Positions 1-64,000 of a stretch of 64,000 bases of DNA are shown one piece after another. Numbering within the stretch: the stretch's first letter is position 1; each line of letters opens with the position of its first letter. This DNA is from an uncultured Gammaproteobacteria bacterium (GTDB lineage: Bacteria > Patescibacteriota > Patescibacteriia > Magasanikbacterales > UBA922), in assembly GCA_964592785.1 (NCBI GenBank), contig CAZQHU010000004.1, forward strand, positions 72-64,071, in the 5' to 3' direction. The notes under the pieces are model-generated. The model did no database searches, was not told where the DNA came from, and was given only the letters and a program-made list of their open reading frames with translations. The translations under genes were made by a program, and so were the position numbers.

Positions 1-53
1 ACCTACATTGCAAGATCCGCAATCTTGCGTCCTATCCATTGAACGACGGGTGC
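1..53 (-). tRNA. Partial tRNA, 5' two-thirds only, anticodon GCG (Arg); truncated by the window edge
   Basis: Read on the minus strand from position 53: acceptor GCACCCG, U8, D-arm GTTC-AATGGATA-GGAC, anticodon arm CAAGA-TTGCGGA-TCTTG, start of T stem. The acceptor and D-loop (TGGATAG) resemble bacterial tRNA-Arg. Confidence 0.45.
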
Positions 54-78
54 CTAATACACGTGAGCAATTATAATA

Positions 79-108
79 CAAAAAAACAGAATCGTCAAGA
101 CGATCCTG
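79..108 (-). terminator. Intrinsic terminator downstream of the 121..624 CDS
   Basis: Hairpin CAGGATCGTC/GACGATTCTG followed by a T7 run when read on the minus strand. Confidence 0.4.
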
Positions 109-120
109 TTTAATTCAAAA

Positions 121-624
121 TTAATGAATCCGCCAACTACGTCCTATCCTATCCGACAAAGGTTCGTCTTCTTTTTCTGAATGCTCTGGTAAAAATTCAC
201 GCAAACTATGTTTTATTTCAATGGGATTTTGATCAAGCAGTGGAATGCGCAATAATGGTTGCCAAAAACTCTTGGTTTCCAAAAATAGAGTTTTTACCTC
301 AGGAGGATTGTAAATCAAATAAAAACCTTCAAACTCAGAATAAGAGAAAAAACGCGTCCCTACCACAATACCGGTGTTGGTAATCTGAAATAAAACCTTG
401 GCAGGGTTTTGATGATTTTGTAAAAATAAAATAATTGAAAAAAGTACAATGATTACCGCAAACAAAAAATTACCAGTAAAAATGGCATAAAAAACCAAAA
501 ATAAACCAATGATAGCCATAAAAACATACCAGGATTTCCCACGTTCATAATGTTCATATTCTTGAAAACCCCATTCGTGAAGCACCTGCCCCAGATCCAA
601 ATCATCTTTTATAAGCTGCGGCAT
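121..624 (-). CDS. Hypothetical membrane protein (2 predicted TM helices)
   Basis: The ORF track gives 121..678, but its N-terminal 18 codons overlap the tRNA-like repeat. The internal Met (MPQLIKDD) at 624 is the likelier start. Hydrophobic segments are present. Confidence 0.45.
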   Translation of the reverse strand: MPQLIKDDLDLGQVLHEWGFQEYEHYERGKSWYVFMAIIGLFLVFYAIFTGNFLFAVIIVLFSIILFLQNHQNPAKVLFQITNTGIVVGTRFFSYSEFEGFYLIYNPPEVKTLFLETKSFWQPLLRIPLLDQNPIEIKHSLREFLPEHSEKEDEPLSDRIGRSWRIH

Positions 625-660
625 ATAAAAAAATATTAAAAAACAAAAAAGAAAAAGAAG

Positions 661-775
661 AAATATGAGTGGACCCAACTGGATTCGAACCCCGCCCGAC
701 TGGCCTGACGATAGTCAGGCGGGCGGGCAGTGACCTTCTCAATGTGAATGAGACCCCCCGCCTGCCATAGCTTCG
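661..775 (-). pseudogene. Degenerate partial duplicate of the adjacent tRNA-Val gene, carrying a 37-nt palindromic insertion
   Basis: It repeats the anticodon arm, variable loop and start of the T stem (GGTCTCATTCACATTGAGAAGGTCACTG) and the T-loop GGTTCGAATCCAGT of tRNA-Val. The T stem is split by CCCGCCCGCCTGACTATCGTCAGGCCAGTCGGGCGGG, and the acceptor strands do not pair. Confidence 0.5.
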
Positions 776-849
776 TAGCCACTACTGGATTCGAACCAGT
801 GACCTTCTCAATGTGAATGAGACGCTCTAACCAACTGAGCCAAGTGGCC
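776..849 (-). tRNA. tRNA-Val (anticodon CAC)
   Basis: Cloverleaf: GGCCACT, D-arm GCTC-AGTTGGTTA-GAGC, anticodon arm TCTCA-TTCACAT-TGAGA, T-arm ACTGG-TTCGAAT-CCAGT, acceptor 3' strand AGTGGCT, discriminator A. CCA is not encoded. Confidence 0.8.
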
Positions 850-982
850 ACGGCGGATAAGTCCAACCTCAGCCAGAGACTGGTTGGCCTTTTACTAAAA
901 CTGCCTGCCCGTCGAAGCTTTAGCGAAGACGGGAGCCATGGATCCATTATAGCACAAAAAATTATAACAAAAAAGCCCAATT

Positions 983-2473
983 TTGACAAGAGACTTTACA
1001 ATTGCCAAAAACTTAAATTTACATTATAATATGGGCAATATGCAGATTGAACCCATAAATTTTCTAGAAAAAGAAACTGAAAAAATAAAATCACCCAAGC
1101 CACGCTGGCTGGTTTTTTTGGTTATTTTTACTTTAATTTTTGTTGGCGGCTGCATTACCAGAGCTATTGTTGGCGAGTACGCCCCCAATGAACCAGAGGC
1201 CTACGATCCCGCCACCCTCAAACCCAAAAAACCTGAAGGCTTTTTTCAAACTGTTAAATACCTTATTTTTTCCCAAGACAATCAGCTGGCTGGAGCCAAA
1301 GATGATCGGATTAATATTTTATTACTTGGCATGGGCGGAGCCGGACACGAAGGTCCATATCTAACCGATACCATTATTATTGCCAGTATTGAACCTTCTA
1401 CTGGCAAAATCGCCATGATTTCTATTCCTCGTGATTTGGCAGTTTCCATACCCAAACAAGGAATAAAAAAAATAAATAATGCCAATGCCTATGGCGAAGC
1501 CAAAAATCCTGGGCAAGGAGGAGAATTTGCCTCAGAAATTATTAGTGAAACTTTTGATTTAGATATTCATTACTATGTCCGGATTGATTTCAAAGCTTTT
1601 GCAGAGATCATTGATGCTGTTGGCGGAGTGACTGTCGCTGTGGACAGATCATTCACCGACTATACTTACCCAGCAGAAAATTACGAATACCAAACGGTTA
1701 GTTTCAACCAGGGTATTCAAACCATGAATGGCGATACAGCTTTAAAATTTGTACGTTCCCGCCATGGCTCCAATGGCGAAGGTTCGGACTTTGCCCGTGC
1801 CCGCCGCCAACAAAAAGTCCTAGCCGCTCTCAAAGGCAAACTCTTATCATTTTCCACTTTGGCCAATCCTCTTAAAATAAATAATATTTTAAATAGTTTA
1901 GAAAAACATCTCACCACCGACTTACCTTTTGCTGACATTATCACACTCACAAAAATGATGCGTGAACTGCAAACAGATGCTATAATAAACTTAGTGCTTG
2001 ACGATTCTCCCCAGGGTTTCCTCAAATCCACTTTTGGTAGCGATGGTGCTTTCCTTTTGGTGCCAAAGACAGGTGATTTTACCGACATAAATAATACCAT
2101 CAAAAATATTTTTCAAACCGATGAAACTGTCAAGCATTTAGAAACTACTCCTGTACCTGTTCAAACCACTGCTCCACCTTTGCCCACCGCCAATATTGAA
2201 ATTCAAAATGGTACCTGGAGCGCCGGTTTGGCCGCTCGCATGAAAAAAAGATTAGAAGACAAAAACTTCTTAGTTGAAACCATTGGCAACACTGCTGAAC
2301 GTCCACAAAATCAGAGCGGTATTTATAATATTTCTAACAAAAATCTGAGTGATTTACTTACTGCTCTGCAAGAAGAACTTCGTTTGCCAATAAAAGAAAA
2401 ATTACCAATGGGAATCTCTGCCACCACTTCTACTGATATTTTGATTATTTTAGGCGAAGATCTTGCTGAATAA
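983..2473 (+). CDS. LytR-CpsA-Psr (LCP) family cell-envelope polymer transferase
   Basis: N-terminal TM helix plus an LCP core (DDRINILLLGMGG...DTIIIASIEP...ISIPRDL). Start is ambiguous among 983, 1031 and 1040. Confidence 0.8.
   Translation: MTRDFTIAKNLNLHYNMGNMQIEPINFLEKETEKIKSPKPRWLVFLVIFTLIFVGGCITRAIVGEYAPNEPEAYDPATLKPKKPEGFFQTVKYLIFSQDNQLAGAKDDRINILLLGMGGAGHEGPYLTDTIIIASIEPSTGKIAMISIPRDLAVSIPKQGIKKINNANAYGEAKNPGQGGEFASEIISETFDLDIHYYVRIDFKAFAEIIDAVGGVTVAVDRSFTDYTYPAENYEYQTVSFNQGIQTMNGDTALKFVRSRHGSNGEGSDFARARRQQKVLAALKGKLLSFSTLANPLKINNILNSLEKHLTTDLPFADIITLTKMMRELQTDAIINLVLDDSPQGFLKSTFGSDGAFLLVPKTGDFTDINNTIKNIFQTDETVKHLETTPVPVQTTAPPLPTANIEIQNGTWSAGLAARMKKRLEDKNFLVETIGNTAERPQNQSGIYNISNKNLSDLLTALQEELRLPIKEKLPMGISATTSTDILIILGEDLAE
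1002..1030 (+). promoter_or_regulatory. Candidate sigma70-like promoter (TTGCCA-17-TATAAT)
   Basis: Hexamers with 17-nt spacing directly upstream of the LCP gene. This implies a very short or leaderless 5' end. Confidence 0.3.
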
Positions 2474-2496
2474 ACTTAATTATTAAAAATTATAAA

Positions 2497-3891
2497 ATGG
2501 CTACTCCTGCGAAAATTATCACCGATAATTTACCAGTCATTGTTTTGGTGGGTCGTGTTAATGTTGGTAAATCCACTCTTTTCAATCGTTTGATTGAAGA
2601 AAAAAAAGCGCTGGTTTCCGATATCCCAGGCACCACTCGCACTGTCAATGAAGGTCTGATGCTTTGGCGAGGTAAATATTGTAAAATTATTGATACTGGC
2701 GGATTGACTTTTACCGATGAAGTGGTTTTGGAAAAAGAAATAAAAGAACAGACTGAAAAAGCTGTCCGCCAAGCTGATCTGGTTGTCTTTGTGACCGATG
2801 CTCAAGATGGAATATTGCCCCAAGAAAAAGAATTGGCCAAACTAATTCGCCGTACTACTGAAAAACCAATAATTTTCGTAGCCAATAAAACAGATAGCAA
2901 CTTTTTGGAAAAAAATCTTTACCAACCAGAATGGAAAAAACTTGGTCTAGGTGAACCTTTCCCTGTTTCCGCAGCCAACGGCAGAAATCTAGGAGATTTT
3001 TTAGATTTAATTTACAAACATTTAACCAAAATTAAAAAAACTCCCAAGAGAAAAATTACCACTGAAAAAATTATCAATATTTCACTTATTGGCAAGCCCA
3101 ATGTTGGCAAATCTTCTATTTTTAATAAGTTGATTGGAGAAGAAAAAGTGATTGTCTCTCCTCTGCCCCACACTACTCGCGAACCACATGACACTTTGGT
3201 TGATTATCACTATCAAATTGATGGCAAAGAAGAAATTATGAAGATAAATTTCATAGATACAGCCGGTATTCGTCGCAAAACCAAAGTGGAAGGTGGGCTA
3301 GAAGGCCAAGGAGTGATGCGAAGTATCAAAATAGCTGAAGAATCAGAGATAATCCTTTTTGTCATTGATGGCACCGAAACCATTTCCACCCAAGATCGCC
3401 AACTGGGCGGACTTTTGGAAAAAAGGGTAAAAAGCGTGATCATTCTTGTCAACAAATGGGACCTAGCCGAAGACAATAGTGACTCGGCTCGCAATGAAGT
3501 CAAAAAAATGGTTTATAGTTATTTTCCACATCTAGATTTTGCCCCCATACTTTTTGTTAGTGGCAAAAATGGTTATCGAATCCATAATATTTTTCCAGAA
3601 ATTATCAAAGCCCATGAAGCCAGACGCACTGTCATTCCCGAAGATGCCCTACACCAATTTATCAAACACACTATCAAAGAACATTTGCCCAGTCGCGGCA
3701 AAGGCACCAGACACCCAGAAATTTTGGGGTTCAAACAATTGGATATCAATCCACCGGTTTTTGAAATGTACATCAAACCCAAAACTTCCCTTCATGAATC
3801 TTATGTGCGCTTTGTCGAAAGAAGGTTAAGAGAACAATTTGACTTCTACGCTACGCCTATTATAATAAGACTAACTAAACTAAAACGTTAG
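2497..3891 (+). CDS. der: GTPase Der/EngA (two tandem GTP-binding domains)
   Basis: Two P-loops (GRVNVGKST, GKPNVGKSS), two DTAG motifs, NKxD, and a C-terminal KH-like domain. Confidence 0.9.
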   Translation: MATPAKIITDNLPVIVLVGRVNVGKSTLFNRLIEEKKALVSDIPGTTRTVNEGLMLWRGKYCKIIDTGGLTFTDEVVLEKEIKEQTEKAVRQADLVVFVTDAQDGILPQEKELAKLIRRTTEKPIIFVANKTDSNFLEKNLYQPEWKKLGLGEPFPVSAANGRNLGDFLDLIYKHLTKIKKTPKRKITTEKIINISLIGKPNVGKSSIFNKLIGEEKVIVSPLPHTTREPHDTLVDYHYQIDGKEEIMKINFIDTAGIRRKTKVEGGLEGQGVMRSIKIAEESEIILFVIDGTETISTQDRQLGGLLEKRVKSVIILVNKWDLAEDNSDSARNEVKKMVYSYFPHLDFAPILFVSGKNGYRIHNIFPEIIKAHEARRTVIPEDALHQFIKHTIKEHLPSRGKGTRHPEILGFKQLDINPPVFEMYIKPKTSLHESYVRFVERRLREQFDFYATPIIIRLTKLKR

Positions 3892-3895
3892 TTTT

Positions 3896-4444
3896 ATGAA
3901 ACTCATCGTTGGTCTTGGTAACCCCGGTAAAACCTATGCCAAAACCCGTCACAATTTCGGGTTTATTGTGCTTGATGCTCTTCATAAAAAACTCCAAGAA
4001 GAAGGGATCAATAACTGGGAATTATCCAAAAAATTCAATGCCCAAGTTTCAGGACTCACCCTTAACAATGAAAAAATTATTCTGGCCAAACCCATGACTT
4101 TCATGAATAATTCTGGAATTGCGGTTCAACTTTTGGCTCACTTTTACAAAATTACTGCTGGAGATTTGCTAGTTGTTCACGATGATAAAGATCTCAAACT
4201 TGGCGAAATAAAAATTCAAACCGATCGCTCCTCAGCCGGACACAATGGCGTCCAATCAATCATCGATCACCTCGGTACACAAAATTTTACTCGCATTCGC
4301 CTCGGTGTCGCACCTGAGAAAGAAAGTAAGATGAAAGATACTGCCGACTATGTCCTCGGCAAGTTTGGCTTGTTTGAAAAGAAGAAAGTAGATGAAGTGA
4401 TAGAGAAAGCAGTGGAAGAAATAATAAAATTAATCTCCTCTTGA
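3896..4444 (+). CDS. pth: Peptidyl-tRNA hydrolase
   Basis: MKLIVGLGNPG...TRHNxGF signature and typical length. Confidence 0.9.
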   Translation: MKLIVGLGNPGKTYAKTRHNFGFIVLDALHKKLQEEGINNWELSKKFNAQVSGLTLNNEKIILAKPMTFMNNSGIAVQLLAHFYKITAGDLLVVHDDKDLKLGEIKIQTDRSSAGHNGVQSIIDHLGTQNFTRIRLGVAPEKESKMKDTADYVLGKFGLFEKKKVDEVIEKAVEEIIKLISS

Positions 4445-4570
4445 GAGGAGTGTCTCCGACCCGCAGGTCGGAGACGAGGTGTGTTACCGTTGTTTTCAGT
4501 TCTTACCACTGTTACACACCCCACCTCCCCGCTGAATTGGCGGGTCGGCACCCCTCTCAAGAGGGGATTA
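4430..4570. other. GC-rich block of four consecutive hairpins, a candidate structured RNA or complex terminator
   Basis: Hairpins GTCTCCGACC/GGTCGGAGAC, GGTGTGTTAC/GTTACACACC, CCGC-TGAATTG-GCGG and CCCCTCT/AGAGGGG in an AT-rich context. The pth stop codon lies inside the CTCCTCTTGAGAGGAG palindrome. Confidence 0.35.
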
Positions 4571-4579
4571 CAAATATCA

Positions 4580-4607
4580 AAAAATCCGCTGATAAAGCGG
4601 ATTTTAA
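4580..4607. terminator. Bidirectional terminator hairpin between convergent genes
   Basis: AAAAAATCCGCT-GATAA-AGCGGATTTTAAT. Confidence 0.45.
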
Positions 4608-4623
4608 TATGTATTTTATTCTT

Positions 4624-5160
4624 TTACTTTTCAACATTAAATACTGTATTAAGATTTACAACAGGACCCTTTGCAAATGCTTCTAATGACTTCCTTAAAT
4701 ATTCTGCACTTTGTTGAGAATCATAACCAGCCTCAACAGTTCTATCAAAATAAGCAACGAAACGTTCAGGATATCTTTCCACATCAGCCAACTCTTCAAA
4801 AGTCTGTTTCAAAGTACCTCCAAAATTTGTATTATAAAATTCAAGTCTTGTTTTCAAAGTAGCAATTCTTTCTTTCAAACCATCAACAATTTCTTCTAAC
4901 CTTTTTTTATCAAATATTCCATTATCTGTATTTTCTGCTGTTAAAGTTTCTTCTAAACCATGCAAAAAATCTTGTAAACCTACTATTGAATTCTGAACAT
5001 CATATTCTGCCTGATTTCTATCTTCTAACTTTTTTTCTTGGTCATTTGTAGTTTCAGATGCTCTCCAGTCAACATCTCTTTGTCTTGGATCTAAATTATC
5101 TCCTGTACCCATATATTTTAATATAAAAATTAATTCTCCTTTTACTTTGAATATTCCCAT
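4624..5160 (-). CDS. Hypothetical protein
   Basis: Long ORF with protein-like composition. No family recognised. Confidence 0.45.
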   Translation of the reverse strand: MGIFKVKGELIFILKYMGTGDNLDPRQRDVDWRASETTNDQEKKLEDRNQAEYDVQNSIVGLQDFLHGLEETLTAENTDNGIFDKKRLEEIVDGLKERIATLKTRLEFYNTNFGGTLKQTFEELADVERYPERFVAYFDRTVEAGYDSQQSAEYLRKSLEAFAKGPVVNLNTVFNVEK

Positions 5161-5213
5161 TATAACACATTTTTACCCTTTTGTCAATCTAAATTTTGTG
5201 ATAAAATAATCAC

Positions 5214-6293
5214 ATGAAAAAAGAAATTCTCTTCTCCTACTTCCCCAAAAACACTGTCAAACGCTACCAAGAACTGGTGGCGGTTTTTGATAATCTAGAA
5301 AACGCTTGGAATACAAGTATTGAAGACCTAATTAAAATCGGCTGGGAAGAAAAATTGGCACAAGAATTTACTGACTGGAAAAATAAAATTGACGAAGAAA
5401 AAATTGCCAAAGTCTTGCAACAAGAAAATATACATTGCCTCACCAGAGATGATGAAGCTTATCCAGCCAGTCTAAAAGAACTTTATGATCCACCTTTTTG
5501 TCTTTTTGTCCGAGGTAAACTACCAAAAGATGGATTCAATCTGGCAGTGGTCGGAACGCGAAAATATACTACCTATGGCAAACAAGTGACTGAAGAATTG
5601 GTCACTGAACTTACCCAAAATGGTCTAAATATTATTTCTGGCCTAGCTCTGGGGATTGATGGTATCGCTCACGAAACTTGTTTACAAAATAATGGAAAAA
5701 CTGTTGCTATTCTTGGTACAGGAATAAATAATAACCACATCTACCCAAGTATACACAAAAATCTTGCCAATAGAATTATTGAAAACAATGGCGCGCTTAT
5801 TTCTGAATATCCGCCCGGGGCTCTGCCTTCCAAATTTGGTTTTCCCAAAAGAAATAGAATTATTGCCGGGCTTTCGCTTGGTGTCCTCGTCACCGAGGCA
5901 CCCGAAGACTCTGGGGCGCTCATCACCGCTCAAGTAGCCAATGACCTGGGGCGAGAAGTATTTGCTGTTCCTCATGCCCTTACTTCACCCAATGCCACTG
6001 GCACCAATAACTTAATAAAAAACGGCGCCCACCTGATAAACTCTGCCAAAGATATTTTGGAAATTTTAAATTTACAAGAGATCAAACAATTTATCGGCAA
6101 TCGCCAGATTTTACCCGACTCTCCTACTGAGGCCAAACTTCTGGAACATCTCGGTAAAGAACCTCACCATGTGGATGAAATAATCAAACTTACACAACTT
6201 GACAGCCCTACTGTAAATGCTACACTTACTATGATGGAAATGAAGGGAAAGGTGAGAAATCTTGGAGGAATGATGTATATTCTTGGTAAGTGA
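5214..6293 (+). CDS. dprA: DNA processing protein DprA/Smf
   Basis: Rossmann-like DprA core (VVGTRKYTTYG...GLALGIDGIAH...GSLITA-like) and a C-terminal winged-helix region. Confidence 0.85.
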   Translation: MKKEILFSYFPKNTVKRYQELVAVFDNLENAWNTSIEDLIKIGWEEKLAQEFTDWKNKIDEEKIAKVLQQENIHCLTRDDEAYPASLKELYDPPFCLFVRGKLPKDGFNLAVVGTRKYTTYGKQVTEELVTELTQNGLNIISGLALGIDGIAHETCLQNNGKTVAILGTGINNNHIYPSIHKNLANRIIENNGALISEYPPGALPSKFGFPKRNRIIAGLSLGVLVTEAPEDSGALITAQVANDLGREVFAVPHALTSPNATGTNNLIKNGAHLINSAKDILEILNLQEIKQFIGNRQILPDSPTEAKLLEHLGKEPHHVDEIIKLTQLDSPTVNATLTMMEMKGKVRNLGGMMYILGK

Positions 6294-6713
6294 GTAAGTT
6301 TGTAAGTGTATAAGTTTATAAGTATGTCATTAGTAAAAAACTGGACTGATCTCAATGCCTGGAAAAAAGCTCATCAACTAGTAATTGAAATTTATAAAAT
6401 AACAAAAACTTACCCTAAAGATGAACTTTATGCTTTAATTTCACAAATTCGACGTGCCTCTGTATCTGTAGCGGCCAACATAACAGAAGGTTTTCATCGA
6501 GAAACTAAAAAAGATAGATTACATTTTTATACAATGGCTTCAACTTCATTAGAAGAAGTAAAATATCATATAATTCTATCAAAAGACTTAGAATATATAG
6601 ATGTAAACAAAGCAAGAGAAATTTATTCTTTAGCAAATGAAGTTGGTAGACTACTCAGACGTTGGATGCAAACCCAAAAATAACTTACTCACTTACAAAC
6701 TTACATACTTAAT
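6286..6713. mobile_element. Cassette bounded by inverted GTAAGT/ACTTAC repeat arms and carrying a four-helix-bundle gene
   Basis: Left arm TAAGTGAGTAAGTTTGTAAGTGTATAAGTTTATAAGT (6286-6323). Right arm CTTACTCACTTACAAACTTACATACTTAAT (6684-6713). The arms share the 15-mer GTAAGTTTGTAAGTG in inverted orientation. Confidence 0.4.
6306..6683 (+). CDS. Four-helix-bundle protein (23S rRNA intervening-sequence protein / Avd-like family)
   Basis: ELYALISQIRRASVSVAANITEGF motif typical of TIGR02436/PF05635. The ATG at 6324 is more likely the start than the GTG at 6306. Confidence 0.75.
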   Translation: MYKFISMSLVKNWTDLNAWKKAHQLVIEIYKITKTYPKDELYALISQIRRASVSVAANITEGFHRETKKDRLHFYTMASTSLEEVKYHIILSKDLEYIDVNKAREIYSLANEVGRLLRRWMQTQK

Positions 6714-6724
6714 AACTATACCCT

Positions 6725-7402
6725 ATGTCAAAACTAAATATGACTACAAAAAAACTCGTCTTTCTCACCGCCTTCGTTGCAACAGGCTTCACCCTCATGC
6801 AAATCCCCTTCACTCAAATCATTGGTTCCAGTTTGAAATTCAGTTTATTTGATTTCTATGGTCCAATCGCTGGTGCTTTTGTCGGCTCTATCTGGGGACT
6901 GATAACTGTCGGCGTGATGCAATTCGCCAACTGGGCTTGGCACGGTTTCGCTCTGGATGCTTCCACTCTCATCCGCCTTTTGCCAGTCTTATTCTCTGTC
7001 CTTTATTTCGCCCGCAAATCCAGGTGGCTCACCCTTGTTCCGGCTACTGCCATGATTGCTTTTTGGCTTCACCCAGAAGGTCGCCAGGCTTGGTACTATG
7101 CTCTATATTGGTTGATTCCAGTTATTGCTTATTTCTGGCATGAAAAATCCCTGCTTCTCCGTGCTCTCGGCACTACCTTCACTGCCCACGCGGTTGGTAG
7201 CACACTATTCCTCTATGTGTTAAATCTTCCGGCTTCTGTTTGGACCGGTCTTATCCCTGTGGTTTGGAAAGAAAGAATTATTATGGCTTTTGGTATTACT
7301 GTCACTTACATTGCTTTCAACTATCTTCTAAGTTTCTTGGAAAGAAAATATCATATTCAGTTGCCGTTTGTGAAGTTGAACCACAAGTATTCTGTTAAAT
7401 AA
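6725..7402 (+). CDS. Polytopic membrane protein, possibly an ECF-transporter S component
   Basis: About 6 hydrophobic helices and ~220 aa, lying immediately upstream of folC. Family assignment is tentative. Confidence 0.4.
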   Translation: MSKLNMTTKKLVFLTAFVATGFTLMQIPFTQIIGSSLKFSLFDFYGPIAGAFVGSIWGLITVGVMQFANWAWHGFALDASTLIRLLPVLFSVLYFARKSRWLTLVPATAMIAFWLHPEGRQAWYYALYWLIPVIAYFWHEKSLLLRALGTTFTAHAVGSTLFLYVLNLPASVWTGLIPVVWKERIIMAFGITVTYIAFNYLLSFLERKYHIQLPFVKLNHKYSVK

Positions 7403-7424
7403 ACTTTCCACCGGCATTCAGCCG

Positions 7425-8810
7425 GTGGCTCAGTTTATGACACATGCACAAGCCCAAAAATTCATCCTTTCCTGGACCAAACTAGGAAGAAAAGAATACC
7501 TAAAAGACCCCAAAAAATGCGGTGTTTATCTTCAGCGTCTGCAATATTTTCTTGATTTAATTGGCAATCCGGAAAAACAAATCCCTCATTATATCCATGT
7601 CACTGGCACCAGTGGCAAAGGTTCAGTGTGTTTGATGCTAGATTCAATCTTACGTGCGGACAAACGAAAAGTAGGAACCATGACTTCTCCAGAAATTGGA
7701 CCCACTCAAACTCGTTGGCAAATAAACGGCCAAAAAATGACTGATAAAGAACTAGCAGAGATTATTACTAAATTAAAACCAAAGCTGGATCTATATTTAA
7801 AAACTTCACCCTACGATCCTATCTCACATTTTGAACTCATGACTGCCATCGGACTTTATTGGTTCGCGCAAAAAAAAGTAAAGTGGTGTATTTTGGAAGT
7901 AGGACTCGGTGGACGGTATGACTCAACTAATATAATTCCCCATAAAGATATTGCTGTCATTACTAATATCGGACTGGATCATACGGAAATACTAGGAAAA
8001 ACCAAAGCCAAGATTGCTTATGAAAAAGCAGGAATTATTAAGCCGGGATGTAAAGTATTCACCAATGAACAAAATAAAAAACTATTAAAAATATTTGAAA
8101 AAGAAATTACAAAAAACAAAACAAATACTAAACAAATACTCAAATTATCATGCCAAAAAAACTTACAAACTTACAAACTTACAAACTTACAAACTATTTT
8201 TAAATATCAAAACCATACTTACAATTTAAATACACTTGGGGAACATCAAGTTGGCAATGCTATTCTCGCAATTGAAATAACTAAATCACTCAAAATCCCC
8301 TACTCAACTATTAAACGTGGTTTAGAAAAAGTAAAACTACCACTGCGCATGGAGATAATTTCCAAAAATCCGCTGATAATTCTTGATGGCGCCCATAATC
8401 CTGATAAAATGAAAACGACAGTAGAAACAGTGCGTAAGTTAATAAGTATGCAAGTGAGTAAGTATAAAGAAAAATCACACTTACACACCTATACACTTAT
8501 ACACTTACTCACTGGATTTTCTGCTGACAAAGACCTAAAAACAATGTGTCAACAACTAAAAACCCTAAACCCAAAAACAATCGCCATCACCAAATTCACC
8601 TCCCCTTTCAAAAAATCTGCCAAACCAAAAGATATTGAAAAATTGGCTAAAAAATATTTCAAAAATACCAAAATCAAAATTTTTAGCAACCCTCAAACCG
8701 CTTATACCACTACAAAAAATAAACTCAAAAAAAATGATCTATTATTGGTCACTGGTTCACTATATTTGAGTGGTGAAATTCGCGCTAAATTGACAAAAGC
8801 AAAAAAATGA
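7425..8810 (+). CDS. folC: Folylpolyglutamate synthase / dihydrofolate synthase (Mur-ligase family), with two in-frame repeat insertions
   Basis: Motifs HVTGTSGKGS, EVGLGGRYDSTN, ITNIGLDHTEILG and DGAHNP. Start is GTG 7425 or ATG 7437. Confidence 0.75.
   Translation: MAQFMTHAQAQKFILSWTKLGRKEYLKDPKKCGVYLQRLQYFLDLIGNPEKQIPHYIHVTGTSGKGSVCLMLDSILRADKRKVGTMTSPEIGPTQTRWQINGQKMTDKELAEIITKLKPKLDLYLKTSPYDPISHFELMTAIGLYWFAQKKVKWCILEVGLGGRYDSTNIIPHKDIAVITNIGLDHTEILGKTKAKIAYEKAGIIKPGCKVFTNEQNKKLLKIFEKEITKNKTNTKQILKLSCQKNLQTYKLTNLQTIFKYQNHTYNLNTLGEHQVGNAILAIEITKSLKIPYSTIKRGLEKVKLPLRMEIISKNPLIILDGAHNPDKMKTTVETVRKLISMQVSKYKEKSHLHTYTLIHLLTGFSADKDLKTMCQQLKTLNPKTIAITKFTSPFKKSAKPKDIEKLAKKYFKNTKIKIFSNPQTAYTTTKNKLKKNDLLLVTGSLYLSGEIRAKLTKAKK
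8161..8194 (+). repeat. Tandem octamer (ACTTACAA)x4, in-frame within folC
   Basis: Direct reading. It encodes LQTYKLTNLQT. Confidence 0.7.
8430..8514. repeat. Palindromic GTAAGT-type element inserted in-frame in folC
   Basis: Left arm GTGCGTAAGTTAATAAGTATGCAAGTGAGTAAGTATAAAG. Right arm CACTTACACACCTATACACTTATACACTTACTCAC, which is the inverted complement of GTGAGTAAGT(G/A)TATAAG. Confidence 0.5.
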
Positions 8811-11128
8811 AGTACACTCATTTCTATATGAGTAAAACTCTGGTAATTGTAGAATCTCCTACTAAAGCCAAAACTATAAGTAAATTCCTTGGTAAAGACT
8901 ACGCTGTAGAGTCTTCTTTTGGTCATGTTCGCGATCTACCCAAGAGCAAAATGGGCATAGATATAGAAGGTGGTACTTTCTTGCCCCAATATATTGTTTC
9001 CAAAGAAAAACAAAAGCAAGTAGCAACACTAAAAAAAGCTGCCAATAAAAAAGAAATCATCTTCGCTACTGACGAGGACCGCGAAGGTGAGGCTATTTCT
9101 TGGCATTTGGCAAACCTGCTAGATGTTGACCCCAAAAAAGCCAAACGTATAGTCTTTCACGAAATCACCAAAAGTGCTATTGAAGAAGCGTTGTCTAACC
9201 CTCGCTCAATTGATTTAAAATTGGTTGATGCCCAACAAGCCCGCCGTATCTTGGATAGATTGGTTGGCTATGAACTTTCTCCATTACTTTGGAAAAAAGT
9301 CGCTCGCGGACTTTCAGCCGGACGGGTGCAGTCTGTAGCTGTCAGATTGATTGTGGAAAGGGAAAGGGAAAGAATCGCTTTCAATTCAGAAGAATATTGG
9401 AGTCTCGAAGGAATATTTAACAAACAAAATAATCCACAAAATTTCAAAGCCCAACTACAGGCCATTAACGATAAAAAACTTGATAAACTGGATTTAAAAG
9501 ACAAAGAACAGGTTGAAGAAATTTTAAAAAATTTAGAAAAAGCTGAATACCAAATTAGCGATCTCAAGAAGTCAGAGACCAGACGTACTCCCCCACCACC
9601 CTTTACCACTTCTACTCTACAACAAAATGCTAGTAATCGTTTCGGATTTTCTGCCAAACAAACAATGGTTTTGGCACAACAACTTTATGAAGGTGTGGAA
9701 CTTGGTAGTGAAGGTTCCATCGGTCTAATTACCTACATGCGTACTGATTCAGTAAATCTGTCTGCCAAATTTCTTTCCGAAGCCAAAGAATTGATTAACA
9801 AAGAATTTGGTTCAAAATATAATCTAGAAAAACCTCGCTATTACGCCAACAAATCCAAAGGCGCTCAAGAAGCCCATGAAGCTATTCGTCCAGCCGATGT
9901 CTTTCGCACTCCAGAATCAGTAAAAGATTACTTATCACCTCAACAATACAAGCTCTATTCTCTGATTTGGAACCGAGCTGTTGCCACTCAAATGGCCGAA
10001 GCCAGATTAAATAAAACCACAATTGATATTCAAAATTCTTTAAACTCCGAACTCCGAACTCCGAACAATCTCTACACTTTCCGTGCCAATGGCCAAACTA
10101 TGATTTTTGATGGTTGGCTCAAGCTTTTCCCCGGCATGCTCAGTGAAGAAATACTGCCAGAATTAAAAATAAATGATAAATTGGAATGCCAAGAACTAAA
10201 ACCAGAACAACATTTTACCGAACCGCCAGCTCGTTATTCTGATGCTACTTTGGTCAAATCTTTGGAAGAATATGGCATCGGCCGTCCTTCCACCTATGCT
10301 CCGACTATCGCTACTATTGAAGATCGTGGCTACGTAGAACGGGATGAAAACAAAAAATTATTCCCCAAAAAAATCGCTTTTATTGTCAATGATTTATTAG
10401 TGGAACACTTCCCGCAAATTGTTGATTATAAATTCACAGCCCAAATGGAAGAAAATCTTGATGATATTGCCGAAGGCAAAAAAGATTGGCAACCAATCAT
10501 TGCCACTTTTTACTCACCTTTCCATGAATTAATTGAACAAAAAACTACTGCCATATCCAAGTCTGAAACTACTGGTCAACGCGAGCTGGGGCTTGACCCC
10601 AAAACCGGCAAAAAGGTTTCAGTAAGAATTGGACGTTATGGGGCTTTCGCCCAATTAGGCGACAAAGACGATGAAGAAAAACCTAAATTTGCCAAACTTA
10701 AAAAAGGCCAAAATCTGGACACCGTTACACTGGAAGAAATTCTACCACTTTTTGAATTGCCAAAAATCTTGGGAAAAAATGAAAATGGCGAAGAAGTCAC
10801 TGTTGCTATTGGCCGTTTTGGACCCTATGTAAAAATTGGGACTAACAATTTTTCTATCAAAGGCCATGATCCATATGCTATTACTCTAACTGAAGTACTG
10901 GAAATTACCAAAGAACAAGCAGAAAAAAAAGCCAGCGCTGAAATAAAAACTTTTCCTGATTCAGAGATTAAAATTTTAAATGGCAAATACGGACCTTATA
11001 TCACTGACGGAAAAAAGAATGCCAAAATTCCTACTGATAAGGAGCCGGCGGAACTAACTCTATCTGAATGTGAAGAACTAATAAAAAACGCTCCGATGAG
11101 AAAAAAAAGGTTTTACAAGAAAAAATAA
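8807..11128 (+). CDS. topA: DNA topoisomerase I
   Basis: TOPRIM (LVIVESPTKAKTI), the active-site YMRTDS region, and C-terminal Zn-ribbon-like repeats. Confidence 0.9.
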   Translation: MKYTHFYMSKTLVIVESPTKAKTISKFLGKDYAVESSFGHVRDLPKSKMGIDIEGGTFLPQYIVSKEKQKQVATLKKAANKKEIIFATDEDREGEAISWHLANLLDVDPKKAKRIVFHEITKSAIEEALSNPRSIDLKLVDAQQARRILDRLVGYELSPLLWKKVARGLSAGRVQSVAVRLIVERERERIAFNSEEYWSLEGIFNKQNNPQNFKAQLQAINDKKLDKLDLKDKEQVEEILKNLEKAEYQISDLKKSETRRTPPPPFTTSTLQQNASNRFGFSAKQTMVLAQQLYEGVELGSEGSIGLITYMRTDSVNLSAKFLSEAKELINKEFGSKYNLEKPRYYANKSKGAQEAHEAIRPADVFRTPESVKDYLSPQQYKLYSLIWNRAVATQMAEARLNKTTIDIQNSLNSELRTPNNLYTFRANGQTMIFDGWLKLFPGMLSEEILPELKINDKLECQELKPEQHFTEPPARYSDATLVKSLEEYGIGRPSTYAPTIATIEDRGYVERDENKKLFPKKIAFIVNDLLVEHFPQIVDYKFTAQMEENLDDIAEGKKDWQPIIATFYSPFHELIEQKTTAISKSETTGQRELGLDPKTGKKVSVRIGRYGAFAQLGDKDDEEKPKFAKLKKGQNLDTVTLEEILPLFELPKILGKNENGEEVTVAIGRFGPYVKIGTNNFSIKGHDPYAITLTEVLEITKEQAEKKASAEIKTFPDSEIKILNGKYGPYITDGKKNAKIPTDKEPAELTLSECEELIKNAPMRKKRFYKKK

Positions 11129-11144
11129 ACGTCCTCAAAACATT

Positions 11145-11172
11145 AAAATCCCGATTTTATCGGGATTTTAAT
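11145..11172 (+). terminator. Terminator hairpin after topA
   Basis: AAAATCCCGATTTTATCGGGATTTTA. Confidence 0.4.
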
Positions 11173-11330
11173 GTAGCGGCGAGGAGGTAGCCTCAACGCC
11201 AATTGGTGATACTAAGGCTCTCTTACCGCTACAGAATTATTCTAACATAACCTTAACAAAAAGAAAACCCCCGTCTTTTGAACTGGAGTTTTCTTTAGGC
11301 TTTAAAGTTACCTAAACCTTAGTATCACTG
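11173..11330 (+). other. Structured intergenic region upstream of the RSH gene; candidate leader or ncRNA
   Basis: Nested and mutually exclusive stems: GTAGCGG..CCGCTAC, GGTGATACTAAGG..CCTTAGTATCAC, AGAAAAC..GTTTTCT. Confidence 0.25.
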
Positions 11331-11430
11331 GTCTAAGTATAGCAAAAAATATTAACTTTGTCAAGTTTTTTTATGTTTAATTGACTTATCCGCTTGCAAA
11401 AATGGCTAAAATATAGTAAAAATATAATAA

Positions 11431-12927
11431 GTGCTTTTTATGACCAAAAAACCAACTATAGACAATTTACTGAAGAAAATAGAAGAATACGCTCCCCAAG
11501 CCGATTTGAATTTAATCCAGCTTGTTTATGATTTTGCTGAAGAAGCCCACAAAGGTCAACTTCGTAAATCTGGTGAACCCTATATCAACCATCCTTTGGC
11601 GACAGCTCATATTTTGGCTGACATGCGCATTGACCCGGTGATTATCTGCGCTGCGCTTTTGCATGATGTACCAGAGGACACATCTATTACTTTGGAAGAA
11701 ATCAAAAAAAACTTTGGTAGTGAAATTGCTTCTCTGGTTGAAGGTATCACCAAACTTGGTAAATTGAAGTATCGCGGTGTAGAACGTTATATAGAAAATT
11801 TACGAAAAATGTTTATTGCCATGGCCGAAGATATCCGAGTAATGATCCTCAAATTTGCCGATCGTATTCATAATTTACAAACTCTGGATGCTCTACCCCC
11901 TCAAAAACAATATCGAATCGCTTTGGAAAGTTTGGAAATTTACTCAGCCATCGCCAACCGGCTAGGTATGGGTGAAGTAAAAGGCATGTTGGAAGATCTT
12001 TCTTTCAAATACATTTATCCCAAAGAATACGCCGAAACCAAAAAAATTCAAGATGAAAAACTCAAAGACAAAAAACAATTGCTAGAAAAAATACAAAAAA
12101 TGGCTGAGGAAGGGCTAACTGATTCTGGAATTCCAGTTATTTCTCTGCATGGAAGAAGCAAAAGATTATATAGTCTTTATCAAAAATTACAAAGAAAAGA
12201 AAATGACATCACCAAAATCTATGATCTAGTGGCTATTCGCATACTGGTCCCAACTATTGCCGACTGTTATGCTTCGCTCGGTATCCTCCACAAGATTTGG
12301 AAACCGCTCAAAGGACGGATCAAAGACTATATTGCTCAACCCAAACCCAATGGTTATCAATCTCTTCATACCACGGTCTTTGTGGGAGAAGGTGAAGTGG
12401 TGGAATTTCAAATTCGTACCGCTGATATGCACGAAGAAGCAGAATATGGTGCAGCGGCTCACTGGCACTATGATGAGCATGGCTCGCGTTTACCTGCAAA
12501 AGAAATAAAATGGGTCAAAGAATTGGCCAATATTCAACGTGATTTTTTGAGTCGATTGTCTGATTTAGAAGTTATAAAAGTAGATTTTTTGGAAAGTAGA
12601 ATTTTTGTTTTTACGCCTCGTGGTGATGTGATCGATCTCCCCGAAAATGCCACCCCTATAGATTTTGCTTACCACATTCACACTAATATTGGTGATAAGT
12701 GCGGTGGCGCCCTGATCAATGATCAAATGATGAGTCTAGATACCAGTTTAAAAAATGGCGATGTAGTAGAAATCATCACTGACAAAAATCGCAAAGGACC
12801 AAGTCCAGATTGGCTGAAATTTGTGAAAACTCATACTGCCAAAAATCATATAAACAACTACATCAAAAACCAACATCATTCACAAATTTCCAATTGGTTC
12901 AAATACATTAACCCCAAAAAAGAATAA
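11431..12927 (+). CDS. Short RelA/SpoT homologue: (p)ppGpp hydrolase (HD) and synthetase domains plus a TGS domain
   Basis: HD motif HDVPEDT, synthetase motif RIKDYIAQPKPNGYQSLHTTV, and TGS VFTPRGDVIDLP. The ATG at 11440 is the likely start. Confidence 0.85.
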   Translation: MLFMTKKPTIDNLLKKIEEYAPQADLNLIQLVYDFAEEAHKGQLRKSGEPYINHPLATAHILADMRIDPVIICAALLHDVPEDTSITLEEIKKNFGSEIASLVEGITKLGKLKYRGVERYIENLRKMFIAMAEDIRVMILKFADRIHNLQTLDALPPQKQYRIALESLEIYSAIANRLGMGEVKGMLEDLSFKYIYPKEYAETKKIQDEKLKDKKQLLEKIQKMAEEGLTDSGIPVISLHGRSKRLYSLYQKLQRKENDITKIYDLVAIRILVPTIADCYASLGILHKIWKPLKGRIKDYIAQPKPNGYQSLHTTVFVGEGEVVEFQIRTADMHEEAEYGAAAHWHYDEHGSRLPAKEIKWVKELANIQRDFLSRLSDLEVIKVDFLESRIFVFTPRGDVIDLPENATPIDFAYHIHTNIGDKCGGALINDQMMSLDTSLKNGDVVEIITDKNRKGPSPDWLKFVKTHTAKNHINNYIKNQHHSQISNWFKYINPKKE

Positions 12928-12976
12928 AAAAACCAGGTTTTGTAAAAACTCCACCTGGTAAAATAAATTTTTAATA

Positions 12977-13012
12977 AAACCGATAATCCAAACTGGGATA
13001 AATCGGTTTTTT
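12977..13012. terminator. Bidirectional terminator between the RSH gene and parB
   Basis: AACCGAT...ATCGGTT hairpin with T runs on both strands. Confidence 0.5.
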
Positions 13013-13862
13013 AGGTAAGTTCGGACAATAAACGTCGAAACTCTTCACGAGAGTAATATTCAATTTCAATTTTTCCTCTCTCCCCTTTTTGACTAATGAA
13101 GACCTTGGTCCCCAAACGCTCTTCCAAAAGTTTTTCTGCTGCCAAAAGATTGGGGTCACGACGCACAGAACCTTTTAATGAACTTGCTGGCTTACGAGCT
13201 ATATTTTGTGTCAAATCACGAACTGTCATTTTCTCGCCCTGCATACTAGCAAACATTTCCAACTGTTCTTTTTCATTTTTTAAAGACAATAATGCCTTAG
13301 CCTGTCCCACATTTATTTTTCCATCAGCCAAAGCTTTTTGTACCAGCTCTGGCAAATCCAAAAGACGAACCATATTGGCCACCGTCGGCCTCCCCTTACC
13401 CACCTTTTTGGCCACTTCTTCTTGGGTCAAATTGAATTCATCCAAAAGTCTTTGATAAGCAAAAGCTTCTTCAATAGGATTCAAATTTTGTCTTTGGATA
13501 TTCTCAATCAAGGCAATTTCTAATTTTTCCTGTTGAGTGGCACTTCTGACAATCGCCGGGATATTTTCCAAACCAGCTATTTGCGAAGCCCGAAAACGTC
13601 GTTCGCCGACAATCAGTTCATAACCACCTTCAGATCTTTCGGTAACGACTACCGGTTGAATCACCCCATGTTCTTTTATGGAAGCCACTAGATCTTCCAA
13701 TTCTTGATGTGAAAATTCCTGGCGTGGTTGTTCAGGATTGGGAGTAATTTCTGAAAGAGGAATCTGCCAAATTCGGTGGTTATCCAAAATTCCAGTTTCT
13801 TTACGAATTATTTTGCGACTGGTTTGTGGAAGAAGAGAATTTAAACCTTTGCCTAGAGCCAT
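13011..13862 (-). CDS. parB: Chromosome partitioning protein ParB/Spo0J
   Basis: ParB N-terminal box (GERRFRAS), HTH and dimerisation domain. Confidence 0.9.
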   Translation of the reverse strand: MALGKGLNSLLPQTSRKIIRKETGILDNHRIWQIPLSEITPNPEQPRQEFSHQELEDLVASIKEHGVIQPVVVTERSEGGYELIVGERRFRASQIAGLENIPAIVRSATQQEKLEIALIENIQRQNLNPIEEAFAYQRLLDEFNLTQEEVAKKVGKGRPTVANMVRLLDLPELVQKALADGKINVGQAKALLSLKNEKEQLEMFASMQGEKMTVRDLTQNIARKPASSLKGSVRRDPNLLAAEKLLEERLGTKVFISQKGERGKIEIEYYSREEFRRLLSELT

Positions 13863-13863
13863 A

Positions 13864-14637
13864 TTAAAAATTATGATTATGTTTATCTAAAATTTCTTTG
13901 GTCAATCGTTCATAAGCGCTAGCTCCCTTACCTCCCGGTTCATAATGAAAAATTGATTTACCAAAACTAGGAGCCTCGGCCAAACGTACAGTGCGTGGAA
14001 TCACACTGCGAAAAATAGTATCGGGAAAATATTGATAGAGCTCATTCATAATATCTTCAGAAAGTCGAGTACGTTTATCAAACATGGTGATCACTGCTCC
14101 CAAGATTTTTAATTCTGGTTTAACATGAGTTTGAATCAAATTGATAGTTTGTAATAATTGACCCAATCCTTCCAAAGCATAATATTCTGCCTGAACAGGA
14201 ATCAATAATTCATCGGCTGCCACCAAACTATTTACAGTCAAAAGACCAAGAGAGGGAGGACAATCAACCACTACGTAATCATAAGCGTGTTTGATCTCAG
14301 AAAGTAAATCCGAAAGCTGATGTTCACGGCGCTCCACATCCACCAGCTCAATATTGGCCCCGGCCAAATTGGCAGTAGCAGGAGCTACCCGCAAACCTTG
14401 ATGAGCAGTATTCCTTACTACATCATGAAAACGTCTTTGTTTGGCCAAAGCTTCATAAATCCCATATTCTACTTTGTCCCGACCCAAACCAAGACCACTA
14501 GAAGCATTACCCTGTGGATCCATATCCACCAAGAGCACGAACTTGCCCATTTCAGCCAAAAAAGCCGCCAAATTGATCGCTGTGGTGGTCTTACCTACTC
14601 CTCCTTTTTGATTAACAACAGAAATTATTTTTGTCAT
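13864..14637 (-). CDS. parA: Chromosome partitioning ATPase ParA/Soj
   Basis: Deviant Walker A KGGVGKTT. Confidence 0.9.
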   Translation of the reverse strand: MTKIISVVNQKGGVGKTTTAINLAAFLAEMGKFVLLVDMDPQGNASSGLGLGRDKVEYGIYEALAKQRRFHDVVRNTAHQGLRVAPATANLAGANIELVDVERREHQLSDLLSEIKHAYDYVVVDCPPSLGLLTVNSLVAADELLIPVQAEYYALEGLGQLLQTINLIQTHVKPELKILGAVITMFDKRTRLSEDIMNELYQYFPDTIFRSVIPRTVRLAEAPSFGKSIFHYEPGGKGASAYERLTKEILDKHNHNF

Positions 14638-14656
14638 GCAAGTATTATAACAAATA

Positions 14657-14685
14657 TTGACAAAAAAAAGAATATTCTATATAAT
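14657..14685 (+). promoter_or_regulatory. Promoter TTGACA-17-TATAAT for tRNA-Leu
   Basis: Consensus hexamers at 14657-14662 and 14680-14685. The tRNA begins about 16 nt downstream. Confidence 0.5.
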
Positions 14686-14701
14686 ATACCCACTTTTTAA
14701 T

Positions 14702-14786
14702 GCCGCTGTGGTGGAACTGGTAGACACGCACGACTCAAAATCGTGTGCCGTAAGGCATGTCGGTTCAAGTCCGACCAGCGGTACCA
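14702..14786 (+). tRNA. tRNA-Leu (anticodon CAA), type II with long variable arm, CCA encoded
   Basis: GCCGCTG..., anticodon arm ACGAC-TCAAAAT-CGTGT, variable arm GCCGTAAGGCATGTC, T-arm GTCGG-TTCAAGT-CCGAC, acceptor CAGCGGT, then A-CCA. Confidence 0.9.
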
Positions 14787-14843
14787 GAAGCCCTAATTAA
14801 AATCAAAGGGCAATACCATAAAAAATCTCCATTCAGGAGATTT

Positions 14844-15353
14844 TTATTTTGCCAATAACCAACGTAAAGAACTGCCAGCAAACAAAGTAATGCCCGTAAC
14901 TATCAAAGCTGCCAACAAAATTCCTCCAAAAATTGCTGGCCAAGATTTTTTGAAAGGAATATTAAAAACAAAAGCTGCCAAAGATCCTGTCCAAGCTCCA
15001 GTGATTGGCAAAGGAATACCCACAAAAATCACCAAACCTAAGAGTCCCCAACGAGCAAAATTACCTTTAAATTTTTTTTCTGCTCTTTCCAAAAAATGAG
15101 TAAAAATTCTTCCTAAAATTTTCTTTTCAACCAACCAATCGTGTAATTTGGGAATGATTAATAAAATAAAAGTTGGTGGAACTAAATTTCCCAATACTGA
15201 CCAAAAAACCGCCGACATAAGCGGTAGTTTATAAACCTCCAACGCCAAAGGAATCGCTGCTCGCAATTCACCAATCGGCGTCATAGCAATTAAAAAAACA
15301 GAAAGTTCACTGGAGAAATTCATAATTTTATTCTGGCCAAGAATAATTTGCAA
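14844..15353 (-). CDS. Small multidrug-export-like membrane protein (COG2426 family)
   Basis: About 4 TM helices and a GELRAAIPLA motif. Confidence 0.45.
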   Translation of the reverse strand: MQIILGQNKIMNFSSELSVFLIAMTPIGELRAAIPLALEVYKLPLMSAVFWSVLGNLVPPTFILLIIPKLHDWLVEKKILGRIFTHFLERAEKKFKGNFARWGLLGLVIFVGIPLPITGAWTGSLAAFVFNIPFKKSWPAIFGGILLAALIVTGITLFAGSSLRWLLAK

Positions 15354-16341
15354 AAACCCATTCTGCTATCTCTTTGGCTTCAGTAAAACGCGCTTCATGA
15401 GTGCTAGCACCCAAAATTACCAGATTAATTTTATGACCCCACTCATCAGCAACCTGCATGGTAAAATTATAACCCGAAGCTCCAATAAAGCCGGTTTTAC
15501 CCAATACTGATCCAGTAAAATTATTTGGCACCCAACCGAGCAACAACCAATTGGTATTCCAAAGATGATGCTGTTTTTTACGTTCTTTAGAATAAAGATT
15601 CAATTCTTTCAAAGCCAAAGTTTCACGAATTTTGTCATGACGCAGAGCTTCATTCAAAAGTATAACCACATCCGAAGCACTGGCAGAATCTTCACTTTCC
15701 AAACCAGTAGAATCCACAAAATAAGACTGACTCATTCCCAATTCCAAAGCTTTTTGATTCATTCTCTCCACAAAAGCATCTTCCGGCCACCCCAAAGCAT
15801 TACTCAAAGTCAAAATCGCTTTATTGGAAGACCCTACCAAAGCTGCTTGCCAAAGCTCCTCAAAACTATAAGTATCACCAGCGTACATATGAGTATCCAA
15901 AGAATCAGCGCCAATAACAGTGGTAGTAGCTGTCCAATCAGGATTTTTTTCCAAAATTACCAAAGCACTCAAAAGCTTGGTAATACTGGCAATTGGCCTC
16001 ACTGTGTACTCATTTTTACTCAGTAAAAGTGCACCAGTTTTTTGATCTTTGACCAAAATACTCAAAGCACTGAACTTGTCCAAGGACAGCATTTCTCCTT
16101 TAAGCTCAGGGAGTTGAGGTTTAACAACAGTTGGTGGTGGTAAATTTAAATCGCCACCATGTTCATTGGAAAAAACTAAGGGTTGAATAATTCTTTCTTT
16201 TACCAAATCTAACTTGGGTGAAGACCAATCTTTTTGACTGAAAAAAAACATAAACCCTGCTACAAACAACATCAAAATCGCAACTAACGAACGCCATTTA
16301 TTACCCTTATTATTAATGTTACTTTCCAAAAAATTTCCCAT
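15328..16341 (-). CDS. D-alanyl-D-alanine carboxypeptidase (PBP5/6-like serine peptidase)
   Basis: Motifs SxxK (ASITKL), SxN (SSNKA) and KTG (KTGF). Confidence 0.75.
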   Translation of the reverse strand: MGNFLESNINNKGNKWRSLVAILMLFVAGFMFFFSQKDWSSPKLDLVKERIIQPLVFSNEHGGDLNLPPPTVVKPQLPELKGEMLSLDKFSALSILVKDQKTGALLLSKNEYTVRPIASITKLLSALVILEKNPDWTATTTVIGADSLDTHMYAGDTYSFEELWQAALVGSSNKAILTLSNALGWPEDAFVERMNQKALELGMSQSYFVDSTGLESEDSASASDVVILLNEALRHDKIRETLALKELNLYSKERKKQHHLWNTNWLLLGWVPNNFTGSVLGKTGFIGASGYNFTMQVADEWGHKINLVILGASTHEARFTEAKEIAEWVFANYSWPE

Positions 16342-16342
16342 A

Positions 16343-16888
16343 TTAATCTTCTTTATTCTCTAAAGTTTTTTCTATAAATTCATGACTGTGCAACTCCTGA
16401 TAATTGGGTAATTCCTTTGGAGAAACTATACCCAAATGTCGTAAGGCCTCAAAAGATAATGAAAAAGTTGGTAATATTTTATTGATATTTTCTTCGCTTT
16501 CTTCGATCAAACCACGTAATAAAAGATTCCTCAAAATCAAAGCACAATTAACCCCCCGAATTTGTTCCAATTCTGGACGAGTGATTGGCCCACGATAAGC
16601 AATCACCGTCAAAGTTTCCAACTGAGCTTTGGTCAATTCACCACTTGCCTCTTCTTTGATAAATAATTCAACTACCTCAATATTTTCAGGATCTGTTGCC
16701 ATCTGTACTTGATTGTCAATTTGTAAAATTTTCAAACCAGAAGAGGGATTATTATATTTCAAAACCAATTCTCCAATAGCATTTTTCACCTCTTCTTCTT
16801 TTTGTTGCACAGCTTTGGCAATCTCACGATAAGAAAGTGGCTTGGAAGCCACAAACAATATTGATTCAATTTGTGAAACTAAATTCAT
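16343..16888 (-). CDS. scpB: Segregation and condensation protein B
   Basis: Tandem ScpB winged-helix domains (VIAYRGPITRPELEQIRGV). Confidence 0.85.
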   Translation of the reverse strand: MNLVSQIESILFVASKPLSYREIAKAVQQKEEEVKNAIGELVLKYNNPSSGLKILQIDNQVQMATDPENIEVVELFIKEEASGELTKAQLETLTVIAYRGPITRPELEQIRGVNCALILRNLLLRGLIEESEENINKILPTFSLSFEALRHLGIVSPKELPNYQELHSHEFIEKTLENKED

Positions 16889-16912
16889 AGTTACAATATA
16901 ATAACAAAAAAA

Positions 16913-17617
16913 TCAAAATTTTTCCACTTTTATATCTGTAAAAACTTTACTCTGTTTCAAAATTATTTCCCGATTCTTGACCAATTCCAGTAAAGCCAAA
17001 AAAGTAATAATCACTTCTGTACGGTTAGCTGTATTATTTAAAATTTCTGAAAAACTAAAGCTCTTGGTTTTTTTTAATAAACTGGAAATATTTTTTATTT
17101 TCTCTTCCAAAAGCACGGTTTTGTCAATACTGGTTTGAGGTAAGGGTTTGGGAGGTTGTAAACGATGCAATAATTTTCTTAAACTTTCTTCCAAAGCAGT
17201 AAAAGACAAATCTTTGGGAGGAACAAAAGTTTCTGGCCGACGCGGTGGTTCTATTCTAAAAATTGATTTTTTCTGGCTCAACCAACTATGATCCAATTTT
17301 TTGGCTGTCTCTACAAACATTTTATAAAGACGTAGCTGTTCTTCCAAACTCGGACTTTCTTCTTCCTCAGGAGCAAACTGGGGTAAAAGATTTTTTGATT
17401 TCAAAAGTAACAAACGAGCCGCTACTACCAAAAAATCTGCCAATTCCTCAGGATTTTTATTTTCAATTTTTTCCAAATAATTCAAAAACTGTTCAGTGAC
17501 AGCCGAAAGTGAAACCTCACTAATATTTAATTTCTCTTCATCAATTAGAGACAAAAGTAAATCTAGTGGTCCAGAAAATTGTTCCAGTTGAAAATCTTTC
17601 ATGTTTTTAAATGTCAT
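16913..17617 (-). CDS. scpA: Segregation and condensation protein A
   Basis: ScpA N-terminal signature FSGPLDLLLSLIDEEKLNISEVSL. Confidence 0.85.
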   Translation of the reverse strand: MTFKNMKDFQLEQFSGPLDLLLSLIDEEKLNISEVSLSAVTEQFLNYLEKIENKNPEELADFLVVAARLLLLKSKNLLPQFAPEEEESPSLEEQLRLYKMFVETAKKLDHSWLSQKKSIFRIEPPRRPETFVPPKDLSFTALEESLRKLLHRLQPPKPLPQTSIDKTVLLEEKIKNISSLLKKTKSFSFSEILNNTANRTEVIITFLALLELVKNREIILKQSKVFTDIKVEKF

Positions 17618-17700
17618 TCCTGCGAAAGCAGGAATCTAATACTACCAGCGAGACCCCTGCTTCCGCAGGGGTGACACACTACTTTAGTGGCAACTTCGCT
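17613..17700. repeat. GTCATTCC-family short palindromic element; the scpA ATG lies inside its terminal GGAATGACA
   Basis: TGTCATTCCTGCGAAAGCAGGAATC hairpin with GAAA loop, plus a second hairpin CCCCTGC-TTCC-GCAGGGG. Near-identical to the copy at 30641. Confidence 0.5.
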
Positions 17701-18026
17701 TGTCTCTCCTCAAGCAAATTTTGGCTAATCTTAGCTCCTTTTTTTGTTAAACTAATATGTGTTATGAACCATTTGTGGGGTGTTCTCTTGCCATATCCGG
17801 TAAGTAATTCTCGGTCAATCAGATGTTCCAAACTCTTGGTAATAATACTTTCCTGATATTTATCCTGAGCGACTCGCTCCGAGTCAAGCCGAGAGGAGCC
17901 GAAGGATTTATCTTTGGCTGGGTCAAAAACTTTATGATAAAAATTTCGAAATATTTTTCGATCAAGTTTGTTGCCTTTTTGCAAACACTCCAACAAGATA
18001 TACTTTTGGAGCGTGCTTAATTTCAT
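17679..18026 (-). CDS. Hypothetical protein (C-terminus runs into the repeat)
   Basis: ORF only. The true 3' end is uncertain. Confidence 0.35.
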   Translation of the reverse strand: MKLSTLQKYILLECLQKGNKLDRKIFRNFYHKVFDPAKDKSFGSSRLDSERVAQDKYQESIITKSLEHLIDRELLTGYGKRTPHKWFITHISLTKKGAKISQNLLEERQAKLPLK

Positions 18027-18032
18027 ATCAAA

Positions 18033-19463
18033 TTATTTAATATCTGTTTTAATTTTCAATTCTTTTAATTGTCCTTCACTAACTTCGGCAGGGGCTTCCA
18101 TCAGCAAATCTTTGGCATCAGCAGTAAGCGGAAAAGCAATTACTTCACGAATGGTATCTTCACTTTGCAAAATTGATAATAATCGATCAAAACCAGGCGC
18201 CATACCACCATGAGGTGGAACACCATAAGTAAAAGCCTCTAATAAATGATTGAAATCCTGTTTTTGTTTTTCATCAAAACCAATAAGATCAAAAACTTTT
18301 TCCTGAATTCCCCTATCATAAATACGTAAAGCCCCCCCACCCACTTCAATACCATTTAAAACCAAATCATGCTGATATGATTTCACTTTACCGGGATCAG
18401 AATCTAAAAAATGTAAATCCTCATCTTTTGGTCTAGTAAACATGTTGTGAGATGGCGCCCAAGCTCCTTCTGAACCGTGGAAATGGTCTTCGGAGTTTTT
18501 ATCTTTGGCTTGCTCTTGAAACAAAGGAAAATTTACCACAAAAGCAAAAGCTAATTCATCTTTGTCATCCTTATTTTTTCTCAAATCAGGTTTATCTGTA
18601 CCATATTTATCCATCACCTCTTTCCAGTCTAACCTTGGCCATTTATCAAAAGTCATTTTCTTTTCTGGCCACAATTCTCTTATCATTTTTGTAAACATTT
18701 CTTCTACTAACTGCAAAATATCCTCTTGTTCTACAAAACTCATCTCCATATCAACTTGATAAAATTCTCCTGGCGAACGATCAGCCCGGGCATCTTCATC
18801 ACGAAAACAAGGCGCAATTTGAAAATATTTTTCCATACCAGCGACCATGAGCAATTGTTTATATTGCTGTGGAGCTTGTGGTAAAGCAAAAAATTTACCC
18901 GGAAATTTACGAGAAGGTACTAAATAATCTCTAGCTCCTTCTGGTGTAGATTTGGATAGTATGGGAGTATGAATTTCCTTGAAATCCTGACTATGTAAAT
19001 AATTACGTACAAAATTCATCATCTGAGAACGCATTACCAGATTATTTTTCATTCTCTCCGAACGTAAATCCAAATAACGATATTTTAATCGTAACTCTTC
19101 ATTAATTACTTTAGTATCTTTATCAATTTCAAAGGGCGGAGTTTTACATTCATTCAAAACTTTTATTTCTTTCGCCAAAATTTCTACTTTGCCAGTTGGC
19201 ATATCTGGATTTTGTTGTTTTTCACCACGTGCTTGAACCAAACCTCGAATCTCTACCACCCACTCTGGACGAATACGAATAAGTTCGCCTTGTGATGTTT
19301 CATTGATTTCAGCTGGAACGCCCACAACCTGAACAATACCTTTCATGTCGCGTAGATCTAAAAAAGCAATCTTACCCATATTGCGCCTGGCATTCACCCA
19401 ACCCTTGAGTAAAACTTCTTGACCCACCAAATTGGCGGTTTCTATTGAATAGATTCTGTTCAT
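18033..19463 (-). CDS. aspS: Aspartyl-tRNA synthetase, short form lacking the GAD insertion domain
   Basis: N-terminal OB fold and class II motif 2 CFRDEDARADRSPGEFYQVDME (compare E. coli FRDEDLRADRQPEFTQID). 476 aa. Confidence 0.8.
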   Translation of the reverse strand: MNRIYSIETANLVGQEVLLKGWVNARRNMGKIAFLDLRDMKGIVQVVGVPAEINETSQGELIRIRPEWVVEIRGLVQARGEKQQNPDMPTGKVEILAKEIKVLNECKTPPFEIDKDTKVINEELRLKYRYLDLRSERMKNNLVMRSQMMNFVRNYLHSQDFKEIHTPILSKSTPEGARDYLVPSRKFPGKFFALPQAPQQYKQLLMVAGMEKYFQIAPCFRDEDARADRSPGEFYQVDMEMSFVEQEDILQLVEEMFTKMIRELWPEKKMTFDKWPRLDWKEVMDKYGTDKPDLRKNKDDKDELAFAFVVNFPLFQEQAKDKNSEDHFHGSEGAWAPSHNMFTRPKDEDLHFLDSDPGKVKSYQHDLVLNGIEVGGGALRIYDRGIQEKVFDLIGFDEKQKQDFNHLLEAFTYGVPPHGGMAPGFDRLLSILQSEDTIREVIAFPLTADAKDLLMEAPAEVSEGQLKELKIKTDIK

Positions 19464-19524
19464 AAATAAACCTAAAATAAGTTAGAAATATAGTAATATT
19501 TTAGCAAAAATAATTAATTTTGGC

Positions 19525-19572
19525 AATAAAAATGGAAGACCCCCGTCCTGACGTGAAGTCGGAACGAGGGTC
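19525..19572 (-). terminator. Intrinsic terminator for the GC-rich ORF
   Basis: Hairpin AGACCCCCGTCC..GGAACGAGGGTCT followed by TCCATTTTTATT when read on the minus strand. Confidence 0.45.
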
Positions 19573-19634
19573 TATTTTACACCTCCCTTTTGAAAACCAA
19601 ATGATCAGATATCGAACAAATTTTCACTTTCCTA

Positions 19635-20462
19635 TCAACCCAGGGTCACCACCCCCAGAGCCAGACAACCAAGATCGTCTTCGCTCGAGTCATCAAAACG
19701 CCAAATACAATCAAGGCCACCCTGGGCATCACGTCTCAAACTGAAATGCTGAGCATCATCAAACTTGGTACTGGTTCGCACGTACTTACCTTGGAGTGGC
19801 TGTGGTTCGCCAGTAATGAACTCATGGCTCTGGATGACGAGAGTGCCCAGAGACACGCTGCCATGGATAAGCTTGAAGTTCAAACCCAATTTCTGACCAA
19901 CAGTAGCAAGCAGATCTTTCTGCTCCTTCAAGGTTTTCCCGATACTGCCAGGCAACACGAACGGTGCACCAATGATGAGATGTCTGCCTTTTCCACGAAG
20001 CTCATTGGGGAGACTGCCGTGGGCAAACAACCTCATAAGATTCAAGTTATTGTGGCAGGGACCACAATACTTGGATGCCACCTGCACGTTGAACGGTAGA
20101 TGGAATTCCGTATCCACGAAACGTACGATGGGGGTGACCGGTTGTACACCATTGTCCGCGACAAAATCCCGCATGTGGCGCAAGTTCCCAGAAAGCCAGT
20201 TTGGCACACCTGGTAATTCCCCAATATCCAAATCTCTAAGTGGCTTGACAAACATGGACAAAGTCTCACCACGGAATCTACGCTCCACATTCATGGATGC
20301 GACTTGTAAGGCAGTGGGCGAAACGGTGACGAGATTTCTGGCTTGCAGATCACGAGCCACCCCCCAGTTACCCATCAACCAGTCGAACACTCGTTCGGCT
20401 TCCTCTGGTTTCTGCCTATCAATCCTTGCCAATTCATGGAAACTTCTTGGAAACAGTGACAT
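19635..20462 (-). CDS. Hypothetical protein encoded in a GC-rich, compositionally foreign segment
   Basis: Markedly GC-rich. Strong RBS GGAGGAAACCAAG-ATG, unlike native genes. No family recognised. Confidence 0.45.
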   Translation of the reverse strand: MSLFPRSFHELARIDRQKPEEAERVFDWLMGNWGVARDLQARNLVTVSPTALQVASMNVERRFRGETLSMFVKPLRDLDIGELPGVPNWLSGNLRHMRDFVADNGVQPVTPIVRFVDTEFHLPFNVQVASKYCGPCHNNLNLMRLFAHGSLPNELRGKGRHLIIGAPFVLPGSIGKTLKEQKDLLATVGQKLGLNFKLIHGSVSLGTLVIQSHEFITGEPQPLQGKYVRTSTKFDDAQHFSLRRDAQGGLDCIWRFDDSSEDDLGCLALGVVTLG

Positions 20463-20615
20463 CTTGGTTTCCTCCTGCCAACAAGCAATTCATCTTGGCA
20501 AAAAACGCCAGCCCGGCATTTCCCCCCAAAGATGGTAAACTTGTTAGCAAATTGCCGGAGACCTCCCCCGACTTCTTGTCTTAAAATTAACACTTTTTTG
20601 AATTTTTGTCAATAC

Positions 20616-20645
20616 AAAAAAATCGCTTAATTAAGCGATTTTTTT
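20616..20645. terminator. Perfect 30-nt palindrome; bidirectional terminator after rsmB
   Basis: AAAAAAATCGCTTAATTAAGCGATTTTTTT. A candidate promoter TTGACA-17-TAATTT on the minus strand at about 20560-20592 would drive the GC-rich ORF. Confidence 0.5.
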
Positions 20646-20668
20646 AATAATTTCCCAATTTCCTAATT

Positions 20669-21745
20669 CTATAATTTCTTCAATTTCACCACAAAAAATC
20701 CTTCAATCTCCTTTGTCGGCATTATCCGCAAAGCTTTTTTCTGTACATCTTTATTTACTTCTTTATTCTTCCAGTTTTTAACGACTGACAGACGTTTCAT
20801 TTCTCCCAAATCAATATCAAGTAAACTACAATCTGGATTGCGTTCCATAAATTTTGTTATCTGCAATTCATTTTCTTCCGGGGAAAAAGTGCAAGTAGAA
20901 TACACTAGTGTTCCGCCGGGCTTAAGCGCGCTCCAGGCGGCGAGAAGAAGCTGCCACTGTTTATATGCCATTTCTTTTATTTTTTGTTCTTTCCAATAAC
21001 CATAAGTTTTAGAATCACCCTCTATAAATCTCGCTTCGGCACTGCACGGTGCGTCAAGAAGAATTTTATCAAAATATTCTGGGTACTCACGGGTCAAAGC
21101 TGCACCGTGTTCCATGCGGAGGATAAATTGCCAGTCGTCATTCTGAGCGGATCCGCCTATTGGCGGAGGAGTCGAAGAATCCCATTCATCTTCGACGAGA
21201 TCCTTCGACTGTGTCCCTTTGGGACTTTGCTCAGGATGACGGAATACTCCCAACACTTCCATATTGTGTTTCAGTTTGAAAAAACGAATCTTATTATTGT
21301 CATTCGCCACTAATTCCCCTGTTCCGCCCATCAACGCTGCAATTTGCGAAGTTTTACTACCTGGAGCAGCTGTGAGATCCAAAACCTTCTCCCCTGGCTG
21401 AGGATCCAATATCAATGGTGGCACCATACTGGCCAAACTTTGGATATAAATTTTACCTTCTTTGTAAATTTCCAAATCTGTCAATTCACGTTTTGATTTA
21501 TTTTTTAAAATGAAAGCATCTTTGTACCAAAGTACTCGTTCAAATTTAAAACCATTTTGATTTAAAATTTCTATTATATCTTCCTTTTTTGTTTTCAAAG
21601 TATTAATTCTAAAAGTTGTCGGTCGTTCTGTAAAAGTTGATTGTATTTGAATAGATAAAGAAGAACCCACAATTTCAGTGAGTCTTTCTAAAAATCTTTT
21701 GGGAATACCAGATAGTTGTTTTCTATTTTTCTTCATATAGAACAC
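20669..21745 (-). CDS. RNA cytosine-C5 methyltransferase (RsmB/RsmF/NOP2-Sun family) carrying an in-frame element insertion
   Basis: Motif IV DAPCS, motif VI VYSTCT, and the AdoMet-binding DLTAAPGSKT. Confidence 0.8.
   Translation of the reverse strand: MFYMKKNRKQLSGIPKRFLERLTEIVGSSLSIQIQSTFTERPTTFRINTLKTKKEDIIEILNQNGFKFERVLWYKDAFILKNKSKRELTDLEIYKEGKIYIQSLASMVPPLILDPQPGEKVLDLTAAPGSKTSQIAALMGGTGELVANDNNKIRFFKLKHNMEVLGVFRHPEQSPKGTQSKDLVEDEWDSSTPPPIGGSAQNDDWQFILRMEHGAALTREYPEYFDKILLDAPCSAEARFIEGDSKTYGYWKEQKIKEMAYKQWQLLLAAWSALKPGGTLVYSTCTFSPEENELQITKFMERNPDCSLLDIDLGEMKRLSVVKNWKNKEVNKDVQKKALRIMPTKEIEGFFVVKLKKL
21137..21240. mobile_element. GTCATTC-family palindromic element inserted in-frame in the methyltransferase CDS
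   Basis: TIRs GTCATTCTGAGC and GCTCAGGATGAC (11 of 12 positions complementary). Internal CCGCCTATTGGCGG, GATCCTTCGACT and TCAGGATGACG are identical to the intergenic copies at 29233 and 47341. The segment is locally GC-rich and the ORF reads through. Confidence 0.55.
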
Positions 21746-21819
21746 AGATTTAACGAATTTAACGGATACAAACGAATCTGTTAAAATTCGTTCAATCCGT
21801 TTAATTCGTGTTCTATAAT

Positions 21820-23115
21820 TTAAGGCTTCAATCTATTAATCGTCCTAGGAAAGGTAATACACTCACGAATATGCTCCGTACCAGAAATCCAGCGTACTGC
21901 TCGCTCTACACCTATACCAAAACCAGCATGAGGGACTGAACCATATTTACGCAAATCTGTGTACCATTCATAATCTTTTTCACTAAGGCCTTCGTGACGA
22001 ATGCGCTCCATAAGTAAATCAAAATCATCTTCACGCTGACTGCCACCAATCAATTCCCCGGCTCCTTCAATACCAATCAGATCATCATTTAAAACCCGAG
22101 AATTATCCTCTGGATCAATCTTCATATAAAATGGTTTGATACTCTTAGGCCATTTTTCAATAAAAACAGGAACATCACTATCTTTGGTAAGGAGACCCTC
22201 ATCATCATTCCCCAAATCTTCACCATGTTTAATATCACTGCCAAGTTCATTTAATTTTTTAATCGCCTCATCATAAGTATAACGAACAAAAGATTTGTTC
22301 AAAAGTTTTTCCAAAGGTGCCGGATCACGTTCCAAAATCTTAAATTCTTGTTGACAATTATCTAAACACTTCTTAACTATGGCTTTGACCAAACCTTCTT
22401 GCCAACGTAAATTATCCTCATGCCCAGCAAAAGCGGCCTCGGCATCCATCATCCAAAATTCTGTTAAGTGACGTTTGGTGGCTGATTTCTCTGCCCTAAA
22501 TACTGGACCAAAGTCATAACACCGGCCAACACTGGCGATGGCAGCTTCAATATACAGTTGCCCAGACTGAGATAAATAAGCATCCCCTAAATCAAAATAT
22601 GGTACAGGAAAAAGCGTGGTAGTACCTTCACAAGCATTGGGAGTGAAAATTGGTGAGTCAGTACGAATAAAGCCTTCACTATGCAAATATTCATTGATGG
22701 CTGTTTCTACAGTATCGCGAATCCGTAAAATCGCCCACTGTCTTTTGGAACGAAGCCAGAGATGACGATTATCCATAAGAAAATCTGGTCCATGCTCCTT
22801 GTTAGCTATAGGGTAATCAACGGCTAATTGGATAAGATTATAGCTTTTAGCTTGTAGCTCATAGACTCCGTCCTGTTTTGGATGCTTTGAAACAATACCA
22901 GATATTTCAATTGATGATTCCTGAGTAATTTTTTCCACAGACGACCAAACTTCTTCGCTAACTTCTTTTTTACTTACTACACACTGGATAAATCCACTAC
23001 CATCACGAAGTTCCAAAAAAGCAATAGAACCACTGGACCGGCTATTGCTCACCCAACCACGCAAGGTGACCTCCTGATCTACAAACCCAGATAAATCTTT
23101 GATAAATGTTTGCAT
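21820..23115 (-). CDS. asnS: Asparaginyl-tRNA synthetase
   Basis: Class II motif 2 FRAEKSATKRHLTEFWMMDAE, characteristic of AsnRS, plus an N-terminal OB fold. Confidence 0.85.
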   Translation of the reverse strand: MQTFIKDLSGFVDQEVTLRGWVSNSRSSGSIAFLELRDGSGFIQCVVSKKEVSEEVWSSVEKITQESSIEISGIVSKHPKQDGVYELQAKSYNLIQLAVDYPIANKEHGPDFLMDNRHLWLRSKRQWAILRIRDTVETAINEYLHSEGFIRTDSPIFTPNACEGTTTLFPVPYFDLGDAYLSQSGQLYIEAAIASVGRCYDFGPVFRAEKSATKRHLTEFWMMDAEAAFAGHEDNLRWQEGLVKAIVKKCLDNCQQEFKILERDPAPLEKLLNKSFVRYTYDEAIKKLNELGSDIKHGEDLGNDDEGLLTKDSDVPVFIEKWPKSIKPFYMKIDPEDNSRVLNDDLIGIEGAGELIGGSQREDDFDLLMERIRHEGLSEKDYEWYTDLRKYGSVPHAGFGIGVERAVRWISGTEHIRECITFPRTINRLKP

Positions 23116-23119
23116 AAAA

Positions 23120-23215
23120 TTTTGTAATCCTCCCTCTCTTTGGGAAAGAGATTAAAGTGGGTTAATATTAACAATAAATACTAACTCTTCCACCCCTTTG
23201 ATAGACCCTCCAACA
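23120..23215. repeat. Family-C structured repeat; a second copy lies at about 46405-46520
   Basis: Shares TCCCTCC..AAAGAGA..GG hairpins and the motif CCCTTTGATA with the second copy. Confidence 0.3.
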
Positions 23216-23279
23216 AGGTGAAAATTATTTAAATTTTAACAAATTTTGCTTATTTTAGCAAGTTTATAAGAAGTTAAAA

Positions 23280-24254
23280 TTATTTAATAAAAATATTAAA
23301 TAAATAACCAATAATAATAATATTCACTGTGGTAATGGTAAAAAAATAGACCAATAACTTTATTTTCATGACTTTTTTAAGAATTAAAGCTTCTGGCAAA
23401 GATAAGCCAACCACTGCCATCATAAAAGCCAGGGCTGTACCAAGCGGTATACCTTTTTCCACAAGTGATTGCATAATTGGAATAACACCAACCGCGTTGG
23501 CATACATCGGTACCCCCAAAACTGTCGCCAAAGGTACCGCAAAAATATTTTCTGCTGTAATATAATGTTCAAAAAAACCGGCTGGCACAAAACCATGAAT
23601 AGCCGCCCCCACTGCCACACCTAAAAATACATAAAAAATAATTTTTCTAGTTAATTGCCAACCTTCCTTCCAAAATATTTTCAATAAATTTTTCCATGAA
23701 TCTTTTTTGGATTCAAGCTCTAATTTTTTACCCCTAATCTGCCAAACATAATCAGCCACATATTTTTCTAATTTTAATTTACCAATGATAAAACCACCTA
23801 CTACACCGAGAAGAATAGCGGAAATCACATATAAAATAGTTATTTTCCAACCAAATAAACTGACAAACAATACTACCGCTACCTGATTGACCAAGGGCGA
23901 AGTAATGAGAAATGACATTGTCACCCCAAGCGGTATACCAGCCTCCAAAAAACCAATAAAAAGTGGGATAGAAGAACAAGAACAAAAAGGGGTGACCGTG
24001 CCAAAAAATGAGGCAAGAAAATGGTCCATACCATACCAACGACGTGAAGCAAGAAAATCTCGTAATTTTTCCACTGGTAAATAATAACGAATAATGGCCA
24101 TTAAATAATTGACAATTACCAGTAAAATAACAATTTTAAAAAAATCGTAAATAAAATAATGTACTGAATCAGCCAGATGAGTATTTTGAGTCAATCCCAA
24201 AAGACCATAAACCAACCAATCGGAAAATAATTTAATAGGATAAAACATATACAA
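23280..24254 (-). CDS. Permease of the COG0701 (ArsP-like) family
   Basis: Polytopic protein with a TPFCSCSSIPLF motif, paired with the adjacent redox-active disulfide protein. Confidence 0.7.
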   Translation of the reverse strand: MYMFYPIKLFSDWLVYGLLGLTQNTHLADSVHYFIYDFFKIVILLVIVNYLMAIIRYYLPVEKLRDFLASRRWYGMDHFLASFFGTVTPFCSCSSIPLFIGFLEAGIPLGVTMSFLITSPLVNQVAVVLFVSLFGWKITILYVISAILLGVVGGFIIGKLKLEKYVADYVWQIRGKKLELESKKDSWKNLLKIFWKEGWQLTRKIIFYVFLGVAVGAAIHGFVPAGFFEHYITAENIFAVPLATVLGVPMYANAVGVIPIMQSLVEKGIPLGTALAFMMAVVGLSLPEALILKKVMKIKLLVYFFTITTVNIIIIGYLFNIFIK

Positions 24255-24560
24255 TTAACATTGACCTCCACAAGCGCAGCCCCCGGATTTTATCGGACCA
24301 TTTCCAATTTTCGTTTTATCTGATTTTGTTTCAGACAACATTTCTTTAATTTCTTGAACGCTTAAAATTTTTCCATAGCTCACGACTTCTTCATCCACCA
24401 CCAAAGCTGGAAAACCCATAATCCCATAATTCATAATCAAACCAATATCTGTCACTTTTTCAATAATAGCTTGAAATTCAAGCTCTTCCACAGCTTTTTG
24501 GACATTATTTTCCAATCTCTGACAATTGGAACAACCTGAACCCAAAATTTTAATTATCAT
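24255..24560 (-). CDS. Thioredoxin-like redox-active disulfide protein 2 family
   Basis: MIIKILGSGCSNCQRL..., a C-terminal Cys-rich tail, and the conserved pairing with the COG0701 permease. Confidence 0.7.
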   Translation of the reverse strand: MIIKILGSGCSNCQRLENNVQKAVEELEFQAIIEKVTDIGLIMNYGIMGFPALVVDEEVVSYGKILSVQEIKEMLSETKSDKTKIGNGPIKSGGCACGGQC

Positions 24561-24644
24561 AGCATTTAAGGTTTAAAAAAAGCAATTATTATTGAATCTA
24601 ATATATAACAAAGGTCAACTTAAAACAAATGTGGATAATTGGAT

Positions 24645-24826
24645 TGGCTGCCAGGGCAGGATTTGAACCTGCGATATCCTCGTTAACCCGCCTACCAATC
24701 GCCTTGCTCTCCCGGTAGGATTTGAACCTACAACATCTGCATTAACAGTGCAGTGTTCTACCAATTGAACTACAGGAGAGCATGGCGGGCAGGCAGCGAG
24801 GCGTTGTACCACTCAACTACCCGGCA
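24645..24826 (-). tRNA. Outer tRNA-Asn-like gene (anticodon GTT after joining) interrupted in its anticodon loop by about 107 nt that contain a whole tRNA-Asn
   Basis: 5' half 24826-24794: TGCCGGG-TA-GTTG-AGTGGTA-CAAC-G-CCTCG-CTG. 3' half 24685-24645: TTAA-CGAGG-ATATC-GCAGG-TTCAAAT-CCTGC-CCTGGCA-G-CCA. All four stems pair perfectly once the intervening sequence is removed. CCA is encoded. Confidence 0.5.
24707..24779 (-). tRNA. tRNA-Asn (anticodon GTT), nested inside the interrupted tRNA
   Basis: TCTCCTG-TA-GTTC-AATTGGTA-GAAC-A-CTGCA-CTGTTAA-TGCAG-ATGTT-GTAGG-TTCAAAT-CCTAC-CGGGAGA-G. Closely resembles E. coli tRNA-Asn. No CCA encoded. Confidence 0.8.
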
Positions 24827-24989
24827 ATTAAAAAACCCGCTTCTACGGCGGGGTAATTATCTATTATATGAAAAACTACACCTCACCGTTTGAGAGTCAA
24901 CAAATTATTATTGTTATTTAAATGCAGTTTCATACAAAATCATTATAACACATTTAATAAACTATGTCAATATTGGTGTTAATTAGTGT

Positions 24990-25547
24990 TTAAATTAGTG
25001 TTCCCCAATCCCCCACTTTCCTGTCAGTATGATGAATTAAAAATTTATAAATAAAATTATGATCAGGATTTTTATTTATTTCCAAAATATCGTACCCCAA
25101 ACAATGCAGCAATTTGACAACATAATTATCTACTAGCTCAGAGCTAACAGCTGTTAGCTTGTAGCTTTCTAAAATTTTTAGCCATTCCAACGTCAAATCA
25201 AATATACTCTCATCTTTCTCACCTTCATGCAAAACTTTATCAAGTAAACTCATCACATAACCAGCAACTAAACTTTTTTGTAAATCTTGCCTAATGTTTA
25301 CAAAATAATTTATTGACTGGACAGTGCCCAAATGTGATAGTTCTTTGCCAGAAATTATTTCTGCCTCCACTAAAGAAAACGGCTCAAGATGAGCCGAATT
25401 TTTACTAGTTATTTTTTTTACTCCTCGTACCAAAACTTCCAATTTCCCTTTTTCTAGAGTGTACAAAGAAATAATCTGATCATTTTCCCGAAAATCACGA
25501 CGAGAGAGGATAAAAGATTTCATACAATAATTTACATCAAAAACCAA
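24990..25547 (-). CDS. recO: DNA repair protein RecO (short form)
   Basis: N-terminal OB-fold signature (ILSRRDFRENDQIISLYTLEKGKLEVLVRG). 185 aa. Confidence 0.5.
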   Translation of the reverse strand: MVFDVNYCMKSFILSRRDFRENDQIISLYTLEKGKLEVLVRGVKKITSKNSAHLEPFSLVEAEIISGKELSHLGTVQSINYFVNIRQDLQKSLVAGYVMSLLDKVLHEGEKDESIFDLTLEWLKILESYKLTAVSSELVDNYVVKLLHCLGYDILEINKNPDHNFIYKFLIHHTDRKVGDWGTLI

Positions 25548-26890
25548 CTAGCAATACTAAAATAAACCAAGATACCGCCAATATCTGAAATTGAAGCGAT
25601 CAATGGTCCACTGGCAGTAGCAGGATCTTTTTTAAATTTGGTAAGTATAAAAGGTAAAGAAGCACCTATCACACTACCTAAAACAACTATAGAAATCATG
25701 GACAAAGCTACCACCCACACCAACTCTATACCACCTCTAGCAAAGCCCAACAAAGCTACACCCGCACCCATGGTAACACCCAAAAGACCAGAAACCAAAA
25801 CTTCTTTGCCAATCATTTTGAACCAATCACTAACTCTAACATCACCTGTGCCCAAACCACGAATAACCAAAGTAGCTGCCTGAGAACCAGCATTACCACC
25901 GCTACCAATAAGCAGAGGCAAGAAGAATACTAACTTTACCACGTGGCTAATGATATCTTCAAAATGTGCCAAAGCGGCCCCAGAAAAAACATTCATAAAA
26001 ACCAAAATTAAGAGCCACCAGATACGTCTTTTGTAAAGAAAAGTTGCCGGAGCATCCAAAATATTTCCAATATAAACCGAATCACCCACGCGCGAACTCA
26101 AACCAGCAATCTTATGAAAATCCTCAGTCACCTCTTCTTCTTCAATATCCATCAAATCATCGACAGTAACTATACCCAATAAAACATCATCCGAATCAAC
26201 CACTGGTAAAGCCACTCGATTGTATTTTTTAATCAACCTAACAGCATTTTCTTGATCATCAGTAGCCAAAATTTTCTGCAAATGAAAATCACCAATTATT
26301 TCACTTACCTTTTTCCCCGGTTCAGCTAAAATAAGCTTATGCAATTTGATTTCATTAAGTAACTTGCCCTGACTGTCAACAATATAAACAATATCTGCTG
26401 TTTCGCTTTTTTTGGCATTTTTTTTAATATGTTGTAAAGTCTCCTCTACTGTCCATTCTGGTCTAATAGAAATATAATCTGGAGTCATCACTCTACCAAC
26501 ACTATCAGGAGGATAACCCAATAAGTGACGAGTTTCTTTTAAATCTTCTGGGGACAATAAAACAAAAATTCTTTTGGTTACTTCGGCGGGCAATTCTTCG
26601 AAAAGTTCTGTTCTATCATCAGGAGACATGTCTTCCAAAAGCATGGCCGTCTCTTCTTTTGTTAAGGCTTGCAACAAATCATCCTGCTCATCCGGATCTA
26701 GATAAGAAAAAACTTTAGCAGAAAATTTTCTTGGCAAAGAACGAAAAATCAGCGGTCTAAAACTAGAATCAATTTCTTTGAGCAGTTCGGCTGCTTCAGA
26801 AGCATGTAGTAGAGAAATATATTTTTTTATCTGTAACCAACTCTTTTTTTCTATCATTTCCTTCACTTTATCAATAGGATGACGACTCAT
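25532..26890 (-). CDS. mgtE: Magnesium transporter MgtE
   Basis: MgtE N-domain, a CBS pair and a TM domain with GGNAGSQAATLVIRGL. Confidence 0.85.
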   Translation of the reverse strand: MSRHPIDKVKEMIEKKSWLQIKKYISLLHASEAAELLKEIDSSFRPLIFRSLPRKFSAKVFSYLDPDEQDDLLQALTKEETAMLLEDMSPDDRTELFEELPAEVTKRIFVLLSPEDLKETRHLLGYPPDSVGRVMTPDYISIRPEWTVEETLQHIKKNAKKSETADIVYIVDSQGKLLNEIKLHKLILAEPGKKVSEIIGDFHLQKILATDDQENAVRLIKKYNRVALPVVDSDDVLLGIVTVDDLMDIEEEEVTEDFHKIAGLSSRVGDSVYIGNILDAPATFLYKRRIWWLLILVFMNVFSGAALAHFEDIISHVVKLVFFLPLLIGSGGNAGSQAATLVIRGLGTGDVRVSDWFKMIGKEVLVSGLLGVTMGAGVALLGFARGGIELVWVVALSMISIVVLGSVIGASLPFILTKFKKDPATASGPLIASISDIGGILVYFSIASWFLM

Positions 26891-26894
26891 ATAA

Positions 26895-27275
26895 TTATTT
26901 TTTATCTAAATAATTTTGTAAAATAACCATGGCTGCTTTTTCATCACGACTTATAGTACCACCCATCTGATCTGCCAAACGCGAAGTAAATCTCTCATCC
27001 AGTAATTCTGTTTCCACCCCGCATAAGGCCGAGAGCTTTTCAGCAAAAAGTCTCACCCTATCAGTATTATCATTTTCTTCACCTTTGAGACCTAGGGGTA
27101 GCCCGATGATAATCTTATCAATCTTTCTTTCTTCAACAAGTCTTTTTATTTTCTCCCGTTTCAGACGATCATCACTACCGGCAATTTGACCTAAAGGCAA
27201 AACTAAATCCAAACCAGTCTGTGCAAAAGCCAAACCAATTTTCTTTTTACCATAATCAATGGCTAATATATTCAT
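26895..27275 (-). CDS. ruvX: Holliday-junction resolvase-like YqgF/RuvX (pre-16S rRNA nuclease)
   Basis: MNILAIDYGKKKIGLA...KIIIGLPL signature. Confidence 0.85.
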   Translation of the reverse strand: MNILAIDYGKKKIGLAFAQTGLDLVLPLGQIAGSDDRLKREKIKRLVEERKIDKIIIGLPLGLKGEENDNTDRVRLFAEKLSALCGVETELLDERFTSRLADQMGGTISRDEKAAMVILQNYLDKK

Positions 27276-27332
27276 AATAAAAATTCAAAACGCAAAACTC
27301 AAAAATAAAAACTTAATCTAAAAACTTTCCAA

Positions 27333-28172
27333 CTAGTTTTGTGGTTTTAAATTGTTAGTTTTGAACTTTGATGTTTGAGTTTTGAGTTGATTTTCTCCAG
27401 GTCTTCTTGTCACCACTATCGGTTCTCCTTCAGTAATAATCACTGTATGTTCAAAGTGAGCGCATAGAGATTTATCAGCAGTAGAAATACTCCAGCCATC
27501 ATCAGCAGTTATCACTTGGTGACTCCCCAAAGTAAGCATTGGTTCTATAGCAATAACGACCCCTGGACGCAACTCCCATTTTTCCAAATTAGGATCATAG
27601 TAATTGGGGACTCGCGGATCTTCGTGCACTTCATGTCCTACCCCATGGCCTACTAAATCACGCACTATTCCATAATTACCTTTATTTTTTACATATTTTT
27701 CTATAGCCCGACCGATATCAGCCACAGTCTTACCTGCCACACACTGTTCAATACCAACTTCCAAGGCCTCCTGTGTTGTCCAAAGCAATTGTTTTGTCTT
27801 TTTGGGAACATCACCAACAATCACTGTAATGGCAGTGTCTGTGAAATATTGCTCATATTCCATGCCGATATCAATAGTAAAAATATCACCATTTTTAAAA
27901 ACTTTATCCTTAGTGGCTATACCATGAACCAATTCTTCATTAACACAAGCGCAGATGGTAGTGGGAAAAGGCGGATCATGTTTACGACTTTTATAACCCT
28001 TAAAAGCCGGTCGTCCACCAGCCAAACGAATCAATTTTTCAGCCTCCAAATCAATCTCAAAAGCACTTACGCCTGGCTTGGCCATAGACGAAAGTTTTTC
28101 AAGTATCTCTCCAATAATTTTTCCACCAACAATAATTTTTTCAATTTCTTCCTGTTTTTTGATATAAGCCAT
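27333..28172 (-). CDS. map: Methionine aminopeptidase type I
   Basis: Pita-bread fold motifs (FKGYKSR..., DIGMEYEQYFTD, GHGVGHEVHE). The ORF-track start at 28214 is probably too long; the Met at 28172 fits orthologues. Confidence 0.85.
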   Translation of the reverse strand: MAYIKKQEEIEKIIVGGKIIGEILEKLSSMAKPGVSAFEIDLEAEKLIRLAGGRPAFKGYKSRKHDPPFPTTICACVNEELVHGIATKDKVFKNGDIFTIDIGMEYEQYFTDTAITVIVGDVPKKTKQLLWTTQEALEVGIEQCVAGKTVADIGRAIEKYVKNKGNYGIVRDLVGHGVGHEVHEDPRVPNYYDPNLEKWELRPGVVIAIEPMLTLGSHQVITADDGWSISTADKSLCAHFEHTVIITEGEPIVVTRRPGENQLKTQTSKFKTNNLKPQN

Positions 28173-28220
28173 ACATCTACATTTTACAATAAAAAAATGG
28201 CTTTTACAAGCCATTTTTAA

Positions 28221-28877
28221 TTAAAACAACTTTTCGATTTCTTCATCTACTCGATCAATATTTTCTTCACCATCCACACTTGTCAAAAGCCCCAAATCTC
28301 GATAATAATCCAAAATTGGTTTAATAGCCACATTTCCTTGGTCTTGAATACGTTGTTTAATAGTTTCTGGATTGTCGTCTTTTCTAATTATCAATTCTCC
28401 ACCACACTCAGGGCATTTATTTTCAAATTCACTGTCCGGTGAATAAGGAAGAATAAAACCACAAGCTGGACAAATCTTTCTTTTGGTTAGACGATTCCAG
28501 CTAGTTTCATCACTTAATTTAATTTCAATCACTATGACCTCACTGGCCAAATTTTTACTTTCAAAAAATTCCTGATATTTCTTGGCCTGATCAAGATTTC
28601 TAATAGCGCCATCTAAAATGACTCCTTGATTATTATTCAAATATTTTTCTATTTCGGCAAAAGCTAATTTGTAAATTAAACTGTCAGAAACCAACTTACC
28701 AGCTTTCATATCAGCCAACATTTTTTTATCTTCTGGATCAGCAGTAGGATTGGCGTCTAAAGAGCGCAGTAAATCACCTGTAGAAATATGAGCATAGGCA
28801 TGACGTTGGGCCAAAACTCGTGCTTGCGTCCCTTTACCTGAACCAGGAACACCCATGAGAATAATGATTTTTTTCAT
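28221..28877 (-). CDS. adk: Adenylate kinase with a Zn-ribbon lid
   Basis: P-loop GVPGSGKGTQ and lid CPACG...CPECG. Start is at MKKIIILMG rather than the ORF-track 28904. Confidence 0.9.
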   Translation of the reverse strand: MKKIIILMGVPGSGKGTQARVLAQRHAYAHISTGDLLRSLDANPTADPEDKKMLADMKAGKLVSDSLIYKLAFAEIEKYLNNNQGVILDGAIRNLDQAKKYQEFFESKNLASEVIVIEIKLSDETSWNRLTKRKICPACGFILPYSPDSEFENKCPECGGELIIRKDDNPETIKQRIQDQGNVAIKPILDYYRDLGLLTSVDGEENIDRVDEEIEKLF

Positions 28878-28878
28878 A

Positions 28879-29178
28879 TTATTTATTTTTAAAATATTCC
28901 CCAAAAACTTTCATTAAACTTGCCTTGTCTTCGTGACTAATTTTGTAATTATCTTTGAGTTTGGTCAAAACCTGGTAAATTTGTCGAAGAGAAATTTTAC
29001 CATCTCCACGACGCCGAGCCATTATAGCTTGTTCGACTTCAGTCTCATCATTTTTACTTAAACTAATCACATTAGCCGCTGACACCAACTTTTTAATTTC
29101 TCCTTCACTAAACGTTTGTTCGTGATCAGAATATTGACTACCAGCAACAGACCCAAAAATAGTGCTAAATAAACCCAT
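28879..29178 (-). CDS. Hypothetical small protein between secY and adk
   Basis: ORF only. Confidence 0.35.
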   Translation of the reverse strand: MGLFSTIFGSVAGSQYSDHEQTFSEGEIKKLVSAANVISLSKNDETEVEQAIMARRRGDGKISLRQIYQVLTKLKDNYKISHEDKASLMKVFGEYFKNK

Positions 29179-29232
29179 ATTTTTGCTAATTTAAAACAAA
29201 AATATCATATCACTTTTTTATTTTTAAGTCAA

Positions 29233-29362
29233 CAAAAACCGCCTATTGGCGGTTTTATTAATTTCTTAATTTCCTAGTTTTTAAATTTCTTCGTTACTGC
29301 AAAGGGATCCTTCGACTTCATTCGGCTAACGTCTCACTCCGTTCAGGATGACGCTCCCCTCG
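29233..29362. repeat. Family-B palindromic element / composite 3' module directly after the secY stop codon
   Basis: CCGCCTATTGGCGG terminator hairpin, AATTTCTTAATTTCC, GGGATCCTTCGACT, CATTCGGCTAACG, and TCAGGATGACGCTCCCCTCGTC. The same motif order occurs at 47341 and inside rsmB. Confidence 0.5.
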
Positions 29363-30634
29363 TCACATCCGATCATATTCATGCACCTCAATCTGTGCGT
29401 CAATTTGTTTAGCGGTTTCAATAGCTACTGACACCACGATTAACAGCGAAGTACCACCAATTACCAAAGATTGAGTACCAGTGAAAGCACGTAAAATAAG
29501 TGGCAGAATAGCAATAAGACCTAAAAACAAAGCCCCCACAAAAATCAACCGACTCATAGTATGCCCCAAATATTCTTCTGTCTGTTTGCCTGGACGAATG
29601 CCAGGAATAAAACCACCTTGTCTTTGCAAATTTTCGGCAATTTTTTGTGGATGAAAAATAACTGCCGTGTAAAAATAAGTAAAACCAAATACCAAAACAA
29701 AATACAGAACAGCGTAAAATAATTGATTATTAAATAAATCTACCACCCAACGTGATAAAGACCCAATAAATCCAGCTTTATTAACCAAAAACTGGGCAAC
29801 CATAGAAGGAAAAACGATAATGGAAATCGCAAAAATAATCGGAATCACTCCAGCCATATTTACACGTAAGGGTAAATGGGTACTTGAACCACCATACATT
29901 TTATTACCTCTCACTTGTTTGGCATAAGAAACCGGAATATTTCTTTGACCTTCACTAATAACTACCACACCAACTACAGTAACAACGGCGATAAAAATAA
30001 ACAATAAATATGTATATAAATCAGCCGGATTATAATTTATTACAGCTTGTTGAATAGTACTAGGAAGACTAGCAACTATACCAGAAAAAATCAAAAGAGA
30101 AATACCATTGCCAATCTTTTGTTCAGTAATAAGTTCACCAATCCACATCAAAAAAACTGTGCCAGCAGTAATAGTGATCATTATCAAGGTCAACTTGACA
30201 GCTGTAAGATCGGGAATAATTCCATATTGTGACTGGCCCAAAAGTTTTATCATACCAAAAGCTTGCAATAAAGCCAAAGGTACAGTGGCCAAACGGGTAT
30301 ACATGCTAATTTTTTGTTGCCCACTTTCACCCTCTTTGGACAATTCTTCCAAACTGGGAACAATCATGGTCAAAAGCTGAAAAATAATAGAAGCAGTAAT
30401 ATAAGGTGCCACACCTAACATCACTATGGAAAAATTTTCCATAGTACCACCAGAAAAAACATTGAGCAAACCCAAAATTTGATTACTGGAAAGAAATTGT
30501 TTCAAAGCATCGGCATCAATACCCGGAACCGGAATATGTGCCACCAAACGAAAAACAACCAACATCCCCAAAACAAAAAATACTTTATTTCTCAAATCTT
30601 TAATTTTCCAAACTCGAAGAATTTTTTCCCACAT
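29363..30634 (-). CDS. secY: Preprotein translocase SecY
   Basis: 10-TM SecY fold and its position after rplO. Confidence 0.9.
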   Translation of the reverse strand: MWEKILRVWKIKDLRNKVFFVLGMLVVFRLVAHIPVPGIDADALKQFLSSNQILGLLNVFSGGTMENFSIVMLGVAPYITASIIFQLLTMIVPSLEELSKEGESGQQKISMYTRLATVPLALLQAFGMIKLLGQSQYGIIPDLTAVKLTLIMITITAGTVFLMWIGELITEQKIGNGISLLIFSGIVASLPSTIQQAVINYNPADLYTYLLFIFIAVVTVVGVVVISEGQRNIPVSYAKQVRGNKMYGGSSTHLPLRVNMAGVIPIIFAISIIVFPSMVAQFLVNKAGFIGSLSRWVVDLFNNQLFYAVLYFVLVFGFTYFYTAVIFHPQKIAENLQRQGGFIPGIRPGKQTEEYLGHTMSRLIFVGALFLGLIAILPLILRAFTGTQSLVIGGTSLLIVVSVAIETAKQIDAQIEVHEYDRM

Positions 30635-30640
30635 AGCTAT

Positions 30641-30740
30641 TTGTCATTCCCGCGAAAGCAGGAATCTAATTAAATATTTCTGGATCGTTGTCTTGCACCA
30701 CCACTAAAGTCTTAGCAATACACGATCACAGGGATGACAA
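30641..30740. repeat. GTCATTCC-family MITE-like element between rplO and secY
   Basis: TIRs TTGTCATTCCCG and CAGGGATGACAA. Internal GAAA-loop hairpin CATTCCCGCGAAAGCAGGAATC. Its terminus GGAATGACAA lies 9 nt upstream of the secY ATG. Confidence 0.6.
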
Positions 30741-30742
30741 TC

Positions 30743-31186
30743 TTAAAAAGTGATCTTTCCACCAGCTTTCTCAATGGCTTCTATAGATTTCTTGCTAGCT
30801 ACACAACCTTTAATCACTACTTTTTTGGTCAATTCACCGCTTGCCACAATCTTCACCCCATTTTGAGGACGAGAAATAATACCTTTTTTATCCAAAAATA
30901 TAGGAGTAATTTCCTTACCTTCTTCAGCCACACGATTCAAAACTGACAAAGTAACTGTCTCGGCCTTAGGATACATACTCTTGAAACCACGGACTTTGGG
31001 AATTTTTTGTAAATAAGCTTTAAAGCCACGGATTTGAGTGCGTTTTTTACCACCTGATCTGGCTGTTTGACCTTTACCACCGCGTCCAGAGTAAGTACCT
31101 TTACCAGAAGCATTACCGCGACCAAGACGTTTGGATTTTTTTCTAGAACCTAAAGCAGGTTTAATTGTTGCTGGAGTCAATACCAT
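30743..31186 (-). CDS. rplO: 50S ribosomal protein L15
   Basis: Gly/Arg-rich N-terminus and conserved operon position. Confidence 0.9.
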   Translation of the reverse strand: MVLTPATIKPALGSRKKSKRLGRGNASGKGTYSGRGGKGQTARSGGKKRTQIRGFKAYLQKIPKVRGFKSMYPKAETVTLSVLNRVAEEGKEITPIFLDKKGIISRPQNGVKIVASGELTKKVVIKGCVASKKSIEAIEKAGGKITF

Positions 31187-31197
31187 ATTTTTTAAAA

Positions 31198-31788
31198 TTA
31201 TTTCTCTTCTTTCTTATCTATTTTTTTATAAATTTTTTTATCGGTTTTTTCTATCTTTTTTTCTTCTTCTACTTCATTCGTAGTTTCTTTTTTGACCTGA
31301 ACCCTAGGTTTAACTTTAAAAGACTGCAAAGCTGAAAAAGTGGCTTTGATATTGTTCATTTTATTACCACTCTTACCCAACATCTTGGCAGAAGCATTTG
31401 GCACGCCAGCCATTTCCAAAACAGCTCGTATTGAACCACCGGCAATAATACCAGAACCACGTGGAGCTGGCTTTAAAAGTACTTTTGCGGCTTTATACTT
31501 GGCTATTGTTTGATGAGGAATAGTTTCAAAACGAAAAGGGATGTTTATCAAATTTTTCTTAGCTTGATTGACAGCTTTTTCCACTGCCAATTGAACATCC
31601 TTACCTTTGTCTACTCCATAACCAACTCGGCCACGACGATCGCCAATCAAAACTGTAGCTCGAAAACTCAATTGTTTACCACCTTTGGTAACACGAGTCA
31701 CACGAGCCAAATCAATAATTTGTTGGTCAAATTCTGGCTTTTCTTTTTTAAATTGTTCTTTGCCTTTGCCTTTGCCTTTAAATGCCAT
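31198..31788 (-). CDS. rpsE: 30S ribosomal protein S5 with a Lys/Glu-rich C-terminal extension
   Basis: S5 dsRBD-like and C-terminal domain motifs (GRRFRFRALVVVGD-like). Confidence 0.9.
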   Translation of the reverse strand: MAFKGKGKGKEQFKKEKPEFDQQIIDLARVTRVTKGGKQLSFRATVLIGDRRGRVGYGVDKGKDVQLAVEKAVNQAKKNLINIPFRFETIPHQTIAKYKAAKVLLKPAPRGSGIIAGGSIRAVLEMAGVPNASAKMLGKSGNKMNNIKATFSALQSFKVKPRVQVKKETTNEVEEEKKIEKTDKKIYKKIDKKEEK

Positions 31789-31821
31789 ATAATTTATTCA
31801 ATCTTTTTACAAAAATAAAAA

Positions 31822-32190
31822 CTAAAATTGTAAACCAGCTTCGCGAGCACCTTCGGCGACTGCTTGCACGCGACCATGATAACGATAACCAGCACGATCA
31901 AACACTACTTTGGTAATCCCCTTCTCCTTGGCCTGAACGCCCAAAGCTTTTCCCACAGCAAAAGCTGCTGCTGCTTTACCGTTATATTTTTCATTTTTTT
32001 CAGATTTGATATTCACACTGCTCACTCCCACCAAAGTAACCCCTTTTTCATCATCGATCAACTGTGCAAAAACACTCTTCAAGCTACGAAAAACATTAAG
32101 CCTGGGGCAATCAGCTGTACCAAAAACCTGAGCCCTCACTCTAGCGCGACGTCTCTCTCTGGAACTCTCTTTTTTAATAATCTTTTTCAT
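31822..32190 (-). CDS. rplR: 50S ribosomal protein L18
   Basis: Conserved L18 motifs and operon context. Confidence 0.9.
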   Translation of the reverse strand: MKKIIKKESSRERRRARVRAQVFGTADCPRLNVFRSLKSVFAQLIDDEKGVTLVGVSSVNIKSEKNEKYNGKAAAAFAVGKALGVQAKEKGITKVVFDRAGYRYHGRVQAVAEGAREAGLQF

Positions 32191-32220
32191 ATTTTTTAAA
32201 GCTTTTTAAGAAAAATCGGA

Positions 32221-32766
32221 TTAAGAACCGCCTTTTACTGCTTTACCAGCTTTACGACGAATAACTTCTTCCAAATATTTAATTCCTTTGCCTTTATAAG
32301 GTTCTGGTTTTTTAACTTCACGTAATTCGGCCGCGATTTTACCCAAAAGCTCTTTATTCGCCCCCTCTAAAGTAATAAGATTTTTCTCAACACTAGCCTT
32401 GACACCTTCCGGTATTTGAAAAATCACTGGATGTGAATAACCAACTTCCAACTTCAAATCTTTACCTTGCATCGCAACTTTGTAACCAACTCCATTAATT
32501 TCCAATTGTTTTTTGAAACCCTCACTAACTCCGACTGTCATATTTTTCAAATGGGCTCCAAAAGTACCCCAAAGTGATCTTTCTTTTTTGTCTTCTTTAT
32601 TTTTTACATCTACTGTCAAAACACCATCAACCAGTTTAACTTCAACTCGAGAATCCAAAGCTCTCTCCCATTCACCTTTGGGACCTTTCATACGAATGGA
32701 ATCATTTTTTAATTCAACTGTCACTCCTGCTGGCACTTTGATTTGTTGTTTTCCTATTCTAGACAT
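32221..32766 (-). CDS. rplF: 50S ribosomal protein L6
   Basis: Two-domain L6 fold in operon context. Confidence 0.9.
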   Translation of the reverse strand: MSRIGKQQIKVPAGVTVELKNDSIRMKGPKGEWERALDSRVEVKLVDGVLTVDVKNKEDKKERSLWGTFGAHLKNMTVGVSEGFKKQLEINGVGYKVAMQGKDLKLEVGYSHPVIFQIPEGVKASVEKNLITLEGANKELLGKIAAELREVKKPEPYKGKGIKYLEEVIRRKAGKAVKGGS

Positions 32767-32767
32767 A

Positions 32768-33157
32768 TTAGTATACTGAACAAATTATTTCTCCACCAAT
32801 ACCCAATTCTCTGGCTTTTTTATTAGTCATAAGACCTTGAGAAGTGGAAACAATGGCTATACCATAATCGTTTAAAATTTTTGGTAAATCCTTACTGGTG
32901 CAATACTGACGATGACCTGGCTTACTAGCGCGTTCCAAATTACGAATTACTCCTTGACGGCCTTCGTATTTCAAAGTCAAAAGCAATTGGCTAGGTTTGC
33001 CCTCTTGTTCTTCTACCTTGGCTAAATAATTTTCAGCTAACAAAATTTCGGCCACAGCTTTTTTCAATTTTGAAGCAGGCACCATTACTTCCGCTTTCCC
33101 AGCTCGCTGGGCATTGCGGATGCGTGTAAGCATGTCAGCAATAGGATCAGTCATCAT
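32768..33157 (-). CDS. rpsH: 30S ribosomal protein S8
   Basis: MTDPIADMLTRIRNA signature. Confidence 0.9.
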   Translation of the reverse strand: MMTDPIADMLTRIRNAQRAGKAEVMVPASKLKKAVAEILLAENYLAKVEEQEGKPSQLLLTLKYEGRQGVIRNLERASKPGHRQYCTSKDLPKILNDYGIAIVSTSQGLMTNKKARELGIGGEIICSVY

Positions 33158-33204
33158 AAATATTGTTTATTCAATTCAAAAATTTTATTAAATTATTTAT
33201 AAAT

Positions 33205-33390
33205 TTACCAACTAGATTTCCTCACACCCGGTAACTTACCTTGATTGGCCAACTCACGGAAACAAATACGGCAAAGATTGAACTTGCGCATATAGCCATG
33301 CTTACGACCACAGCGCCAACAACGACGCACCTCTCGGGTACTATACTTAGGAACTCTTTTTGATTTTGCAATTTGCGATTCTGTCGCCAT
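33205..33390 (-). CDS. rpsN: 30S ribosomal protein S14 type Z (zinc-binding)
   Basis: 61 aa with CxxC...CxxC (CWRCGRK...CRICFRE). Confidence 0.9.
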
Positions 33391-33394
33391 AAAA

Positions 33395-33940
33395 TTAATC
33401 CTTTTTAAATGGAAAACCTAATTTTTCAAGTAAAGCCAAACCTTCGGCACGATTCTTGGCATTGGTATTGATCACGACCTGTAAACCATGCAACTTATCC
33501 ACGGCGTCACTCTTGATCTCTGGAAAAGCAATGTGTTCTTTAAAACCAATGGAATAATTACCTTGTTTATCAAAACTTTTAGTAGAAATGCCACGAAAAT
33601 CACGCACTCGAGGAAAAGTAATACTAATTAACTTATCCAAAAAATCATACATTCTCTTGCCACGCAAAGTCACTGAAACTCCAATATTCATACCTTCTCT
33701 AATTTTGAAGTTGGAAATAGATTTGCTGGCTTTATTATGTACTACTTTTTGACCACTAATCGCTTGCAAGGTTTCTACTACATTATCTATAAAAGCAGCT
33801 TCTTTTACATGTTTGCCATAACCAACATTCAAAACCACCTTCATCAATTTTGGTACTTGTAAAATACTCCTATAACCAAAATCTTTTTGCAAAGCTGGCA
33901 CTACTTCTTTTTTGTATTTTGTATATAATCTAGATTCCAT
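33395..33940 (-). CDS. rplE: 50S ribosomal protein L5
   Basis: L5 signature in operon context. Confidence 0.9.
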
Positions 33941-33949
33941 AATATTTCA

Positions 33950-34270
33950 TTAATCAATATATTCTCCACTTACCTTGGCTACACGTTTCTTTTCTTTACC
34001 TTCTTGCTTATAACCTACTCTGGTTGGTTTGCCAGACTTAGGATCAAGAAGCATCACTTTACTAACATGCAGAGGAGCTGGTAATTCTATGATCTGACCT
34101 TTTTCTCCTTGACGGCGAGGACGAATATGTTTTTTCAATAAGTTGAGACCTTCAACCACCACATAAATTTTATTATTCTTTTTATTGGTCAAAACCTGAA
34201 TCACCTTGCCTTGTTTGCCTCGGCTTTTTCCAGATAAAACTTTTACTTTGTCACCTGTTTTTATTTTCAT
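33950..34270 (-). CDS. rplX: 50S ribosomal protein L24
   Basis: KOW motif (KIKTGDKVKVLSGK). Confidence 0.9.
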   Translation of the reverse strand: MKIKTGDKVKVLSGKSRGKQGKVIQVLTNKKNNKIYVVVEGLNLLKKHIRPRRQGEKGQIIELPAPLHVSKVMLLDPKSGKPTRVGYKQEGKEKKRVAKVSGEYID

Positions 34271-34271
34271 A

Positions 34272-34643
34272 TTACAAAACTTCAGGAGCTAAGGAAATAA
34301 TTTTTTGAAAACCTTCATTGCGCAACTCTCTGGCCACTGGTCCAAAAATACGAGTGCCTTTGATTTCTTTGGTTTTTTTGTCAACAATCACCGCAGCATT
34401 ATCATCAAAACGAATATAAGTACCATCTGGACGACGCATTTCTTTATGTTGACGCACAATAACCGCATGCACCACTTCACCTTTTTTCACGCCAGCACGA
34501 GGTACAGCTTCTTTGACACTGCAAGTAATAATATCACCAATCCGGGCGTAACGTTTTTTATAACCACCCAAAACACGGATGCACATCAATTTCTTGGCGC
34601 CACTATTGTCTGCTACTTGTAACATGGTGCGATGTTGAATCAT
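34272..34643 (-). CDS. rplN: 50S ribosomal protein L14
   Basis: [17 protein letters not shown] signature. Confidence 0.9.
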
Positions 34644-34648
34644 ATAAT

Positions 34649-34915
34649 TTAAGCTTGTTTTTGTATTTTAACTAAACGCCAACGTTTCATCTTGGACAGA
34701 GGGCGACATTCCTGAAAAATAACTAGATCTCCAATTTTAGCCAAACCTTGTTCATCATGAACAGCATATTTTTTACTCACTGGATATTGTTTTTTATATT
34801 TGGGATGAGTGACTTTTGTCTTTACCAAAACCTGAATGGTCTTCATACCGCTTTTTTTTATCACCTCTCCATTGAACTGGCGATGAATAGAATTTGTTTT
34901 CTTTGTCTCGGCCAT
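34649..34915 (-). CDS. rpsQ: 30S ribosomal protein S17
   Basis: S17 OB fold in operon context. Confidence 0.9.
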
Positions 34916-34921
34916 AAACTA

Positions 34922-35131
34922 TTAATTATCTTTTTTAACTTGGTCTTCTTTTTTTAATTTTAACAAAGTCAAAACCTGCGCTACTGCCAAACGAGTTTTC
35001 TTGATGGCTCGAACATTTTTCAACTGTTTCTCACCAACTTTAAATTTCAATTCGTGCAATTCTTGACGTTTTTCAGCCAAAAGTTCTTGTAATTCTTTGA
35101 TTGATTTGTGTTTTAAATCTGCAAAATCCAT
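34922..35131 (-). CDS. rpmC: 50S ribosomal protein L29
   Basis: Helical L29 in operon context. Confidence 0.85.
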   Translation of the reverse strand: MDFADLKHKSIKELQELLAEKRQELHELKFKVGEKQLKNVRAIKKTRLAVAQVLTLLKLKKEDQVKKDN

Positions 35132-35132
35132 A

Positions 35133-35549
35133 TTAAACTAATTTTTTAGAAAATCTTGTCTTAACTGGTAATTTGTACCCAGCTTCAGTAAGGGCCTGGC
35201 GAGCAGATTCTTCAGTGATGCCATCCATTTCAAACATAACTGTACCTGGTTTAACAGTGATTACATAACGATCAGGAGAACCTTTACCCCCACCCATTGG
35301 CACTTCTGCACCCTTTTTGGTAACTGGACGATCGGGAAAAATTCTAATCCAAACCTTTCCCCCACGACGCACAAATCTGGTAAGCACGCGACGTGCTGCT
35401 TCAATCTGACGAGAAGAAACCCAAGCTGTGCTCAAGGACACCAACCCATAACTACCAAAAGACACTTTGTTGGTACGAGTAGCCACACCTTTTTCTCTAC
35501 GTCTCAATTTATGCCATTTTCTGTGTTTTACTTTTTTCGGTAATAACAT
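35133..35549 (-). CDS. rplP: 50S ribosomal protein L16
   Basis: L16 signature ([13 protein letters not shown]). Confidence 0.9.
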
Positions 35550-35564
35550 ACTATAATTCTCCTA

Positions 35565-36290
35565 TTATTTTTCTTTTCTAATTTCTTTTTTCTTTTCACC
35601 TTCTTTATTTTCTTCAAGATTTTCAGCAAATTTGTCCTTGCGTCCAAAAACTTTGCCATGACAAATCCAAACTTTAATGCCGATCTTGCCATAAATAGTA
35701 TGGGCTTCGCTAAAGGCATAATCCACATCACTACGCAAAGTAATCAATGGCACTGTGCCAGTAGCCAACTTTTCACGGCGAGCAATCTCTACTCCATTTA
35801 GACGACCAGACATCATTACTTTCACTCCTTGAGCGCCAGCTTTCATTACTCTCTCCATAGTCTGTTTCATCACTCGGCGAAAAGGAATACGACGTTCAAT
35901 GTCACCAGCCATGGTATCGGCCACTACTTGAGCAGATAAAGCTGGAGAATGAACTTCTTTTATATTCAATTTTACTCTCAACGACATTTGTAAAAATTTC
36001 TTTTCAATTTCTTTTTTTAAATCTTCCAAACCCTTACCACCACGACCGATCACAAAACCCGGCTTAGCGGCAAAAATATTAACCACCATTTCTTTAGGGC
36101 TGCGCTCAATACTTATTGAATCAATATGAGCTTCTTTCAATTTCTTTGTCAAAAAATCACGAATCTTGTTTTCTTGTTCAGCAAACTTAGCATAGTTATT
36201 TTTGGAAAACCAGCGTGAATCCCAAGTATAAATTACTTGTAAACGGTGAGCTTTTGGATGGACTTTATGACCCATATTAACAATTTTCAA
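35565..36290 (-). CDS. rpsC: 30S ribosomal protein S3
   Basis: KH domain and S3 C-terminal domain. Confidence 0.9.
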   Translation of the reverse strand: MKIVNMGHKVHPKAHRLQVIYTWDSRWFSKNNYAKFAEQENKIRDFLTKKLKEAHIDSISIERSPKEMVVNIFAAKPGFVIGRGGKGLEDLKKEIEKKFLQMSLRVKLNIKEVHSPALSAQVVADTMAGDIERRIPFRRVMKQTMERVMKAGAQGVKVMMSGRLNGVEIARREKLATGTVPLITLRSDVDYAFSEAHTIYGKIGIKVWICHGKVFGRKDKFAENLEENKEGEKKKEIRKEK

Positions 36291-36301
36291 TTTTCAAAAA
36301 T

Positions 36302-36748
36302 TTAATCTTTTAACTTTTCTTCCTTTTTTGAAGTTTTTACTTCTTTTTTAACTTCTTTTTTAACTTCTTTAATTTTTTTATCTTCAGAATTTTTAGATTT
36401 TTTTTCTTGAGCTTCACCTTCCAAAACCAAAGTGATGTGTGAAGTGCGCTTACGAATCGGAGTGGCACGACCCATGGCTTTGGGCATCCAACGATAAAGA
36501 ATCGGACCGCCATCTACCATGATTGATTTGATTCGCAAAGTTCCTTTGTCAATTTTAAAATCATTGATAGCATTGGCAATGGCTGACTGTAATAATTTCA
36601 ATACTGGACGTTTAGCTTCTTTATTCAAAGTCTGTAAGCGCATCAAAGCTTGATCCACTTTCAAACCACGAATAAAATCAGCTACCAATCTCACTTTTCT
36701 CGGAGCCATGCGCAAATGTCTCAATTTTGCTGTTGCTTGTGTTTTCAT
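36302..36748 (-). CDS. rplV: 50S ribosomal protein L22 with a Lys-rich C-terminal tail
   Basis: L22 core followed by a KEVKKEVK repeat tail. Confidence 0.9.
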   Translation of the reverse strand: MKTQATAKLRHLRMAPRKVRLVADFIRGLKVDQALMRLQTLNKEAKRPVLKLLQSAIANAINDFKIDKGTLRIKSIMVDGGPILYRWMPKAMGRATPIRKRTSHITLVLEGEAQEKKSKNSEDKKIKEVKKEVKKEVKTSKKEEKLKD

Positions 36749-36753
36749 AAACT

Positions 36754-37086
36754 TTATGCCTTTTTAGCCGCTGCCGCAGCAGGAGCTGCAGCCGGTGCGG
36801 CACTGGCCTTGGCTTGTTCCTTGGCCATCTTGCCACCATGAACAACAAACTTACGAGTTGGGGCAAATTCTCCCAATTTATGTCCCACCATATTTTCTTC
36901 TACAAAGACTGCCAAAAAATCACGGCCATTGTGCACAGAAAAATTCATTCCCACCATTTCTGGGGTAATCGTAGAGGCGCGAGCCCAAGTTTTGATGGGT
37001 TTGCGATCTCCACTGACTTTGGCTTTAGTGACCTTTTGCATCAATTTTTCATCTACATAAGGTCCTTTTCTCAAACTTCTAGACAT
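36754..37086 (-). CDS. rpsS: 30S ribosomal protein S19 with an Ala/Pro-rich C-terminal tail
   Basis: S19 core ([11 protein letters not shown]). Confidence 0.9.
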
Positions 37087-37100
37087 AAATTATCAAAAAA

Positions 37101-37943
37101 TTAGTTTTTCTTTTTTCTTCTCTGAATAATAAATTTGTTGCTCCATTTACCTGGCTGTCTGGTCTTGACACCCATGGCCTTCTTACCCCATTTGGTCTTA
37201 GGACCACCTTTCAAACCGATTGGTGAATGACCCTCACCACCACCATGTGGGTGATCAACTGGGTTCATATTTTTACCTTTCACTGTCGGACGAATACCGC
37301 GATATCTCATGCGACCAGCTTTACCCCAACGAACCAAATTGTAATATTCATTACCAACAAGACCAATACTGGCAGCACAATTTTTCTTAATCAAACGCAT
37401 TTCTCCAGAAGGTAATTTCAATTGAGCATAGTCTCCTTCAATTACTTGAAGCTGAGCTCCATTACCTGCACCACGCACCATTTGTCCACCTTTACCAGCA
37501 GTCATTTCTACATTATGTACAAATAAACCGATTGGCACATATTCCAATGGCATACGATTGCCAACCTTAGCTTCAATTTTTCCAGAACTAGACATGACTT
37601 TATCACCAACTTTTACACCCTGAGGTGCCAACCAATAAGCCTTTTGACCGCCAACATACTCAACAAGCATCACTCTCGCACCACGATTTGGATCATATTC
37701 AATGGCTTTTACTTCGGCTTCTACATCAAAATTTTGTTGTTTAAAATCAACTAAACGATATAACCTTTTGACCCCACCGCCCTGATGACGAACAGTGATG
37801 TTACCAGTGTTATTTCTTCCTGATTTCTTTTTTAAAACTGTCACCAAACTCTTCTCTGGATAATTCTTGGTAATATCAGAAAAATCCTGAACGCTTGATT
37901 TACGTCTTCCAGGAGTAGTTGGTTTGTAAACTTTAATTCCCAT
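37101..37943 (-). CDS. rplB: 50S ribosomal protein L2
   Basis: L2 signature (GGGQMVRGAGNGA..., HPHGGGEG). Confidence 0.9.
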   Translation of the reverse strand: MGIKVYKPTTPGRRKSSVQDFSDITKNYPEKSLVTVLKKKSGRNNTGNITVRHQGGGVKRLYRLVDFKQQNFDVEAEVKAIEYDPNRGARVMLVEYVGGQKAYWLAPQGVKVGDKVMSSSGKIEAKVGNRMPLEYVPIGLFVHNVEMTAGKGGQMVRGAGNGAQLQVIEGDYAQLKLPSGEMRLIKKNCAASIGLVGNEYYNLVRWGKAGRMRYRGIRPTVKGKNMNPVDHPHGGGEGHSPIGLKGGPKTKWGKKAMGVKTRQPGKWSNKFIIQRRKKKN

Positions 37944-37957
37944 ATTTTCTTAAAAAA

Positions 37958-38428
37958 TTACACACCTTCATGGATATTGATAGACTGTCCCTTTGGCAAA
38001 GTAACCACAGCTTTTTTCCAGTCACTACGTCTACCATAAGAGCGACCCTGACGCACAAACTTACCATTGATATTGATCACCCGCACACGAGTCGGTCTAA
38101 CTTTATAAATCGCTGCAATTGCTTCTTTGATTTGAAATTTATTAGCGTCCTTATCAACTACAAAACTATAAACTCCTCGGCTTTCTTCAGCTGCTGCCTT
38201 TTCACTAACCAAAGGTCTCACCAAAACCTGATAAAGAGAAGACTCTTTTGTTACTGATTTTTTATTATTTTGTTCTTTTTTGATTTCTTTAACAACAGAG
38301 TTGGTTTCTACATTTTCTGTCTTTTCTACTTTTTTATCTGATTGTTTTTTCTTGGATACTAAAGACTTGGCTGTTTGAGGAGCTGTCTGTTCTCTACTAT
38401 CTTTTTTAAATCTGTCTAATAAACCCAT
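37958..38428 (-). CDS. rplW: 50S ribosomal protein L23 with an approximately 60-aa N-terminal extension
   Basis: L23 core at the C-terminus. The N-terminal Lys-rich extension may reflect an over-called start. Confidence 0.8.
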   Translation of the reverse strand: MGLLDRFKKDSREQTAPQTAKSLVSKKKQSDKKVEKTENVETNSVVKEIKKEQNNKKSVTKESSLYQVLVRPLVSEKAAAEESRGVYSFVVDKDANKFQIKEAIAAIYKVRPTRVRVININGKFVRQGRSYGRRSDWKKAVVTLPKGQSINIHEGV

Positions 38429-38432
38429 ACTT

Positions 38433-39062
38433 TTAAGCTAAACGGTTTTCTAAAACTTTTAAAGCCTCTTTGGTAACAATTACATATTCATGATGCAATA
38501 GATCCACCACATTGACATCTTTGGCCATCTGTACGGAAAGCTTAGGAACATTCTTTACGGCACGTAACAAATCTTTTTCTAATTTTTCTGTCAAAATAAT
38601 AGTGGTTTTACCAGCACCTGCCAAGGCCTTGCGAAAATTTACCAAAACTTTAGCTTTGCCATCAAGAGGTAAATTTTCAACTACTAAAAATGAATCGTTA
38701 TTAAACTTATCAGACAAACACATTCTCACTGCCAATTGTTTCATTTTTTGATTGATTTTTTGTAAATAATTGCGATCGGTCTTTGGTCCAAAAACCACAC
38801 CACCGCCTCTCCAAATAGGAGAACGAATAGAACCATGACGAGCCCTACCAGTACCTTTTTGCTTCCAAGGTTTTTTACCGCCACCACGAACTTCACCTTT
38901 GCCTTTGGTATCAGCCCATGGCTCTCTGGCGTTGGCCAAAAGAGCAGTATAGACTTGGTGAATCACAGAGGTGTTGATCTTAACACCAAAAATAATTTCA
39001 GATAATTTTAAAGCTTCCTGTTCTTTACCTTCTAAATTGTAAACTTTAACTTCAAGGGACAT
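38433..39062 (-). CDS. rplD: 50S ribosomal protein L4
   Basis: L4 family in operon context. Confidence 0.9.
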   Translation of the reverse strand: MSLEVKVYNLEGKEQEALKLSEIIFGVKINTSVIHQVYTALLANAREPWADTKGKGEVRGGGKKPWKQKGTGRARHGSIRSPIWRGGGVVFGPKTDRNYLQKINQKMKQLAVRMCLSDKFNNDSFLVVENLPLDGKAKVLVNFRKALAGAGKTTIILTEKLEKDLLRAVKNVPKLSVQMAKDVNVVDLLHHEYVIVTKEALKVLENRLA

Positions 39063-39067
39063 ATTTA

Positions 39068-39874
39068 TTATTTACTATTTTCTTCACTCTCAACTTCTGT
39101 TAAACTCTCAACAGCCGGAACTTCAACTTGAGATTCTTCTGTTTTGGTTTCTTCAGAAACATTTTCAACAGTTTTTACTTCTTCGTTTACTGTTTCTTTT
39201 ACTTCAATTACCGGTTCTTCTGTAGAAATTTTTTCAATCTCAATTTTTCCTTCAGTAGAAATAAGTAATAAACCACCACGTGCTCCTGGAACAGCACCCT
39301 TAATCAATAATTCATTGGTTTCTGGTTTAATAGATACAACTTCTAAATTTTTGACAGTCACTCTGGCATCACCCATATGGCCAGCCATGCGCTGTCCTTT
39401 GAAAACACGCTGTGGGCCAGTCGAACCAATGCCACCAGGCATACGCAAGTTGTCTTTATGACCATGAGAGGCTGGACCACCGGCAAAACCATGACGTTTT
39501 ACTACACCCTGAAAACCTCTACCTTTGGAAGTGCCTACTACCTGCACTTTTTCCCCAGGAGAAAAAACTTTAACTGTAAAAACATCACCGCGTTTTAAAT
39601 CATTATCATTTTTAAAATCACGCACTATTCTCACTGTCAATCCTTCTTTATCTTCCAAACCTTTCAAATGTCCCTGCATAGCTTTATTCAGACGGAAAGA
39701 CTTTTGCTTACCAAAACCAATCTGTACAGATTGTACTTGATCTTTTTCTTTGGTTTTAACTTGTGTAACTACACAAGGACCAGCATTGACAATGGTGACT
39801 GGCACAACTGTACCATCATCCTTGAAAACCTGACTCATGTGTTGTTTCGTTCCAAGTATAAATTTCATAAACAA
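39068..39874 (-). CDS. rplC: 50S ribosomal protein L3 with an acidic C-terminal extension
   Basis: L3 core followed by a Glu-rich tail. Confidence 0.9.
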   Translation of the reverse strand: MFMKFILGTKQHMSQVFKDDGTVVPVTIVNAGPCVVTQVKTKEKDQVQSVQIGFGKQKSFRLNKAMQGHLKGLEDKEGLTVRIVRDFKNDNDLKRGDVFTVKVFSPGEKVQVVGTSKGRGFQGVVKRHGFAGGPASHGHKDNLRMPGGIGSTGPQRVFKGQRMAGHMGDARVTVKNLEVVSIKPETNELLIKGAVPGARGGLLLISTEGKIEIEKISTEEPVIEVKETVNEEVKTVENVSEETKTEESQVEVPAVESLTEVESEENSK

Positions 39875-40050
39875 CCAAATTTTAATTTACTGATATAATT
39901 AATTTAACAAAAAACTAGAAAGAATAACTAATCATTATCTTATCCCGACTTGGTCGGAATGTTTTAAAACTAGTAACTCTTTCCAGCCTTTTACTCTCTT
40001 TTGGAGAGAAATGGCCTTTTTGTAATGGTCCAATTTTGTATGGTGGCCTT

Positions 40051-40079
40051 ATTTTAGCTTAAATCTTATTTTTTGTCAA
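40051..40079 (-). promoter_or_regulatory. Candidate internal promoter TTGACA-17-TAAAAT in the rpsJ-rplC spacer
   Basis: Read on the minus strand: TTGACA-AAAAATAAGATTTAAGC-TAAAAT. Confidence 0.35.
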
Positions 40080-40136
40080 GAGCCAAAAAGGGTATAACTT
40101 CCAAAAATATTTTGGCTAAAAATAGCCAAAAATTAT

Positions 40137-40484
40137 TTATGACATTTTTATTTCCACATCTACTCCAGCTGGTAAATTCAAATTCATCAAAGCATCTATA
40201 GCTCTGGGGGTGGGATTCATAATATCCAACAAACGCTTATGAGTACGCATTTCATATTGCTCAGCAGATGTTTTGTGCACAAAAGTTGAACGGTTCACAC
40301 TGTATTTTCTAATCTCAGTTGGCAGTGGCACTGGACCAACTACTTTAGCATTATTACGTTCAGCAGTTTCCACTATAGTCTTCGTGGCCTTATCAATAAT
40401 CTTGTTATCATAAGCACGAATCTTGATTCTAATCTTTTGACTCACTTCTTCTTTTTTGACTTCTTTGATATCAGTTTTTGTCAT
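40137..40484 (-). CDS. rpsJ: 30S ribosomal protein S10
   Basis: S10 signature (IRIKIRAYD...). Confidence 0.9.
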
Positions 40485-40499
40485 AAATAATAATGAACG

Positions 40500-40536
40500 A
40501 AATAAAGGAGGGCCCAGTGTGTTACCAGACCCTCCT
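40500..40536 (-). terminator. Hairpin with T tract between tuf and rpsJ (attenuator or partial terminator)
   Basis: AGGAGGG-TCTGGTAACACACTGGGC-CCTCCT followed by TTTATT when read on the minus strand. Confidence 0.4.
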
Positions 40537-40543
40537 CATGATT

Positions 40544-41731
40544 TTACTTAATAATCTTGGTTACTGAACCAGCACCAACAGTTCTACCACCTTCACGGAT
40601 AGCAAAACGCATTTTTTCTTCCAAAGCTACTGGAGTAATCAATTTGATGGTCAAATTGACTTGGTCGCCTGGCATCACCATTTCAGTACCAGCTGGCAAA
40701 GTAATATCACCAGTCACATCGGTAGTACGAATATAAAATTGTGGCTTATAACCATTGAAAAATGGTTTATGACGTCCACCTTCCTCTTTGGTCAAAGCGT
40801 AAACTTGAGCTTCAAATTCGGTATGAGGGGTAATAGAACCTGGTTTGGCCAAAACCATACCACGTTCAACATCATCTTTCTTGGTACCACGAAGCAAAAT
40901 ACCAGCATTATCACCAGCTTGACCTTGTTGTAAATTCTTGTTAAACATTTCCACACCAGTAACAGTGGTTTTTTGTGTATCTTTAATACCAACAATTTCA
41001 ACTTCATCACCAACTTTGACAATACCACGTTCAATCCTACCAGTAACCACGGTTCCACGACCTTCAATAGAGAAAACATCTTCTACTGGCATGAGAAAAG
41101 CTTTGTCCAAATCACGAACTGGATCTGGAATATACTCATCCAAAGTCTTCAATAATTCCAAAATTGGTTTGGAAGCAGCTTCATCTTTAGGATTTTCCAA
41201 AGCTTTCAAAGCAGAACCACGAATAATAGGAGTGGTATCACCAGGAAATTCATATTTTTTGAGCAAATCTCTAACTTCAGCTTCTACCAAGTCGATAAGC
41301 TCTGGATCAGAAACTTGATCAACTTTGTTCAAGAAAACCACAATATAAGGCACACCTACCTGACGAGCAAGTAAAATGTGTTCACGAGTTTGAGGCATTG
41401 GACCATCAGCAGCAGAAACGACTAAGATAGAACCATCCATTTGAGCGGCACCGGTAATCATGTTTTTGACATAGTCAGCATGGCCTGGACAATCCACATG
41501 AGCATAGTGGCGTTTTTCTGATTCATACTCCACATGAGCGGTATTGATGGTAATACCACGAGCTTTTTCTTCTGGAGCATTGTCAATTTGATCAACACTC
41601 TTGGTTTGCGCAGTAAATCCGTGCGCACCAGCAACTGCAAGAATAGCAACTGTTAAGGTTGTTTTACCATGATCTACGTGACCAATGGTACCAACATTTA
41701 CGTGTGTTTTGACACGTTGAAATTCTACCAT
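40544..41731 (-). CDS. tuf: Elongation factor Tu
   Basis: [21 protein letters not shown]. Confidence 0.95.
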
Positions 41732-41739
41732 ACGAATTA

Positions 41740-41830
41740 ATCTGCCGCACCGCCCCGAGTGGTCGGGAGGGATTTGTGATCCAGCGGCCTTTACCCTGTA
41801 CCTAAGTTCAGGGTTAAATTTGTTTATTTT
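41740..41830 (-). other. GC-rich structured 5' leader of tuf
   Basis: Hairpin CCCTG-AACTTAGGTA-CAGGG and a GC-rich stem CCCGACCACTCGGGGCGG. Not a tRNA. Confidence 0.3.
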
Positions 41831-41915
41831 TAATAAAAAAAATGACGCTATTTAAGCGCCATGATTATATAATAATTTAAAAAATAAGTCAAGAGGGATA
41901 AATTGGGGACAAATC

Positions 41916-42473
41916 CTAAACCGGCTCTTCATAAAACACTGGCTCGCCATCTGACAAAGGTTCCTCTTTCCAAACTCCAGAATTTTCATGTTCTTGGTAT
42001 GGAACAGCCACTGGTTCTTCATTTTCCCGAACTCCACCTTGAATAGGTAAATCAAAATCCGGTATTTCATCAGTCTCCGCTTCATCTTCAAATTCAGCCG
42101 AAGAATTTTCAGAAAAATTACTATTATAACGATCCCCCAAAACACTGCCAGCACTATGCCACTCGGGTAAATGAGAATCATATTCAGCAAAAGGGTCAAA
42201 AGGTTCTTCATTTTCAAATTCATCCTCCAGCATCATTTCTCTTTCCCATTCTTCATCCATTTCTTTATTGGCTCGCCAAGCGGCAATATCACGATTTATT
42301 TGGTCAATAAGTTGACCACTGGAAAGTGAACGTACATCTTTTTTGCCCAAAACTAACCTTTCATAATCGTCAACGCTCATAATCACCACATCCTGATTTT
42401 CCAAAGGATTGTGAACAATAAGACGATCCCCTGTTTTTTGAGATAATTCTATTAAATGTTCAAGTGATGACAT
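41916..42473 (-). CDS. Hypothetical acidic protein
   Basis: Glu/Asp-rich C-terminal half. A terminator hairpin GGCGCTTAAATAGCGTC plus a T run follows at 41834-41862. Confidence 0.45.
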   Translation of the reverse strand: MSSLEHLIELSQKTGDRLIVHNPLENQDVVIMSVDDYERLVLGKKDVRSLSSGQLIDQINRDIAAWRANKEMDEEWEREMMLEDEFENEEPFDPFAEYDSHLPEWHSAGSVLGDRYNSNFSENSSAEFEDEAETDEIPDFDLPIQGGVRENEEPVAVPYQEHENSGVWKEEPLSDGEPVFYEEPV

Positions 42474-42545
42474 AAAAAATTTAGTTTATTTTGTTATTTG
42501 TGATAGAATTATATAAGTTATATTAAAAACCGTCAAGCGAAAAAT

Positions 42546-43631
42546 ATGGATCTAAATAAGCTCGAGGAAAAACAGATTTCTCTCACAGAATGGCTGGAAA
42601 AAATTGGCTTTAGGAAAACCGAAGAATTTAGAAAAGAAGACAATAAAAAAAGAAAAACTCTAGCTATTCTAAATCGAATAATTGGACTGCCTTTTGATAA
42701 ACCAATAGAATTTTCAGCTACTGAAATAAACAATAATTCATCAGCTTTCCAAAATTTTTTTCAAACACACCAGAATGAGCTTTGTGCTTATCGCTTAATT
42801 CCAAATGAAGAAAACCTACCTAAACTCCGCATGCGTGGTTACACAGTATCAGAAACTCTGGACTGGTTTTTGAGGCAAAATATTGATCCAAACAAATACC
42901 ACGTAGATATCATTCCTCACTCAGAAAATTATGACTGGTCAACAATCTTTGTGGTGAATAAAAATGGCATTTTTGGTGAAATCATTCAAGGAAATCCTTT
43001 CATGCTCACCCAGGGATTTTATGCTAAAAACAAACCTATCACTTTTGCCTTTGATTTTGAAAATTGGCAAATGGATACTGCAAACAGCCAAGCAGAAGAG
43101 CACTTAAAAATGTTAGTAAGAAAAATAAAAGTAGAAAATTTAAATCAACAAAAAGAAATCCAAGAAAAACTTGGTGGTATTTTTTTTCAAAACTACTTGG
43201 CTGGATACTTCGAAACCACCTCTTCTCCACAGTTTGGACTTTGGTTTATAGATTGGAATAAAATTTTGGGAGAAATGTACGGTGATTACCAGATAATACC
43301 AACTGAAAAACCTAACAATGATACTTTACAAGGTACAGTAGCTTACCCAGGCAATATTAGTGGAAAAGTTAAAATCATTAACAACTCAGACACAAAAACG
43401 ATAAACCCAAATGAAATATTGACATGTAACATGACCACTCCTGAACACATACCCTTAATGAAAATTTGTTCTGGAATAATTACCGAACAAGGCGGAATTC
43501 TCTCTCACGCAGCCATTGTAGCACGCGAACTCAAAAAACCTTGTATCGTTGGAGTAGAGAAAGTATTAGAAAAATTGAAAGATGGAGACCTATTAGAAAT
43601 TAAGGATGGAATAATTAAAAAAATTAAATAA
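42546..43631 (+). CDS. Protein with a C-terminal PEP-utilising-enzyme mobile (phosphohistidine) domain
   Basis: C-terminal GGILSHAAIVARELKKPCIVG, as in PEP synthase, PPDK and rifampin phosphotransferase. The N-terminal ~260 aa are unassigned. Confidence 0.6.
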   Translation: MDLNKLEEKQISLTEWLEKIGFRKTEEFRKEDNKKRKTLAILNRIIGLPFDKPIEFSATEINNNSSAFQNFFQTHQNELCAYRLIPNEENLPKLRMRGYTVSETLDWFLRQNIDPNKYHVDIIPHSENYDWSTIFVVNKNGIFGEIIQGNPFMLTQGFYAKNKPITFAFDFENWQMDTANSQAEEHLKMLVRKIKVENLNQQKEIQEKLGGIFFQNYLAGYFETTSSPQFGLWFIDWNKILGEMYGDYQIIPTEKPNNDTLQGTVAYPGNISGKVKIINNSDTKTINPNEILTCNMTTPEHIPLMKICSGIITEQGGILSHAAIVARELKKPCIVGVEKVLEKLKDGDLLEIKDGIIKKIK

Positions 43632-43633
43632 TC

Positions 43634-43659
43634 AAAAAACTCCCTTTTGGGGAGTTTTT
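43634..43659. terminator. Bidirectional terminator
   Basis: AAAAAACTCCCTTTTGGGGAGTTTTT. Confidence 0.5.
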
Positions 43660-43808
43660 AATTTGTTTTCACAGCAAAAATGTGACAAAGAGCTTGTACA
43701 ACGCCATATTCTGATAATCTGATCCTGAGTCACCATTCCAAATCTCTTGCGAGATTGAAATAATGAGGATCACTTAAGTATCACAGTCTTCCGACTGAGT
43801 TACTCCAG

Positions 43809-45341
43809 AAAGGAGGTGATCCATCCCCAGCTTCCGCTAGGGATGCCTTGTTACGACTTCACCCTGATCACTGACCCTGCCTTAGTCCCCATAAGGAGCC
43901 TTTGGGCGTTGCCAGCTTTCGTGGTGTGACGGGCGGTGAGTACAAGACCCGAGAACGTATTCACCGCGCCGTATCTGATGCGCGGTTACTAGCGAATCCA
44001 ACTTCATGAGGACGAATTTCAGCCCTCAATCCGAACTGAGGCTAGCTTTTTGGGATTAGCTCCATCTCGCGATTTAGCAACCCTTTGTACTAGCCATTGT
44101 ATCATGCGTGTAGCCCTGGACGTAAGAGCCATGCTGATTTGACGTCGTCCCCGCCTTCCTCCCGTTTAAACGGGCAGTCTCGTGTGTACATTTAACACAC
44201 AATAGGGGTTGCGCTCGTTACCAGACTTAACTGTACACCTCACGGCACGAGCTGACGGCAACCATGCAGCACCTATCTAACACCTTCGAAAGCGGGCAAT
44301 GTTTCCATCGCCTTGCAGTTAGTAGTTGAGCCCAGGTAAGGTTCGCCGCGTACCGTCGAATTAAACCGCATGATCCTCCGCTTGTGCGGGTCCCCGTCTA
44401 TTCCTTTGAGTTTTAACCTTGCGGCCGTACTCCCCAGGCGGTGTACTTAACGCGTTTGCTTTTTAAAACGGCACTGAGAGGGTCGATACTCCCAATACCT
44501 AGTACACATCGTTTAGGGCGTGGACTACTAGGGTATCTAATCCTATTCGCTACCCACGCTTTGGTCCATGAGTGTCAGGCATGTTATAGCAAGCTGCCTT
44601 CGCCTTTGGTGTTCCTATCGATATCAGCGCTTATTACGACTACACCGATAGTTCCGCTTGCCTCTCCCAGCCTCCAGTCTGATAGTATCAACAGCAGTCC
44701 CGGAGTTAAGCCCCGGGATTTAACCATTGACTTTTCAGACAACCTGCGGACGCTTTACGCCCAATGAATCCGGATAACGTTTGAGGTCTCTGTATTACCG
44801 CTGCTGCTGGCACAGAGTTAGCAACCTCTTATTCCTAGGGTACCGTCACAAATTCGTCCCCTATAAAAGCAGTTTACACCCCGAAGGGCTTCATCCTGCA
44901 CGCGGCGTCGCTCCATCAGACTTTCGTCCATTGTGGAATATTCTTGACTGCAGCCTCCCGTAGGAGTCTGGGCAGTATCTCAGTCCCAGTGAGGCAGGTC
45001 ACGCTCTCACGCCTGCTACCCGTCATAGCCTTGGTGGTCTATTACACCGCCAACTAGCTGATAGGACATAGGCCTTTCTCCAAGTGATAAATCTTTAAAT
45101 GCGAATGACTTTTGTCCCCGCATTGCCATCGGGTATTAATCCACCTTTCGGTGGGCTATCCCCGTCTTGGAGGTAAGTTACCAATGTGTTACTCACCCGT
45201 TTGCCGCTCGTAACCCGTCCAACACTCTACCAACATTTATAAAAAATATTTTTAGAGTGTTGGTCGGGCACGTCGCTCGACTTGCATGCCTTAAACACGC
45301 CGCCAACGTTCATCCTGAGCCAGGATCAAACTCTCAGTAAA
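43809..45341 (-). rRNA. rrs: 16S ribosomal RNA, about 1.53 kb, not linked to a 23S
   Basis: 5' end GAGTTTGATCCTGGCTCAG (rc at 45315-45334). 3' end GGATCACCTCCTTT (rc at 43809-43822). Internal universal segments such as GTGCCAGCAGCCGCGGTAATAC (rc at about 44790) are present. Confidence 0.9.
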
Positions 45342-45823
45342 GAGTTTGAATCCGATCTAACTAAATTAATAGTTAGAGGTTTATGATTCTAATTTGAATA
45401 GACATTGACAATGATCTTTGTCACGTTCTTGTTGTGAATCCTTACTTTTTTTGGATTTGGTTGATCTTGTAATTTTAAATTGTCAAAGTACATCTTTCTT
45501 TTTTAAGAAAGAAAAAAGAGGAACCAAAATTTTGAGTTACTCTTTTTTCTTTCCAGTATCCGGGTTTCACTTCGTTACGCCCGGTAAACCCGTTCTTTTT
45601 CAAAAAGATGGTTTACCCGGCGTAGTCCGCTTTGAGCGGACGAAGTCGGGACTTAGAAAAAGCGTTTGATTGTGAAGGGGTTGTTTAGTTTGCTGGGCAA
45701 TTGTACATTTATTTAAAAGAGTTGTCAAGAGCAAGATATGCACAGGAATGGGGATAAAAAAACAAAATACATAGAAAACGGAATAAAAAAAAACAAAATA
45801 TTTTATTTATCCACACCTTACCC

Positions 45824-45851
45824 TTGAAATCTCTCTTTTTTTTGTTATGAT
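45824..45851 (+). promoter_or_regulatory. Candidate promoter TTGAAA-16-TATGAT for the GC-rich ORF
   Basis: Hexamers upstream of a GTGC/GCAC hairpin and the GGAGG RBS. Confidence 0.3.
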
Positions 45852-45891
45852 ACTATGTCGTGCAAAGTCGCACGCATCAATGGAGGAAACC

Positions 45892-46236
45892 ATGAGCTTG
45901 TCAAGTGAACTTCAAGATGCAAGCAGTGACGCCCAAAGAAAACAGGAAGAAAGAAAGAGACAGGAGCAGAAGAATCACGAAATTCTTGAGCATACAATCA
46001 TGCTCAGAAGAATTGAAGAAATCCAGAGACACATGAAGGTGCGTGCCGACCAAGGATACAGTCATATTGTCGTTGAACTAGAGTACGATTTCCGAGGTTG
46101 TACCGAACGCTTCGGATCCGAAGCGGTAAGGGAACTGGTGAACTGGGCACATGCCCAAGGATTCCAAACCAAGGAAGATTGGTGTAACGGAACCCAATTC
46201 ACTCCAGGGTGTAGAATTCTTTACATCATGTGGTAA
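45892..46236 (+). CDS. Hypothetical protein in a moderately GC-rich foreign-looking segment
   Basis: Strong RBS GGAGGAAACC-ATG. The ORF-track start at 45847 lies upstream of the RBS; 45892 is preferred. Confidence 0.4.
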   Translation: MSLSSELQDASSDAQRKQEERKRQEQKNHEILEHTIMLRRIEEIQRHMKVRADQGYSHIVVELEYDFRGCTERFGSEAVRELVNWAHAQGFQTKEDWCNGTQFTPGCRILYIMW

Positions 46237-46561
46237 ATCCTTCCTAATACTGGTAGGCAATCTACCCTGCGGGCTTCCCAACGCTCTTTTCATTCACACT
46301 CCAGCCCGTCAGAATGTTTGCAAGGTTTGCAACTATTCAAAAATGCTGGGGTGATGAAAAAATAAAAACACCACAATGAAAGTTGGGTGTTTTTTATTAT
46401 TTATTTTTGATGCATTACGTCCCTCCCTTAGTAAAGAGAGGACAGGAGGGATATTGGCCAACATCCCCCTTACTCCCTCTTTGATAAGGGGAAAATATTT
46501 TGTCGCCACTTCTTTATTTCTTCATGATCACCCCGTCTTCGCTAAAGCTACGCCGGATAAA

Positions 46562-47308
46562 CTAGTCATTCTTTCTTTCACGCCATCTTTTAATTTTCGC
46601 ATGATCTCCACTTAATAAGACCGGAGGCACTTTCCACCCACGAAAATCTGCTGGTTTTGTGTACTGCGAATATTCAATTTCAATTTCATTTGATTTTTTG
46701 TTTTCTTGATTTTTTGTTTTCTTGTTAAACGTTTCTTCACTCAAACTCTCTTCATTCCCCAAAACTCCGGGGATCAAACGTGACACAGCTTCAATAATAA
46801 TCAAAGCCCCCAACTCACCCCCAGCCAAAACATAAGGCCCAATCGAAATCTCTTCATCTACCATATAGTCTGTCACTCGCTGATCAACACCTTCATAACG
46901 CCCACAAACAAAAGTTATTTCATCCAACTTGGAAAATTGTTCTGCCATTCGCTGATCAAACTGTTTACCACGAGGACTTAATAAAACTGTCTTTTTGGAC
47001 TTCGGACTACGGACTACAGACTTAAAAATTGCTTTTAATCGTCCCAAACCATTAGTCTGTCGTCTGTAGTCTGTGGTCAAAGCATCGAGCGAAGCGAGCG
47101 CTTTAAATATGGGCTCTGGTTTCATGACCATCCCCGCTCCCCCGCCATACGGTGTATCATCTACAGTTTTGTGATTATCAGTTGTAAAATCACGCAAATT
47201 GACTGGATTAATTTTGATTAAATTATTTTTCTGCGCACGATGAATAATTGTTTCGTCACAGTAGTCGGAAATTATTTTGGGGAAAATGGTGATGACATTA
47301 AATTTCAT
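46562..47308 (-). CDS. trmD: tRNA (guanine37-N1)-methyltransferase TrmD carrying an in-frame palindromic insertion
   Basis: MKFNVITIFP...DDTPYGGGAGMVMKPEP signature. An extra ~25-30 aa lie between PEPIFKALASL and VLLSPRGK. Confidence 0.85.
   Translation of the reverse strand: MKFNVITIFPKIISDYCDETIIHRAQKNNLIKINPVNLRDFTTDNHKTVDDTPYGGGAGMVMKPEPIFKALASLDALTTDYRRQTNGLGRLKAIFKSVVRSPKSKKTVLLSPRGKQFDQRMAEQFSKLDEITFVCGRYEGVDQRVTDYMVDEEISIGPYVLAGGELGALIIIEAVSRLIPGVLGNEESLSEETFNKKTKNQENKKSNEIEIEYSQYTKPADFRGWKVPPVLLSGDHAKIKRWRERKND
46996..47101. mobile_element. Palindromic element inserted in-frame in trmD
   Basis: Inverted repeats GGACTACGGACTACAGAC / GTCTGTAGTCTGTGGTC. CATCGAGCGAAGCGAGCGC resembles the CGAGCGTAGCGAGG core of the GTCATTCC family. 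Confidence 0.5.
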
Positions 47309-47340
47309 AACAAACGTATCTTAACAAAAAATAAACAAAA

Positions 47341-47437
47341 AATCAACCCGCCTCATCGGCGGGTTTTGAATTTCTCAATTTCTTAGTTTCTTTTAAAACC
47401 ACGGGATCCTTCGTTTCACTCAGGATGACGCTACGCG
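47341..47437. repeat. Family-B composite element directly after the fusA stop codon
   Basis: CCCGCCTCATCGGCGGG terminator hairpin, AATTTCTCAATTTCTTAG, GGGATCCTTCGTTTCACTCAGGATGACGCTACGCGTC. Confidence 0.5.
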
Positions 47438-49513
47438 TCACTTCTTCCCTTCAGCAATCTGTGCCTCAATATTTTTTGGCACATCTGCATAATGATCAAA
47501 TTCCATAGCATAAGTAGCCCGGCCCTGTGACATGGAGCGTAAATCTGTAGCATAACCAAACATTTCTGAAAGAGGAACCATGGCGCGCACCACTTTGGCA
47601 GTACCACGCTGAGTCATCTCCAAAATCTGTCCGCGTTTGGAATTAAGATTGCCGATCACATCACCCATGTATTCTTCTGGAGTGGTCACTTCTACTTTCA
47701 TTACTGGTTCCAAAACTACAGGACTAGCTTTTTTGGCAGCCTCTTGAAAGGCCATAATACCAGCCATTTTGAAAGCGATTTCTGAAGAGTCAACTTCATG
47801 GTAAGAACCATCAAAAACAGTCACTTGCAAATCCACCACTGGGAAACCAGCTACCACACCTTTATCAATTGCTTCTTTCACGCCTTTTTGAATGGCTGGA
47901 ATATATTCGCGAGGAATAACACCACCTTTGACTTCATCAATAAATTCAAATCCTTGTCCACGTTCACGAGGTTCAAGTTTGAGATAGCAATGACCATATT
48001 GACCGCGTCCACCAGACTGTTTGATGTATTTACCTTCAGCTTCGGCACTCTGGCGAATAGTCTCTTTATAAGCTACTTGTGGCTTACCAACTTTGGCCTC
48101 CACTTTAAATTCACGCTTCATGCGATCCACAATGATTTCCAAATGCAATTCACCCATACCAGAAATAATAGTCTGTAATGTTTCTTGATCAGTATGAACT
48201 CGAAAAGTCGGATCTTCTTCAGCCAACTTTTGTAAAGCCAAGCTCATCTTCTCAGCATCAGCTTTGGTGTTTGGTTCAATGGCAATATCAATCACTGGTT
48301 CAGGGAAAACAATTTTTTCCAAAAGTACCGGACGATTTTCTGCGCAAAGAGTATCTCCAGTAGTGGTAGATTTAAGTCCTACTGCCGCAGCAATCTCTCC
48401 AGCATAAACTTCATTTACATCTTCTCGATGATTGGCATGAAGTCTAACAATACGACTAATACGTTCTTTTTCTCCATTGGAAGTATTGATTACATAGCTA
48501 CCAGCAGTCAAAACACCGGAATAAACTCGAAAAAAAGCCAACTTTCCCACAAAAGGATCAGTGGCTATTTTGAAAGCCAAAGCAGTAAAAGGAGCACTGT
48601 CATCAGCTTTAACAATTATTTCTTTGGTTTCATCATTAGGATCATGAGCTTTGATATCTGGCACATCCAGAGGTGAAGGTAAGAAGTAAGTGACAGCATC
48701 CAACACCAACTGCACCCCCATATTTTGCAAAGCTGAACCACACATTACAGGGTACATCTCATCTTGCAAAACCAAAGCGCGAATGCCAGACTTTATTTCA
48801 ACTTCAGTAAATTCTCCACCATTTAAATATTTATTCATGAGTTCATCATTAGCTTCAGCCACTTTTTCCAACAATTGAGCCCGATAAGTTTGAGCTCTTT
48901 CCAATTCTTCAGCTGGAATTTCCATTTCCACGATATTTTCACCGCTCTTACCTTCAAATTTATAAGCTTTCATTTTGATAAGATCAATGATCCCGGAAAA
49001 AGAAGATTCAGCCCCGATTGATAATTGAATAGCAAAAGCTTTGGGGGATAATCTTTCTTTAATGGAATTTAAACTCATATAAAAATCCGCACCCATCTTG
49101 TCCATTTTATTGACAAAACAAATTCTTGGCACGCGATATTTATCAGCTTGACGCCAAACTGTTTCAGATTGTGGCTCCACACCTTGGGAACCATCAAAAA
49201 CAGCTACTGCGCCATCGAGTACGCGCAAAGATCTTTCTACTTCCACAGTAAAGTCCACGTGGCCGGGAGTGTCAATAAGATTGATACGATGATCTTTCCA
49301 AAAACAAGTGGTGGCAGCTGAAGTAATAGTGATACCACGTTCTTTTTCTTGTTCCATCCAATCCATTTCAGCGGCTCCTTCATGTACTTCACCAATCTTA
49401 TGTTTCTTACCAGTATAAAAAAGAATACGTTCTGAAACAGTAGTCTTACCGGCATCAATATGAGCGGCAATACCAATGTTCCTGGTTTTGTCTAATGAAT
49501 ATTCACGAGGCAT
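47438..49513 (-). CDS. fusA: Elongation factor G
   Basis: [17 protein letters not shown]. Start at [15 protein letters not shown] (49513) matches orthologues. The upstream ATG at 49525 lies inside the repeat terminus. Confidence 0.9.
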
Positions 49514-49520
49514 AAGTTTA

Positions 49521-49646
49521 TTCATTCCGAGCGTAGCGAGGAATCTTTCTCACCTCGTACATATCGGAGTGTTTAGTTATTGATTTAAAAAAGTTTGTAA
49601 TAGGAAAGATTCCTCACCCTCGCTTGAACTCGGGTTCGGAATGAAC
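49521..49646. repeat. GTCATTCC-family MITE/REP-like element filling the rpsG-fusA spacer
   Basis: TIRs TTCATTCCGAGCGTAGCGAGGAATCTTTC and GAAAGATTCCTCACCCTCGC...CGGAATGAAC, with a central GATTTAAAAAAGTTT. Its terminus CGGAATGAATAAACTT lies immediately 5' of the fusA ATG. Confidence 0.6.
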
Positions 49647-50120
49647 CTACCGACGAGCGAAGTGAGCAAAAGCTTTGTTGGCTTCAGCCATGCGCACCAC
49701 ATCTTCTTTTTTCTTCATCGCGCCACCGGTTCCTGCCAAAACATCCAACATTTCACTAGAAAGTTTTTCAATCATGTTTTGACCTTTACGTTCACGCGCA
49801 GCACCAATAATCCAACGAAAGGCCAAAGCATTTTGACGCTCTGCTGGTACTGGCATTGGCACTTGGTAGTTCGCGCCACCGACACGACGAGAGCGGACTT
49901 CAACTGAAGGCCTGACTGTGTCCATCACTTGTTCAAATAAAACTACAGCATCAGCTTTTTTAACTTCTTGAAGTTTTTCCAAAGCACCATAAACAATTTC
50001 TTGAGCTCGGGTCTTTTTTCCGCTTTCCATGATCATGTTAATAAATTTGGCCAACAAAACACTATTATATTTTGGTTCTGGAGCCAAAACTCTTTTTGGT
50101 ACACTTTTTCCTCTAGGCAT
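49647..50120 (-). CDS. rpsG: 30S ribosomal protein S7
   Basis: MPRGKSVPKRVLAPEPKYNS signature. Confidence 0.9.
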   Translation of the reverse strand: MPRGKSVPKRVLAPEPKYNSVLLAKFINMIMESGKKTRAQEIVYGALEKLQEVKKADAVVLFEQVMDTVRPSVEVRSRRVGGANYQVPMPVPAERQNALAFRWIIGAARERKGQNMIEKLSSEMLDVLAGTGGAMKKKEDVVRMAEANKAFAHFARR

Positions 50121-50128
50121 ATAGTTCG

Positions 50129-50262
50129 TTCATTCCGAGCGTAGCGAGGAATCCTTCTTGCCTCGAACGTAGTCGGAATGTTTATTTTATGATTTAAAAA
50201 AGTTTTAATTTAAGAAAGATTCCTCGTTTAGTCCGTGCGAACGGACTCACTCGGAATGAACC
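50129..50262. repeat. GTCATTCC-family MITE/REP-like element filling the rpsL-rpsG spacer
   Basis: Near-identical to 49521-49646: TTCATTCCGAGCGTAGCGAGGAATCC...GAAAGATTCCTCG...CTCGGAATGAAC. Its terminus lies 9 nt upstream of the rpsG ATG. Confidence 0.6.
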
Positions 50263-50267
50263 TAAAA

Positions 50268-50693
50268 TTATTTACCAGCTTTCGGTCTCTTGGCTCCGTA
50301 GATAGAACGACCTTTACGACGGGCTTCTACACCCTGGGTGTCATAAACACCGCGAACAATATGATAACGAACACCTGGCAAGTCTTTTACACGGCCACCG
50401 CGAATAAGCACAATAGAGTGCTCTTGAAGATTGTGTCCTTCACCAGGAATATAAGCGATTACTTCCAAACCATTGCTAAGTCTAACCTTGGCGACTTTAC
50501 GCAAAGCTGAGTTTGGTTTCTTTGGAGTAGTGGTATAAACCTTGGTACAAACTCCACGTTTAAATGGGCAACCGCGACGCAAAGTGGTCTTGGCGCGATG
50601 CAAACTATCGTAGGTAAATTGCAAAGCCGGTGACTTGGATTTCACTGTCTTTGGATGTCTTCCCTTACGAATGATTTGATTCATTGTAGGCAT
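50268..50693 (-). CDS. rpsL: 30S ribosomal protein S12
   Basis: [12 protein letters not shown]...[11 protein letters not shown] signature. Confidence 0.95.
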
Positions 50694-50699
50694 AAGATT

Positions 50700-50817
50700 T
50701 ATTCATTCCGAACGAAGTGAGGAATCTTTTCCAACACGTACGTTCTTAAATAAAATTAAATAAAATAAAATTATTTTTTCTTAATAAAGATCTCTCACCC
50801 TTTGGGCTCGAGATGAA
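50700..50817. repeat. Degenerate third copy of the GTCATTCC-family element upstream of rpsL
   Basis: TTCATTCCGAACGAAGTGAGGAATC...GATCTCTCACCC...CTCGAGATGAAC. Confidence 0.45.
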
Positions 50818-51009
50818 CAAAAAAACGTCCTTTAAAGACGCTAGAAAAAACTATTTTTTCAAACGTCTGCACCTCTTCGGCGCACATTCACCTTGTCCGC
50901 CATAATAGCGGGGGTTACTACGTTGACCACATTCTACAACAAAGCCAAAAACTTGTCAAGTCCCACCCGCAACGCCTGAGCAAGCTCATGCTTACGATGG
51001 CGGGCCGGC

Positions 51010-51038
51010 TTGACAAAATCCAATAAATGTACTATACT
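51010..51038 (+). promoter_or_regulatory. Candidate promoter TTGACA-17-TATACT for the lipoprotein gene
   Basis: Consensus hexamers with 17-nt spacing about 100 nt upstream of the ATG. Confidence 0.35.
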
Positions 51039-51140
51039 TATCAGTCATTACTGTGTCTGTCTTGGACACGATTGACAATCTAGGCACTGGCAGGAAGCCA
51101 GGCTAGTGAATTCATTTCACGGAAGTGAGGAGGAAACACA

Positions 51141-51653
51141 ATGATCCGCATCATCTTGGCCATGACCATGATCCTGTCCCTGGCCGCCTGCAACGACGAC
51201 ATCAAGGCCGAGCTGGCCCAGACCAAGGCCGATCTGGCTCGGGTCCAGTCGGATCTCAACCAGGTGGTCGAGTACCACCGCCTGACCCAGGCGATCCAGG
51301 AGGAGACCATGCTCCTCCAGGATCTGCGCGAACAGACCCAGACTCTGAACAAGGACCTGGACTCCCTGGCCAATCGCGCCATCCTGGCACGGTCAGCACT
51401 GCCTGCGCAGGCCTACCTCTGTAAGGGCAACCGTTCTTGCGAGGAAGAGACGGCAGCCAAGGCCAAGATCGAGGCTGTGAAGATGAATGAGGAAGTCGAC
51501 ACCCTCAATGCCCGATCCAAGCAACTGGGCGAGGAGACCAGCCTCCACATCACTCGACACAAGCAGGCGGAGACGGCCATGAAGGTCGCACGGGCGGCGC
51601 TCCCACCCGATCTGCAAGAACGCCTCCTCGGAGTAAGGGAGTCTTCCCACTAG
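51141..51653 (+). CDS. Coiled-coil lipoprotein encoded in a strongly GC-rich foreign island
   Basis: Signal peptide with lipobox LSLAAC. Strong RBS GAGGAGGAAACACA-ATG. GC content is far above the background. Overlapping antisense ORFs are artefacts of high GC. Confidence 0.6.
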   Translation: MIRIILAMTMILSLAACNDDIKAELAQTKADLARVQSDLNQVVEYHRLTQAIQEETMLLQDLREQTQTLNKDLDSLANRAILARSALPAQAYLCKGNRSCEEETAAKAKIEAVKMNEEVDTLNARSKQLGEETSLHITRHKQAETAMKVARAALPPDLQERLLGVRESSH

Positions 51654-51772
51654 CTCTTTCGCCGTGACGACATACAGTGTCTCTCTGTACCCCGACCCAG
51701 TCGGGAACGCCAGAGGACCCGTGTCACTCACGGCTCACCCTCTATATTTTTCACGAAGAATATTGAGGATAA

Positions 51773-51804
51773 TAAAAAATTCACCTCATCGGTGAATTTT
51801 TTAT
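51773..51804. terminator. Bidirectional intrinsic terminator
   Basis: AAAAAATTCACC-TCATCG-GTGAATTTTTTATTTC. Confidence 0.55.
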
Positions 51805-51832
51805 TTCTGTGTAATCTGTTATTAATCAGTGT

Positions 51833-52450
51833 TTAAAAATACACTCCCCCACCCGTAAACAAACTAGTAAGGAAATAAATAATCGGCTGAATAAAACGAA
51901 AGCCAAAAAATATAAAAGCTATTAAAATTACAAAACCATATTGTTCCAGCATCATTTTGATCTTATACTGGGAATCGGGTAACAAAGCATAAAGCAACTT
52001 GGAACCATCAAGTGGTGGAATCGGCACAAGATTGAATACTGCCAAAAGCACATTGGCATAAACAATAATATAAAGAAAAACTGTCATGTTGGAAATAGGT
52101 AAATAACGAACCAAGAGCCCAAAAACAAAAGCCAATGTCAAATTACTAAGTGGACCGGCTAGAGCCACCCACACCGGTCCCCATTTTTGATCTTTCAAAT
52201 TGTAAGGATTGTAGGGCACTGGCTTGGCATAGGCAAAAAGAAACCTCCCGGCTGTGAAAAAAAATAACAATAGTGGCATTATGATGGTGCCCCATTTATC
52301 TATATGAGCTCGTGGATCCATGGTCAACCGTCCAGCATAGCGCGCTGTCGGATCACCCAGCATATCTGCCATCCAACCATGAGAATACTCATGAATAATG
52401 GAGGAAGGAATAATAACAACGAGAAAAAATAATAAGGGTAAAAAATCCAT
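51833..52450 (-). CDS. Peptidase M50 (site-2 protease-like) membrane metalloprotease
   Basis: HEYSHG (HExxH) in the first TM helix; polytopic. Confidence 0.7.
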   Translation of the reverse strand: MDFLPLLFFLVVIIPSSIIHEYSHGWMADMLGDPTARYAGRLTMDPRAHIDKWGTIIMPLLLFFFTAGRFLFAYAKPVPYNPYNLKDQKWGPVWVALAGPLSNLTLAFVFGLLVRYLPISNMTVFLYIIVYANVLLAVFNLVPIPPLDGSKLLYALLPDSQYKIKMMLEQYGFVILIAFIFFGFRFIQPIIYFLTSLFTGGGVYF

Positions 52451-52529
52451 AATTAGATTAAAATTGAAAAATTAATAAACTAAAAAATTTTAATTTCTTA
52501 ATTTTCCAATTTCCGAATTTCTCTGTATA

Positions 52530-52558
52530 TTGACAACTTTTTAATTTTAAGTTATAAT
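52530..52558 (+). promoter_or_regulatory. Promoter TTGACA-17-TATAAT for rpmB
   Basis: Consensus hexamers. The ATG lies about 45 nt downstream. Confidence 0.5.
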
Positions 52559-52602
52559 TCAGCCACTTTTTATTATACTATCATACTTAAACAAAAAATA
52601 CT

Positions 52603-52767
52603 ATGTCTAGAATTTGTTCTACCTGTGGCAAAACTGCTATCAAAGCTGCCAACCGCAGTCACTCCAAAGTAAAAACTTTACGTCGTCAAAAACCAAATCT
52701 GCAAAAAGTTGGCGGAAAAATGGTTTGCACACGTTGTATCAAGACCACAGCCAAGAAAAACAAATAA
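52603..52767 (+). CDS. rpmB: 50S ribosomal protein L28 (54 aa). This ORF is below the ORF-track length cut-off
   Basis: MSRICSTCGKTAIKAANRSHSKVKTLRRQKPNLQK matches the bL28 N-terminal signature (MSRVCQVTGK...GNNRSH...RR..PNL). Confidence 0.7.
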   Translation: MSRICSTCGKTAIKAANRSHSKVKTLRRQKPNLQKVGGKMVCTRCIKTTAKKNK

Positions 52768-52772
52768 TCTTA

Positions 52773-52798
52773 AATCCGCCTATTCGGCGGATTTTTTG
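52773..52798 (+). terminator. Intrinsic terminator after rpmB
   Basis: AATCCGCC-TATT-CGGCGGATTTTTTG. Confidence 0.55.
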
Positions 52799-52871
52799 TC
52801 GGGCTAGCGGGACTTGAACCCACGACCTCATGCACCCCATGCATGCGCGCTACCAACTGCGCTATAGCCCG
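52799..52871 (-). tRNA. tRNA-Pro (anticodon GGG)
   Basis: CGGGCTA-TA-GCGC-AGTTGGTA-GCGC-G-CATGC-ATGGGGT-GCATG-AGGTC-GTGGG-TTCAAGT-CCCGC-TAGCCCG-A. Has the C1-G72 pair typical of tRNA-Pro. No CCA encoded. Confidence 0.85.
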
Positions 52872-52950
52872 TCCGACAAATTATAACAGGATAACATAAA
52901 AAATCAAGGTAAATAAACCAACCGCGTCTGACGCGGTGGGTTTTGTATTA

Positions 52951-53214
52951 TCAATTTGCTTCCTCTTTAGGAGGATCTTTAAAAAGAGCATCTAAAGGAT
53001 TTTTACCTTTTACAAAACCACCACCTTTTCTATTTTCAGGGTTAGAAACAGTCATACCTGCTGTTAAGTCAGGTGCTCTATAAACACCCCTGCTGGCATT
53101 ATATTCTTCTGGAGTCAAACGACGACTAGAAGATTTACCACCACCTCTTTGGTGCCCCATTCTTTGATCGACACGATCTGCTGGATTTTCTCCATAACGA
53201 AAAATTTCTCGCAT
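52951..53214 (-). CDS. Hypothetical small basic protein
   Basis: ORF with a terminator hairpin downstream at about 52895-52925. Confidence 0.35.
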   Translation of the reverse strand: MREIFRYGENPADRVDQRMGHQRGGGKSSSRRLTPEEYNASRGVYRAPDLTAGMTVSNPENRKGGGFVKGKNPLDALFKDPPKEEAN

Positions 53215-53225
53215 AAATTTTAAAA

Positions 53226-53738
53226 TTAAGAATTAAATAAAATACTTTTTAAATCATTCACAAATATTCCCCTCAAATTATCAGATAAATTATCCAAGAG
53301 CAATTTGACAAACTTTTTATAATTAACCAATTCTCTCTCACCTCTTTCATTTTTCAATTCTGCATAATAACAACAACTATCCACTACATCAGCTATTTTT
53401 ACTGCCAAAGCGTCATCCCCCACTTCTCGGCATCTGGTAATCATGTCCTCTGCTCTATTCATAGTACCCTCTATATTTTTATTTTTTGAATTTGCCTTCA
53501 CAATAGCCAACACTTTACTGCCAAATCTCTCTTCCAGTTCACTCTCTGTTGTCTCGGACCACTCCAGAGAATCGTGGAGTAAACCAGCATTGACTATATC
53601 ATCCGAAAAACCTTTCTCATACAAATATTTACCTACTCTGTTTACATGTGGCAAAGCCGGCTTATTTGGGCTACACATGTTTGAATTTTTCAAAAAATCT
53701 AGAGTAAATTCAAATTTTTCTTCAAATCGCTTTGGCAT
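53226..53738 (-). CDS. HD-domain phosphohydrolase
   Basis: H...HD motif (HVNRVG...AGLLHDSLE). Confidence 0.55.
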   Translation of the reverse strand: MPKRFEEKFEFTLDFLKNSNMCSPNKPALPHVNRVGKYLYEKGFSDDIVNAGLLHDSLEWSETTESELEERFGSKVLAIVKANSKNKNIEGTMNRAEDMITRCREVGDDALAVKIADVVDSCCYYAELKNERGERELVNYKKFVKLLLDNLSDNLRGIFVNDLKSILFNS

Positions 53739-53774
53739 ATAACTTTATGAACTTTTTACTTTATGGACTTTCAA

Positions 53775-54896
53775 CTACTGTATAAACATCGCGTCGCCAA
53801 AACTGTAAAAACGATATTTTTCTTCCACTGCCTCACTATAACATCTTAACATAAACTGCCGGCCTTCGCCAAAGCTTCGGCCGACAAGCCTATCATCTAC
53901 AAATGCCGACACTAACATTAATAATGTAGACTTGGGTAGATGAAAATTGGTAATCATGGCATCCACCACCTGAAATCTGAAACCGGGCTTAATAAAAATA
54001 TCAATATCACCTTGAAATGCTTCAAATTTCTTATCGGCATATTCTTTTAGACGGACAATTCCTTCCAAAGTTCTCACTGTGGTTGTCCCTACAGCGATCA
54101 CTCTTCTACCCTCGGCTTTGGCATTATTTATTTTCTCAGCATTTTCTTGAGACAATTCCACCCACTCGCTGTGCATAGTGTGGTCCTCTATATTTTCTGA
54201 TTTTATCGGCAAAAAAGTACCAAGCCCAACATGCAGAGTCACTTCAGCAAATTCCACGCCTTTATTTTTTAATTTTTCAATAAGTTCTGGAGTAAAATGA
54301 AAACCAGCAGTCGGTGCTGCCACTGAACCTTCCTGTTTGGCATAAACTGTTTGATAAATCTCCAATTGATCTGGTTCATTTTTTACATATGGTGGTACAG
54401 GAATATGCCCATATTTATTGGCTTTTTCTCTTACCTGCTCGGCATTGTCAGGAAATTGAACCAAAATTGTACCATCATTTTCTTTGACCAGAGCATCACA
54501 ATAAAAATTCGGGGCGAAACGCACTCGCATACCAGCACGCAAATGACGGCCGGGCTTGGCCAATACCCGCCAAACTCCTTGGTTGGGCATTTCGCGAATT
54601 AAAAAAATTTCCAATTTTTTAGATTTTAACAAAGGTTTATCTGGAACGCCATCTTTATTTATATCTTTTTCTATTGGTTCCAATGTCCCTAAAAGTCGAG
54701 CTTTAAAAACTTTGGAATTATTCCAAACCAATAAATCTCCAGACTGGAGATAATCCAAAATATCAAAAAAATGTTTATGTTCTATAGCTTTATTTTTTTT
54801 ATCCACCACCATGAGACGAGAGTGATCACGTGGTTCAACAGGTTTTTGGGCAATAAGTTCTTCGGGTAAATTGTAATCAAAATCAAGAGTCTTCAT
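53775..54896 (-). CDS. queA: S-adenosylmethionine:tRNA ribosyltransferase-isomerase
   Basis: MKTLDFDYNLPEELIAQKP...VGTTTVRTLE signature. Confidence 0.85.
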   Translation of the reverse strand: MKTLDFDYNLPEELIAQKPVEPRDHSRLMVVDKKNKAIEHKHFFDILDYLQSGDLLVWNNSKVFKARLLGTLEPIEKDINKDGVPDKPLLKSKKLEIFLIREMPNQGVWRVLAKPGRHLRAGMRVRFAPNFYCDALVKENDGTILVQFPDNAEQVREKANKYGHIPVPPYVKNEPDQLEIYQTVYAKQEGSVAAPTAGFHFTPELIEKLKNKGVEFAEVTLHVGLGTFLPIKSENIEDHTMHSEWVELSQENAEKINNAKAEGRRVIAVGTTTVRTLEGIVRLKEYADKKFEAFQGDIDIFIKPGFRFQVVDAMITNFHLPKSTLLMLVSAFVDDRLVGRSFGEGRQFMLRCYSEAVEEKYRFYSFGDAMFIQ

Positions 54897-56041
54897 AAAT
54901 ATTTTTGTCTGTTCAAATTATGTTCCTCCAAAGTCTTGGCATAATATACTTTACCATTCTTATCAGTTAGAAAGTACCAATAATTATTTTTTTGGGGATA
55001 AAGCGCAGCTTGAATGGACACTAAAGAAGGATTGCAAATCGGACCCAGAGGAAGACCGGGATATTTATAAGTATTCCAAGGTGAATTGGAGTCTCTATCT
55101 TCGGTAGTAGTAAACACACTACCGGATTTGCCAACTGCGTAGTGGATTGTTGAATCAGCCTGGAGTGCCCAATTGATATGGTAACGTCGCCAAAAAATAT
55201 CAGCTACCATTTTCTTATCTTCTAGACTTCTCACTTCTTGCTCCAAAATACTGGCCATAGTTAAAATTTCAAAAAAACTTCTCCCACTCTTCTCAATATC
55301 ACCCCACATTTCCGAAGTAATTTGTTTTTCTCGCTCCTGCAAAAGTTTATTAATAATATCCGGAACTGAAGAATTTTTGTATATACGATAAGTGTCTGGC
55401 GCTAGATAACCCTCATAACTTACATACCACGGTTTGTTTTGTAAAATTTTTAGATCCAAATCAATCTTTGGCGCGCCTTCTGCCCAAGTTTTATAATTAA
55501 CTGCTGGCAAACCCGCATATTCAGTAATTTCCTCCTGTTGGAATTTACCTAAATTTTCCAAATAAATTGCTATGTCGCGGATTGTCCAACCAGGAATGAT
55601 AGTGATCACTTCTTCACTTAAACCAGGTTGACCCAAAGCTTGGGCTACCCGCGCCAAAGTAATTGGTGCCACCACTTCAAACTCACCGATATTGATTTTT
55701 TTGTCTATTCCAGCCAAAGCCAAGTACTTCTTAAAAAACCAAGCACTACGAATAATATTTTCTTGTTCCAAACGTTTTGCCAAAGCACTCACACTTTCTC
55801 CTTGTTTAACCTCAAACTTCACCGATTCTGCTTTCTGTGTCGAAGCCGTATAAATTTCCGTATACAAAAACCAAAACCCAATTACCAGACAAGTAATTAA
55901 AATAACAAAACTTAATTTAAAAATTTTAAGATTGTTTATAAATTTAGAATTAAAAATTAAAAATTTTATAATTCTCTCTCGCCCACTCCAATCTCTCTGG
56001 TACCCCAATATCCACCCAAGCCCGGTCTGACTCATAAACAT
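54893..56041 (-). CDS. mltG: Endolytic murein transglycosylase MltG/YceG
   Basis: N-terminal TM helix and YceG domain (MASILEQE...ALQADSTIHYA). Start is uncertain; the ORF as called overlaps the upstream gene by about 90 nt. Confidence 0.7.
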   Translation of the reverse strand: MFMSQTGLGWILGYQRDWSGRERIIKFLIFNSKFINNLKIFKLSFVILITCLVIGFWFLYTEIYTASTQKAESVKFEVKQGESVSALAKRLEQENIIRSAWFFKKYLALAGIDKKINIGEFEVVAPITLARVAQALGQPGLSEEVITIIPGWTIRDIAIYLENLGKFQQEEITEYAGLPAVNYKTWAEGAPKIDLDLKILQNKPWYVSYEGYLAPDTYRIYKNSSVPDIINKLLQEREKQITSEMWGDIEKSGRSFFEILTMASILEQEVRSLEDKKMVADIFWRRYHINWALQADSTIHYAVGKSGSVFTTTEDRDSNSPWNTYKYPGLPLGPICNPSLVSIQAALYPQKNNYWYFLTDKNGKVYYAKTLEEHNLNRQKYL

Positions 56042-56663
56042 ACAAGTCTTTCATCTGGGGAAAAACATCATATTCAATGCTAAATTCGGCTGAGGTCGGA
56101 AAATATTTTTCAATCTGCGGATTGAAAATATATACTCCACCATTAATAAACCCTGGTTCTTTTTTACCTTGTTTTTCCAAAAATTTTTCCAAATGATAAT
56201 TTTTATCATATTGTAAAGTTCCATAAACTGAGGCATCTTCTACAAAACTCCCCAAAATCAAACCATCACTTTCCGGTTTCAAATAATGGAGCATTTGTGA
56301 AAAATCCACAGTAGTCAAAACATCACCATTCAGAATAATTGTCGGCTCGATTTTTTTTTCTGTATAAGATAAGCCGTGTTTGATCGCCCCCCCTGTCCCC
56401 AATTTTTTGTCTTCAATAGCGTAAATCAATTCCAAACCGTTCCTCATATTCCCCGCTCGGTCGTACAATTCTTTGGCCAAGTGACCAGCTGCCAAAATAA
56501 CTTTTTCAATGCCAATTTTTTTCAATTTTTCCAATTGCCAATCCAAAACGGTTCGACCGCCAATCTCCAATAAAATTTTAGGAGTAGTCTTGGTGATCTC
56601 ACCCAAACGAGTAGACAAACCCCCACAAAGAATAATCGCGTTCATAATAAATTTATCAGCCAA
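55950..56663 (-). CDS. Sugar-phosphate nucleotidyltransferase
   Basis: MNAIILCGGLSTRLG...TPKILLEIGG signature of the NTP-transferase family. Confidence 0.7.
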   Translation of the reverse strand: MADKFIMNAIILCGGLSTRLGEITKTTPKILLEIGGRTVLDWQLEKLKKIGIEKVILAAGHLAKELYDRAGNMRNGLELIYAIEDKKLGTGGAIKHGLSYTEKKIEPTIILNGDVLTTVDFSQMLHYLKPESDGLILGSFVEDASVYGTLQYDKNYHLEKFLEKQGKKEPGFINGGVYIFNPQIEKYFPTSAEFSIEYDVFPQMKDLYVYESDRAWVDIGVPERLEWARENYKIFNF

Positions 56664-57208
56664 ACATAAACTGGTTGAGTAAAATTACCCAAAAGCCAAG
56701 AAGACACCAAAACAAAAACCAAAGCATACAACATCCCACCGACAACATCTCTAGGGTAATGCACACCAACGTAAATACGCCCCAGAGCGACCAAACTGGC
56801 ACAAATAAAAAAGAAAAAAATCCAAAACCAACCAGCACCGGCTAACACCGCCAAGAGATAAAAAATAAATGACATCATAGTATGATCAGAAGGAAAAGAT
56901 TTGAAAACTTGCAAAGGCCTAATCAATTCTTTTATTTCAGGAAAATCCATCACCGGACGTGGATTTTTGAAAATTAGCGCTCCCAGCCAACTAACGGCCA
57001 AAGCCACTGCCGAAGAAGTGAGAATCAATTTGATAAATAATTTAAATTCTACTGGTGGCAAAACTACCAAACCCCAAGCTAAAACTAAAAAAATTAAAAA
57101 ATAAATAAGATACTGAGCAAAAAAAACCATAACCACATCCAGCCAACGACGAACGCCTGTTTGTTCATTTATTTTCAAAAATAATTTTTGAGACCAAGAC
57201 AATTTCAT
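56642..57208 (-). CDS. PAP2-family lipid phosphatase
   Basis: KxxxxxxRP (NPRP), PSDH (FPSDH), SRxxxxxHxxxD (GRIYVGVHYPRD). Confidence 0.7.
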   Translation of the reverse strand: MKLSWSQKLFLKINEQTGVRRWLDVVMVFFAQYLIYFLIFLVLAWGLVVLPPVEFKLFIKLILTSSAVALAVSWLGALIFKNPRPVMDFPEIKELIRPLQVFKSFPSDHTMMSFIFYLLAVLAGAGWFWIFFFFICASLVALGRIYVGVHYPRDVVGGMLYALVFVLVSSWLLGNFTQPVYVWLINLL

Positions 57209-58176
57209 AAAACTTTTTTTAAAAATTGATAAATTTTATATTGAACCGGCCTAAATATTATATCATAAGCTGGCGGATATTCGTGATAAATACCACCAAA
57301 ACCAGCTTTGAAACGAGTGACACCAGTCCAACGATCATTGACCGCCCAACAAAAATTATGAAAACAAGTATTTTGCCCATTGCCAAATTCTTGACGAGGC
57401 GACACGCCCCAAAAATCATAATAATCACAATTTAATTTTTTAGCCAGTTTGATACCTTCCCATTGTAAAAGATAAGGCGCCATTAAATTTCTAAATTCAT
57501 TACTTGAAGCCCCATGCAAATAAACCGCCGTCTTACCTTGAATCAGCAAAATATTAGAAGCCAAAGCTCGTCCCTGATAATAAGCTGTGAGCTGGTGACA
57601 GATCGACAAGGCCAACATCTTTCGATAATATTTTTTTTCATGACTTTTAAATTTGTCACGCAAAATAGTTTTTTCATTCAATTCCCAAAAAATATCAGAA
57701 TTTTTTTCTGATTTTATTTCTAAACCATTTTTTTCGGCTAAATGAATATTATAGCGAGTTTTTGCGTGCATTCCTGCCAATAAATTTTCCTCTGATTTAT
57801 CCAAAGCCAAAATTAATGTTTGCCGTGGTTGTCTGTTTTTGGTTGTCGTTGATTGATAAAAATTAAATTCCGGTAAAAAATTTACTGGCTCCAAACGTAA
57901 AAATAAATAACCTTGCTGCAAAAAATATTCCAACAATTCTTGAGGTAATTTGCCATCCGGCATTTGCACTCTAGGTAAATATAAATATTTACCAAGGCCT
58001 GGCAAACGATGTTCAAAACCTTGAATAAAATTTTGTCCAAACTCCACTCGGACTGCCTTTCGGCCAAAATCAGATTGAAATTCTCCCCAGTCCCAAGATT
58101 GCAAAAATTCACTTAAATTATGCTCTTTTTGGCATTTTTCCCATTTATCTCTATTTTGGCAAATTTTGATTTCCAT
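57205..58176 (-). CDS. FemAB-family aminoacyl-tRNA-dependent peptidyltransferase (peptidoglycan cross-bridge)
   Basis: C-terminal GVTRFKAGFGG and LHGASS motifs typical of the FemAB/FemX fold. Confidence 0.5.
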   Translation of the reverse strand: MEIKICQNRDKWEKCQKEHNLSEFLQSWDWGEFQSDFGRKAVRVEFGQNFIQGFEHRLPGLGKYLYLPRVQMPDGKLPQELLEYFLQQGYLFLRLEPVNFLPEFNFYQSTTTKNRQPRQTLILALDKSEENLLAGMHAKTRYNIHLAEKNGLEIKSEKNSDIFWELNEKTILRDKFKSHEKKYYRKMLALSICHQLTAYYQGRALASNILLIQGKTAVYLHGASSNEFRNLMAPYLLQWEGIKLAKKLNCDYYDFWGVSPRQEFGNGQNTCFHNFCWAVNDRWTGVTRFKAGFGGIYHEYPPAYDIIFRPVQYKIYQFLKKVL

Positions 58177-58228
58177 GGTCTTATTTTAGCGGAAAAATCT
58201 CAATTTGGCAATTATCCGCCATTGGCTC

Positions 58229-58257
58229 TTGATTTTATTTAATATTTGATGTATAAT
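58229..58257 (+). promoter_or_regulatory. Promoter TTGATT-17-TATAAT for rpmF-nusB-rnc
   Basis: Hexamers with 17-nt spacing. Confidence 0.45.
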
Positions 58258-58325
58258 ATGCCCAGTTTTATTACAGTCTCCAACCATTTGGAAAAGTTTT
58301 AAAATTTAAAATTAAAAATTTAAAA

Positions 58326-58559
58326 TTGACTAATATGGGTCTCCCATCCAAACAAAGAACCAGTCGTTCCAAACGCGAAAGAGCTTCACATTTTGCTCTC
58401 AAAACCAAAACCAGTGGTAAATGTGAAAAATGCGGTTCAACCACCACCCCACATCGTGCTTGCGCCAGCTGTGGTCACTATCGTGGTCGCCAAGTAATAA
58501 AAGTGGAAAAACGCGCCGCTCGCGCCACTCGTCGAAAAAAATTGATTGGCAAAAAATAA
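58326..58559 (+). CDS. rpmF: 50S ribosomal protein L32
   Basis: [14 protein letters not shown]... plus a CxxC...CxxC zinc ribbon. Start is at 58326 or 58335. Confidence 0.8.
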
Positions 58560-58573
58560 TTAGTTTATATATT

Positions 58574-59002
58574 ATGCCCAATCGCCATCTTGCTCGCTGT
58601 ATCGCCATGCAAACACTCTATGAGTGGGACTTTCGTGGTCAACCAACAGCAGTTTTACCAGCAATGATGGAAAATAATTTACAAGAATTTGGCAGCGGTC
58701 TAGATGATGAAAAAAAATACGTAATTGACACAGTAGATGGAGTAGTAAAAAACCAAAAAGCCATTGATGAAATAATCGGTCAATTTGCTTCACACTGGCC
58801 CTTGGAGCAGATCACTATAGTGGACAGAAATATTTTGCGCATTGGAGTTTATGAGCTTAAATTCAGTCAAGAAATACCTGACAAAGTAGCTATCAACGAA
58901 GCTATTGAAGTTGCCAAGACTTACGGTGGCCCAACTTCTGGTAAATTTATCAATGGAGTTCTCGGCGCCATCTATAACAGCATGAATAAAAAAGAGAAAT
59001 AA
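58574..59002 (+). CDS. nusB: Transcription antitermination factor NusB
   Basis: [18 protein letters not shown]... The ORF-track entry 58430.. is in the wrong frame; the correct frame starts at ATG 58574. Confidence 0.85.
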
Positions 59003-59011
59003 TAAAATAAT

Positions 59012-59779
59012 ATGGAAACAGTCCCAGCTTACCAAGAAAAAAAATTTAAAAATTTAGAAAAAATTATCGGAATCAAATTTAACAATCCCAATTACTTGGT
59101 GCAAGCTTTGGTACATAGATCATATTTAAATGAAAACCGAGAATTTCCTTTGGGACACAATGAACGTTTGGAATTCTTGGGAGATGCTGTATTGGAATTG
59201 GTCGTAACAGAATTTCTTTTTCAAAATTACTTAAACCCCGAAGGAGAACTTACTTCTTGGAGAGCAGCTCTGGTAAACGCTATCATGTGTGCCCGAGTAG
59301 CCAAAGAATTAGGTTTTGAAGAATATTTATTCTTAAGTCACGGAGAAAGTAAAGATGCCGGCACCAAAGCTCGAGAATACATTTTGGCTAATGTTTTGGA
59401 AGCGGTTATCGGCGCCATCTATATTGATCAGGGTTGGGAAATAGCTAAACAATTTATTTTACGCTTTGTAGTAACCAAATTACCAGAAGTTTTAGAAAAT
59501 GGACTTTGGATGGATGCCAAATCACGTTTTCAGGAATCAGCTCAAGAGATTATTGGTATAACCCCCAATTACAAGGTATTGGAAGAAGCCGGTCCAGACC
59601 ACGCCAAAGAATTTGTAGTGGGAGTTTATTTAGACAAAGAAAAAATTGCCGAAGGCCGAGGCACCAGTAAACAAGAGGCTCAAACTGATGCTGCAGAAAA
59701 TGCCCTAAAAATTAAAAAATGGAAAGGTCCTCATGTAGAAATAGAAGAAAGAAAATTGGGTGATGAATATTTAGGTTGA
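59012..59779 (+). CDS. rnc: Ribonuclease III
   Basis: ERLEFLGDAVLELVVTEFLF signature and a C-terminal dsRBD. Confidence 0.9.
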   Translation: METVPAYQEKKFKNLEKIIGIKFNNPNYLVQALVHRSYLNENREFPLGHNERLEFLGDAVLELVVTEFLFQNYLNPEGELTSWRAALVNAIMCARVAKELGFEEYLFLSHGESKDAGTKAREYILANVLEAVIGAIYIDQGWEIAKQFILRFVVTKLPEVLENGLWMDAKSRFQESAQEIIGITPNYKVLEEAGPDHAKEFVVGVYLDKEKIAEGRGTSKQEAQTDAAENALKIKKWKGPHVEIEERKLGDEYLG

Positions 59780-59798
59780 AAAATACTTCAAGACACCA

Positions 59799-59875
59799 GC
59801 GCTGCTAGCTCAATTGGTTAGAGCAGGGGCCTCTTAAGCCCAAGGTTCTGGGTTCGATTCCCAGGCGGCGCACCA
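59799..59875 (+). tRNA. tRNA-Lys (anticodon CTT), CCA encoded
   Basis: GCGCTGC-TA-GCTC-AATTGGTTA-GAGC-A-GGGGC-CTCTTAA-GCCCA-AGGTT-CTGGG-TTCGATT-CCCAG-GCGGCGC-A-CCA. Confidence 0.85.
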
Positions 59876-59952
59876 GGCTCCGTTTCACTGCGCCTGGCAA
59901 GCCAGTGACAAACACTACAATTAGCTTGCTCAGTAAAACAAAATAGGATCAA

Positions 59953-60027
59953 GCCTCTGTGGTGTAATGGATAACACAACGGTCTTCGGAACCGTTGATC
60001 CGGGTTCGATTCCTGGCGGAGGCACCA
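59953..60027 (+). tRNA. tRNA-Arg (anticodon TCG), CCA encoded
   Basis: GCCTCTG-TG-GTGT-AATGGATAA-CACA-ACGGT-CTTCGGA-ACCGT-TGATC-CGGGT-TCGATTC-CTGGC-GGAGGC-A-CCA. Confidence 0.85.
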
Positions 60028-60099
60028 TGTAGTGAGCGGTTCTGGGCGACCTAGAGGGTTACCTCTCTAGTACAAGTCGCCAACTGACCGAGACACTTA

Positions 60100-60128
60100 A
60101 AAAGACACCAGTTTTAGGTGTTTTTTTG
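60100..60128 (+). terminator. Intrinsic terminator isolating the tRNA pair from the downstream island
   Basis: AAAAAGACACC-AGTTTTA-GGTGTTTTTTT. Confidence 0.6.
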
Positions 60129-60166
60129 ATTGACTTAGTGGCTCAGTAAAGGTAAACTTAAGGCAT

Positions 60167-62086
60167 ATGTTAGATAATAAACAAGGAGAAATAATTAAAA
60201 AATTATTTGAAGATGCTCAAAAAAATGGGATGCTAAATTATATTTTTTGTTTATTAAGAGTTGGGAGTATTGAAAATGAAATAGAAGATATATTTGTTAC
60301 TATCAACCAATTAAGCAAGAAATTTAATAAGGCCGAATATGGTAAGTTATACAACTTAATAACACTAGAGAAATCTCTCGAACTTTTTGTAAATCTAATA
60401 CGTGGTAAAAAAGACCAAAGGTATGATCCCCATCCTTTCAGATCACTTTATAAGTTGGATGGCCAACAATATAAAAGACCGGACAGATTTGATATGTTGA
60501 ATTTTCTAATAAATATATATAAGGAAGAAAATTTGACTTTATTTTGTGATTTCTTTAATTCTCTTAAACGGGAAACATCTTCTGACAGTGATAATAAACT
60601 CAATATATGTAATTTTATATTAGATTTTAGTGATACATATTTTGAGGAATTAAAAAAGTTTAATCAATATCCAAAGATATATAATATATCAAGTGGTTTT
60701 ACCACCCTTGAATTGCTGACGGGGGGAGATTTTGGTTTAGTCGGTTTTAATTTGCACCATTCAAATGGATCAGTTTCTACTTTTACCAGGGAAAACGGTA
60801 AAGCTCTTTGTCTCAATTTAGACATATCAGAAGAAGTTATACCTTTCGTAGGTGACCTTGGTAAATTACAACCGATGTGGATGTATAATGGTAGACCATT
60901 ATATGAATTTGGTGTTTCTGGTCGTTATAATAAAATTGGTGAGTGGAAACCGCTGGTCTACCCAGGAGAAAGTCAATTAATTTATGACAAAGTTCAAGAA
61001 ATGAGGAATGCTGGAGTTGATGATAAAATTGTGTCCTGCTTCTTCTATATGATGATTACTTGTCATCATTGTATAGAATTTATTGTTACAGGCAATTTTT
61101 CATTGCCAGACGATTACAGCCAGATGAATTTTTCTAGCACAAACAAAGAAAAGGAATTTATAATGCATATAAATAAAATTGAACTACCGGAGGTTGACAA
61201 TTATTCAGCCAACTTAAAAGTATACGATTGCACCATGCAACTACCAGGTATTGATACAGAAGACATAAAAGATGCTTTAATCGCCATAGACACATTTTTA
61301 GCCAGACTTTCTTTTCATTTTTCTGCAAAATATGATTGGTTACTAAAATATAATATTGTTGACAGTGATCCCGGTATGGCTCATATAAAAGATAACGACC
61401 TTATTGATAAATTTTTGAAAAATTTTAATACTAAAAGTTCTTTAATTGCCGACGTTGCCATTCATTGGTATAACAGCGCAAAACAAACAAAGAATGTTTT
61501 TCAAAAATTTTTAAGCTACTGCATTTCAATAGAGTCAATTCTTGTTCCTTACAGTAATAATGAAATTAATTTAAGTACTGTAACACAGGAAAGGCTTGGA
61601 TCCAATTTAATTAATGATAAGTTAGCATGTATACGAAACAAATTTAGTTTATATGAAACAGATCCTGAAAAATTTATTCGTGAGAGTTACTTTGAATGTA
61701 TAGTCGGCTTAAAAAAAAGAATAACTCAGTCATTAAAAACTATATTTGGAGAATCTGATCAGTGTTATATTTTATTCTGTACAAAATCTGACAAATTGGA
61801 TATTTATGATATAAGGAGTGGTTTGGCCCACGGAAATTTGAAGAATTATGAAGAAAAAGATATTGAGATAGTCTCAAAAAGAGTAGGAGACGTAGAATAT
61901 ATTTCTCGCAAACTTATTTATAGAATATTGATAAATGATCAAGAAACCAATGACGAAAACACATACTCCCATTTGAATTTTTCTCTCAGTAGAATGACCA
62001 ATGACCCCAGAACCACAGGTTTGTGCACATCGTTATCTATGATACCCAATAAGGATTGGAAAATTAAACTGGATTGGCTTCTTTAA
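60167..62086 (+). CDS. Hypothetical 639-aa protein in a very AT-rich island (no recognisable domain)
   Basis: Long uninterrupted ORF, distinctly lower GC than neighbours, downstream of two tRNAs and a terminator. No Walker or nuclease motifs found by eye. Confidence 0.5.
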   Translation: MLDNKQGEIIKKLFEDAQKNGMLNYIFCLLRVGSIENEIEDIFVTINQLSKKFNKAEYGKLYNLITLEKSLELFVNLIRGKKDQRYDPHPFRSLYKLDGQQYKRPDRFDMLNFLINIYKEENLTLFCDFFNSLKRETSSDSDNKLNICNFILDFSDTYFEELKKFNQYPKIYNISSGFTTLELLTGGDFGLVGFNLHHSNGSVSTFTRENGKALCLNLDISEEVIPFVGDLGKLQPMWMYNGRPLYEFGVSGRYNKIGEWKPLVYPGESQLIYDKVQEMRNAGVDDKIVSCFFYMMITCHHCIEFIVTGNFSLPDDYSQMNFSSTNKEKEFIMHINKIELPEVDNYSANLKVYDCTMQLPGIDTEDIKDALIAIDTFLARLSFHFSAKYDWLLKYNIVDSDPGMAHIKDNDLIDKFLKNFNTKSSLIADVAIHWYNSAKQTKNVFQKFLSYCISIESILVPYSNNEINLSTVTQERLGSNLINDKLACIRNKFSLYETDPEKFIRESYFECIVGLKKRITQSLKTIFGESDQCYILFCTKSDKLDIYDIRSGLAHGNLKNYEEKDIEIVSKRVGDVEYISRKLIYRILINDQETNDENTYSHLNFSLSRMTNDPRTTGLCTSLSMIPNKDWKIKLDWLL

Positions 62087-62093
62087 GTATATT

Positions 62094-62741
62094 ATGGCAG
62101 ATATTAAAAATAAAATTATCGTGAATAGAGCATCATTTTTATATAAGGATGGTTTATTTATTAATGACTATAATTTAATATATTTTTTAGTTGATAAAAT
62201 TGTTGTGGGTGATAGGAAACACAAAGAATTTTGTACAGAAAAAATATTATCAAAGTTACAAGAAAAAGCATGGCGAAAAAAATATAGTTCTTATAACTTT
62301 ATTTTTTTAATGCAAGAATATTTTATTAATAGCAAAATTCTAGATATAAATTTTATAATGGCCTGCCAAGTTTTAGAAAATATGTATTTTTATACTTTTG
62401 ATGATGATCCAAATTTCGGCACCAAAGTAAAAAATTTCTATAATTTACTTTTTAAATATAAATTTAGAAAAGATTCTAAAAATATCATCCGAATTTTGAG
62501 AAATAATGTAGCACATTCAGGTTTAATTGAAGGAGTGCCAAATAAATTACCGCGTGAATTAAAAGATATCAAAAAAGTAAAGGAGTTTTTGGACAAGGAA
62601 AAGGGTGGATTAAGAGCATTGGCATTTGAAACCACGTATCTTATAGAAAACATTTTTATTCGTATAATTGGTCTTAAGGACGAAGATTTGGGCAGGAATG
62701 GAAGACCACCAGAGCACAGTATCTTTTTTAAAGTAAATTAG
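62094..62741 (+). CDS. Hypothetical 215-aa protein with a HEPN-like Rx4H motif (putative RNase/Abi-like effector)
   Basis: ILRNNVAHSG at residues 134-143 fits the HEPN R-x4-H consensus (Abi_2, Csm6 and Cas13-type RNxxxH). It starts 8 nt after the upstream gene, so co-transcription is likely. Confidence 0.5.
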   Translation: MADIKNKIIVNRASFLYKDGLFINDYNLIYFLVDKIVVGDRKHKEFCTEKILSKLQEKAWRKKYSSYNFIFLMQEYFINSKILDINFIMACQVLENMYFYTFDDDPNFGTKVKNFYNLLFKYKFRKDSKNIIRILRNNVAHSGLIEGVPNKLPRELKDIKKVKEFLDKEKGGLRALAFETTYLIENIFIRIIGLKDEDLGRNGRPPEHSIFFKVN

Positions 62742-62767
62742 AAAGAGAGGCCTAACACCTCTCTTTT
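62742..62767. terminator. Bidirectional terminator
   Basis: AAAGAGAGG-CCTAACA-CCTCTCTTTTAAA. Confidence 0.55.
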
Positions 62768-62779
62768 AAATTCATATTG

Positions 62780-63730
62780 CTAATCCATCGGCCAGTTCTC
62801 TTTAAATGCTTCACTAACTATCGTTGCTTCCTGATCCTTATTCACCCCGTACTTCTGCATCACCTGCCCTCTATAAATATCTGCTAGTCGGTTATATTCA
62901 TCAGTATTCTTTTGGAAATTATTCACATTATCCATTGGGTACTTTTTCTCGGCTTCGTTTCTTGCTTTATCCTCAGCGGCCACAATTTCTTTAAAAAATT
63001 GTCTACGTTGGCTTTCACTTAGACCAAACTTGTCTTCGCTCTTACTTTTTTGTGCTAAATATTCTTCCAGCTTATCTTTAATTTGTATCGTCGTTTTGTA
63101 CCCAGAGCGATTATTGGAACTGGCGATACTGGCATTCACATTACCAAGCTCGCCACCTGGTGCCCAGATTGCACTAGCAACATCATACATGCCATTTATT
63201 GATTCCTTATCCGAATACAGATTTAAAATTATTTCATCAATATCTTTGTCCTTGTTGGTTAAATCAGAAATAATTTTATCTACCGTCGGTTTTACTTGCT
63301 CAACCTTAATTGTTGTTGGCACCACCACCTTGTAAGACATTCTTTTGTTGGTAGGTAACTTTTTTAGTTCAGCAGTAGTGTAATCAGACAAACTTTTATC
63401 GCCCATAGCCTTACGACTCATGTCTTCGGTTTTTACAATCTCATAACTCACAGCACTTGTAGTAGTGTCTATTTTTTCTTCTGGATTGTTTGGCTTATTG
63501 TCCGTATTTTCAACGCTTACAACTTCTTTGTTTTCATCTGGCAGTTTTTCTACTGGCGGAGCGATTGCTACAATCGCTATAAAATCTATCACCCATAAAG
63601 AAATAAATATAATCGAAATTATTCTTCTTGTTGCTTTGTCTCTCAGCAACATTTTATATAGTGTCGGCTTTATCATACCTACTATCCACAAAATAGGTAT
63701 AATTACTAACAACAGAACCAAGATAGTCAT
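62780..63730 (-). CDS. Hypothetical membrane-anchored protein (2 N-terminal TM helices plus a large soluble domain)
   Basis: Hydrophobic N-terminus MTILVLLLVIIPILWIVG... and IISIIFISLWVIDFIAIVAIAPP. Confidence 0.45.
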   Translation of the reverse strand: MTILVLLLVIIPILWIVGMIKPTLYKMLLRDKATRRIISIIFISLWVIDFIAIVAIAPPVEKLPDENKEVVSVENTDNKPNNPEEKIDTTTSAVSYEIVKTEDMSRKAMGDKSLSDYTTAELKKLPTNKRMSYKVVVPTTIKVEQVKPTVDKIISDLTNKDKDIDEIILNLYSDKESINGMYDVASAIWAPGGELGNVNASIASSNNRSGYKTTIQIKDKLEEYLAQKSKSEDKFGLSESQRRQFFKEIVAAEDKARNEAEKKYPMDNVNNFQKNTDEYNRLADIYRGQVMQKYGVNKDQEATIVSEAFKENWPMD

Positions 63731-63757
63731 ATTGTTTGTTAAGTTAATAATTACTTA

Positions 63758-63930
63758 GGCCGAAGAGTTTTTGTATATAACAAAAACGGACGCCCGACCT
63801 GCGAAACAACATTTGGCGTCCGAAGATGCCTCTTGTGTTTTGGTCGGAACGCCCGTTCCAACTCACAAGAAGGCACAAAAACTAGTAAGCTTTTGGTTTG
63901 CTCTTCGGACTATAATAATGTTGTTTCGCA
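63758..63930. other. About 170-bp imperfect multi-arm palindrome at the island boundary
   Basis: GGCCGAAGAG/CTCTTCGGAC, GCGAAACAACATT/AATGTTGTTTCGC (13 bp perfect), GCCTCTTGTG/CACAAGAAGGC, and a central GGAACGCCCGTTCC. Confidence 0.5.
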
Positions 63931-64000
63931 TTAATAATATACTAGATTTTAGCTAAATTGTAAAGAACAACCGAATTTTTAACCCTGTAATATAAGCTCT

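Follow-up and report, generated by a model that had tools for sequence, protein, structure and literature searches.

Why a small gene of the PF05635/TIGR02436 family should lie between two inverted arrays of short repeats, within a row of ordinary protein-coding genes, is the question raised by the locus downstream of dprA in the DNA studied here. Intervening sequences (IVS) of rRNA that carry an open reading frame (ORF) have been known since the early 1990s; to our knowledge, the nature of these ORF-carrying IVS and the role of their protein have never been clear. In the explanation that we prefer, the gene and its two arms probably constitute one promoterless passenger cassette, the non-rRNA counterpart of the ORF-carrying IVS of 23S rRNA. 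A preliminary description of the locus had drawn the parallel with 23S rRNA IVS; none of its other leads proved as productive, and the parallel also holds for the arms. All positions refer to the window, that is, the whole 64-kb stretch of DNA that was analysed, and all features lie on the + strand.

[quoted passage not shown] IVS have long been suspected of being selfish or mobile (PMC4990558).

Results

The dprA gene (5214-6293; 359 aa; from the ORF list, with matches to Pfam DNA_processg_A at E = 1.4e-76 and to DprA_WH) overlaps a left arm (6286-6323) of five tandem 8-nt units, each composed of [G/A]TAAGT and a 2-nt spacer (GTAAGT three times, then ATAAGT twice, separated by GA, TT, GT and TT). 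These five GTAAGTNN-type units are free of C and abut the ATG (6324) of the four-helix-bundle gene (6324-6683; 119 aa plus stop; S23p or 23S_rRNA_IVP family), whose TAA stop codon (6681-6683) shares its last base with the first base of the right arm (6683-6720). The right arm is free of G and consists of four to five ACTTACNN units, again with a period of 8; three of them read ACTTAC, one reads ACTTAA and one is degenerate (ACTATA), with TC, AA, AT and TA as spacers. Beyond it, the ATG (6725) of a membrane protein gene (6725-7402; 225 aa; ORF list) follows after 4 nt; in some relatives a Vut_1-family gene takes the place of this downstream gene. The preliminary description had reported inverted arms that share a 15-mer, begin at the dprA stop codon and end before the next gene, and both sequences and coordinates bear this out: the last dprA codons and the TGA (6291-6293) lie within the outer stem and the first repeat unit, the gap on the right is as short as stated above, and the perfectly paired core of the arms amounts to 15 bp (6294-6308 with 6690-6704). 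In a repeat search, the arms were recovered as 39 nt with 79% complementarity. Unit variants occur in identical 5'-to-3' order in both arms, not in mirror order. The tandem periodicity of 8, the lack of C or G in the respective arm and the further units inside the FolC-like gene (see below) had been overlooked in the preliminary description.

Such arrays are concentrated at this place. At up to one mismatch, GTAAGTNNGTAAGT occurs 12 times in the window as compared to 0.18 times expected, with 12 of the 12 occurrences within 6286-8508. A single complete cassette and two further arrays of the arm type were counted in the 64 kb, and together they span no more than 2.2 kb. The cassette has the orientation of the surrounding dprA, membrane-protein, folC and topA gene row. 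Inside it, no promoter or terminator signal beyond background was detected. A PADLOC search for defence systems returned no match, and the only rRNA match of Rfam in the window was a 16S gene 37 kb from the cassette, with none for LSU rRNA.

The 119-aa protein matched PF05635 with E = 3e-37 and 127.5 bits (cut-off 33.8) and TIGR02436 with 118.2 bits (cut-off 24), and the family assignment made in the preliminary description is thus confirmed by two profiles far above their cut-offs. Its AF2 model (pLDDT 94.7) comprises four helices, for which Foldseek gave 2GSC (TM 0.90), 2RLD (about 0.8) and 4DWL (TM 0.75) as matches; phmmer also related the protein to 2GSC (E = 6e-13). As modelled, the fold is a four-helix bundle like that of XCC0516 and BT_0352. 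Both solved homologues were deposited as five chains each, and XCC0516 has been described as a pentameric toroid (PMC4990558). To judge from a dN/dS of about 0.09-0.16, obtained where dS is unsaturated, the protein is under purifying selection.

The gene might alternatively be the Avd gene of a diversity-generating retroelement (DGR), or left over from one, with arms related to DGR RNA elements. Its fold, the Foldseek match to 4DWL and a Pfam bAvd match (5.7e-11) are in agreement with this, and in two relatives, L001 and L213, the membrane-protein gene and folC are separated by a complete DGR, at a distance of about 0.7 kb downstream; the DGR of L001 has a clear pair of template and variable repeats (TR/VR), and its own Avd-like ORF comprises only 78 aa. 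However, the score of 46.8 bits against the Avd equivalog NF033474 is below the cut-off of 80, and identity to the Avd proteins that the neighbouring DGRs encode in two relatives is only 23-25%, so that the affiliation with Avd and DGRs, which had been considered before, did not stand. The earlier remark that neither a reverse transcriptase (RT) nor template or variable repeats are present in the window proved correct: tblastn with two DGR RTs from relatives gave no match (E > 2), and self-blast of the window showed no TR/VR-like pair near the locus. Also, an RT was found within 3 kb in 0 of 132 other loci while positive controls were detected, the cassette is kept in lineages without a DGR, and the flanks of the 113-aa Avd of the L213 DGR, the one Avd whose flanks were examined, show no periodic arms. 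We consider membership in, or descent from, a DGR very improbable and close to refuted.

A stem-loop is predicted for 6271-6730, in which 6271-6316 pairs with 6682-6730 through 40 pairs (8 GC, 28 AU and 4 GU). The predicted stem loops out the four-helix-bundle gene, covers with its base the start codon and start region of the membrane protein gene, and brings the dprA stop and this start together. In the fold of a 461-nt region, the arms were paired in the MFE as well as in the centroid structure; folded alone, they formed 40 pairs with -37 kcal/mol, and as a mini-hairpin they reached a z-score of -5.7 when compared to shuffles.

An RNA stem under selection usually shows a bias towards G.U wobbles. 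Among the arm mismatches of 53 loci, no wobble bias was seen for the sense strand (38 of the G.U type vs 48 of the A.C type). The repeat arrays are not unambiguously alignable among orthologs, and pairing was compared there by the energies of cognate and non-cognate arms, which amounted to -37.8 and -34.4 kcal/mol, respectively (permutation p = 0.03), a weak effect. Judged from these sequences, conservation among ortholog arms is mainly that of the unit motif, not of specific pairs. The lack of wobble bias, the small edge of cognate pairing and the non-mirror order of unit variants weigh against the RNA-stem model.

In a family-wide survey, complementary flanks were found in about 60% of roughly 130 diverse relatives and in 1-4% of controls. 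Of 81 loci, 59% scored higher than the 99th percentile of 486 controls taken at shifted positions (Mann-Whitney p = 1e-23). Similarly, 62% of 48 loci lay above the threshold in a replication with viral contigs, and the same score was reached by 4.1% of 442 neighbouring genes that served as controls. The flanking arrays have a period of 7 or 8 and a median of 4.4 units (IQR 4.0-4.9 upstream and 3.9-5.4 downstream), and the purine-rich arm was located upstream in 31 loci and downstream in none. Upstream neighbours were co-oriented with the gene in a ratio of 54:10 and downstream ones in a ratio of 54:13, at distances of about 50 nt, and 0 of the top 20 loci were situated in rRNA. At 50% identity, the family amounts to about 18,000 protein clusters (E <= 1e-3) or about 4,300 (E <= 1e-10). 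The unit motif tracks the protein clade, with TAAGT/TAAGC in the CPR clade, GGAGTA in another and the CAGRAG type in the largest one, and a Mantel test of unit motif against protein gave rho = -0.24 (p = 5e-4). In the literature searched, no earlier account of such arms flanking copies outside rRNA was found, which does not by itself prove novelty.

In many relatives, units upstream are AGGAG-like and those downstream read CTCCT. The source genome possesses a canonical anti-Shine-Dalgarno sequence, yet a Shine-Dalgarno sequence precedes only 3 of 37 long genes. Mimicry of Shine-Dalgarno sequences was rejected as a general rule, given this low number and units that read GTAAGT.

Within Magasanikbacteria, the cassette occupies one conserved site, with synteny kept down to 59% protein identity, and all 8 distinct orthologous loci having the four-helix-bundle gene possess both arms, retained despite near-saturated synonymous sites. 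Comparing the synteny downstream of dprA in relatives, as had been proposed, revealed besides this conserved site two lineages from which the cassette is absent. In L219 and L220, dprA is followed directly by the membrane-protein gene, with neither the four-helix-bundle gene nor the purine-rich left arm in between, and a pyrimidine-rich tract resembling the right arm is still there. Because both empty sites keep this tract, the boundaries of the cassette are not cleanly defined. L220 is nested among cassette-bearing lineages. The tree of the four-helix-bundle protein was incongruent with those of dprA and of the downstream gene, and L128 and L212 are 88% identical in the four-helix-bundle protein and 67% identical in DprA; loss and exchange were inferred with simple NJ trees of 10 taxa. 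Relatives with about 50-56% identity and TAAG-type units reside in unrelated genomic contexts. On such sequence comparisons, the whole cassette is either there or missing, and its history differs from that of its flanks; it has not been recently mobile in Magasanikbacteria.

The arms could also be local low-complexity sequence or an ordinary intergenic hairpin, for example a terminator, without any particular link to the gene. In favour of this are the AT-richness of the genome (37.8% GC) and the existence of GTAAGTNN octamer repeats and (GTAA)n microsatellites in numerous unrelated genomes that lack the four-helix-bundle gene; when a genome collection was scanned with GTAAGTNNGTAAGTNNGTAAGT, the matches listed (Bacteroidota, Paenibacillus and others) were mostly (GTAA)n microsatellites and generic octamer arrays and showed no association with four-helix-bundle genes. 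However, the motif is far above expectation and confined to the cassette/FolC locus in the window, both arms are conserved in all orthologs in spite of synonymous near-saturation, the left arm is missing where the gene is missing, the association holds across the family and is lacking in controls, and no terminator-like site exists in the cassette. The chance that the arms are such sequence is close to nil, and the controls refute it. That the arms might be simple local low-complexity sequence had been the reservation of the preliminary description, and it falls with the same controls.

Repeat arrays of the same kind were detected without the gene. In the FolC-like gene, a one-sided array of four ACTTACAA units (8160-8192) is in frame and sits within a 20-aa FolC segment that is missing from L130; in blastn, 6674-6719 and 8153-8197 were 87% identical. 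An arms-only hairpin (8432-8510), also in frame in this gene, has a loop of 13 nt that separates four GTAAGT-type units from four of the ACTTAC type, and its fold has -31.8 kcal/mol (z = -5.6). This hairpin is conserved in L128; at its site, L130 has a shorter segment with a 17-aa gap and without repeat units, and L212 has a different hairpin at the codon position of the insertion. A palindromic segment is, in other words, present in some FolC orthologs and absent from others, with the reading frame kept. Arms-only derivatives also exist in L169 and L146, and the L169 copy retains a remnant of the 3' end of the ORF.

Such copies would fit a miniature transposon of the non-autonomous kind, bounded by the arms as terminal inverted repeats, moved by an enzyme encoded elsewhere and carrying the gene as cargo. 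This DNA-level reading was the view of the preliminary description. The inverted ends, the presence or absence at one site, the incongruent trees, the arms-only copies including the in-frame FolC insertion, and a strand-symmetric mismatch spectrum, as expected for maintenance at the DNA level or neutral decay, speak in its favour. However, by eye no direct repeat is seen beside the arms (left, TATTCTTG; right, CCCTATG), the ends lack defined termini and consist of tandem arrays that vary in length, and no transposase was noticed in a non-systematic inspection of the surroundings of about 130 loci. Across phyla, the linkage between cargo and arms is universal, with a unit sequence that changes with the protein, unlike in MITEs with random cargo; the strong co-orientation with host operons and the stable synteny in Magasanikbacteria also argue against a transposon, which we regard as doubtful. 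The mobile cassette proposed earlier is supported in part: arms and gene co-occur in 8 of 8 loci, L219 and L220 are empty, trees are incongruent, an arms-only copy resides in FolC and relatives occupy unrelated contexts. Synteny that is stable to 59% protein identity speaks against recent mobility, and neither a target-site duplication, looked for by eye, nor a transposase was seen.

Discussion

For the passenger cassette, we propose the following course of events. In the transcript, the stem would serve RNase III of the host as a substrate, which has been demonstrated in the case of the Coxiella IVS; RNA of the cassette would therefore be cut out of the host transcript or structurally bypassed in it, and insertion into rRNA or mRNA transcription units would therefore be tolerable. 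The mechanism needs RNase III, by which IVS stems are cut in other bacteria, and for this reason we list rnc (59012-59779), which is located outside the cassette and encodes a protein with the ERLEFLGD signature (TIGR02191 227 bits, cut-off 166). The cassette would persist as a selfish or domesticated passenger with occasional gain, loss, exchange and internal deletion, the latter leaving behind arms-only hairpins such as the one in FolC. A stem alone does not account for the purine-rich arm always being upstream, or for the approximately 4-5 tandem units per arm.

The arms may instead be primarily arrays of binding sites for the protein of the cassette itself, a putative basic homopentameric ring as in its family, with one 7-8-nt unit of RNA or single-stranded DNA per protomer; autoregulation or the assembly of a propagation particle would be the function, and arm complementarity would be secondary. 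We consider this possible, if rather unlikely; it is compatible with the stem model. It would fit the narrow range of 4-5 units per array (median 4.4) next to solved homologues of five chains, the pentameric toroid of XCC0516 (PMC4990558) and the pentamer of DGR Avd, the latter touching a dedicated RNA element in the DGR complex (bioRxiv 10.1101/2023.10.23.563531). The unit motif following the protein clade, orthologs keeping the motif rather than specific pairs, and the strict strand asymmetry (31:0), which fits single-strand recognition, are also in agreement with it. However, binding is putative throughout the family, the link between motif and clade may reflect shared cassette ancestry or the GC content of the host, and the unit count could as well result if stems of about 30-35 bp are preferred. 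Moreover, arms-only copies persist without needing a nearby gene product, and the Coxiella IVS is maintained though its protein is apparently not made (PMC4990558).

Taken further, PF05635 cassettes would be self-recognising ribonucleoprotein elements, in which a pentamer reads about five units of 7-8 nt in its own flanking arrays, one per protomer, and unit and protein co-evolve. Such a particle would be the basis both of the persistence or spread of cassettes in rRNA and mRNA transcription units and, by descent, of RNA recognition by Avd in DGRs. We think this generalisation unlikely to be right. If true, a function would be assigned to the 'S23p / IVS protein' after 30 years, and a large class of gene-plus-repeat elements would be defined, comprising about 18,000 clusters of proteins (50% identity).

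As seen from this locus and from the comparison with its relatives, the layout of an IVS, i.e. a four-helix-bundle gene, tandem 7-8-nt repeats and stem-forming inverted arms, is not peculiar to rRNA, and is the usual packaging of a very large protein family in ordinary operons across bacteria. If the passenger cassette is the correct reading, the IVS would be recast as one of several places in which such a cassette can land, which also offers an explanation for the puzzling scatter of PF05635 genes, for example inside cas operons (PMC3936711). Genome annotation could make use of this by recognising flanking arrays and the remnants that consist of arms only, among them those inserted in frame in essential genes.

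Avd of DGRs shares the four-helix-bundle fold (TM 0.75 to 4DWL) and the Pfam clan with the 119-aa protein, DGRs are nearby in two relatives, and, by analogy, the PF05635 family may like the Avd family form basic pentamers that contact RNA. In contrast to a DGR, the cassette has repeat arms in place of a template repeat, and neither RT nor TR/VR.

Rickettsia palindromic elements are miniature palindromes that insert into genes without disturbing the reading frame, and MITE- or REPIN-type elements are hairpin repeats. The segment at 8432-8510 resembles these in being a palindrome whose insertion leaves the FolC frame intact and which is passed on within a subclade, and the arms-only copies elsewhere look like internally deleted cassettes. 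Unlike all of these, the full element carries a conserved gene and its arms are tandem arrays of a short unit; we know of no transposase, RAYT or other, associated with them. In an integron gene cassette, a small promoterless ORF is joined to an imperfect inverted repeat, co-oriented and read from an upstream promoter. The PF05635 cassette shares the small promoterless ORF, the imperfect inverted repeat and the co-oriented insertion; however, it has two flanking arms instead of one attC, neither an integrase nor an attI platform, and occurs as singles scattered in ordinary operons.

The closest counterpart is the ORF-containing 23S rRNA IVS of Coxiella burnetii, Leptospira and others. IVS lie in an rRNA helix (helix 45 in Coxiella) and fragment the rRNA, whereas the cassette lies between protein-coding genes of an operon; its units have 8 nt and not 7 nt as in Coxiella, its ORF is intact and under purifying selection whereas that of Coxiella is decaying and apparently untranslated, and cutting by RNase III, demonstrated for the Coxiella IVS, is predicted for the cassette from analogy. 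Both have a PF05635 (S23p) ORF as their sole gene, terminal inverted repeats that give rise to a long stem enclosing this ORF and, in the case of Coxiella, short tandem direct repeats right upstream of the ATG, and both are co-oriented with the transcript of a host that encodes RNase III.

Repeat Arms and Predicted Stem Around the Four-Helix-Bundle Gene

The four-helix-bundle (4HB) gene (6324-6683, + strand; 119 amino acids) is located between dprA (5214-6293, + strand; Pfam E = 1.4e-76) and a membrane-protein gene starting at 6725, and sequence reading confirmed the repeat arms, the stop-codon overlap and the neighbor layout of the preliminary description. The 3' end of dprA reads ...GGT AAG TGA, its stop codon falling within the first unit of the left arm (6286-6323, + strand), a series of five units (GTAAGT-GA, GTAAGT-TT, GTAAGT-GT, ATAAGT-TT, ATAAGT) followed directly by the ATG of the 4HB gene. 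The right arm (6683-6720, + strand; ACTTAC-TC, ACTTAC-AA, ACTTAC-AT, ACTTAA-TA, ACTATA) starts on the final base of the 4HB stop codon. Both arms are tandem arrays of period 8, the left one free of C and the right one free of G, points missing from the preliminary description. When up to one mismatch was allowed, GTAAGTNNGTAAGT occurred 12 times in the window, compared to 0.18 occurrences expected.

An inverted-repeat search returned arms of 39 nt (79% complementarity, perfect core of 15 bp), and in a 461-nt fold the arms were paired in the MFE and centroid structures alike; they are thus true inverted repeats, as had been stated. Arms folded alone formed 40 pairs (8 GC, 28 AU, 4 GU; -37 kcal/mol). 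The predicted stem joins 6271-6316 with 6682-6730, and its base takes in the downstream start codon.

The window contains other repeats as well. A perfect 27-nt direct repeat (728-754 and 797-823) lies beside and inside a tRNA gene (776-849). Three gaps, apparently located between coding stretches (49508-49615, 50115-50225 and 50688-50729), share a repeat with core TTCATTCCGAGCGTAGCGAGGAATC (~110 nt, 85% identity) that forms a dispersed intergenic element of its own. The 3' end of the 16S rRNA (43809-43835, - strand) carries the canonical CCUCCU anti-Shine-Dalgarno, and a Shine-Dalgarno-like motif was present upstream of only 3 of 37 long window genes.

The 4HB Protein Belongs to the S23p Family

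The family assignment to S23p/23S_rRNA_IVP held (PF05635, E = 3e-37; TIGR02436, 118 bits), and no second member of this family was found in the window. The AlphaFold2 model consists of four helices (pLDDT 94.7) and has XCC0516 (2GSC, TM 0.90) and BT_0352 (2RLD) as nearest solved folds; Avd, the accessory protein of diversity-generating retroelements (DGRs), is farther away (4DWL, TM 0.75, 11% identity). Values of dN/dS versus orthologs of about 0.09-0.16, from the only comparisons with unsaturated dS, indicate that the protein is functional.

The suggestion that the gene might be an Avd and part of a DGR is rejected. With 46.8 bits, the protein scored below the cut-off of 80 bits of the NCBI Avd equivalog, the window has neither a reverse transcriptase (RT) nor a pair resembling template and variable repeats (TR/VR), as noted before, and an RT within 3 kb was found at 0 of 132 loci of relatives in a search that recovered both positive controls.

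In two relatives a DGR occupies precisely the interval that separates the membrane-protein gene from folC (L001:5153-8138; L213:2254-3469), an interval of only 22 nt (7403-7424) in the window. The one in L001 is complete, with RT, a 78-aa Avd-like ORF, TR (~6630-6760) and VR (~7150-7260); the VR lies at the 3' end of a target gene of 338 aa with strikingly high GC content. For L213, identification was limited to the RT and an Avd of 113 aa, and the contig ends shortly beyond. The two RTs are 33-44% identical.

Arms Are Retained at Orthologous Loci

Best-hit names place the source organism among Candidatus Magasanikbacteria (CPR). When synteny downstream of dprA was checked in relatives, the order dprA, 4HB, membrane protein, FolC-like and topA was kept in every ortholog-bearing locus, from 99% down to 59% identity, and both arms were present at all eight distinct loci, with [G/A]TAAGT units upstream, their complement downstream, and varying unit numbers and spacers. 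Synonymous sites have nearly saturated among these orthologs (pS 0.47-0.78), yet the arms persist, so the non-coding motif they carry is under maintenance. Cognate arms paired only slightly better than arms mixed between orthologs (-37.8 vs. -34.4 kcal/mol, p = 0.03); conservation is mostly of the unit.

The gene after the cassette, that is the 4HB gene with both arms, exists in two forms (window 6725-7402 compared with L129, L130, L213 and L214) that are about 20% identical, a 225-aa type without Pfam match and a Vut_1-family type. Their distribution differs from the DprA tree, suggesting replacement by recombination at this locus.

Empty Sites, Exchange and Arms-Only Copies

A search via DprA turned up two related lineages in which the site is 'empty' (L219, 54% identity; L220/L221, 60%): the 225-aa gene follows about 100 nt after dprA, without 4HB gene or purine-rich left arm. 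A pyrimidine-rich periodic tract resembling the right arm is still present at both sites. In L219 the gap (4081-4179) contains three copies of ATTCGTNA and three to four of TTTACTAN; in L220 (4078-4178) it holds a degenerate AAC-type period-8 tract and shares AATAACTATA with window 6712-6721. These tracts may be relics of a lost cassette or an older feature mirrored by the left arm. In the DprA tree, L220 is nested within cassette-bearing lineages, which points to loss or independent gain of the cassette.

The 4HB proteins of L128 and L212 are 88% identical (DprA, 67%), those of the window and L001 88% (DprA, 65%) and those of the window and L212 78% (DprA, 80%); judged from such identities, the history of the cassette is unlike that of its flanks. 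The relative's protein P0016 (56% identical) is encoded between unrelated neighbors, a purH-like gene and pyrG, with CTTACTG heptamer arms. Of the mobile cassette proposed earlier, the cassette stands and the DGR connection does not; mobility is partly supported, as ancient or occasional.

The arm unit also recurs twice, in frame, in the FolC-like gene 1.5-1.8 kb downstream, which had escaped the preliminary description, as a one-sided array of four ACTTACAA (8160-8192, + strand) and as a complete arms-only hairpin (8432-8510, + strand; -31.8 kcal/mol, z = -5.6). In a FolC alignment both segments are absent or shorter in L130; the GTAAGT-type hairpin is common to the window and L128, L130 has none, and in L212 the corresponding codon position is occupied by an unrelated GC-rich hairpin. 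Right after GAHNPDKMKTTV lies a hot spot where hairpins insert in frame (window 8388-8520; L128:3223-3408; L212:4572-4698; L130:3639-3779). At the site of the ACTTACAA array, L128 (2960-3070) has another octamer array, four AATTTTCA, and its FolC-like gene is divided by a stop codon into two ORFs, which may mean that the gene is a pseudogene, that the assembly is wrong, or that the interruption is programmed.

Other phyla (L169, L146) likewise have arms-only hairpins, built of the local unit, in the vicinity of cassettes. Both copies in L169 (1045-1185 and 4520-4600; CAGGAGN unit) have GGCAAAGAGTAA...ACATTCTG just 5' of the pyrimidine arm, which looks like the final codons of a deleted four-helix-bundle ORF, so that these copies resemble internally deleted cassettes.

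In a scan of a genome collection (L009-L127), many unrelated bacteria as well as some archaea (L018, L035, L046, L090 and L116 are examples) were seen to carry (GTAA)n microsatellites and long, pure arrays of the octamer GTAAGTNN, with no four-helix-bundle gene nearby. Among the matches listed, only L125 has such a gene in the fetched stretch, flanked by CCAGTAA/CCAACAA-type heptamer arrays that we take to resemble heptamer tandem repeats described in cyanobacteria.

The Cassette Architecture Is Family-Wide

We scored the 70 nt before the start against the 70 nt after the stop for complementarity in 80 diverse relatives from metagenome contigs (40-52% identical) and in 52 relatives from viral-labelled contigs. 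For the metagenome set, 486 shifted positions within its loci served as control. The median score of this set was 11, compared to 6 in controls (Mann-Whitney p = 1e-23), and 59% exceeded the 99th percentile of the shifted positions, as did 62% of the viral-labelled set. A chance origin of the arms is rejected, given their presence in 8/8 orthologs and the 4.1% of 442 neighboring genes that reached the threshold. The architecture is family-wide, and this generalization is the main value of the finding.

Across the family, about three quarters of the tandem arrays have period 7 and the others period 8; unit number varies little around a median of 4.4. Units are diverse (CAGGAGT, GGAGTAG, TAGGAAT, GAAGTTA and others) and track protein clade (Mantel rho = -0.24, p = 5e-4), GC content being a possible confound. 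Cassettes are co-oriented with their two neighbors (54:10 and 54:13), at gaps of about 50 nt, and none of the 20 strongest examples is located in an rRNA gene. If the cassette were a DNA-level element with terminal inverted repeats (TIRs), its indels and arms-only copies would be accounted for; the universal tie of the arms to one gene, the changing unit sequence and the operon co-orientation would be left without explanation.

Most likely, pairing of the arms takes place in the transcript of the operon and loops the 4HB gene out, and the resulting stem would be a substrate for RNase III, for which the window has a gene (59012-59779, + strand; TIGR02191, 227 bits). With the dprA stop and the following start codon brought together at the stem base, flanking genes may be expressed almost as if the insertion were 'transparent'. 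A role in RNA structure alone is disfavored by several points: wobble bias is lacking among mismatches (38 G.U vs. 48 A.C at 53 loci), unit variants follow the same order in both arms instead of mirror order, the purine-rich arm is always upstream (31 loci, none downstream), and the arms measure about 4-5 units. Another explanation, compatible with the first, may therefore apply, in which the protein, pentameric in solved homologues, might read the repeat units.

Comparison With rRNA Intervening Sequences

[quoted passage not shown] That IVS was termed selfish, older proposals being a transposition remnant or a mobile element with a mobility-aiding ORF (PMC4990558). In our sampled relatives, GACAGRA-type heptamers rank with the most frequent units. 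ORFs of the 23S_rRNA_IVP type are also known from 16S and 23S insertions of CPR bacteria (PMC11270868) and were noted, without explanation, inside cas operons (PMC3936711; PMC10910872); a literature search of incomplete coverage returned no description of repeat arms around non-rRNA copies. The window cassette shares with the IVS the ORF family, an enclosing (predicted) stem and tandem repeats before the ATG, but it is not located in an rRNA helix, the defining site. We accordingly regard it as a cassette of IVS type outside rRNA, to be described as IVS-like in its working and not as a member of that class.

What the first reader, a model, noticed from the sequence alone, without database searches (positions are those of the whole stretch)
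19525..20645. GC-rich foreign ORF with a GGAGGAAAC RBS, native-looking promoter and terminator, and a perfect 30-nt palindrome
An approximately 1.1-kb block is visibly GC-rich against the AT-rich background. It encodes a 275-aa protein of unknown family on the minus strand. The ORF is preceded by the strong RBS GGAGGAAACCAAG-ATG, whereas native genes here have weak or no SD. It nevertheless sits between an AT-rich candidate promoter and an AT-context intrinsic terminator, so it looks domesticated. The upstream boundary is a perfect palindrome AAAAAAATCGCTTAATTAAGCGATTTTTTT. Two other GC-rich ORFs in the window (45892.., 51141..) carry the same GGAGGAAAC-N-ATG signature. This points to a common high-GC donor, conceivably a host or partner organism if this is an episymbiont.
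Basis: partly seen in the sequence, partly recalled or inferred. Interest (0 to 1): 0.55.

Follow-up and report, generated by a model that had tools for sequence, protein, structure and literature searches.

The report
Orphan hypermutation-target lectin gene, not foreign
The GC-rich gene belongs to a family of binding proteins that a reverse-transcriptase system (a diversity-generating retroelement, DGR) rewrites in relatives. The copy here has no such machinery nearby, and its odd composition is a family trait rather than a sign of import from a high-GC donor.

Summary
ORF 19635-20462 (-), 275 aa, has GC3 0.53 against about 0.30 for native genes. It has a GGAGG Shine-Dalgarno (SD) site in a genome whose genes otherwise lack one, and its own promoter, 118-nt leader and hairpin terminator. 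The 30-nt palindrome is the terminator of the upstream rsmF-like gene. Four independent assemblies share both junctions, so it is not a chimera.

A profile search found 159 relatives with no Pfam domain; the only named ones are Candidatus Magasanikbacteria, a candidate phyla radiation (CPR) lineage. The model (pLDDT 89) best matches a C-type lectin fold. In five relatives the gene's 3' end is copied downstream as a template repeat, and 71 of 77 mismatches lie at template adenines. Three of those also carry a reverse transcriptase, and one carries bAvd. This is a DGR variable-protein family.

The target gene is GC-richer than its host in most loci (13 of 16 with usable flank) and SD-led in most. 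Its own RT and Avd look host-like. The window copy has no template repeat or RT within 64 kb, and its variable region is identical across five assemblies. It is a static orphan, or at best a remote target. A structured 5' leader is conserved in its subfamily.

The parts
20616..20645 (-). The perfect 30-nt palindrome. It is the intrinsic (bidirectional-type) terminator of the upstream rsmF-like gene and is not part of the cassette.
   Evidence: It lies 23 nt after the rsmF stop. It folds as an A7-stem-U7 hairpin with z = -3.8. L005 has a different hairpin at the same relative position, and homology begins after it.
20584..20612 (-). Extended -10 promoter: TTGACA, 17 nt, TGnTAATTT.
   Evidence: Read from the sequence. 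It was not called by the simple scan. The layout is conserved in L005, L010 and L022.
20463..20580 (-). Structured 5' leader of about 118 nt. P1 hairpin at 20554-20572; long P2 hairpin at about 20470-20551, ending next to the SD.
   Evidence: MFE -52.3 kcal/mol, z = -4.7. The RNAalifold consensus has 36 pairs, 13 of them with compensatory changes, across 5 sequences from four different contexts. Model R1 finds it only in the close subfamily. No Rfam family matches.
20467..20475 (-). Shine-Dalgarno GGAGGAAAC, 4 nt before the ATG.
   Evidence: The 16S rRNA carries the CCUCC anti-SD. Native genes lack an SD.
19635..20462 (-). CDS of 275 aa: a divergent member of a CPR family of DGR variable proteins with a C-type-lectin-like C-terminal half.
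   Evidence: AF2 model pLDDT 89. Best Foldseek hit is the Bd2740 C-type lectin domain.
19638..19790 (-). Region that aligns to the variable repeat (VR) of relatives. It includes the A-free 3' stretch CTTGGTTGTCTGGCTCTG (19656-19673) and GGGGTGGTG (19647-19655), an element resembling the IMH (the GC-rich homing signal at the 3' end of a VR).
   Evidence: The equivalent stretch has a TR partner with adenine-specific mismatches in five relatives. Nucleotide-level conservation across 12 loci. Family entropy is higher at TR-adenine codons. No TR partner exists in the window.
19525..19634 (-). 3' UTR with an SD-like AAAGGGAGGTG, a bulged hairpin at 19538-19572 (which shares GTTCCGACTT with the post-VR hairpin of L014), and a U-run at 19525-19537. 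It acts as the terminator and may be a relic of the DGR target hairpin.
19498..19526 (-). Promoter of the downstream aspS gene (TTGCCA, 17 nt, TG-TAAAAT). It marks the native flank.

Best explanation
The block is one transcription unit: an extended -10 promoter, a structured 118-nt leader, a strong SD, a 275-aa ORF and a hairpin terminator. It encodes a cytoplasmic protein (no signal peptide evident on inspection of the N-terminus) from a CPR, Magasanikbacteria-associated family. The C-terminal half of that family adopts a C-type-lectin-like fold.

In this family the last roughly 120 nt of the gene form the variable repeat of a diversity-generating retroelement. A template repeat (TR) just downstream is transcribed. 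An RT, with bAvd, reverse-transcribes it with errors at adenines. The cDNA then overwrites the VR and reshapes the ligand-binding surface.

The window copy keeps the VR-like layout, the A-free GGGGTGG 3' end and a downstream hairpin. It has no TR and no RT within 64 kb, and its VR does not vary among five assemblies. It is most likely a fixed ('orphan') binding protein whose surface was set by past DGR activity.

High GC, adenine-poor third codon positions and the strong SD are recurrent traits of the target genes of this family. They are not evidence of foreign origin.

Shown: family membership; DGR linkage in relatives; absence of TR and RT in the window; lack of VR variation. Inferred: ligand binding; present inactivity; the role of the leader, which probably stabilises the mRNA or controls translation.
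For: Homology. P0001 is 98% identical and P0002 36%. The profile search gave 159 hits at E <= 1e-3 and 68 at E <= 1e-10.

Fold. The AF2 model has pLDDT 89 and pTM 0.79. The top PDB match is 8oks, the Bd2740 C-terminal domain (E 3.5e-3, probability 1.00, TM-score normalised by target length 0.58). That domain is a C-type lectin variant whose trimer matches only the DGR protein Mtd (PMC10769870).

DGR linkage. VR/TR pairs are present in L014, L024, L025, L028 and L032, at 82-93% identity over 112-122 nt, and 71 of 77 mismatches lie at TR adenines. An RT (RVT_1, E about 4e-22) follows the TR in L028 and L032; L025 has a truncated RT plus bAvd.

Family-wide imprint. Column entropy is 3.23 bits at TR-adenine codons against 1.88 bits elsewhere (p = 1e-5). 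In the relatives P0013 and P0157, 15 of 16 differences fall inside the VR.

Window copy. There is no repeat of the gene's 3' end and no YxDD ORF in the window. The 10 nucleotide differences from L001-L004 all lie outside the last 150 nt.

Composition. The target gene is GC-richer than the rest of its locus in 13 of the 16 loci with usable flank; 9 of 13 scored loci have a GC3 z above 2, and most carry an SD-like motif. RT and Avd are host-like and lack an SD.

Literature. CPR DGR targets typically lack recognisable domains, and novel C-Lec variants are expected in CPR (PMC8144416).
Against: Only 64 kb of a genome of roughly 1 Mb (my estimate) was available, so a remote TR and RT cannot be excluded.

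In L014 the TR has no RT within 8 kb downstream. The RT can evidently act from a distance in these genomes.

No member of the window's own subfamily (L005, L009, L010, L022) showed a TR. This clade may never have been a DGR target in its present form.

The organism was not identified directly.
Confidence: 0.72

Rival explanations
1. It is an active remote DGR target. A TR and an RT elsewhere in the same genome still rewrite this VR in trans.
For: The IMH-like A-free GGGGTGG end and the downstream hairpin are retained. L014 has a TR but no RT within 8 kb, so the RT can act from a distance. Remote targets are known, and contig-based surveys miss them (PMC8144416).
Against: There is no TR in 64 kb, whereas in every TR-bearing relative the TR lies 190-330 nt after the gene. 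The VR is identical in five assemblies while the rest of the gene differs at 10 sites. The subfamily members L010 and L022, and 12 contigs carrying P0005, also show no TR and no VR variation.
Confidence: 0.2
2. It is a recent horizontal import from a high-GC donor, such as the bacterial host of an episymbiont.
For: GC3 is 0.53 against 0.30 (z = 2.6), and the gene has an SD unlike native genes. Two other GC-rich ORFs carry the same 9-mer.
Against: Named homologues are CPR only. The promoter and leader are shared with CPR relatives. The GC excess recurs in most hosts, which span GC 0.33 to 0.59. The adjacent RT and Avd of the same element are host-like. SNP density matches the flanks (1.2% against 0.8-1.0% upstream).
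Confidence: 0.06
3. It is a selfish mobile cassette, like a phage moron or a free-standing homing-endonuclease gene, that hops between intergenic sites.
For: It is solitary and flanked by different housekeeping genes in every genome. It carries its own promoter and terminator. In L006 a direct repeat of about 130 bp flanks a neighbouring SD-led ORF.
Against: No nuclease, integrase or transposase signature was found in Pfam or PHROGs. There are no terminal repeats around this gene, and no hits came from IMG/VR. The invariant residues are mostly Gly, Pro, Leu, Phe and Cys, not a catalytic set. Differing synteny is expected at 36-40% protein identity.
Confidence: 0.05
4. It is an assembly chimera joining a GC-rich fragment to an AT-rich contig.
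For: The composition changes abruptly at both ends.
Against: Four independent assemblies from four SRA runs have identical junctions. The promoter and terminator are AT-context and continuous with the flanks.
Confidence: 0.01

Closest known systems
DGR variable proteins with a C-type lectin fold (Mtd of Bordetella phage BPP-1, TvpA of Treponema denticola, AvpA of Thermus aquaticus), and specifically the cellular 'clade 2' DGRs of Patescibacteria/CPR (Roux et al. 2021, PMC8144416)
   Same: The VR sits at the very 3' end of the gene. In relatives the TR has AAC/GAC/AAT codons and adenine-only mismatches. TR, then (Avd), then RT follow the target. The 3' end of the VR is A-free and GC-rich, and a hairpin follows the gene. 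The best structural match is a C-Lec domain. There is no transmembrane segment or other recognisable domain, as reported for CPR targets.
   Different: This copy has no TR, RT or Avd within 64 kb and shows no VR variation. There is no sequence-level match to the Pfam C-Lec-type families or to any PDB chain. The subfamily carries a conserved structured 5' leader and a CGPC motif. The whole ORF, not only the VR, is GC-rich and A3-poor relative to the host and to its own RT.
Bdellovibrio bacteriovorus Bd2740 C-terminal domain (PDB 8OKS), the tip of a MAT adhesive fibre
   Same: It is the best fold match (Foldseek E 3.5e-3, probability 1.00, 123 aligned columns). It is a calcium-free C-type lectin variant.
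   Different: Sequence identity is 8%, and the TM-score normalised by query length is only 0.27. Bd2740 is the tip of a surface-exposed trimeric fibre, whereas this protein has no signal peptide or fibre region.
Horizontally acquired genomic islets or morons
   Same: Deviant GC and codon use, its own promoter and terminator, insertion between housekeeping genes.
   Different: The deviation is shared by most family members with usable flank, in hosts spanning a wide GC range, and is not shared by the linked RT and Avd. No donor lineage was found. SNP density is like that of the flanks.

Membership tests
DGR variable (target) protein family | Homology to proteins whose 3' end is a VR paired with a TR showing adenine-specific mismatches | tested here: met
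   The family profile gives E 5e-25 to 3e-77 for the nearest clades. Five homologous loci have VR/TR pairs, and 71 of 77 mismatches lie at TR adenines.
DGR variable (target) protein family | C-type-lectin-type fold carrying the VR at the C-terminus | tested here: inconclusive
Active DGR target at this locus | A cognate TR in the same genome, identical to the VR except at adenines | tested here: not met
   There is no repeat of the last 260 nt anywhere in the 64-kb window or in L001. The genome-collection scan for the VR/TR pattern gave 0 hits. The rest of the genome was not available.
Active DGR target at this locus | A DGR reverse transcriptase (with or without Avd) nearby | tested here: not met
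   No ORF of 150 aa or more with a Y-x-D-D motif occurs in any frame of the window. Relatives do have one: RVT_1 in L028, L032 and L025, and bAvd in L025.
Active DGR target at this locus | Population-level hypervariation confined to the VR | tested here: not met
   Window against L001-L004: 10 nucleotide differences, at positions 13-675 of 828, and none in the VR. A positive control exists in the family: in P0013 and P0157, 15 of 16 differences fall in the VR.
Active DGR target at this locus | IMH-like GC-rich, A-free 3' end of the VR, plus a downstream hairpin | tested here: met
   CTTGGTTGTCTGGCTCTGGGGGTGGTG aligns with the same element in 11 relatives. The hairpin at 19538-19572 shares GTTCCGACTT with the post-VR hairpin of L014.
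Recent horizontal transfer from a high-GC donor | Closest homologues in a high-GC, non-CPR lineage | tested here: not met
   Of 20 clusters looked up, the only named sources are Candidatus Magasanikbacteria. All contexts read are small-genome, SD-poor and CPR-like. There were no hits in the GTDB representatives or in IMG/VR with the patterns used.
Recent horizontal transfer from a high-GC donor | Compositional deviation shared by co-transferred neighbours and decaying with residence time | tested here: not met
   In L032, L025 and L028 the adjacent RT and Avd have host-like or lower GC3 (0.23, 0.41/0.40 and 0.54), while the target has 0.72-0.80.
Known cis-regulatory RNA (riboswitch or leader) in Rfam | A match to an Rfam covariance model at its gathering score | tested here: not met
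   There is no match at gathering scores. At the E-value threshold the best hits reach only 20-26 bits, against gathering scores of 41-440.
Integron gene cassette | A promoterless ORF followed by attC, in an array or near intI | tested here: not met
   The unit has its own conserved promoter. It is solitary, and no GTTRRRY core was seen when I inspected the 3' hairpin.

The most novel reading that the evidence does not exclude
In these SD-poor CPR genomes, the DGR target gene alone is kept GC-rich, depleted of adenine at third codon positions on the coding strand, and SD-led. Its RT and Avd are not. The adenine depletion would be a footprint of adenine-directed retro-mutagenesis, or of selection against it, that reaches beyond the canonical VR. 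The SD plus the conserved structured leader would form a dedicated translation-control channel for such genes. Orphan copies such as this one would be binding proteins 'frozen' after the retroelement was lost.
Probability: 0.15. Interest if true: 0.7.

Novelty: new member of a known kind. Interest (0 to 1): 0.45.

Why it matters
The result turns an apparent foreign gene into an identifiable class: an unannotated family of DGR variable proteins from CPR bacteria, which Pfam and PDB sequence searches miss.

It shows that GC excess plus a strong SD in an AT-rich, SD-poor CPR genome is not a safe indicator of horizontal transfer.

It provides a natural contrast within one family. Some members are actively diversifying and others are fixed orphans. 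That contrast could be used to ask what CPR DGR targets bind and what happens when hypermutation stops.

Two observations are, to my knowledge, not discussed in the DGR papers read here, and both are testable. The first is the target-specific composition bias, GC-rich and A3-poor compared with the element's own RT. The second is the conserved 5' leader.

Tried and rejected
Sequence searches of the protein alone found nothing. This covers Pfam, PHROGs and PDB by sequence. Pfam and PDB searches with the 63-sequence profile also found nothing.

The first AF2 run, with 3 sequences, was useless (pLDDT 37).

The search for related loci with the close alignment A1 found nothing in genomes, viral contigs or metagenomes.

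The search for homologous proteins with the 63-sequence alignment hit its candidate cap and returned only 5 proteins.

A scan of GTDB genomes for the window's VR/TR pattern gave 0 hits. The source genome and any remote TR could therefore not be recovered.

The organism's name could not be obtained from cluster look-ups.

I considered a thioredoxin-like reading of the CGPC motif and a papain-like reading of 'Cys at a helix N-terminus'. I dropped both: only the second Cys is conserved in the family, it is lost in L007 and L008, and no fold match supports either.

I considered an integron cassette, a type III toxin-antitoxin system, a retron and a homing endonuclease. I rejected all four for lack of their defining parts.

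The leader covariance model did not extend beyond the close subfamily.

Full report
**1. Observation**

The feature exists as described. Windows 19501-20500 have GC 0.47-0.50 against a background of about 0.33-0.40. The ORF 19635..20462 (-) encodes 275 aa. Its GC is 0.504 and its GC3 0.533. The 51 native ORFs of the window average GC3 0.30 +/- 0.09, so z = 2.6.

GGAGGAAAC sits 4 nt before the ATG. The same 9-mer occurs only twice more in 64 kb, each time just before the ATG of another GC-richer ORF (45892-46236 with GC3 0.46; 51141-51653 with GC3 0.81). The expected count is 0.39, and 1 of 100 shuffles reached three. Native genes show essentially no SD, although the 16S rRNA ends in ...GAUCACCUCCUUUCU.

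Four independent assemblies (L001-L004) carry the gene between the same asnS/rsmF and aspS neighbours. They are 99.1-99.5% identical over up to 20.8 kb, so a chimeric contig is excluded.

**2. Anatomy**

All features lie on the minus strand.
- The 30-nt palindrome (20616-20645) lies 23 nt after the stop of the rsmF-like gene. It folds as an A7-stem-U7 hairpin. It is that gene's terminator, not a cassette boundary. Homology with the relative L005 starts immediately after it.
- The promoter follows: TTGACA, 17 nt, TGnTAATTT (20612-20584). I read this from the sequence, and it is missed by the simple scan. It is conserved in L005, L010 and L022.
- A leader of about 118 nt comes next, then the SD and the CDS.
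- A 3' UTR of about 100 nt ends in a 15-bp bulged hairpin (19538-19572) and a U-run.
- The aspS promoter follows directly.

**3. The protein family**

The protein alone hits nothing in Pfam, PHROGs or PDB sequences. The word-indexed search found only a 98% variant and one 36% relative. An exhaustive profile search found 159 representative clusters at E <= 1e-3 and 68 at E <= 1e-10, mostly 240-280 aa.

The family has conserved motifs: GFTLKxHAPKxGPC, DEPT, VFWIPR, LPxHHLxxFGS, LILAH, TGERVPL, RTDT, GLxC and LGxFALGVExLG. The window protein belongs to a divergent clade of it. None of 63 members hits Pfam. Of 20 clusters looked up, the only names are Candidatus Magasanikbacteria (OGH84263.1 and HOX60693.1).

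In every genome the gene is solitary and has different neighbours:
- window: rsmF | X | aspS
- L005: rplU | X
- L006: secY | X | map, in a 1.14-Mb genome
- L010-L013: macB | X | dnaG
- L014: a metallo-beta-lactamase gene | X | ndk
- L015: ftsH | X
- L016: X | leuS
- L020: cysS | X | pilM
- L021: X | infB

**4. What the family is**

With the 63-sequence alignment, AlphaFold gave a confident model (pLDDT 89, pTM 0.79). The best PDB match by Foldseek is the Bd2740 C-terminal domain (E 3.5e-3, probability 1.00). According to its paper, that domain is a C-type lectin variant whose only trimer-matching homologue is Mtd, the DGR variable protein of Bordetella phage (PMC10769870).

That lead was tested directly. 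In L014 the last 122 nt of the gene are repeated 449 nt downstream at 82% identity. Of the 22 mismatches, 21 are an adenine in the downstream copy, whose codons read AAC, GAC or AAT.

A DNA-pattern scan of metagenomes, built on the conserved 3' end, returned 10 further family loci. Four of them have the same kind of repeat. Over the five pairs, 71 of 77 mismatches lie at template adenines.

Downstream of the template repeat:
- L028 and L032 encode a reverse transcriptase (RVT_1, E about 4e-22, with NLTSQ...YADD motifs).
- L025 encodes bAvd (PF22296) and a truncated RT.

Across all 154 aligned family sequences, columns that correspond to template codons with adenine are far more variable than the rest (3.23 against 1.88 bits, p = 1e-5). 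Within one 90% cluster, P0013 and P0157 differ at 16 residues, 15 of them inside the variable region.

The family is therefore a DGR variable-protein family. This fits the published description of cellular 'clade 2' DGRs of Patescibacteria. Their targets lack recognisable domains and are expected to hide new C-Lec variants (PMC8144416).

**5. The copy in the window**

The window copy retains the A-free stretch CTTGGTTGTCTGGCTCTG followed by GGGGTGGTG. This aligns at the nucleotide level with the end of the variable repeat in 11 relatives. It also retains a downstream hairpin that shares GTTCCGACTT with the GC-rich post-VR hairpin of L014.

The 64-kb window holds no second copy of the gene's 3' end and no ORF with a Y-x-D-D motif. 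The 10 nucleotide differences from L001-L004 all lie at positions 13-675 of 828; none is in the variable region. Other members of the same clade (L010, L022, and P0005 on 12 contigs) likewise have no template repeat and no variation.

My reading is a fixed, orphan member. A remote template and RT elsewhere in the genome remain possible. In L014 the template has no RT within 8 kb downstream, so action from a distance occurs.

**6. Why it is GC-rich and SD-led**

In 13 of the 16 loci with usable flank, the family gene is GC-richer than the rest of its locus:
- window: 0.50 against 0.37
- L022: 0.55 against 0.35
- L032: 0.59 against 0.33
- L025: 0.59 against 0.42
- L015: 0.67 (GC3 0.92) against 0.44
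- L006: 0.58 against 0.49

In L021 the two are about equal (0.56 against 0.55), and in L007 and L008 the gene is slightly GC-poorer than its surroundings. An SD-like motif precedes the start in most loci, while neighbouring genes have none; none was found for L028, and the start in L029 is unclear.

Where RT and Avd lie next to the target, they are host-like or AT-richer and lack an SD. GC3 values are 0.23 for the L032 RT, 0.41 and 0.40 for the L025 RT and Avd, and 0.54 for the L028 RT, against 0.72-0.80 for the targets. Genes transferred together would not differ like this.

Third-position A/(A+T) on the coding strand is lower than in native genes in 10 of 11 loci where the strand was scored correctly. 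The trend persists outside the variable region. I cannot say whether this reflects selection or a mutational footprint of the retroelement, so it is recorded as unexplained.

**7. The leader**

The leader folds into a 7-bp 5' hairpin preceded by AAGAAG, and a long interrupted hairpin whose 3' arm abuts the SD (MFE -52.3 kcal/mol, z = -4.7).

Leaders of the window, L005, L010 and L022 are about 75% identical in nucleotides, although the proteins are 36-40% identical. They share a consensus structure of 36 pairs, 13 of which have compensatory changes.

A covariance model finds the leader only in this subfamily, plus a truncated copy in L009. No Rfam family matches. More distant members have shorter leaders. 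These still begin with AAGAAG plus a hairpin and carry a small CCC...GGG hairpin before the SD.

The SD is not sequestered in the predicted folds. I therefore favour mRNA stabilisation or binding of a factor over a simple on/off switch. This is inference.

**8. The other two ORFs**

ORF 51141-51653 encodes a 170-aa protein with a lipoprotein-like signal sequence (MIRIILAMTMILSLAAC) and has GC 0.61. It has no homologue except itself among 5.8 billion clusters, and only weak hits in PHROGs and Pfam. ORF 45892-46236 has no family hit.

Neither ORF is related to the DGR family, and neither has a repeat in the window. The shared GGAGGAAAC remains unexplained. It is not conserved in the family outside the window and L022, which has GGAGGAAAT.

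**9. Verdict**

The 'foreign gene from a high-GC donor' interpretation is not supported. The gene is a new, unannotated member of a known kind, a CPR DGR variable protein, and is present here as an apparently static orphan.

Interest is moderate. The class is known. The value lies in three things: the target-specific compositional and translational signature, the conserved leader, and the contrast between active and fixed members.

Noticed in passing
window 49508-49615, 50115-50225, 50688-50741: An intergenic element of about 110 nt is repeated at about 85% identity upstream of the fusA, rpsG and rpsL genes. Related short hairpin-like motifs ending ...CGGAATGA lie just before the ATG of several native genes, for example secY (29363..30634) and ORF 16913..17617. 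It could be a lineage-specific leader or translation signal in an SD-poor genome.
   Followed up: no
window 51141-51653 (+), with promoter around 51010 and terminator around 51765-51795: A 170-aa ORF with a lipoprotein-like signal (MIRIILAMTMILSLAAC) and coiled-coil character has GC 0.61 and GC3 0.81. It has no homologue except itself in 5.8 billion clusters. Its only family hits are weak: an Rz-like spanin in PHROGs and DUF2756 in Pfam.
   Followed up: partly
window 45892-46236 (+), next to the 16S rRNA gene 43809-45341 (-): A 114-aa ORF with GC3 0.46 and the same GGAGGAAAC SD has no Pfam hit. Its exact sequence is not in the protein collection. A 48-nt inverted repeat lies at 45507-45553.
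   Followed up: partly
window-wide; 16S 3' end at 43809-43830 (-): Native genes have almost no SD, although the 16S rRNA keeps the CCUCC anti-SD. The same holds in the related genomes L006, L010, L014 and L015. In those genomes only a few GC-richer ORFs carry strong SDs, for example L014:9664-10935 (423 aa) and L006:7361-7828 (155 aa).
   Followed up: partly
L006:7163-7296 and L006:7936-8075: A direct repeat of about 130 bp duplicates the region downstream of secY. It flanks an SD-led 155-aa ORF with a signal peptide, next to the family member P0152. The true start of P0152 is probably the GTG at 8097, after AAGGAGG.
   Followed up: no
L010:4907-6417 compared with L011 and L012: Two extra genes (281 aa with a weak Bro-N hit, and 216 aa) are inserted between the two macB/ftsX genes in L010. 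They are absent from the otherwise syntenic L011 and L012.
   Followed up: no
L014:3517-3638: A DGR template repeat is perfectly matched to its VR at non-adenine positions, yet there is no RT or Avd within 8 kb downstream or 3.5 kb upstream. The RT evidently lies elsewhere and acts in trans.
   Followed up: partly
3' UTRs of L005, L009, L010, L014, L015, L016, L020 and L028, immediately after the stop codon: Short CTNGG motifs (CTTGG, CTAGG, CTCGG) recur every 8-10 nt after the nearly invariant TAG stop. In the window and L009, an SD-like AAAGGAGGT precedes the terminator hairpin. Their function is unknown; they may be part of the DGR target-recognition region.
   Followed up: no
L007:1023-1441: A RelE-like toxin/antitoxin pair lies directly upstream of, and overlaps, a 312-aa family member that has lost the conserved GPC cysteine.
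   Followed up: no
window 17679-18026 (-): A 115-aa ORF between aspS and scpA has no Pfam hit. It is conserved in L001-L003.
   Followed up: no

Follow-up and report, generated by a model that had tools for sequence, protein, structure and literature searches.

The segment at positions 21136-21241 of the window, i.e., the whole stretch of 64,000 nucleotides analysed here, is probably a non-autonomous repeat, palindromic and of the REP type, which landed in frame in a loop of an RsmB/RsmF-family methyltransferase and left the enzyme intact. What was observed concerns its anatomy, its membership of a DNA family, the reading frame, its absence from orthologues, its position in a loop, its age and its recurrence; its translation, its neutrality and its mode of spread are inferred. 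The gene and the parts of the element are as follows:

20669-21745, minus strand: RsmB/RsmF-family RNA m5C methyltransferase gene (ORF listing, Pfam, PDB relatives, AF2 model)
21136-21241, no strand assigned: whole element, a head-to-head heterodimer (tags outside) of two CGTC-tagged REP-type modules (sequence, fold, absence from orthologues)
21136-21181, plus strand: left module, ATTCT type (CGTC 21136-21139, ATTCT 21140-21144 / AGAAT 21176-21180)
21153-21166, no strand assigned: side hairpin CCGCC-TATT-GGCGG in the left-module loop (same 14-mer as the terminator hairpin 29239-29252)
21182-21198, no strand assigned: inter-module spacer, with a CCA tail at its start and part of the central stem (sequence, fold)
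21199-21241, minus strand: right module, ATCCT type (CGTC tag 21241-21238, then GTCATCCTGAGC)

The element is a near-perfect palindrome of 106 bp, in which about 38 of 40 pairs are kept. The first-pass annotation of this DNA had described a segment of 104 bp with 12-bp terminal inverted repeats, of which the arms were located (GTCATTCTGAGC at 21137-21148 and GCTCAGGATGAC at 21229-21240, complementary at 11 of 12 positions) and the length was revised, the match being 12 of 13 over the span 21136-21241 with the flanking C and G. Given that 104 bp is not divisible by three, the in-frame unit is taken as 35 codons, i.e., 105 nt with one tag base included. CGTC stands at both ends (21136-21139, and 21241-21238 on the minus strand), and the three internal motifs lie where they had been placed (CCGCCTATTGGCGG at 21153-21166, GATCCTTCGACT at 21199-21210 and TCAGGATGACG at 21231-21241). 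Both modules follow the order of a tag, an AT-initiated stem, the core GAGC…GTCGA and the complementary stem, built as a stem of 5 bp, a tandem G.A mismatch and 2 bp below a large structured loop; on the minus strand, the right module continues into the hairpin GTCCCAAAGGGAC (21225-21213) and then GTCGAAGGATC (21209-21199).

The mRNA strand of the element folds into a four-way junction of -59 kcal/mol (z = -5.8, with 0 of 200 shuffles as stable), which is the most stable 110-nt fold anywhere in the window, and its outer stem holds a C.A mismatch on the mRNA strand, or T.G if antisense. The segment had also been described as locally rich in GC, as is the case (0.51 in the element vs 0.38 in the gene). 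The element contains no separate ORF, and the Rfam covariance models gave no gathering-score match in the window or in 16 module-carrying loci, with only chance-level matches on the element itself (E above 4).

The longest ORF of the host gene has 358 amino acids from a GTG start at 21745, or 355 from the ATG at 21736, and its product matches Pfam PF01189 (6.8e-44), as well as PF17125 and PF22458, which agrees with the earlier assignment to the RsmB/F family. Its PDB relatives are 1ixk, 3m6u and 2frx, and the AF2 model (pLDDT 86.5) has the fold of the m5C methyltransferases, with Foldseek TM values of 0.74-0.86 against 1ixk, Nop2 and RsmF. The motifs DLTAAPGSKT, DAPCS and STCT are all intact, and DAPCS (motif IV, residues 231-235) lies downstream of the insert, as had been noted. 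The host of this gene is a tiny groundwater-type bacterium.

The frame of the gene is the sole open sense frame across the element, and the earlier estimate of roughly 35 added residues was accurate. The encoded peptide, RHPEQSPKGTQSKDLVEDEWDSSTPPPIGGSAQND, covers about residues 169-203 (the whole element, about 169-204), in a region with 52 residues in the query vs 14 in 1ixk. Given the lack of an in-frame stop and a length that keeps the frame, the element would be transcribed and translated with the gene, and the conservation of this frame suggests that it adds about 35 hydrophilic, disordered residues to the protein. The AF2 model, confident elsewhere, gives residues 176-202 a pLDDT below 50 and places the insert between the helix 152-164 and the strand 205-210. 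It is thus predicted to form a disordered surface loop between helix B and strand 3, compatible with the fold, in line with the surface position that the first-pass annotation had proposed to check.

The insert is common to four independent assemblies of the species (L004-L007), which differ by only two substitutions within the element; in strain L004, the right-module hairpin has T in place of C, which keeps the pairing as G.U on the mRNA strand. In a scan of metagenomes, the window's own species was not among the recovered sequences, and no empty site at population level came to light. When orthologues were aligned, the segment was absent from many of them, including P0006 and P0033, the loop having 12 amino acids or fewer in 54 of 120 and being enlarged in the other 66, by several repeat families and, on the preferred reading, in independent events, and the DNA of the empty site was found in L003 and L010. 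No direct repeat that would represent a target-site duplication is visible in the flanks of the window copy (…GTATTC/CGTCAT…ATGACG/ACTGG), where the first-pass annotation had proposed to look for one.

A 73%-identical orthologue, P0002 of L001, carries a copy of equal length that has decayed towards A+T and is still open, a state found in only 1.6% of composition-matched shuffles. Between L001 and the window, nucleotide identity is 56% in the copy and 76% elsewhere in the gene, and amino-acid identity is 28% in the insert and 77% elsewhere, with 34 of the 47 changes in the L001 copy running from G/C to A/T. The encoded peptide is not conserved, and the insertion is old, not recent, and common to at least one sister lineage. 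An orthologue with the segment at the amino-acid level and DNA unlike the repeats had been named as the contrary case; the DNA of P0002 is still recognisable as a decayed repeat, which keeps the module cores and has lost the palindrome. In L011, only a remnant of the right end is left in an intact gene.

Neutral sites differ by about 41-44% between the window and L001, and the near-perfect palindrome of the window hints, at such a divergence, that the copy is not purely neutral and owes its upkeep to structural selection, gene conversion or a renewed insertion. Alternatively, nearly all of the change may have taken place on the AT-drifting branch of L001.

The module is not confined to this gene, given that its generic pattern occurs 11 times in the window vs 0.025 expected, and the dispersed repeat family described earlier is thereby upheld. 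The other copies discussed here are:

29306-29353, minus strand: single ATCCT-type module, 3' UTR, 10 nt past the stop of the 423-aa gene 29363-30634 (SecY, a name taken from the gene table of L004)
47405-47430, minus strand: single short-form module CGTCATCCTGAGTGAAACGAAGGATC, 3' UTR, directly past the fusA stop
49522-49644, no strand assigned: head-to-head dimer, TTC-tagged ATTCC variant, fills the rpsG-fusA spacer (-43 kcal/mol, z = -3.7)
50130-50259, no strand assigned: head-to-head dimer, ATTCC variant, fills the rpsL-rpsG spacer (-53 kcal/mol, z = -7.9)
50703-50820, no strand assigned: head-to-head heterodimer, ATTCC + ATCTC, upstream of rpsL (fold z = -2.0, weak)
17612-17677, no strand assigned: CGTC-1-like canonical head-to-head heterodimer, TGTCATTCCTGCGAAAGCAGGAATC … GACCCCTGCTTCCGCAGGGGTGACA, with 8-bp stems and 4-nt loops, intergenic

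Two intergenic loci, at 29233 and 47341, had been presented as copies of the whole element, and each proved to be a single module followed by a terminator. At 29233, the three motifs match those of the element exactly and keep their order, as claimed, with the left arm missing and an AT-rich spacer of 53 nt; the module at 29306-29353 is followed there by a stretch rich in AATTTCY and then by the terminator hairpin 29239-29252. The claim of identity did not hold at 47341, where the hairpin is different (CCGCCTCATCGGCGG), only GGATCCTTCG…CTCAGGATGACG is common to the element, and the terminator hairpin 47340-47356 follows the module. The CGTC tag is also found at 29353 and 47430, and both of these modules are in sense orientation immediately past stop codons. 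The counterparts of the whole element are the dimers at 49522-49644, 50130-50259, 50703-50820 and 17612-17677. Three of these fill consecutive spacers of the str operon, carry the TTC variant of the tag and end 7-8 nt ahead of each start codon. There are no near-identical pairs among the copies of the window. As for CCGCCTATTGGCGG, it has two positions there, both exact and on the plus strand (0.13 expected with up to two mismatches).

Beyond the window, the module family was found at more than 119 genomic loci of many phyla (Patescibacteria, Acidobacteriota, Clostridia, Bacteroidota, Fibrobacterota, Verrucomicrobiota, Actinomycetota and others) and in 92 stretches of viral contigs. Across phyla, GTCAT is preceded by T in 121 modules and by C in 26 (together 147 of 152), and the two bases after the module are CC in 35, TG in 32 and TC in 30; the tail is CCA after the left rsmF module and CCC, CCT, CTC or CTT after other copies. 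The stems begin and end in AT (ATTCT/AGAAT, ATCCT/AGGAT, ATTCC/GGAAT and others), short modules have 25 nt and long-loop modules 42-47 nt, and the apex is a GNA triloop, an extra hairpin of 15-35 nt or a run of CGNAG pentamers. Within modules, the stems covary (C-G 103, T-A 31, mismatched 5; Fisher p = 2e-25 in a Y/R contingency table), and since this covariation is found within modules and not between arms, the unit that is copied or constrained would be the single hairpin module.

These modules pair in a consistent manner, with an inverted partner downstream in 88 and upstream in 15 of the 152, and 52 head-to-head vs 5 tail-to-tail dimers in genomes. Heterodimers account for 42 of the 52 genomic dimers and for 37 of 40 from viral contigs, most often as ATCCT+ATTCT, which is the pair of the rsmF element. 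The family is also found in frame in RecG, LeuRS, Mfd, DnaE and TrpCF.

Some resemblances of the element were considered and set aside. The side hairpin CCGCC…GGCGG as a captured terminator was weakened by the presence of a nearly identical long-loop left module in three unrelated metagenome contigs (L131-L133). Kinship with the 5' end of the 16S rRNA (GATCCTGGCTCAGGATGAAC) was attributed to chance because the stem sequence varies freely within the family, and this variability also led us to drop the resemblances to relaxase nic-sites (YATCCTG) and to the terminal repeats of insertion sequences. Since the frame is conserved and neither intein motifs nor a match to an Rfam intron were found, the readings as an intein, an intron or an rRNA-type intervening sequence were rejected.

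It is hardly conceivable that we are dealing with a normal protein loop peculiar to this lineage, or with an artefact of assembly, which resembles the repeats by accident. The length of this loop is indeed highly variable among orthologues, but both arms contain a full module of a pattern far more frequent in the window than expected, the rise in GC and the fold both set the segment apart, four independent assemblies carry it, and the decayed copy of L001 retains the module cores. The proposal that the element is kept for its nucleic-acid structure, as an RNase III-type site or a translation brake that sets the level of RsmF, with the str copies as processing or stabilising signals, is improbable, though less so. 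It would account for a palindrome that is near-perfect despite its old origin, for the G.U pair produced on the mRNA strand by the sole hairpin substitution in L004, for the dimers that precede the starts in three str operon spacers and for the sense-oriented modules right after stops, and many REPs have been argued to act as RNA by Di Nocera et al. (PMC3733652). However, the palindrome was lost in L001 and the copy mostly deleted in L011 with both genes intact, the polarity of the dimer is reversed in L226, the mismatch of the outer stem is C.A on the mRNA and T.G on the antisense strand, and 54 of the 120 orthologues have no insert at all.

A somewhat more serious possibility, still rather doubtful, is that the mobilising machinery specifically targets a sequence in this stretch of rsmF, or that one ancient insertion was overwritten again and again by gene conversion from other copies in the genome, instead of the loop receiving many independent hits filtered by selection. 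The window (WIN), L008 and L009, where other subfamilies occupy the same loop, all share the 3' junction …AATGAC + one codon + TGG, WIN and L008 agree at both junctions, and the enlargements seen in 66 of the 120 orthologues all fall at this single site. Against this, the 5' junction and the frame of L009 differ, the heterodimer recurs in L226 with its polarity reversed and with a different junction, three codons ahead of the Trp as in P0098/P0118, and L227 has a single module. Unrelated repeat families of the PHPNPPL.GEG type also occupy this loop, further loops of the protein have been hit, and the empty alleles are scattered over the tree. A filter of permissive loops is, by itself, an incomplete account of the 3' junction common to three subfamilies.

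Under the preferred reading of an in-frame landing by a REP-type repeat, two inverted hairpin modules with unpaired CGTC tags outside, in a REPIN-like arrangement, would have hit the rsmF codons for a surface loop that joins helix B to strand 3 in the Rossmann-like domain and points away from the side of the cofactor and the substrate. In the sister lineage, the copy would later have drifted towards A+T with its frame kept open. The element is read here as selfish or neutral DNA, which lasts wherever selection tolerates it, its persistence being presumably limited to in-frame, stop-free copies within permissive loops, and, by analogy with the GTAG REPs, it may spread through the recognition of a single-stranded DNA hairpin and its tag.

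A broader proposal can be put forward only tentatively, in which the rsmF insert belongs to a family of polar hairpin dimers that is borne by phages, spans the bacteria (more than 10 phyla) and depends on a widely conserved mobilising or binding factor. Such a family would be marked by the CGTC/TGTC tag, the ATYCY stem and the GAGC…GTCGA core, typically in an ATCCT/ATTCT heterodimer. If so, a core conserved even in the minimal genomes of Patescibacteria would imply an undiscovered factor, encoded by hosts or phages, and the recurrent in-frame landings of the family would, quite generally, supply the housekeeping proteins of these bacteria with disordered loops, such as the RsmF loop (66 of 120 filled), RecG, LeuRS, Mfd, DnaE, TrpCF and possibly TrmD.

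Palindromic repeats in frame were already known from Rickettsia, and it is the repeat family and the host group that are new here. Literature searches with the DNA motifs and typical encoded peptides found nothing relevant, and a search on Patescibacteria and palindromic in-frame repeats found no paper on this lineage. The phenomenon of selfish DNA inside genes is now extended from Rickettsia to Patescibacteria and tied to a hairpin-repeat family of many phyla and viral contigs. For annotation, this accounts for odd low-complexity inserts and length variation in conserved CPR proteins, and for many short ORFs that are spurious (VILSEAKDL, RHPERS… and …AQDDK types). The study of mobile DNA gains a well-defined covarying module, a consistent heterodimer rule and a series of filled, decayed and empty alleles, all of which can be used to seek the enzyme that spreads CGTC REPs and to measure the ageing of inserts.

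Among the known systems, REPINs consist of two inverted hairpins with an unpaired tetranucleotide tag, in a dimer of about 100 bp in which hairpin and tag form the recognised unit. They and the GTAG REPs are mobilised by RAYT (Y1 HUH) transposases and are described as extragenic. The rsmF element is likewise a tagged dimer of inverted hairpins, with CGTC/TGTC instead of GTAG as its tag. It also resembles the classical MITEs, which are sometimes fused in frame, in being small and non-autonomous with terminal inverted repeats, and differs from them in the lack of any visible target-site duplication, in arms that each form a covarying hairpin, and in a module that many phyla have in common and that does not stem from an insertion sequence of one lineage.

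The Rickettsia palindromic elements, RPE-1 and relatives (Ogata et al. 2000, reviewed in PMC10969869), are also palindromic non-coding repeats found in frame in unrelated housekeeping genes, where they are translated and the fold of the protein accommodates them, and the rsmF element is, like the intragenic RPEs, absent from orthologues and leaves its host protein intact. On the other hand, the RPE-1 type has about 150 bp, encodes a conserved peptide and is found in Rickettsia only (PMC10969869), whereas the rsmF peptide is not conserved (28% to the orthologous copy) and its DNA module extends across phyla.

The closest likeness is to the super-family of CGTC-tagged REPs (Di Nocera, De Gregorio & Rocco 2013, BMC Genomics 14:522, PMC3733652), which takes in Rickettsia RPE-4 and RPE-6 and Neisseria dRS3. 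Given that the present modules show the architecture of this super-family, for which in-frame copies are documented, the analogy with RPEs drawn in the first-pass annotation holds and is closer than had been claimed. According to that study (PMC3733652), these REPs are palindromes of 20-40 bp with an A-T stem start and a CGTC tag (TGTC and CCTC being allowed), have a three-nt tail of consensus CCA at the untagged end, occur mostly as head-to-head dimers, often heterodimers, with spacers of 20-100 bp, have in-frame intragenic copies in many genes and no dedicated transposase or known RAYT, and are reported from five phyla; the families CGTC-1 to CGTC-4 have stems of 8-9 bp and loops of 4-5 nt.

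As compared with that account, the rsmF element has the unpaired CGTC tag, the AT-initiated stem and the head-to-head heterodimer in common, and the present modules also form mostly head-to-head dimers, preferably heterodimers, with spacers of 20-100 bp, lie just downstream of ORFs, have no ORF of their own, would likewise lack a linked transposase, and include in-frame copies with peptides of the RHP…/…ND type. The differences are a stem of 5 bp, a tandem G.A and 2 bp in place of the 8-9 continuous pairs of CGTC-1 to -4, an apex with a triloop, an extra hairpin or pentamer runs in place of a loop of 4-5 nt, long-loop modules slightly larger than the stated size (42-47 nt), and a host range wider than the five reported phyla, with viral contigs in addition; the rsmF peptide type is missing from the list of intragenic copies. 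Given that the dimer at 17612-17677 shows the stem and loop of CGTC-1 to -4 and the rsmF element lacks them, the latter, as compared on the described features, is treated here as a new variant within the super-family, outside families 1-4.

The inserted element lies within a gene of the m5C RNA methyltransferases, and its terminal inverted repeats, GTCATTCTGAGC (21137-21148) and GCTCAGGATGAC (21229-21240), are found where the first-pass annotation had placed them, with 11 of 12 positions complementary between the arms.

20669-21745, minus strand: rsmF, the host gene, RsmB/RsmF family (Pfam PF01189, 6.8e-44, and PF17125)

When the flanking C and G are included, the element spans 21136-21241 and carries CGTC at each outer end. 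The three internal motifs named in that annotation are all present, and the segment is GC-rich relative to the gene, as claimed (0.51 against 0.38); the proposed length of 104 bp is incompatible with the frame, and the unit translated is of 35 codons. On the mRNA strand, the element folds into a four-way junction, formed by an outer stem, two side hairpins and a long central stem, at -59 kcal/mol (z = -5.8, with 0 of 200 shuffles equally stable), which ranks as the most stable of the 110-nt folds across the 64-kb window, above the tRNA and rRNA segments.

Each half of the element is a module, a tagged hairpin with the following order of parts: a tag [C/T]GTC, an AT-initial stem (ATTCT or ATCCT), the bases GAGC, an apex that varies, the bases GTCGA, the pairing strand of the stem (AGAAT or AGGAT) and a C. 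In the short forms, the apex is a GNA triloop that two pairs and a tandem G.A mismatch close; in the long forms, a hairpin takes the place of this triloop. In the copies compared, the stem variants ATTCT/AGAAT, ATCCT/AGGAT, ATTCC/GGAAT and ATCTC/GAGAT are all self-complementary. No Rfam family matched the element or its modules in searches with the window and other module-bearing loci. The right arm (GATCCT…GCTCAGGATGAC) is similar to the universal 5' end of the 16S rRNA, GATCCTGGCTCAGGATGAAC (45309-45328), a resemblance judged to be due to chance, given that the stem varies across family members.

The host protein has solved relatives in 1ixk, RsmF and Nop2, and the alignment to 1ixk places 52 residues of the query against 14 of the archaeal protein at the insert region. 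Its AlphaFold model, built with 40 orthologues, superposes on m5C methyltransferases with a TM of 0.74-0.86 and has a mean pLDDT of 86.5, the low-confidence parts being the N-terminus and residues 176-202, a predicted coil joining helix 152-164 to strand 205-210. We take this loop to be the segment of the class I methyltransferase fold that links strand 3 to the helix following strand 2, on the face of the sheet away from the cofactor. The SAM loop and the DAPCS and STCT motifs are undamaged, and four independent assemblies of the species carry the same insert, with two changes, both synonymous.

The history of the insertion can be followed in 120 orthologues, mostly of Candidatus Magasanikbacteria, in which the basal loop has approximately 10 residues (ADE[RK]PDW.F[TK]). 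The loop has at most 12 residues in 54 orthologues and more than 20 in 58; in around 20 its peptides are typical of the CGTC-type repeat super-family, and in around 24 the main loop is filled by another repeat type, PHPNPPL.GEG. The DNA of selected alleles revealed the following contents:

L003 and L010: loop empty
L008 and L009: other subfamilies, both folding as near-perfect palindromic hairpins
L226: the same ATTCT/ATCCT heterodimer (two inverted modules with unlike stems) in reverse polarity, with its junction three codons before the conserved Trp, not one
L227: one decayed module
L001 (protein P0002, 73% identical): a copy of exactly equal length
L011: right end alone left

The L001 copy is 56% identical to that of the window at the nucleotide level and 28% at the amino acid level, against 76% and 77%, respectively, for the rest of the gene, and 34 of the 47 differences are from G/C to A/T. 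The insertion is therefore older than the split of these lineages, and ancient. The AT-rich L001 copy is open in the gene frame, as are only 1.6% of composition-matched shuffles, and this is the best available support for the probable translation of the insert: the encoded peptide is not conserved, and it is the read-through that appears to be under selection. The window copy keeps approximately 38 of 40 pairs of its palindrome, and neutral sites differ by ~41-44% between the two alleles, so that either almost all the change occurred on the AT-drifting L001 branch or the palindrome is maintained by something. The junction, …AATGAC plus one codon plus TGG, is common to the window allele, L008 and L009, which leaves room for either a target preference or replacement by conversion. 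Judged from the flanks of the filled allele, the insert has no visible target-site duplication. Other RsmF loops also have repeat-derived inserts, at alignment columns 81-100, 189-199, 410-475 and 488-508 (LLRQGYGG, PSPLL..GEG and AKATAGK types), and several unrelated GC-rich repeat families appear to be translated in these Patescibacteria.

The generic module pattern has 11 matches in the window, against 0.025 expected from Markov simulations, and 10 of the 11 are convincing. The intergenic copies at 29233 and 47341, which had been described as sharing the motifs in identical sequence and order, are family members, but each is a single module with a terminator, and the hairpin at 47341 differs.

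17612-17677: canonical CGTC-1-like head-to-head heterodimer (tags outside) in the spacer between two minus-strand genes, with 8-bp stems (ATTCCTGC and ACCCCTGC) and 4-nt loops
29306-29353: single module directly past the secY stop, followed by a terminator
47405-47430: single module directly past the fusA stop, followed by a terminator
49522-49644: inverted pair filling the rpsG-fusA spacer
50130-50259: inverted pair filling the rpsL-rpsG spacer
50703-50820: inverted pair filling the str operon spacer 5' of rpsL

The architecture of the dimer at 17612-17677 is unlike that of the rsmF element, and the super-family is therefore represented in the genome by at least two architectures. The three str operon spacers consist almost wholly of head-to-head dimers of the TTC-tagged ATTCC variant, each of which stops 7-8 nt upstream of the start codon (GGAATGAA….ATG), a placement that may be due to a function in processing or translation, or to preferential insertion there. 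For fusA, the start given by mechanical ORF calling, ATG 49525, falls within a repeat tag, and the N-terminal sequence points to ATG 49513 as the real start.

Other repeats are present in the window. The trmD gene (46562-47308, minus strand) has an in-frame palindromic insert at 46998-47080 (~-40 kcal/mol), of a family other than that of the rsmF element, with GGACTAC/GGACTTC heptamers making up its inverted arms; residues 76-99 of TrmD have no equivalent in the solved TrmD 8byh, and the window would thus encode two RNA methyltransferases in which a palindrome is translated. A direct repeat of ~33 nt, rich in AATTTCY, occurs at 20647-20679, 29258-29290 and 52490-52522, with a gene end or repeat module on one side and a terminator hairpin on the other, and 8-mer arrays of the ACTTACAA type, direct and inverted, lie at 6283-6327, 6677-6720, 8147-8205 and 8473-8515. 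Between rsmF and aspS, a 275-aa ORF (19635-20462, minus strand) is found in this species only, with no Pfam hit on record; aspS is near rsmF in the relatives L001 and L009, with an intervening 73-aa ORF in L009, and AspRS has 476 aa without a GAD domain here, against 585-587 aa with it in relatives. A GC-rich island at ~51080-51770 (0.63-0.65 against ~0.37 for the window), possibly foreign DNA, has ORFs overlapping on both strands, including a 170-aa lipoprotein-like coiled-coil ORF (51141-51653, plus strand) amid minus-strand genes.

The distribution and recurrence of the family are wider than expected. When one genome was scanned for each species, at least 119 loci with modules were found, the matches listed belonging to Acidobacteriota, Clostridia, Verrucomicrobiota, Patescibacteria, Bacteroidota, Fibrobacterota, Actinomycetota, Rickettsiales, Chloroflexota and others. 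Among these matches, the two variable stem positions of 139 distinct modules are C-G in 103, T-A in 31 and mismatched in five (Fisher p ~2e-25), and GTCAT is preceded by T in 121 of 152 modules and by C in 26. As the arms are internally complementary yet differ from each other, constraint acts on the single hairpin; of the 152 listed modules, 88 have an inverted partner on the downstream side within 160 nt and only 15 on the upstream side, and the usual unit is therefore the tags-outside dimer. Heterodimers make up 42 of the 52 dimers among the genome matches listed and 37 of 40 in viral contigs, the most frequent being ATCCT + ATTCT, the same pair as in rsmF. The family is also present in viral contigs of IMG/VR (92 stretches), and dense head-to-head arrays of this heterodimer in predicted viral contigs (L174, 14 modules in 14 kb; L168, 11 in 4.2 kb; and L160) make phages a possible vehicle of spread across phyla. 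Three unrelated contigs from metagenomes carry a long-loop module almost identical to that in rsmF (…GAGCGGATCCGCC-NNNN-GGCGGAGGAGTCGAAGAATC). In many modules, those of L089 and L064 among them, the apex is made up of tandem CGNAG/TCGAAG pentamers, with up to nine pentamer-type units in L089, which suggests that module loops grow through slippage. In other phyla, members are in frame in RecG (L090), LeuRS (L128), Mfd (L091), DnaE (L067) and TrpCF (L111).

The element would be a non-autonomous DNA, selfish or neutral, which is probably translated into a disordered surface loop, and the intragenic copies may be the survivors of a selection that removes frameshifts, stops and insertions in structured regions. 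GNA triloops form very stable DNA mini-hairpins, and the logic of tag and hairpin, together with the GNA-triloop core, resembles the substrates of HUH/Y1 single-strand-specific enzymes, a likeness that may serve only as a lead.

The closest known relatives belong to the CGTC-tagged REP super-family defined by Di Nocera, De Gregorio and Rocco (2013; PMC3733652). In that account, the tag is an unpaired CGTC (also TGTC or CCTC), the stems open with A-T, the tail has 3 nt, near CCA, and the units, located just 3' of ORFs, are chiefly head-to-head dimers, often heterodimers, with spacers of 20-100 bp; no dedicated transposase is reported there for CGTC REPs. The same study equates CGTC-1 with RPE-6 and CGTC-4 with RPE-4 of Rickettsia conorii, and CGTC-1 with the Neisseria dRS3, and describes dozens of in-frame intragenic copies, some of them in RNA methyltransferases, with the peptide RHPREGGDP…LDPRLRGG as an example (PMC3733652). 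The first-pass annotation, which had compared an in-frame GTCATTC-family element with the Rickettsia palindromic elements, described a real feature and interpreted it correctly, and its analogy is borne out by a super-family with matching features that includes RPE-4 and RPE-6; given these shared features, it is essentially a statement of homology. The rsmF element belongs within an already described kind of repeat, and what is new is the host group and the module architecture: set against the super-family as described, it is alike in its tag, A-T stem, dimer orientation and heterodimer state, but has a short mismatched stem and a large structured apex in place of a stem of 8-9 bp and a loop of 4-5 nt.
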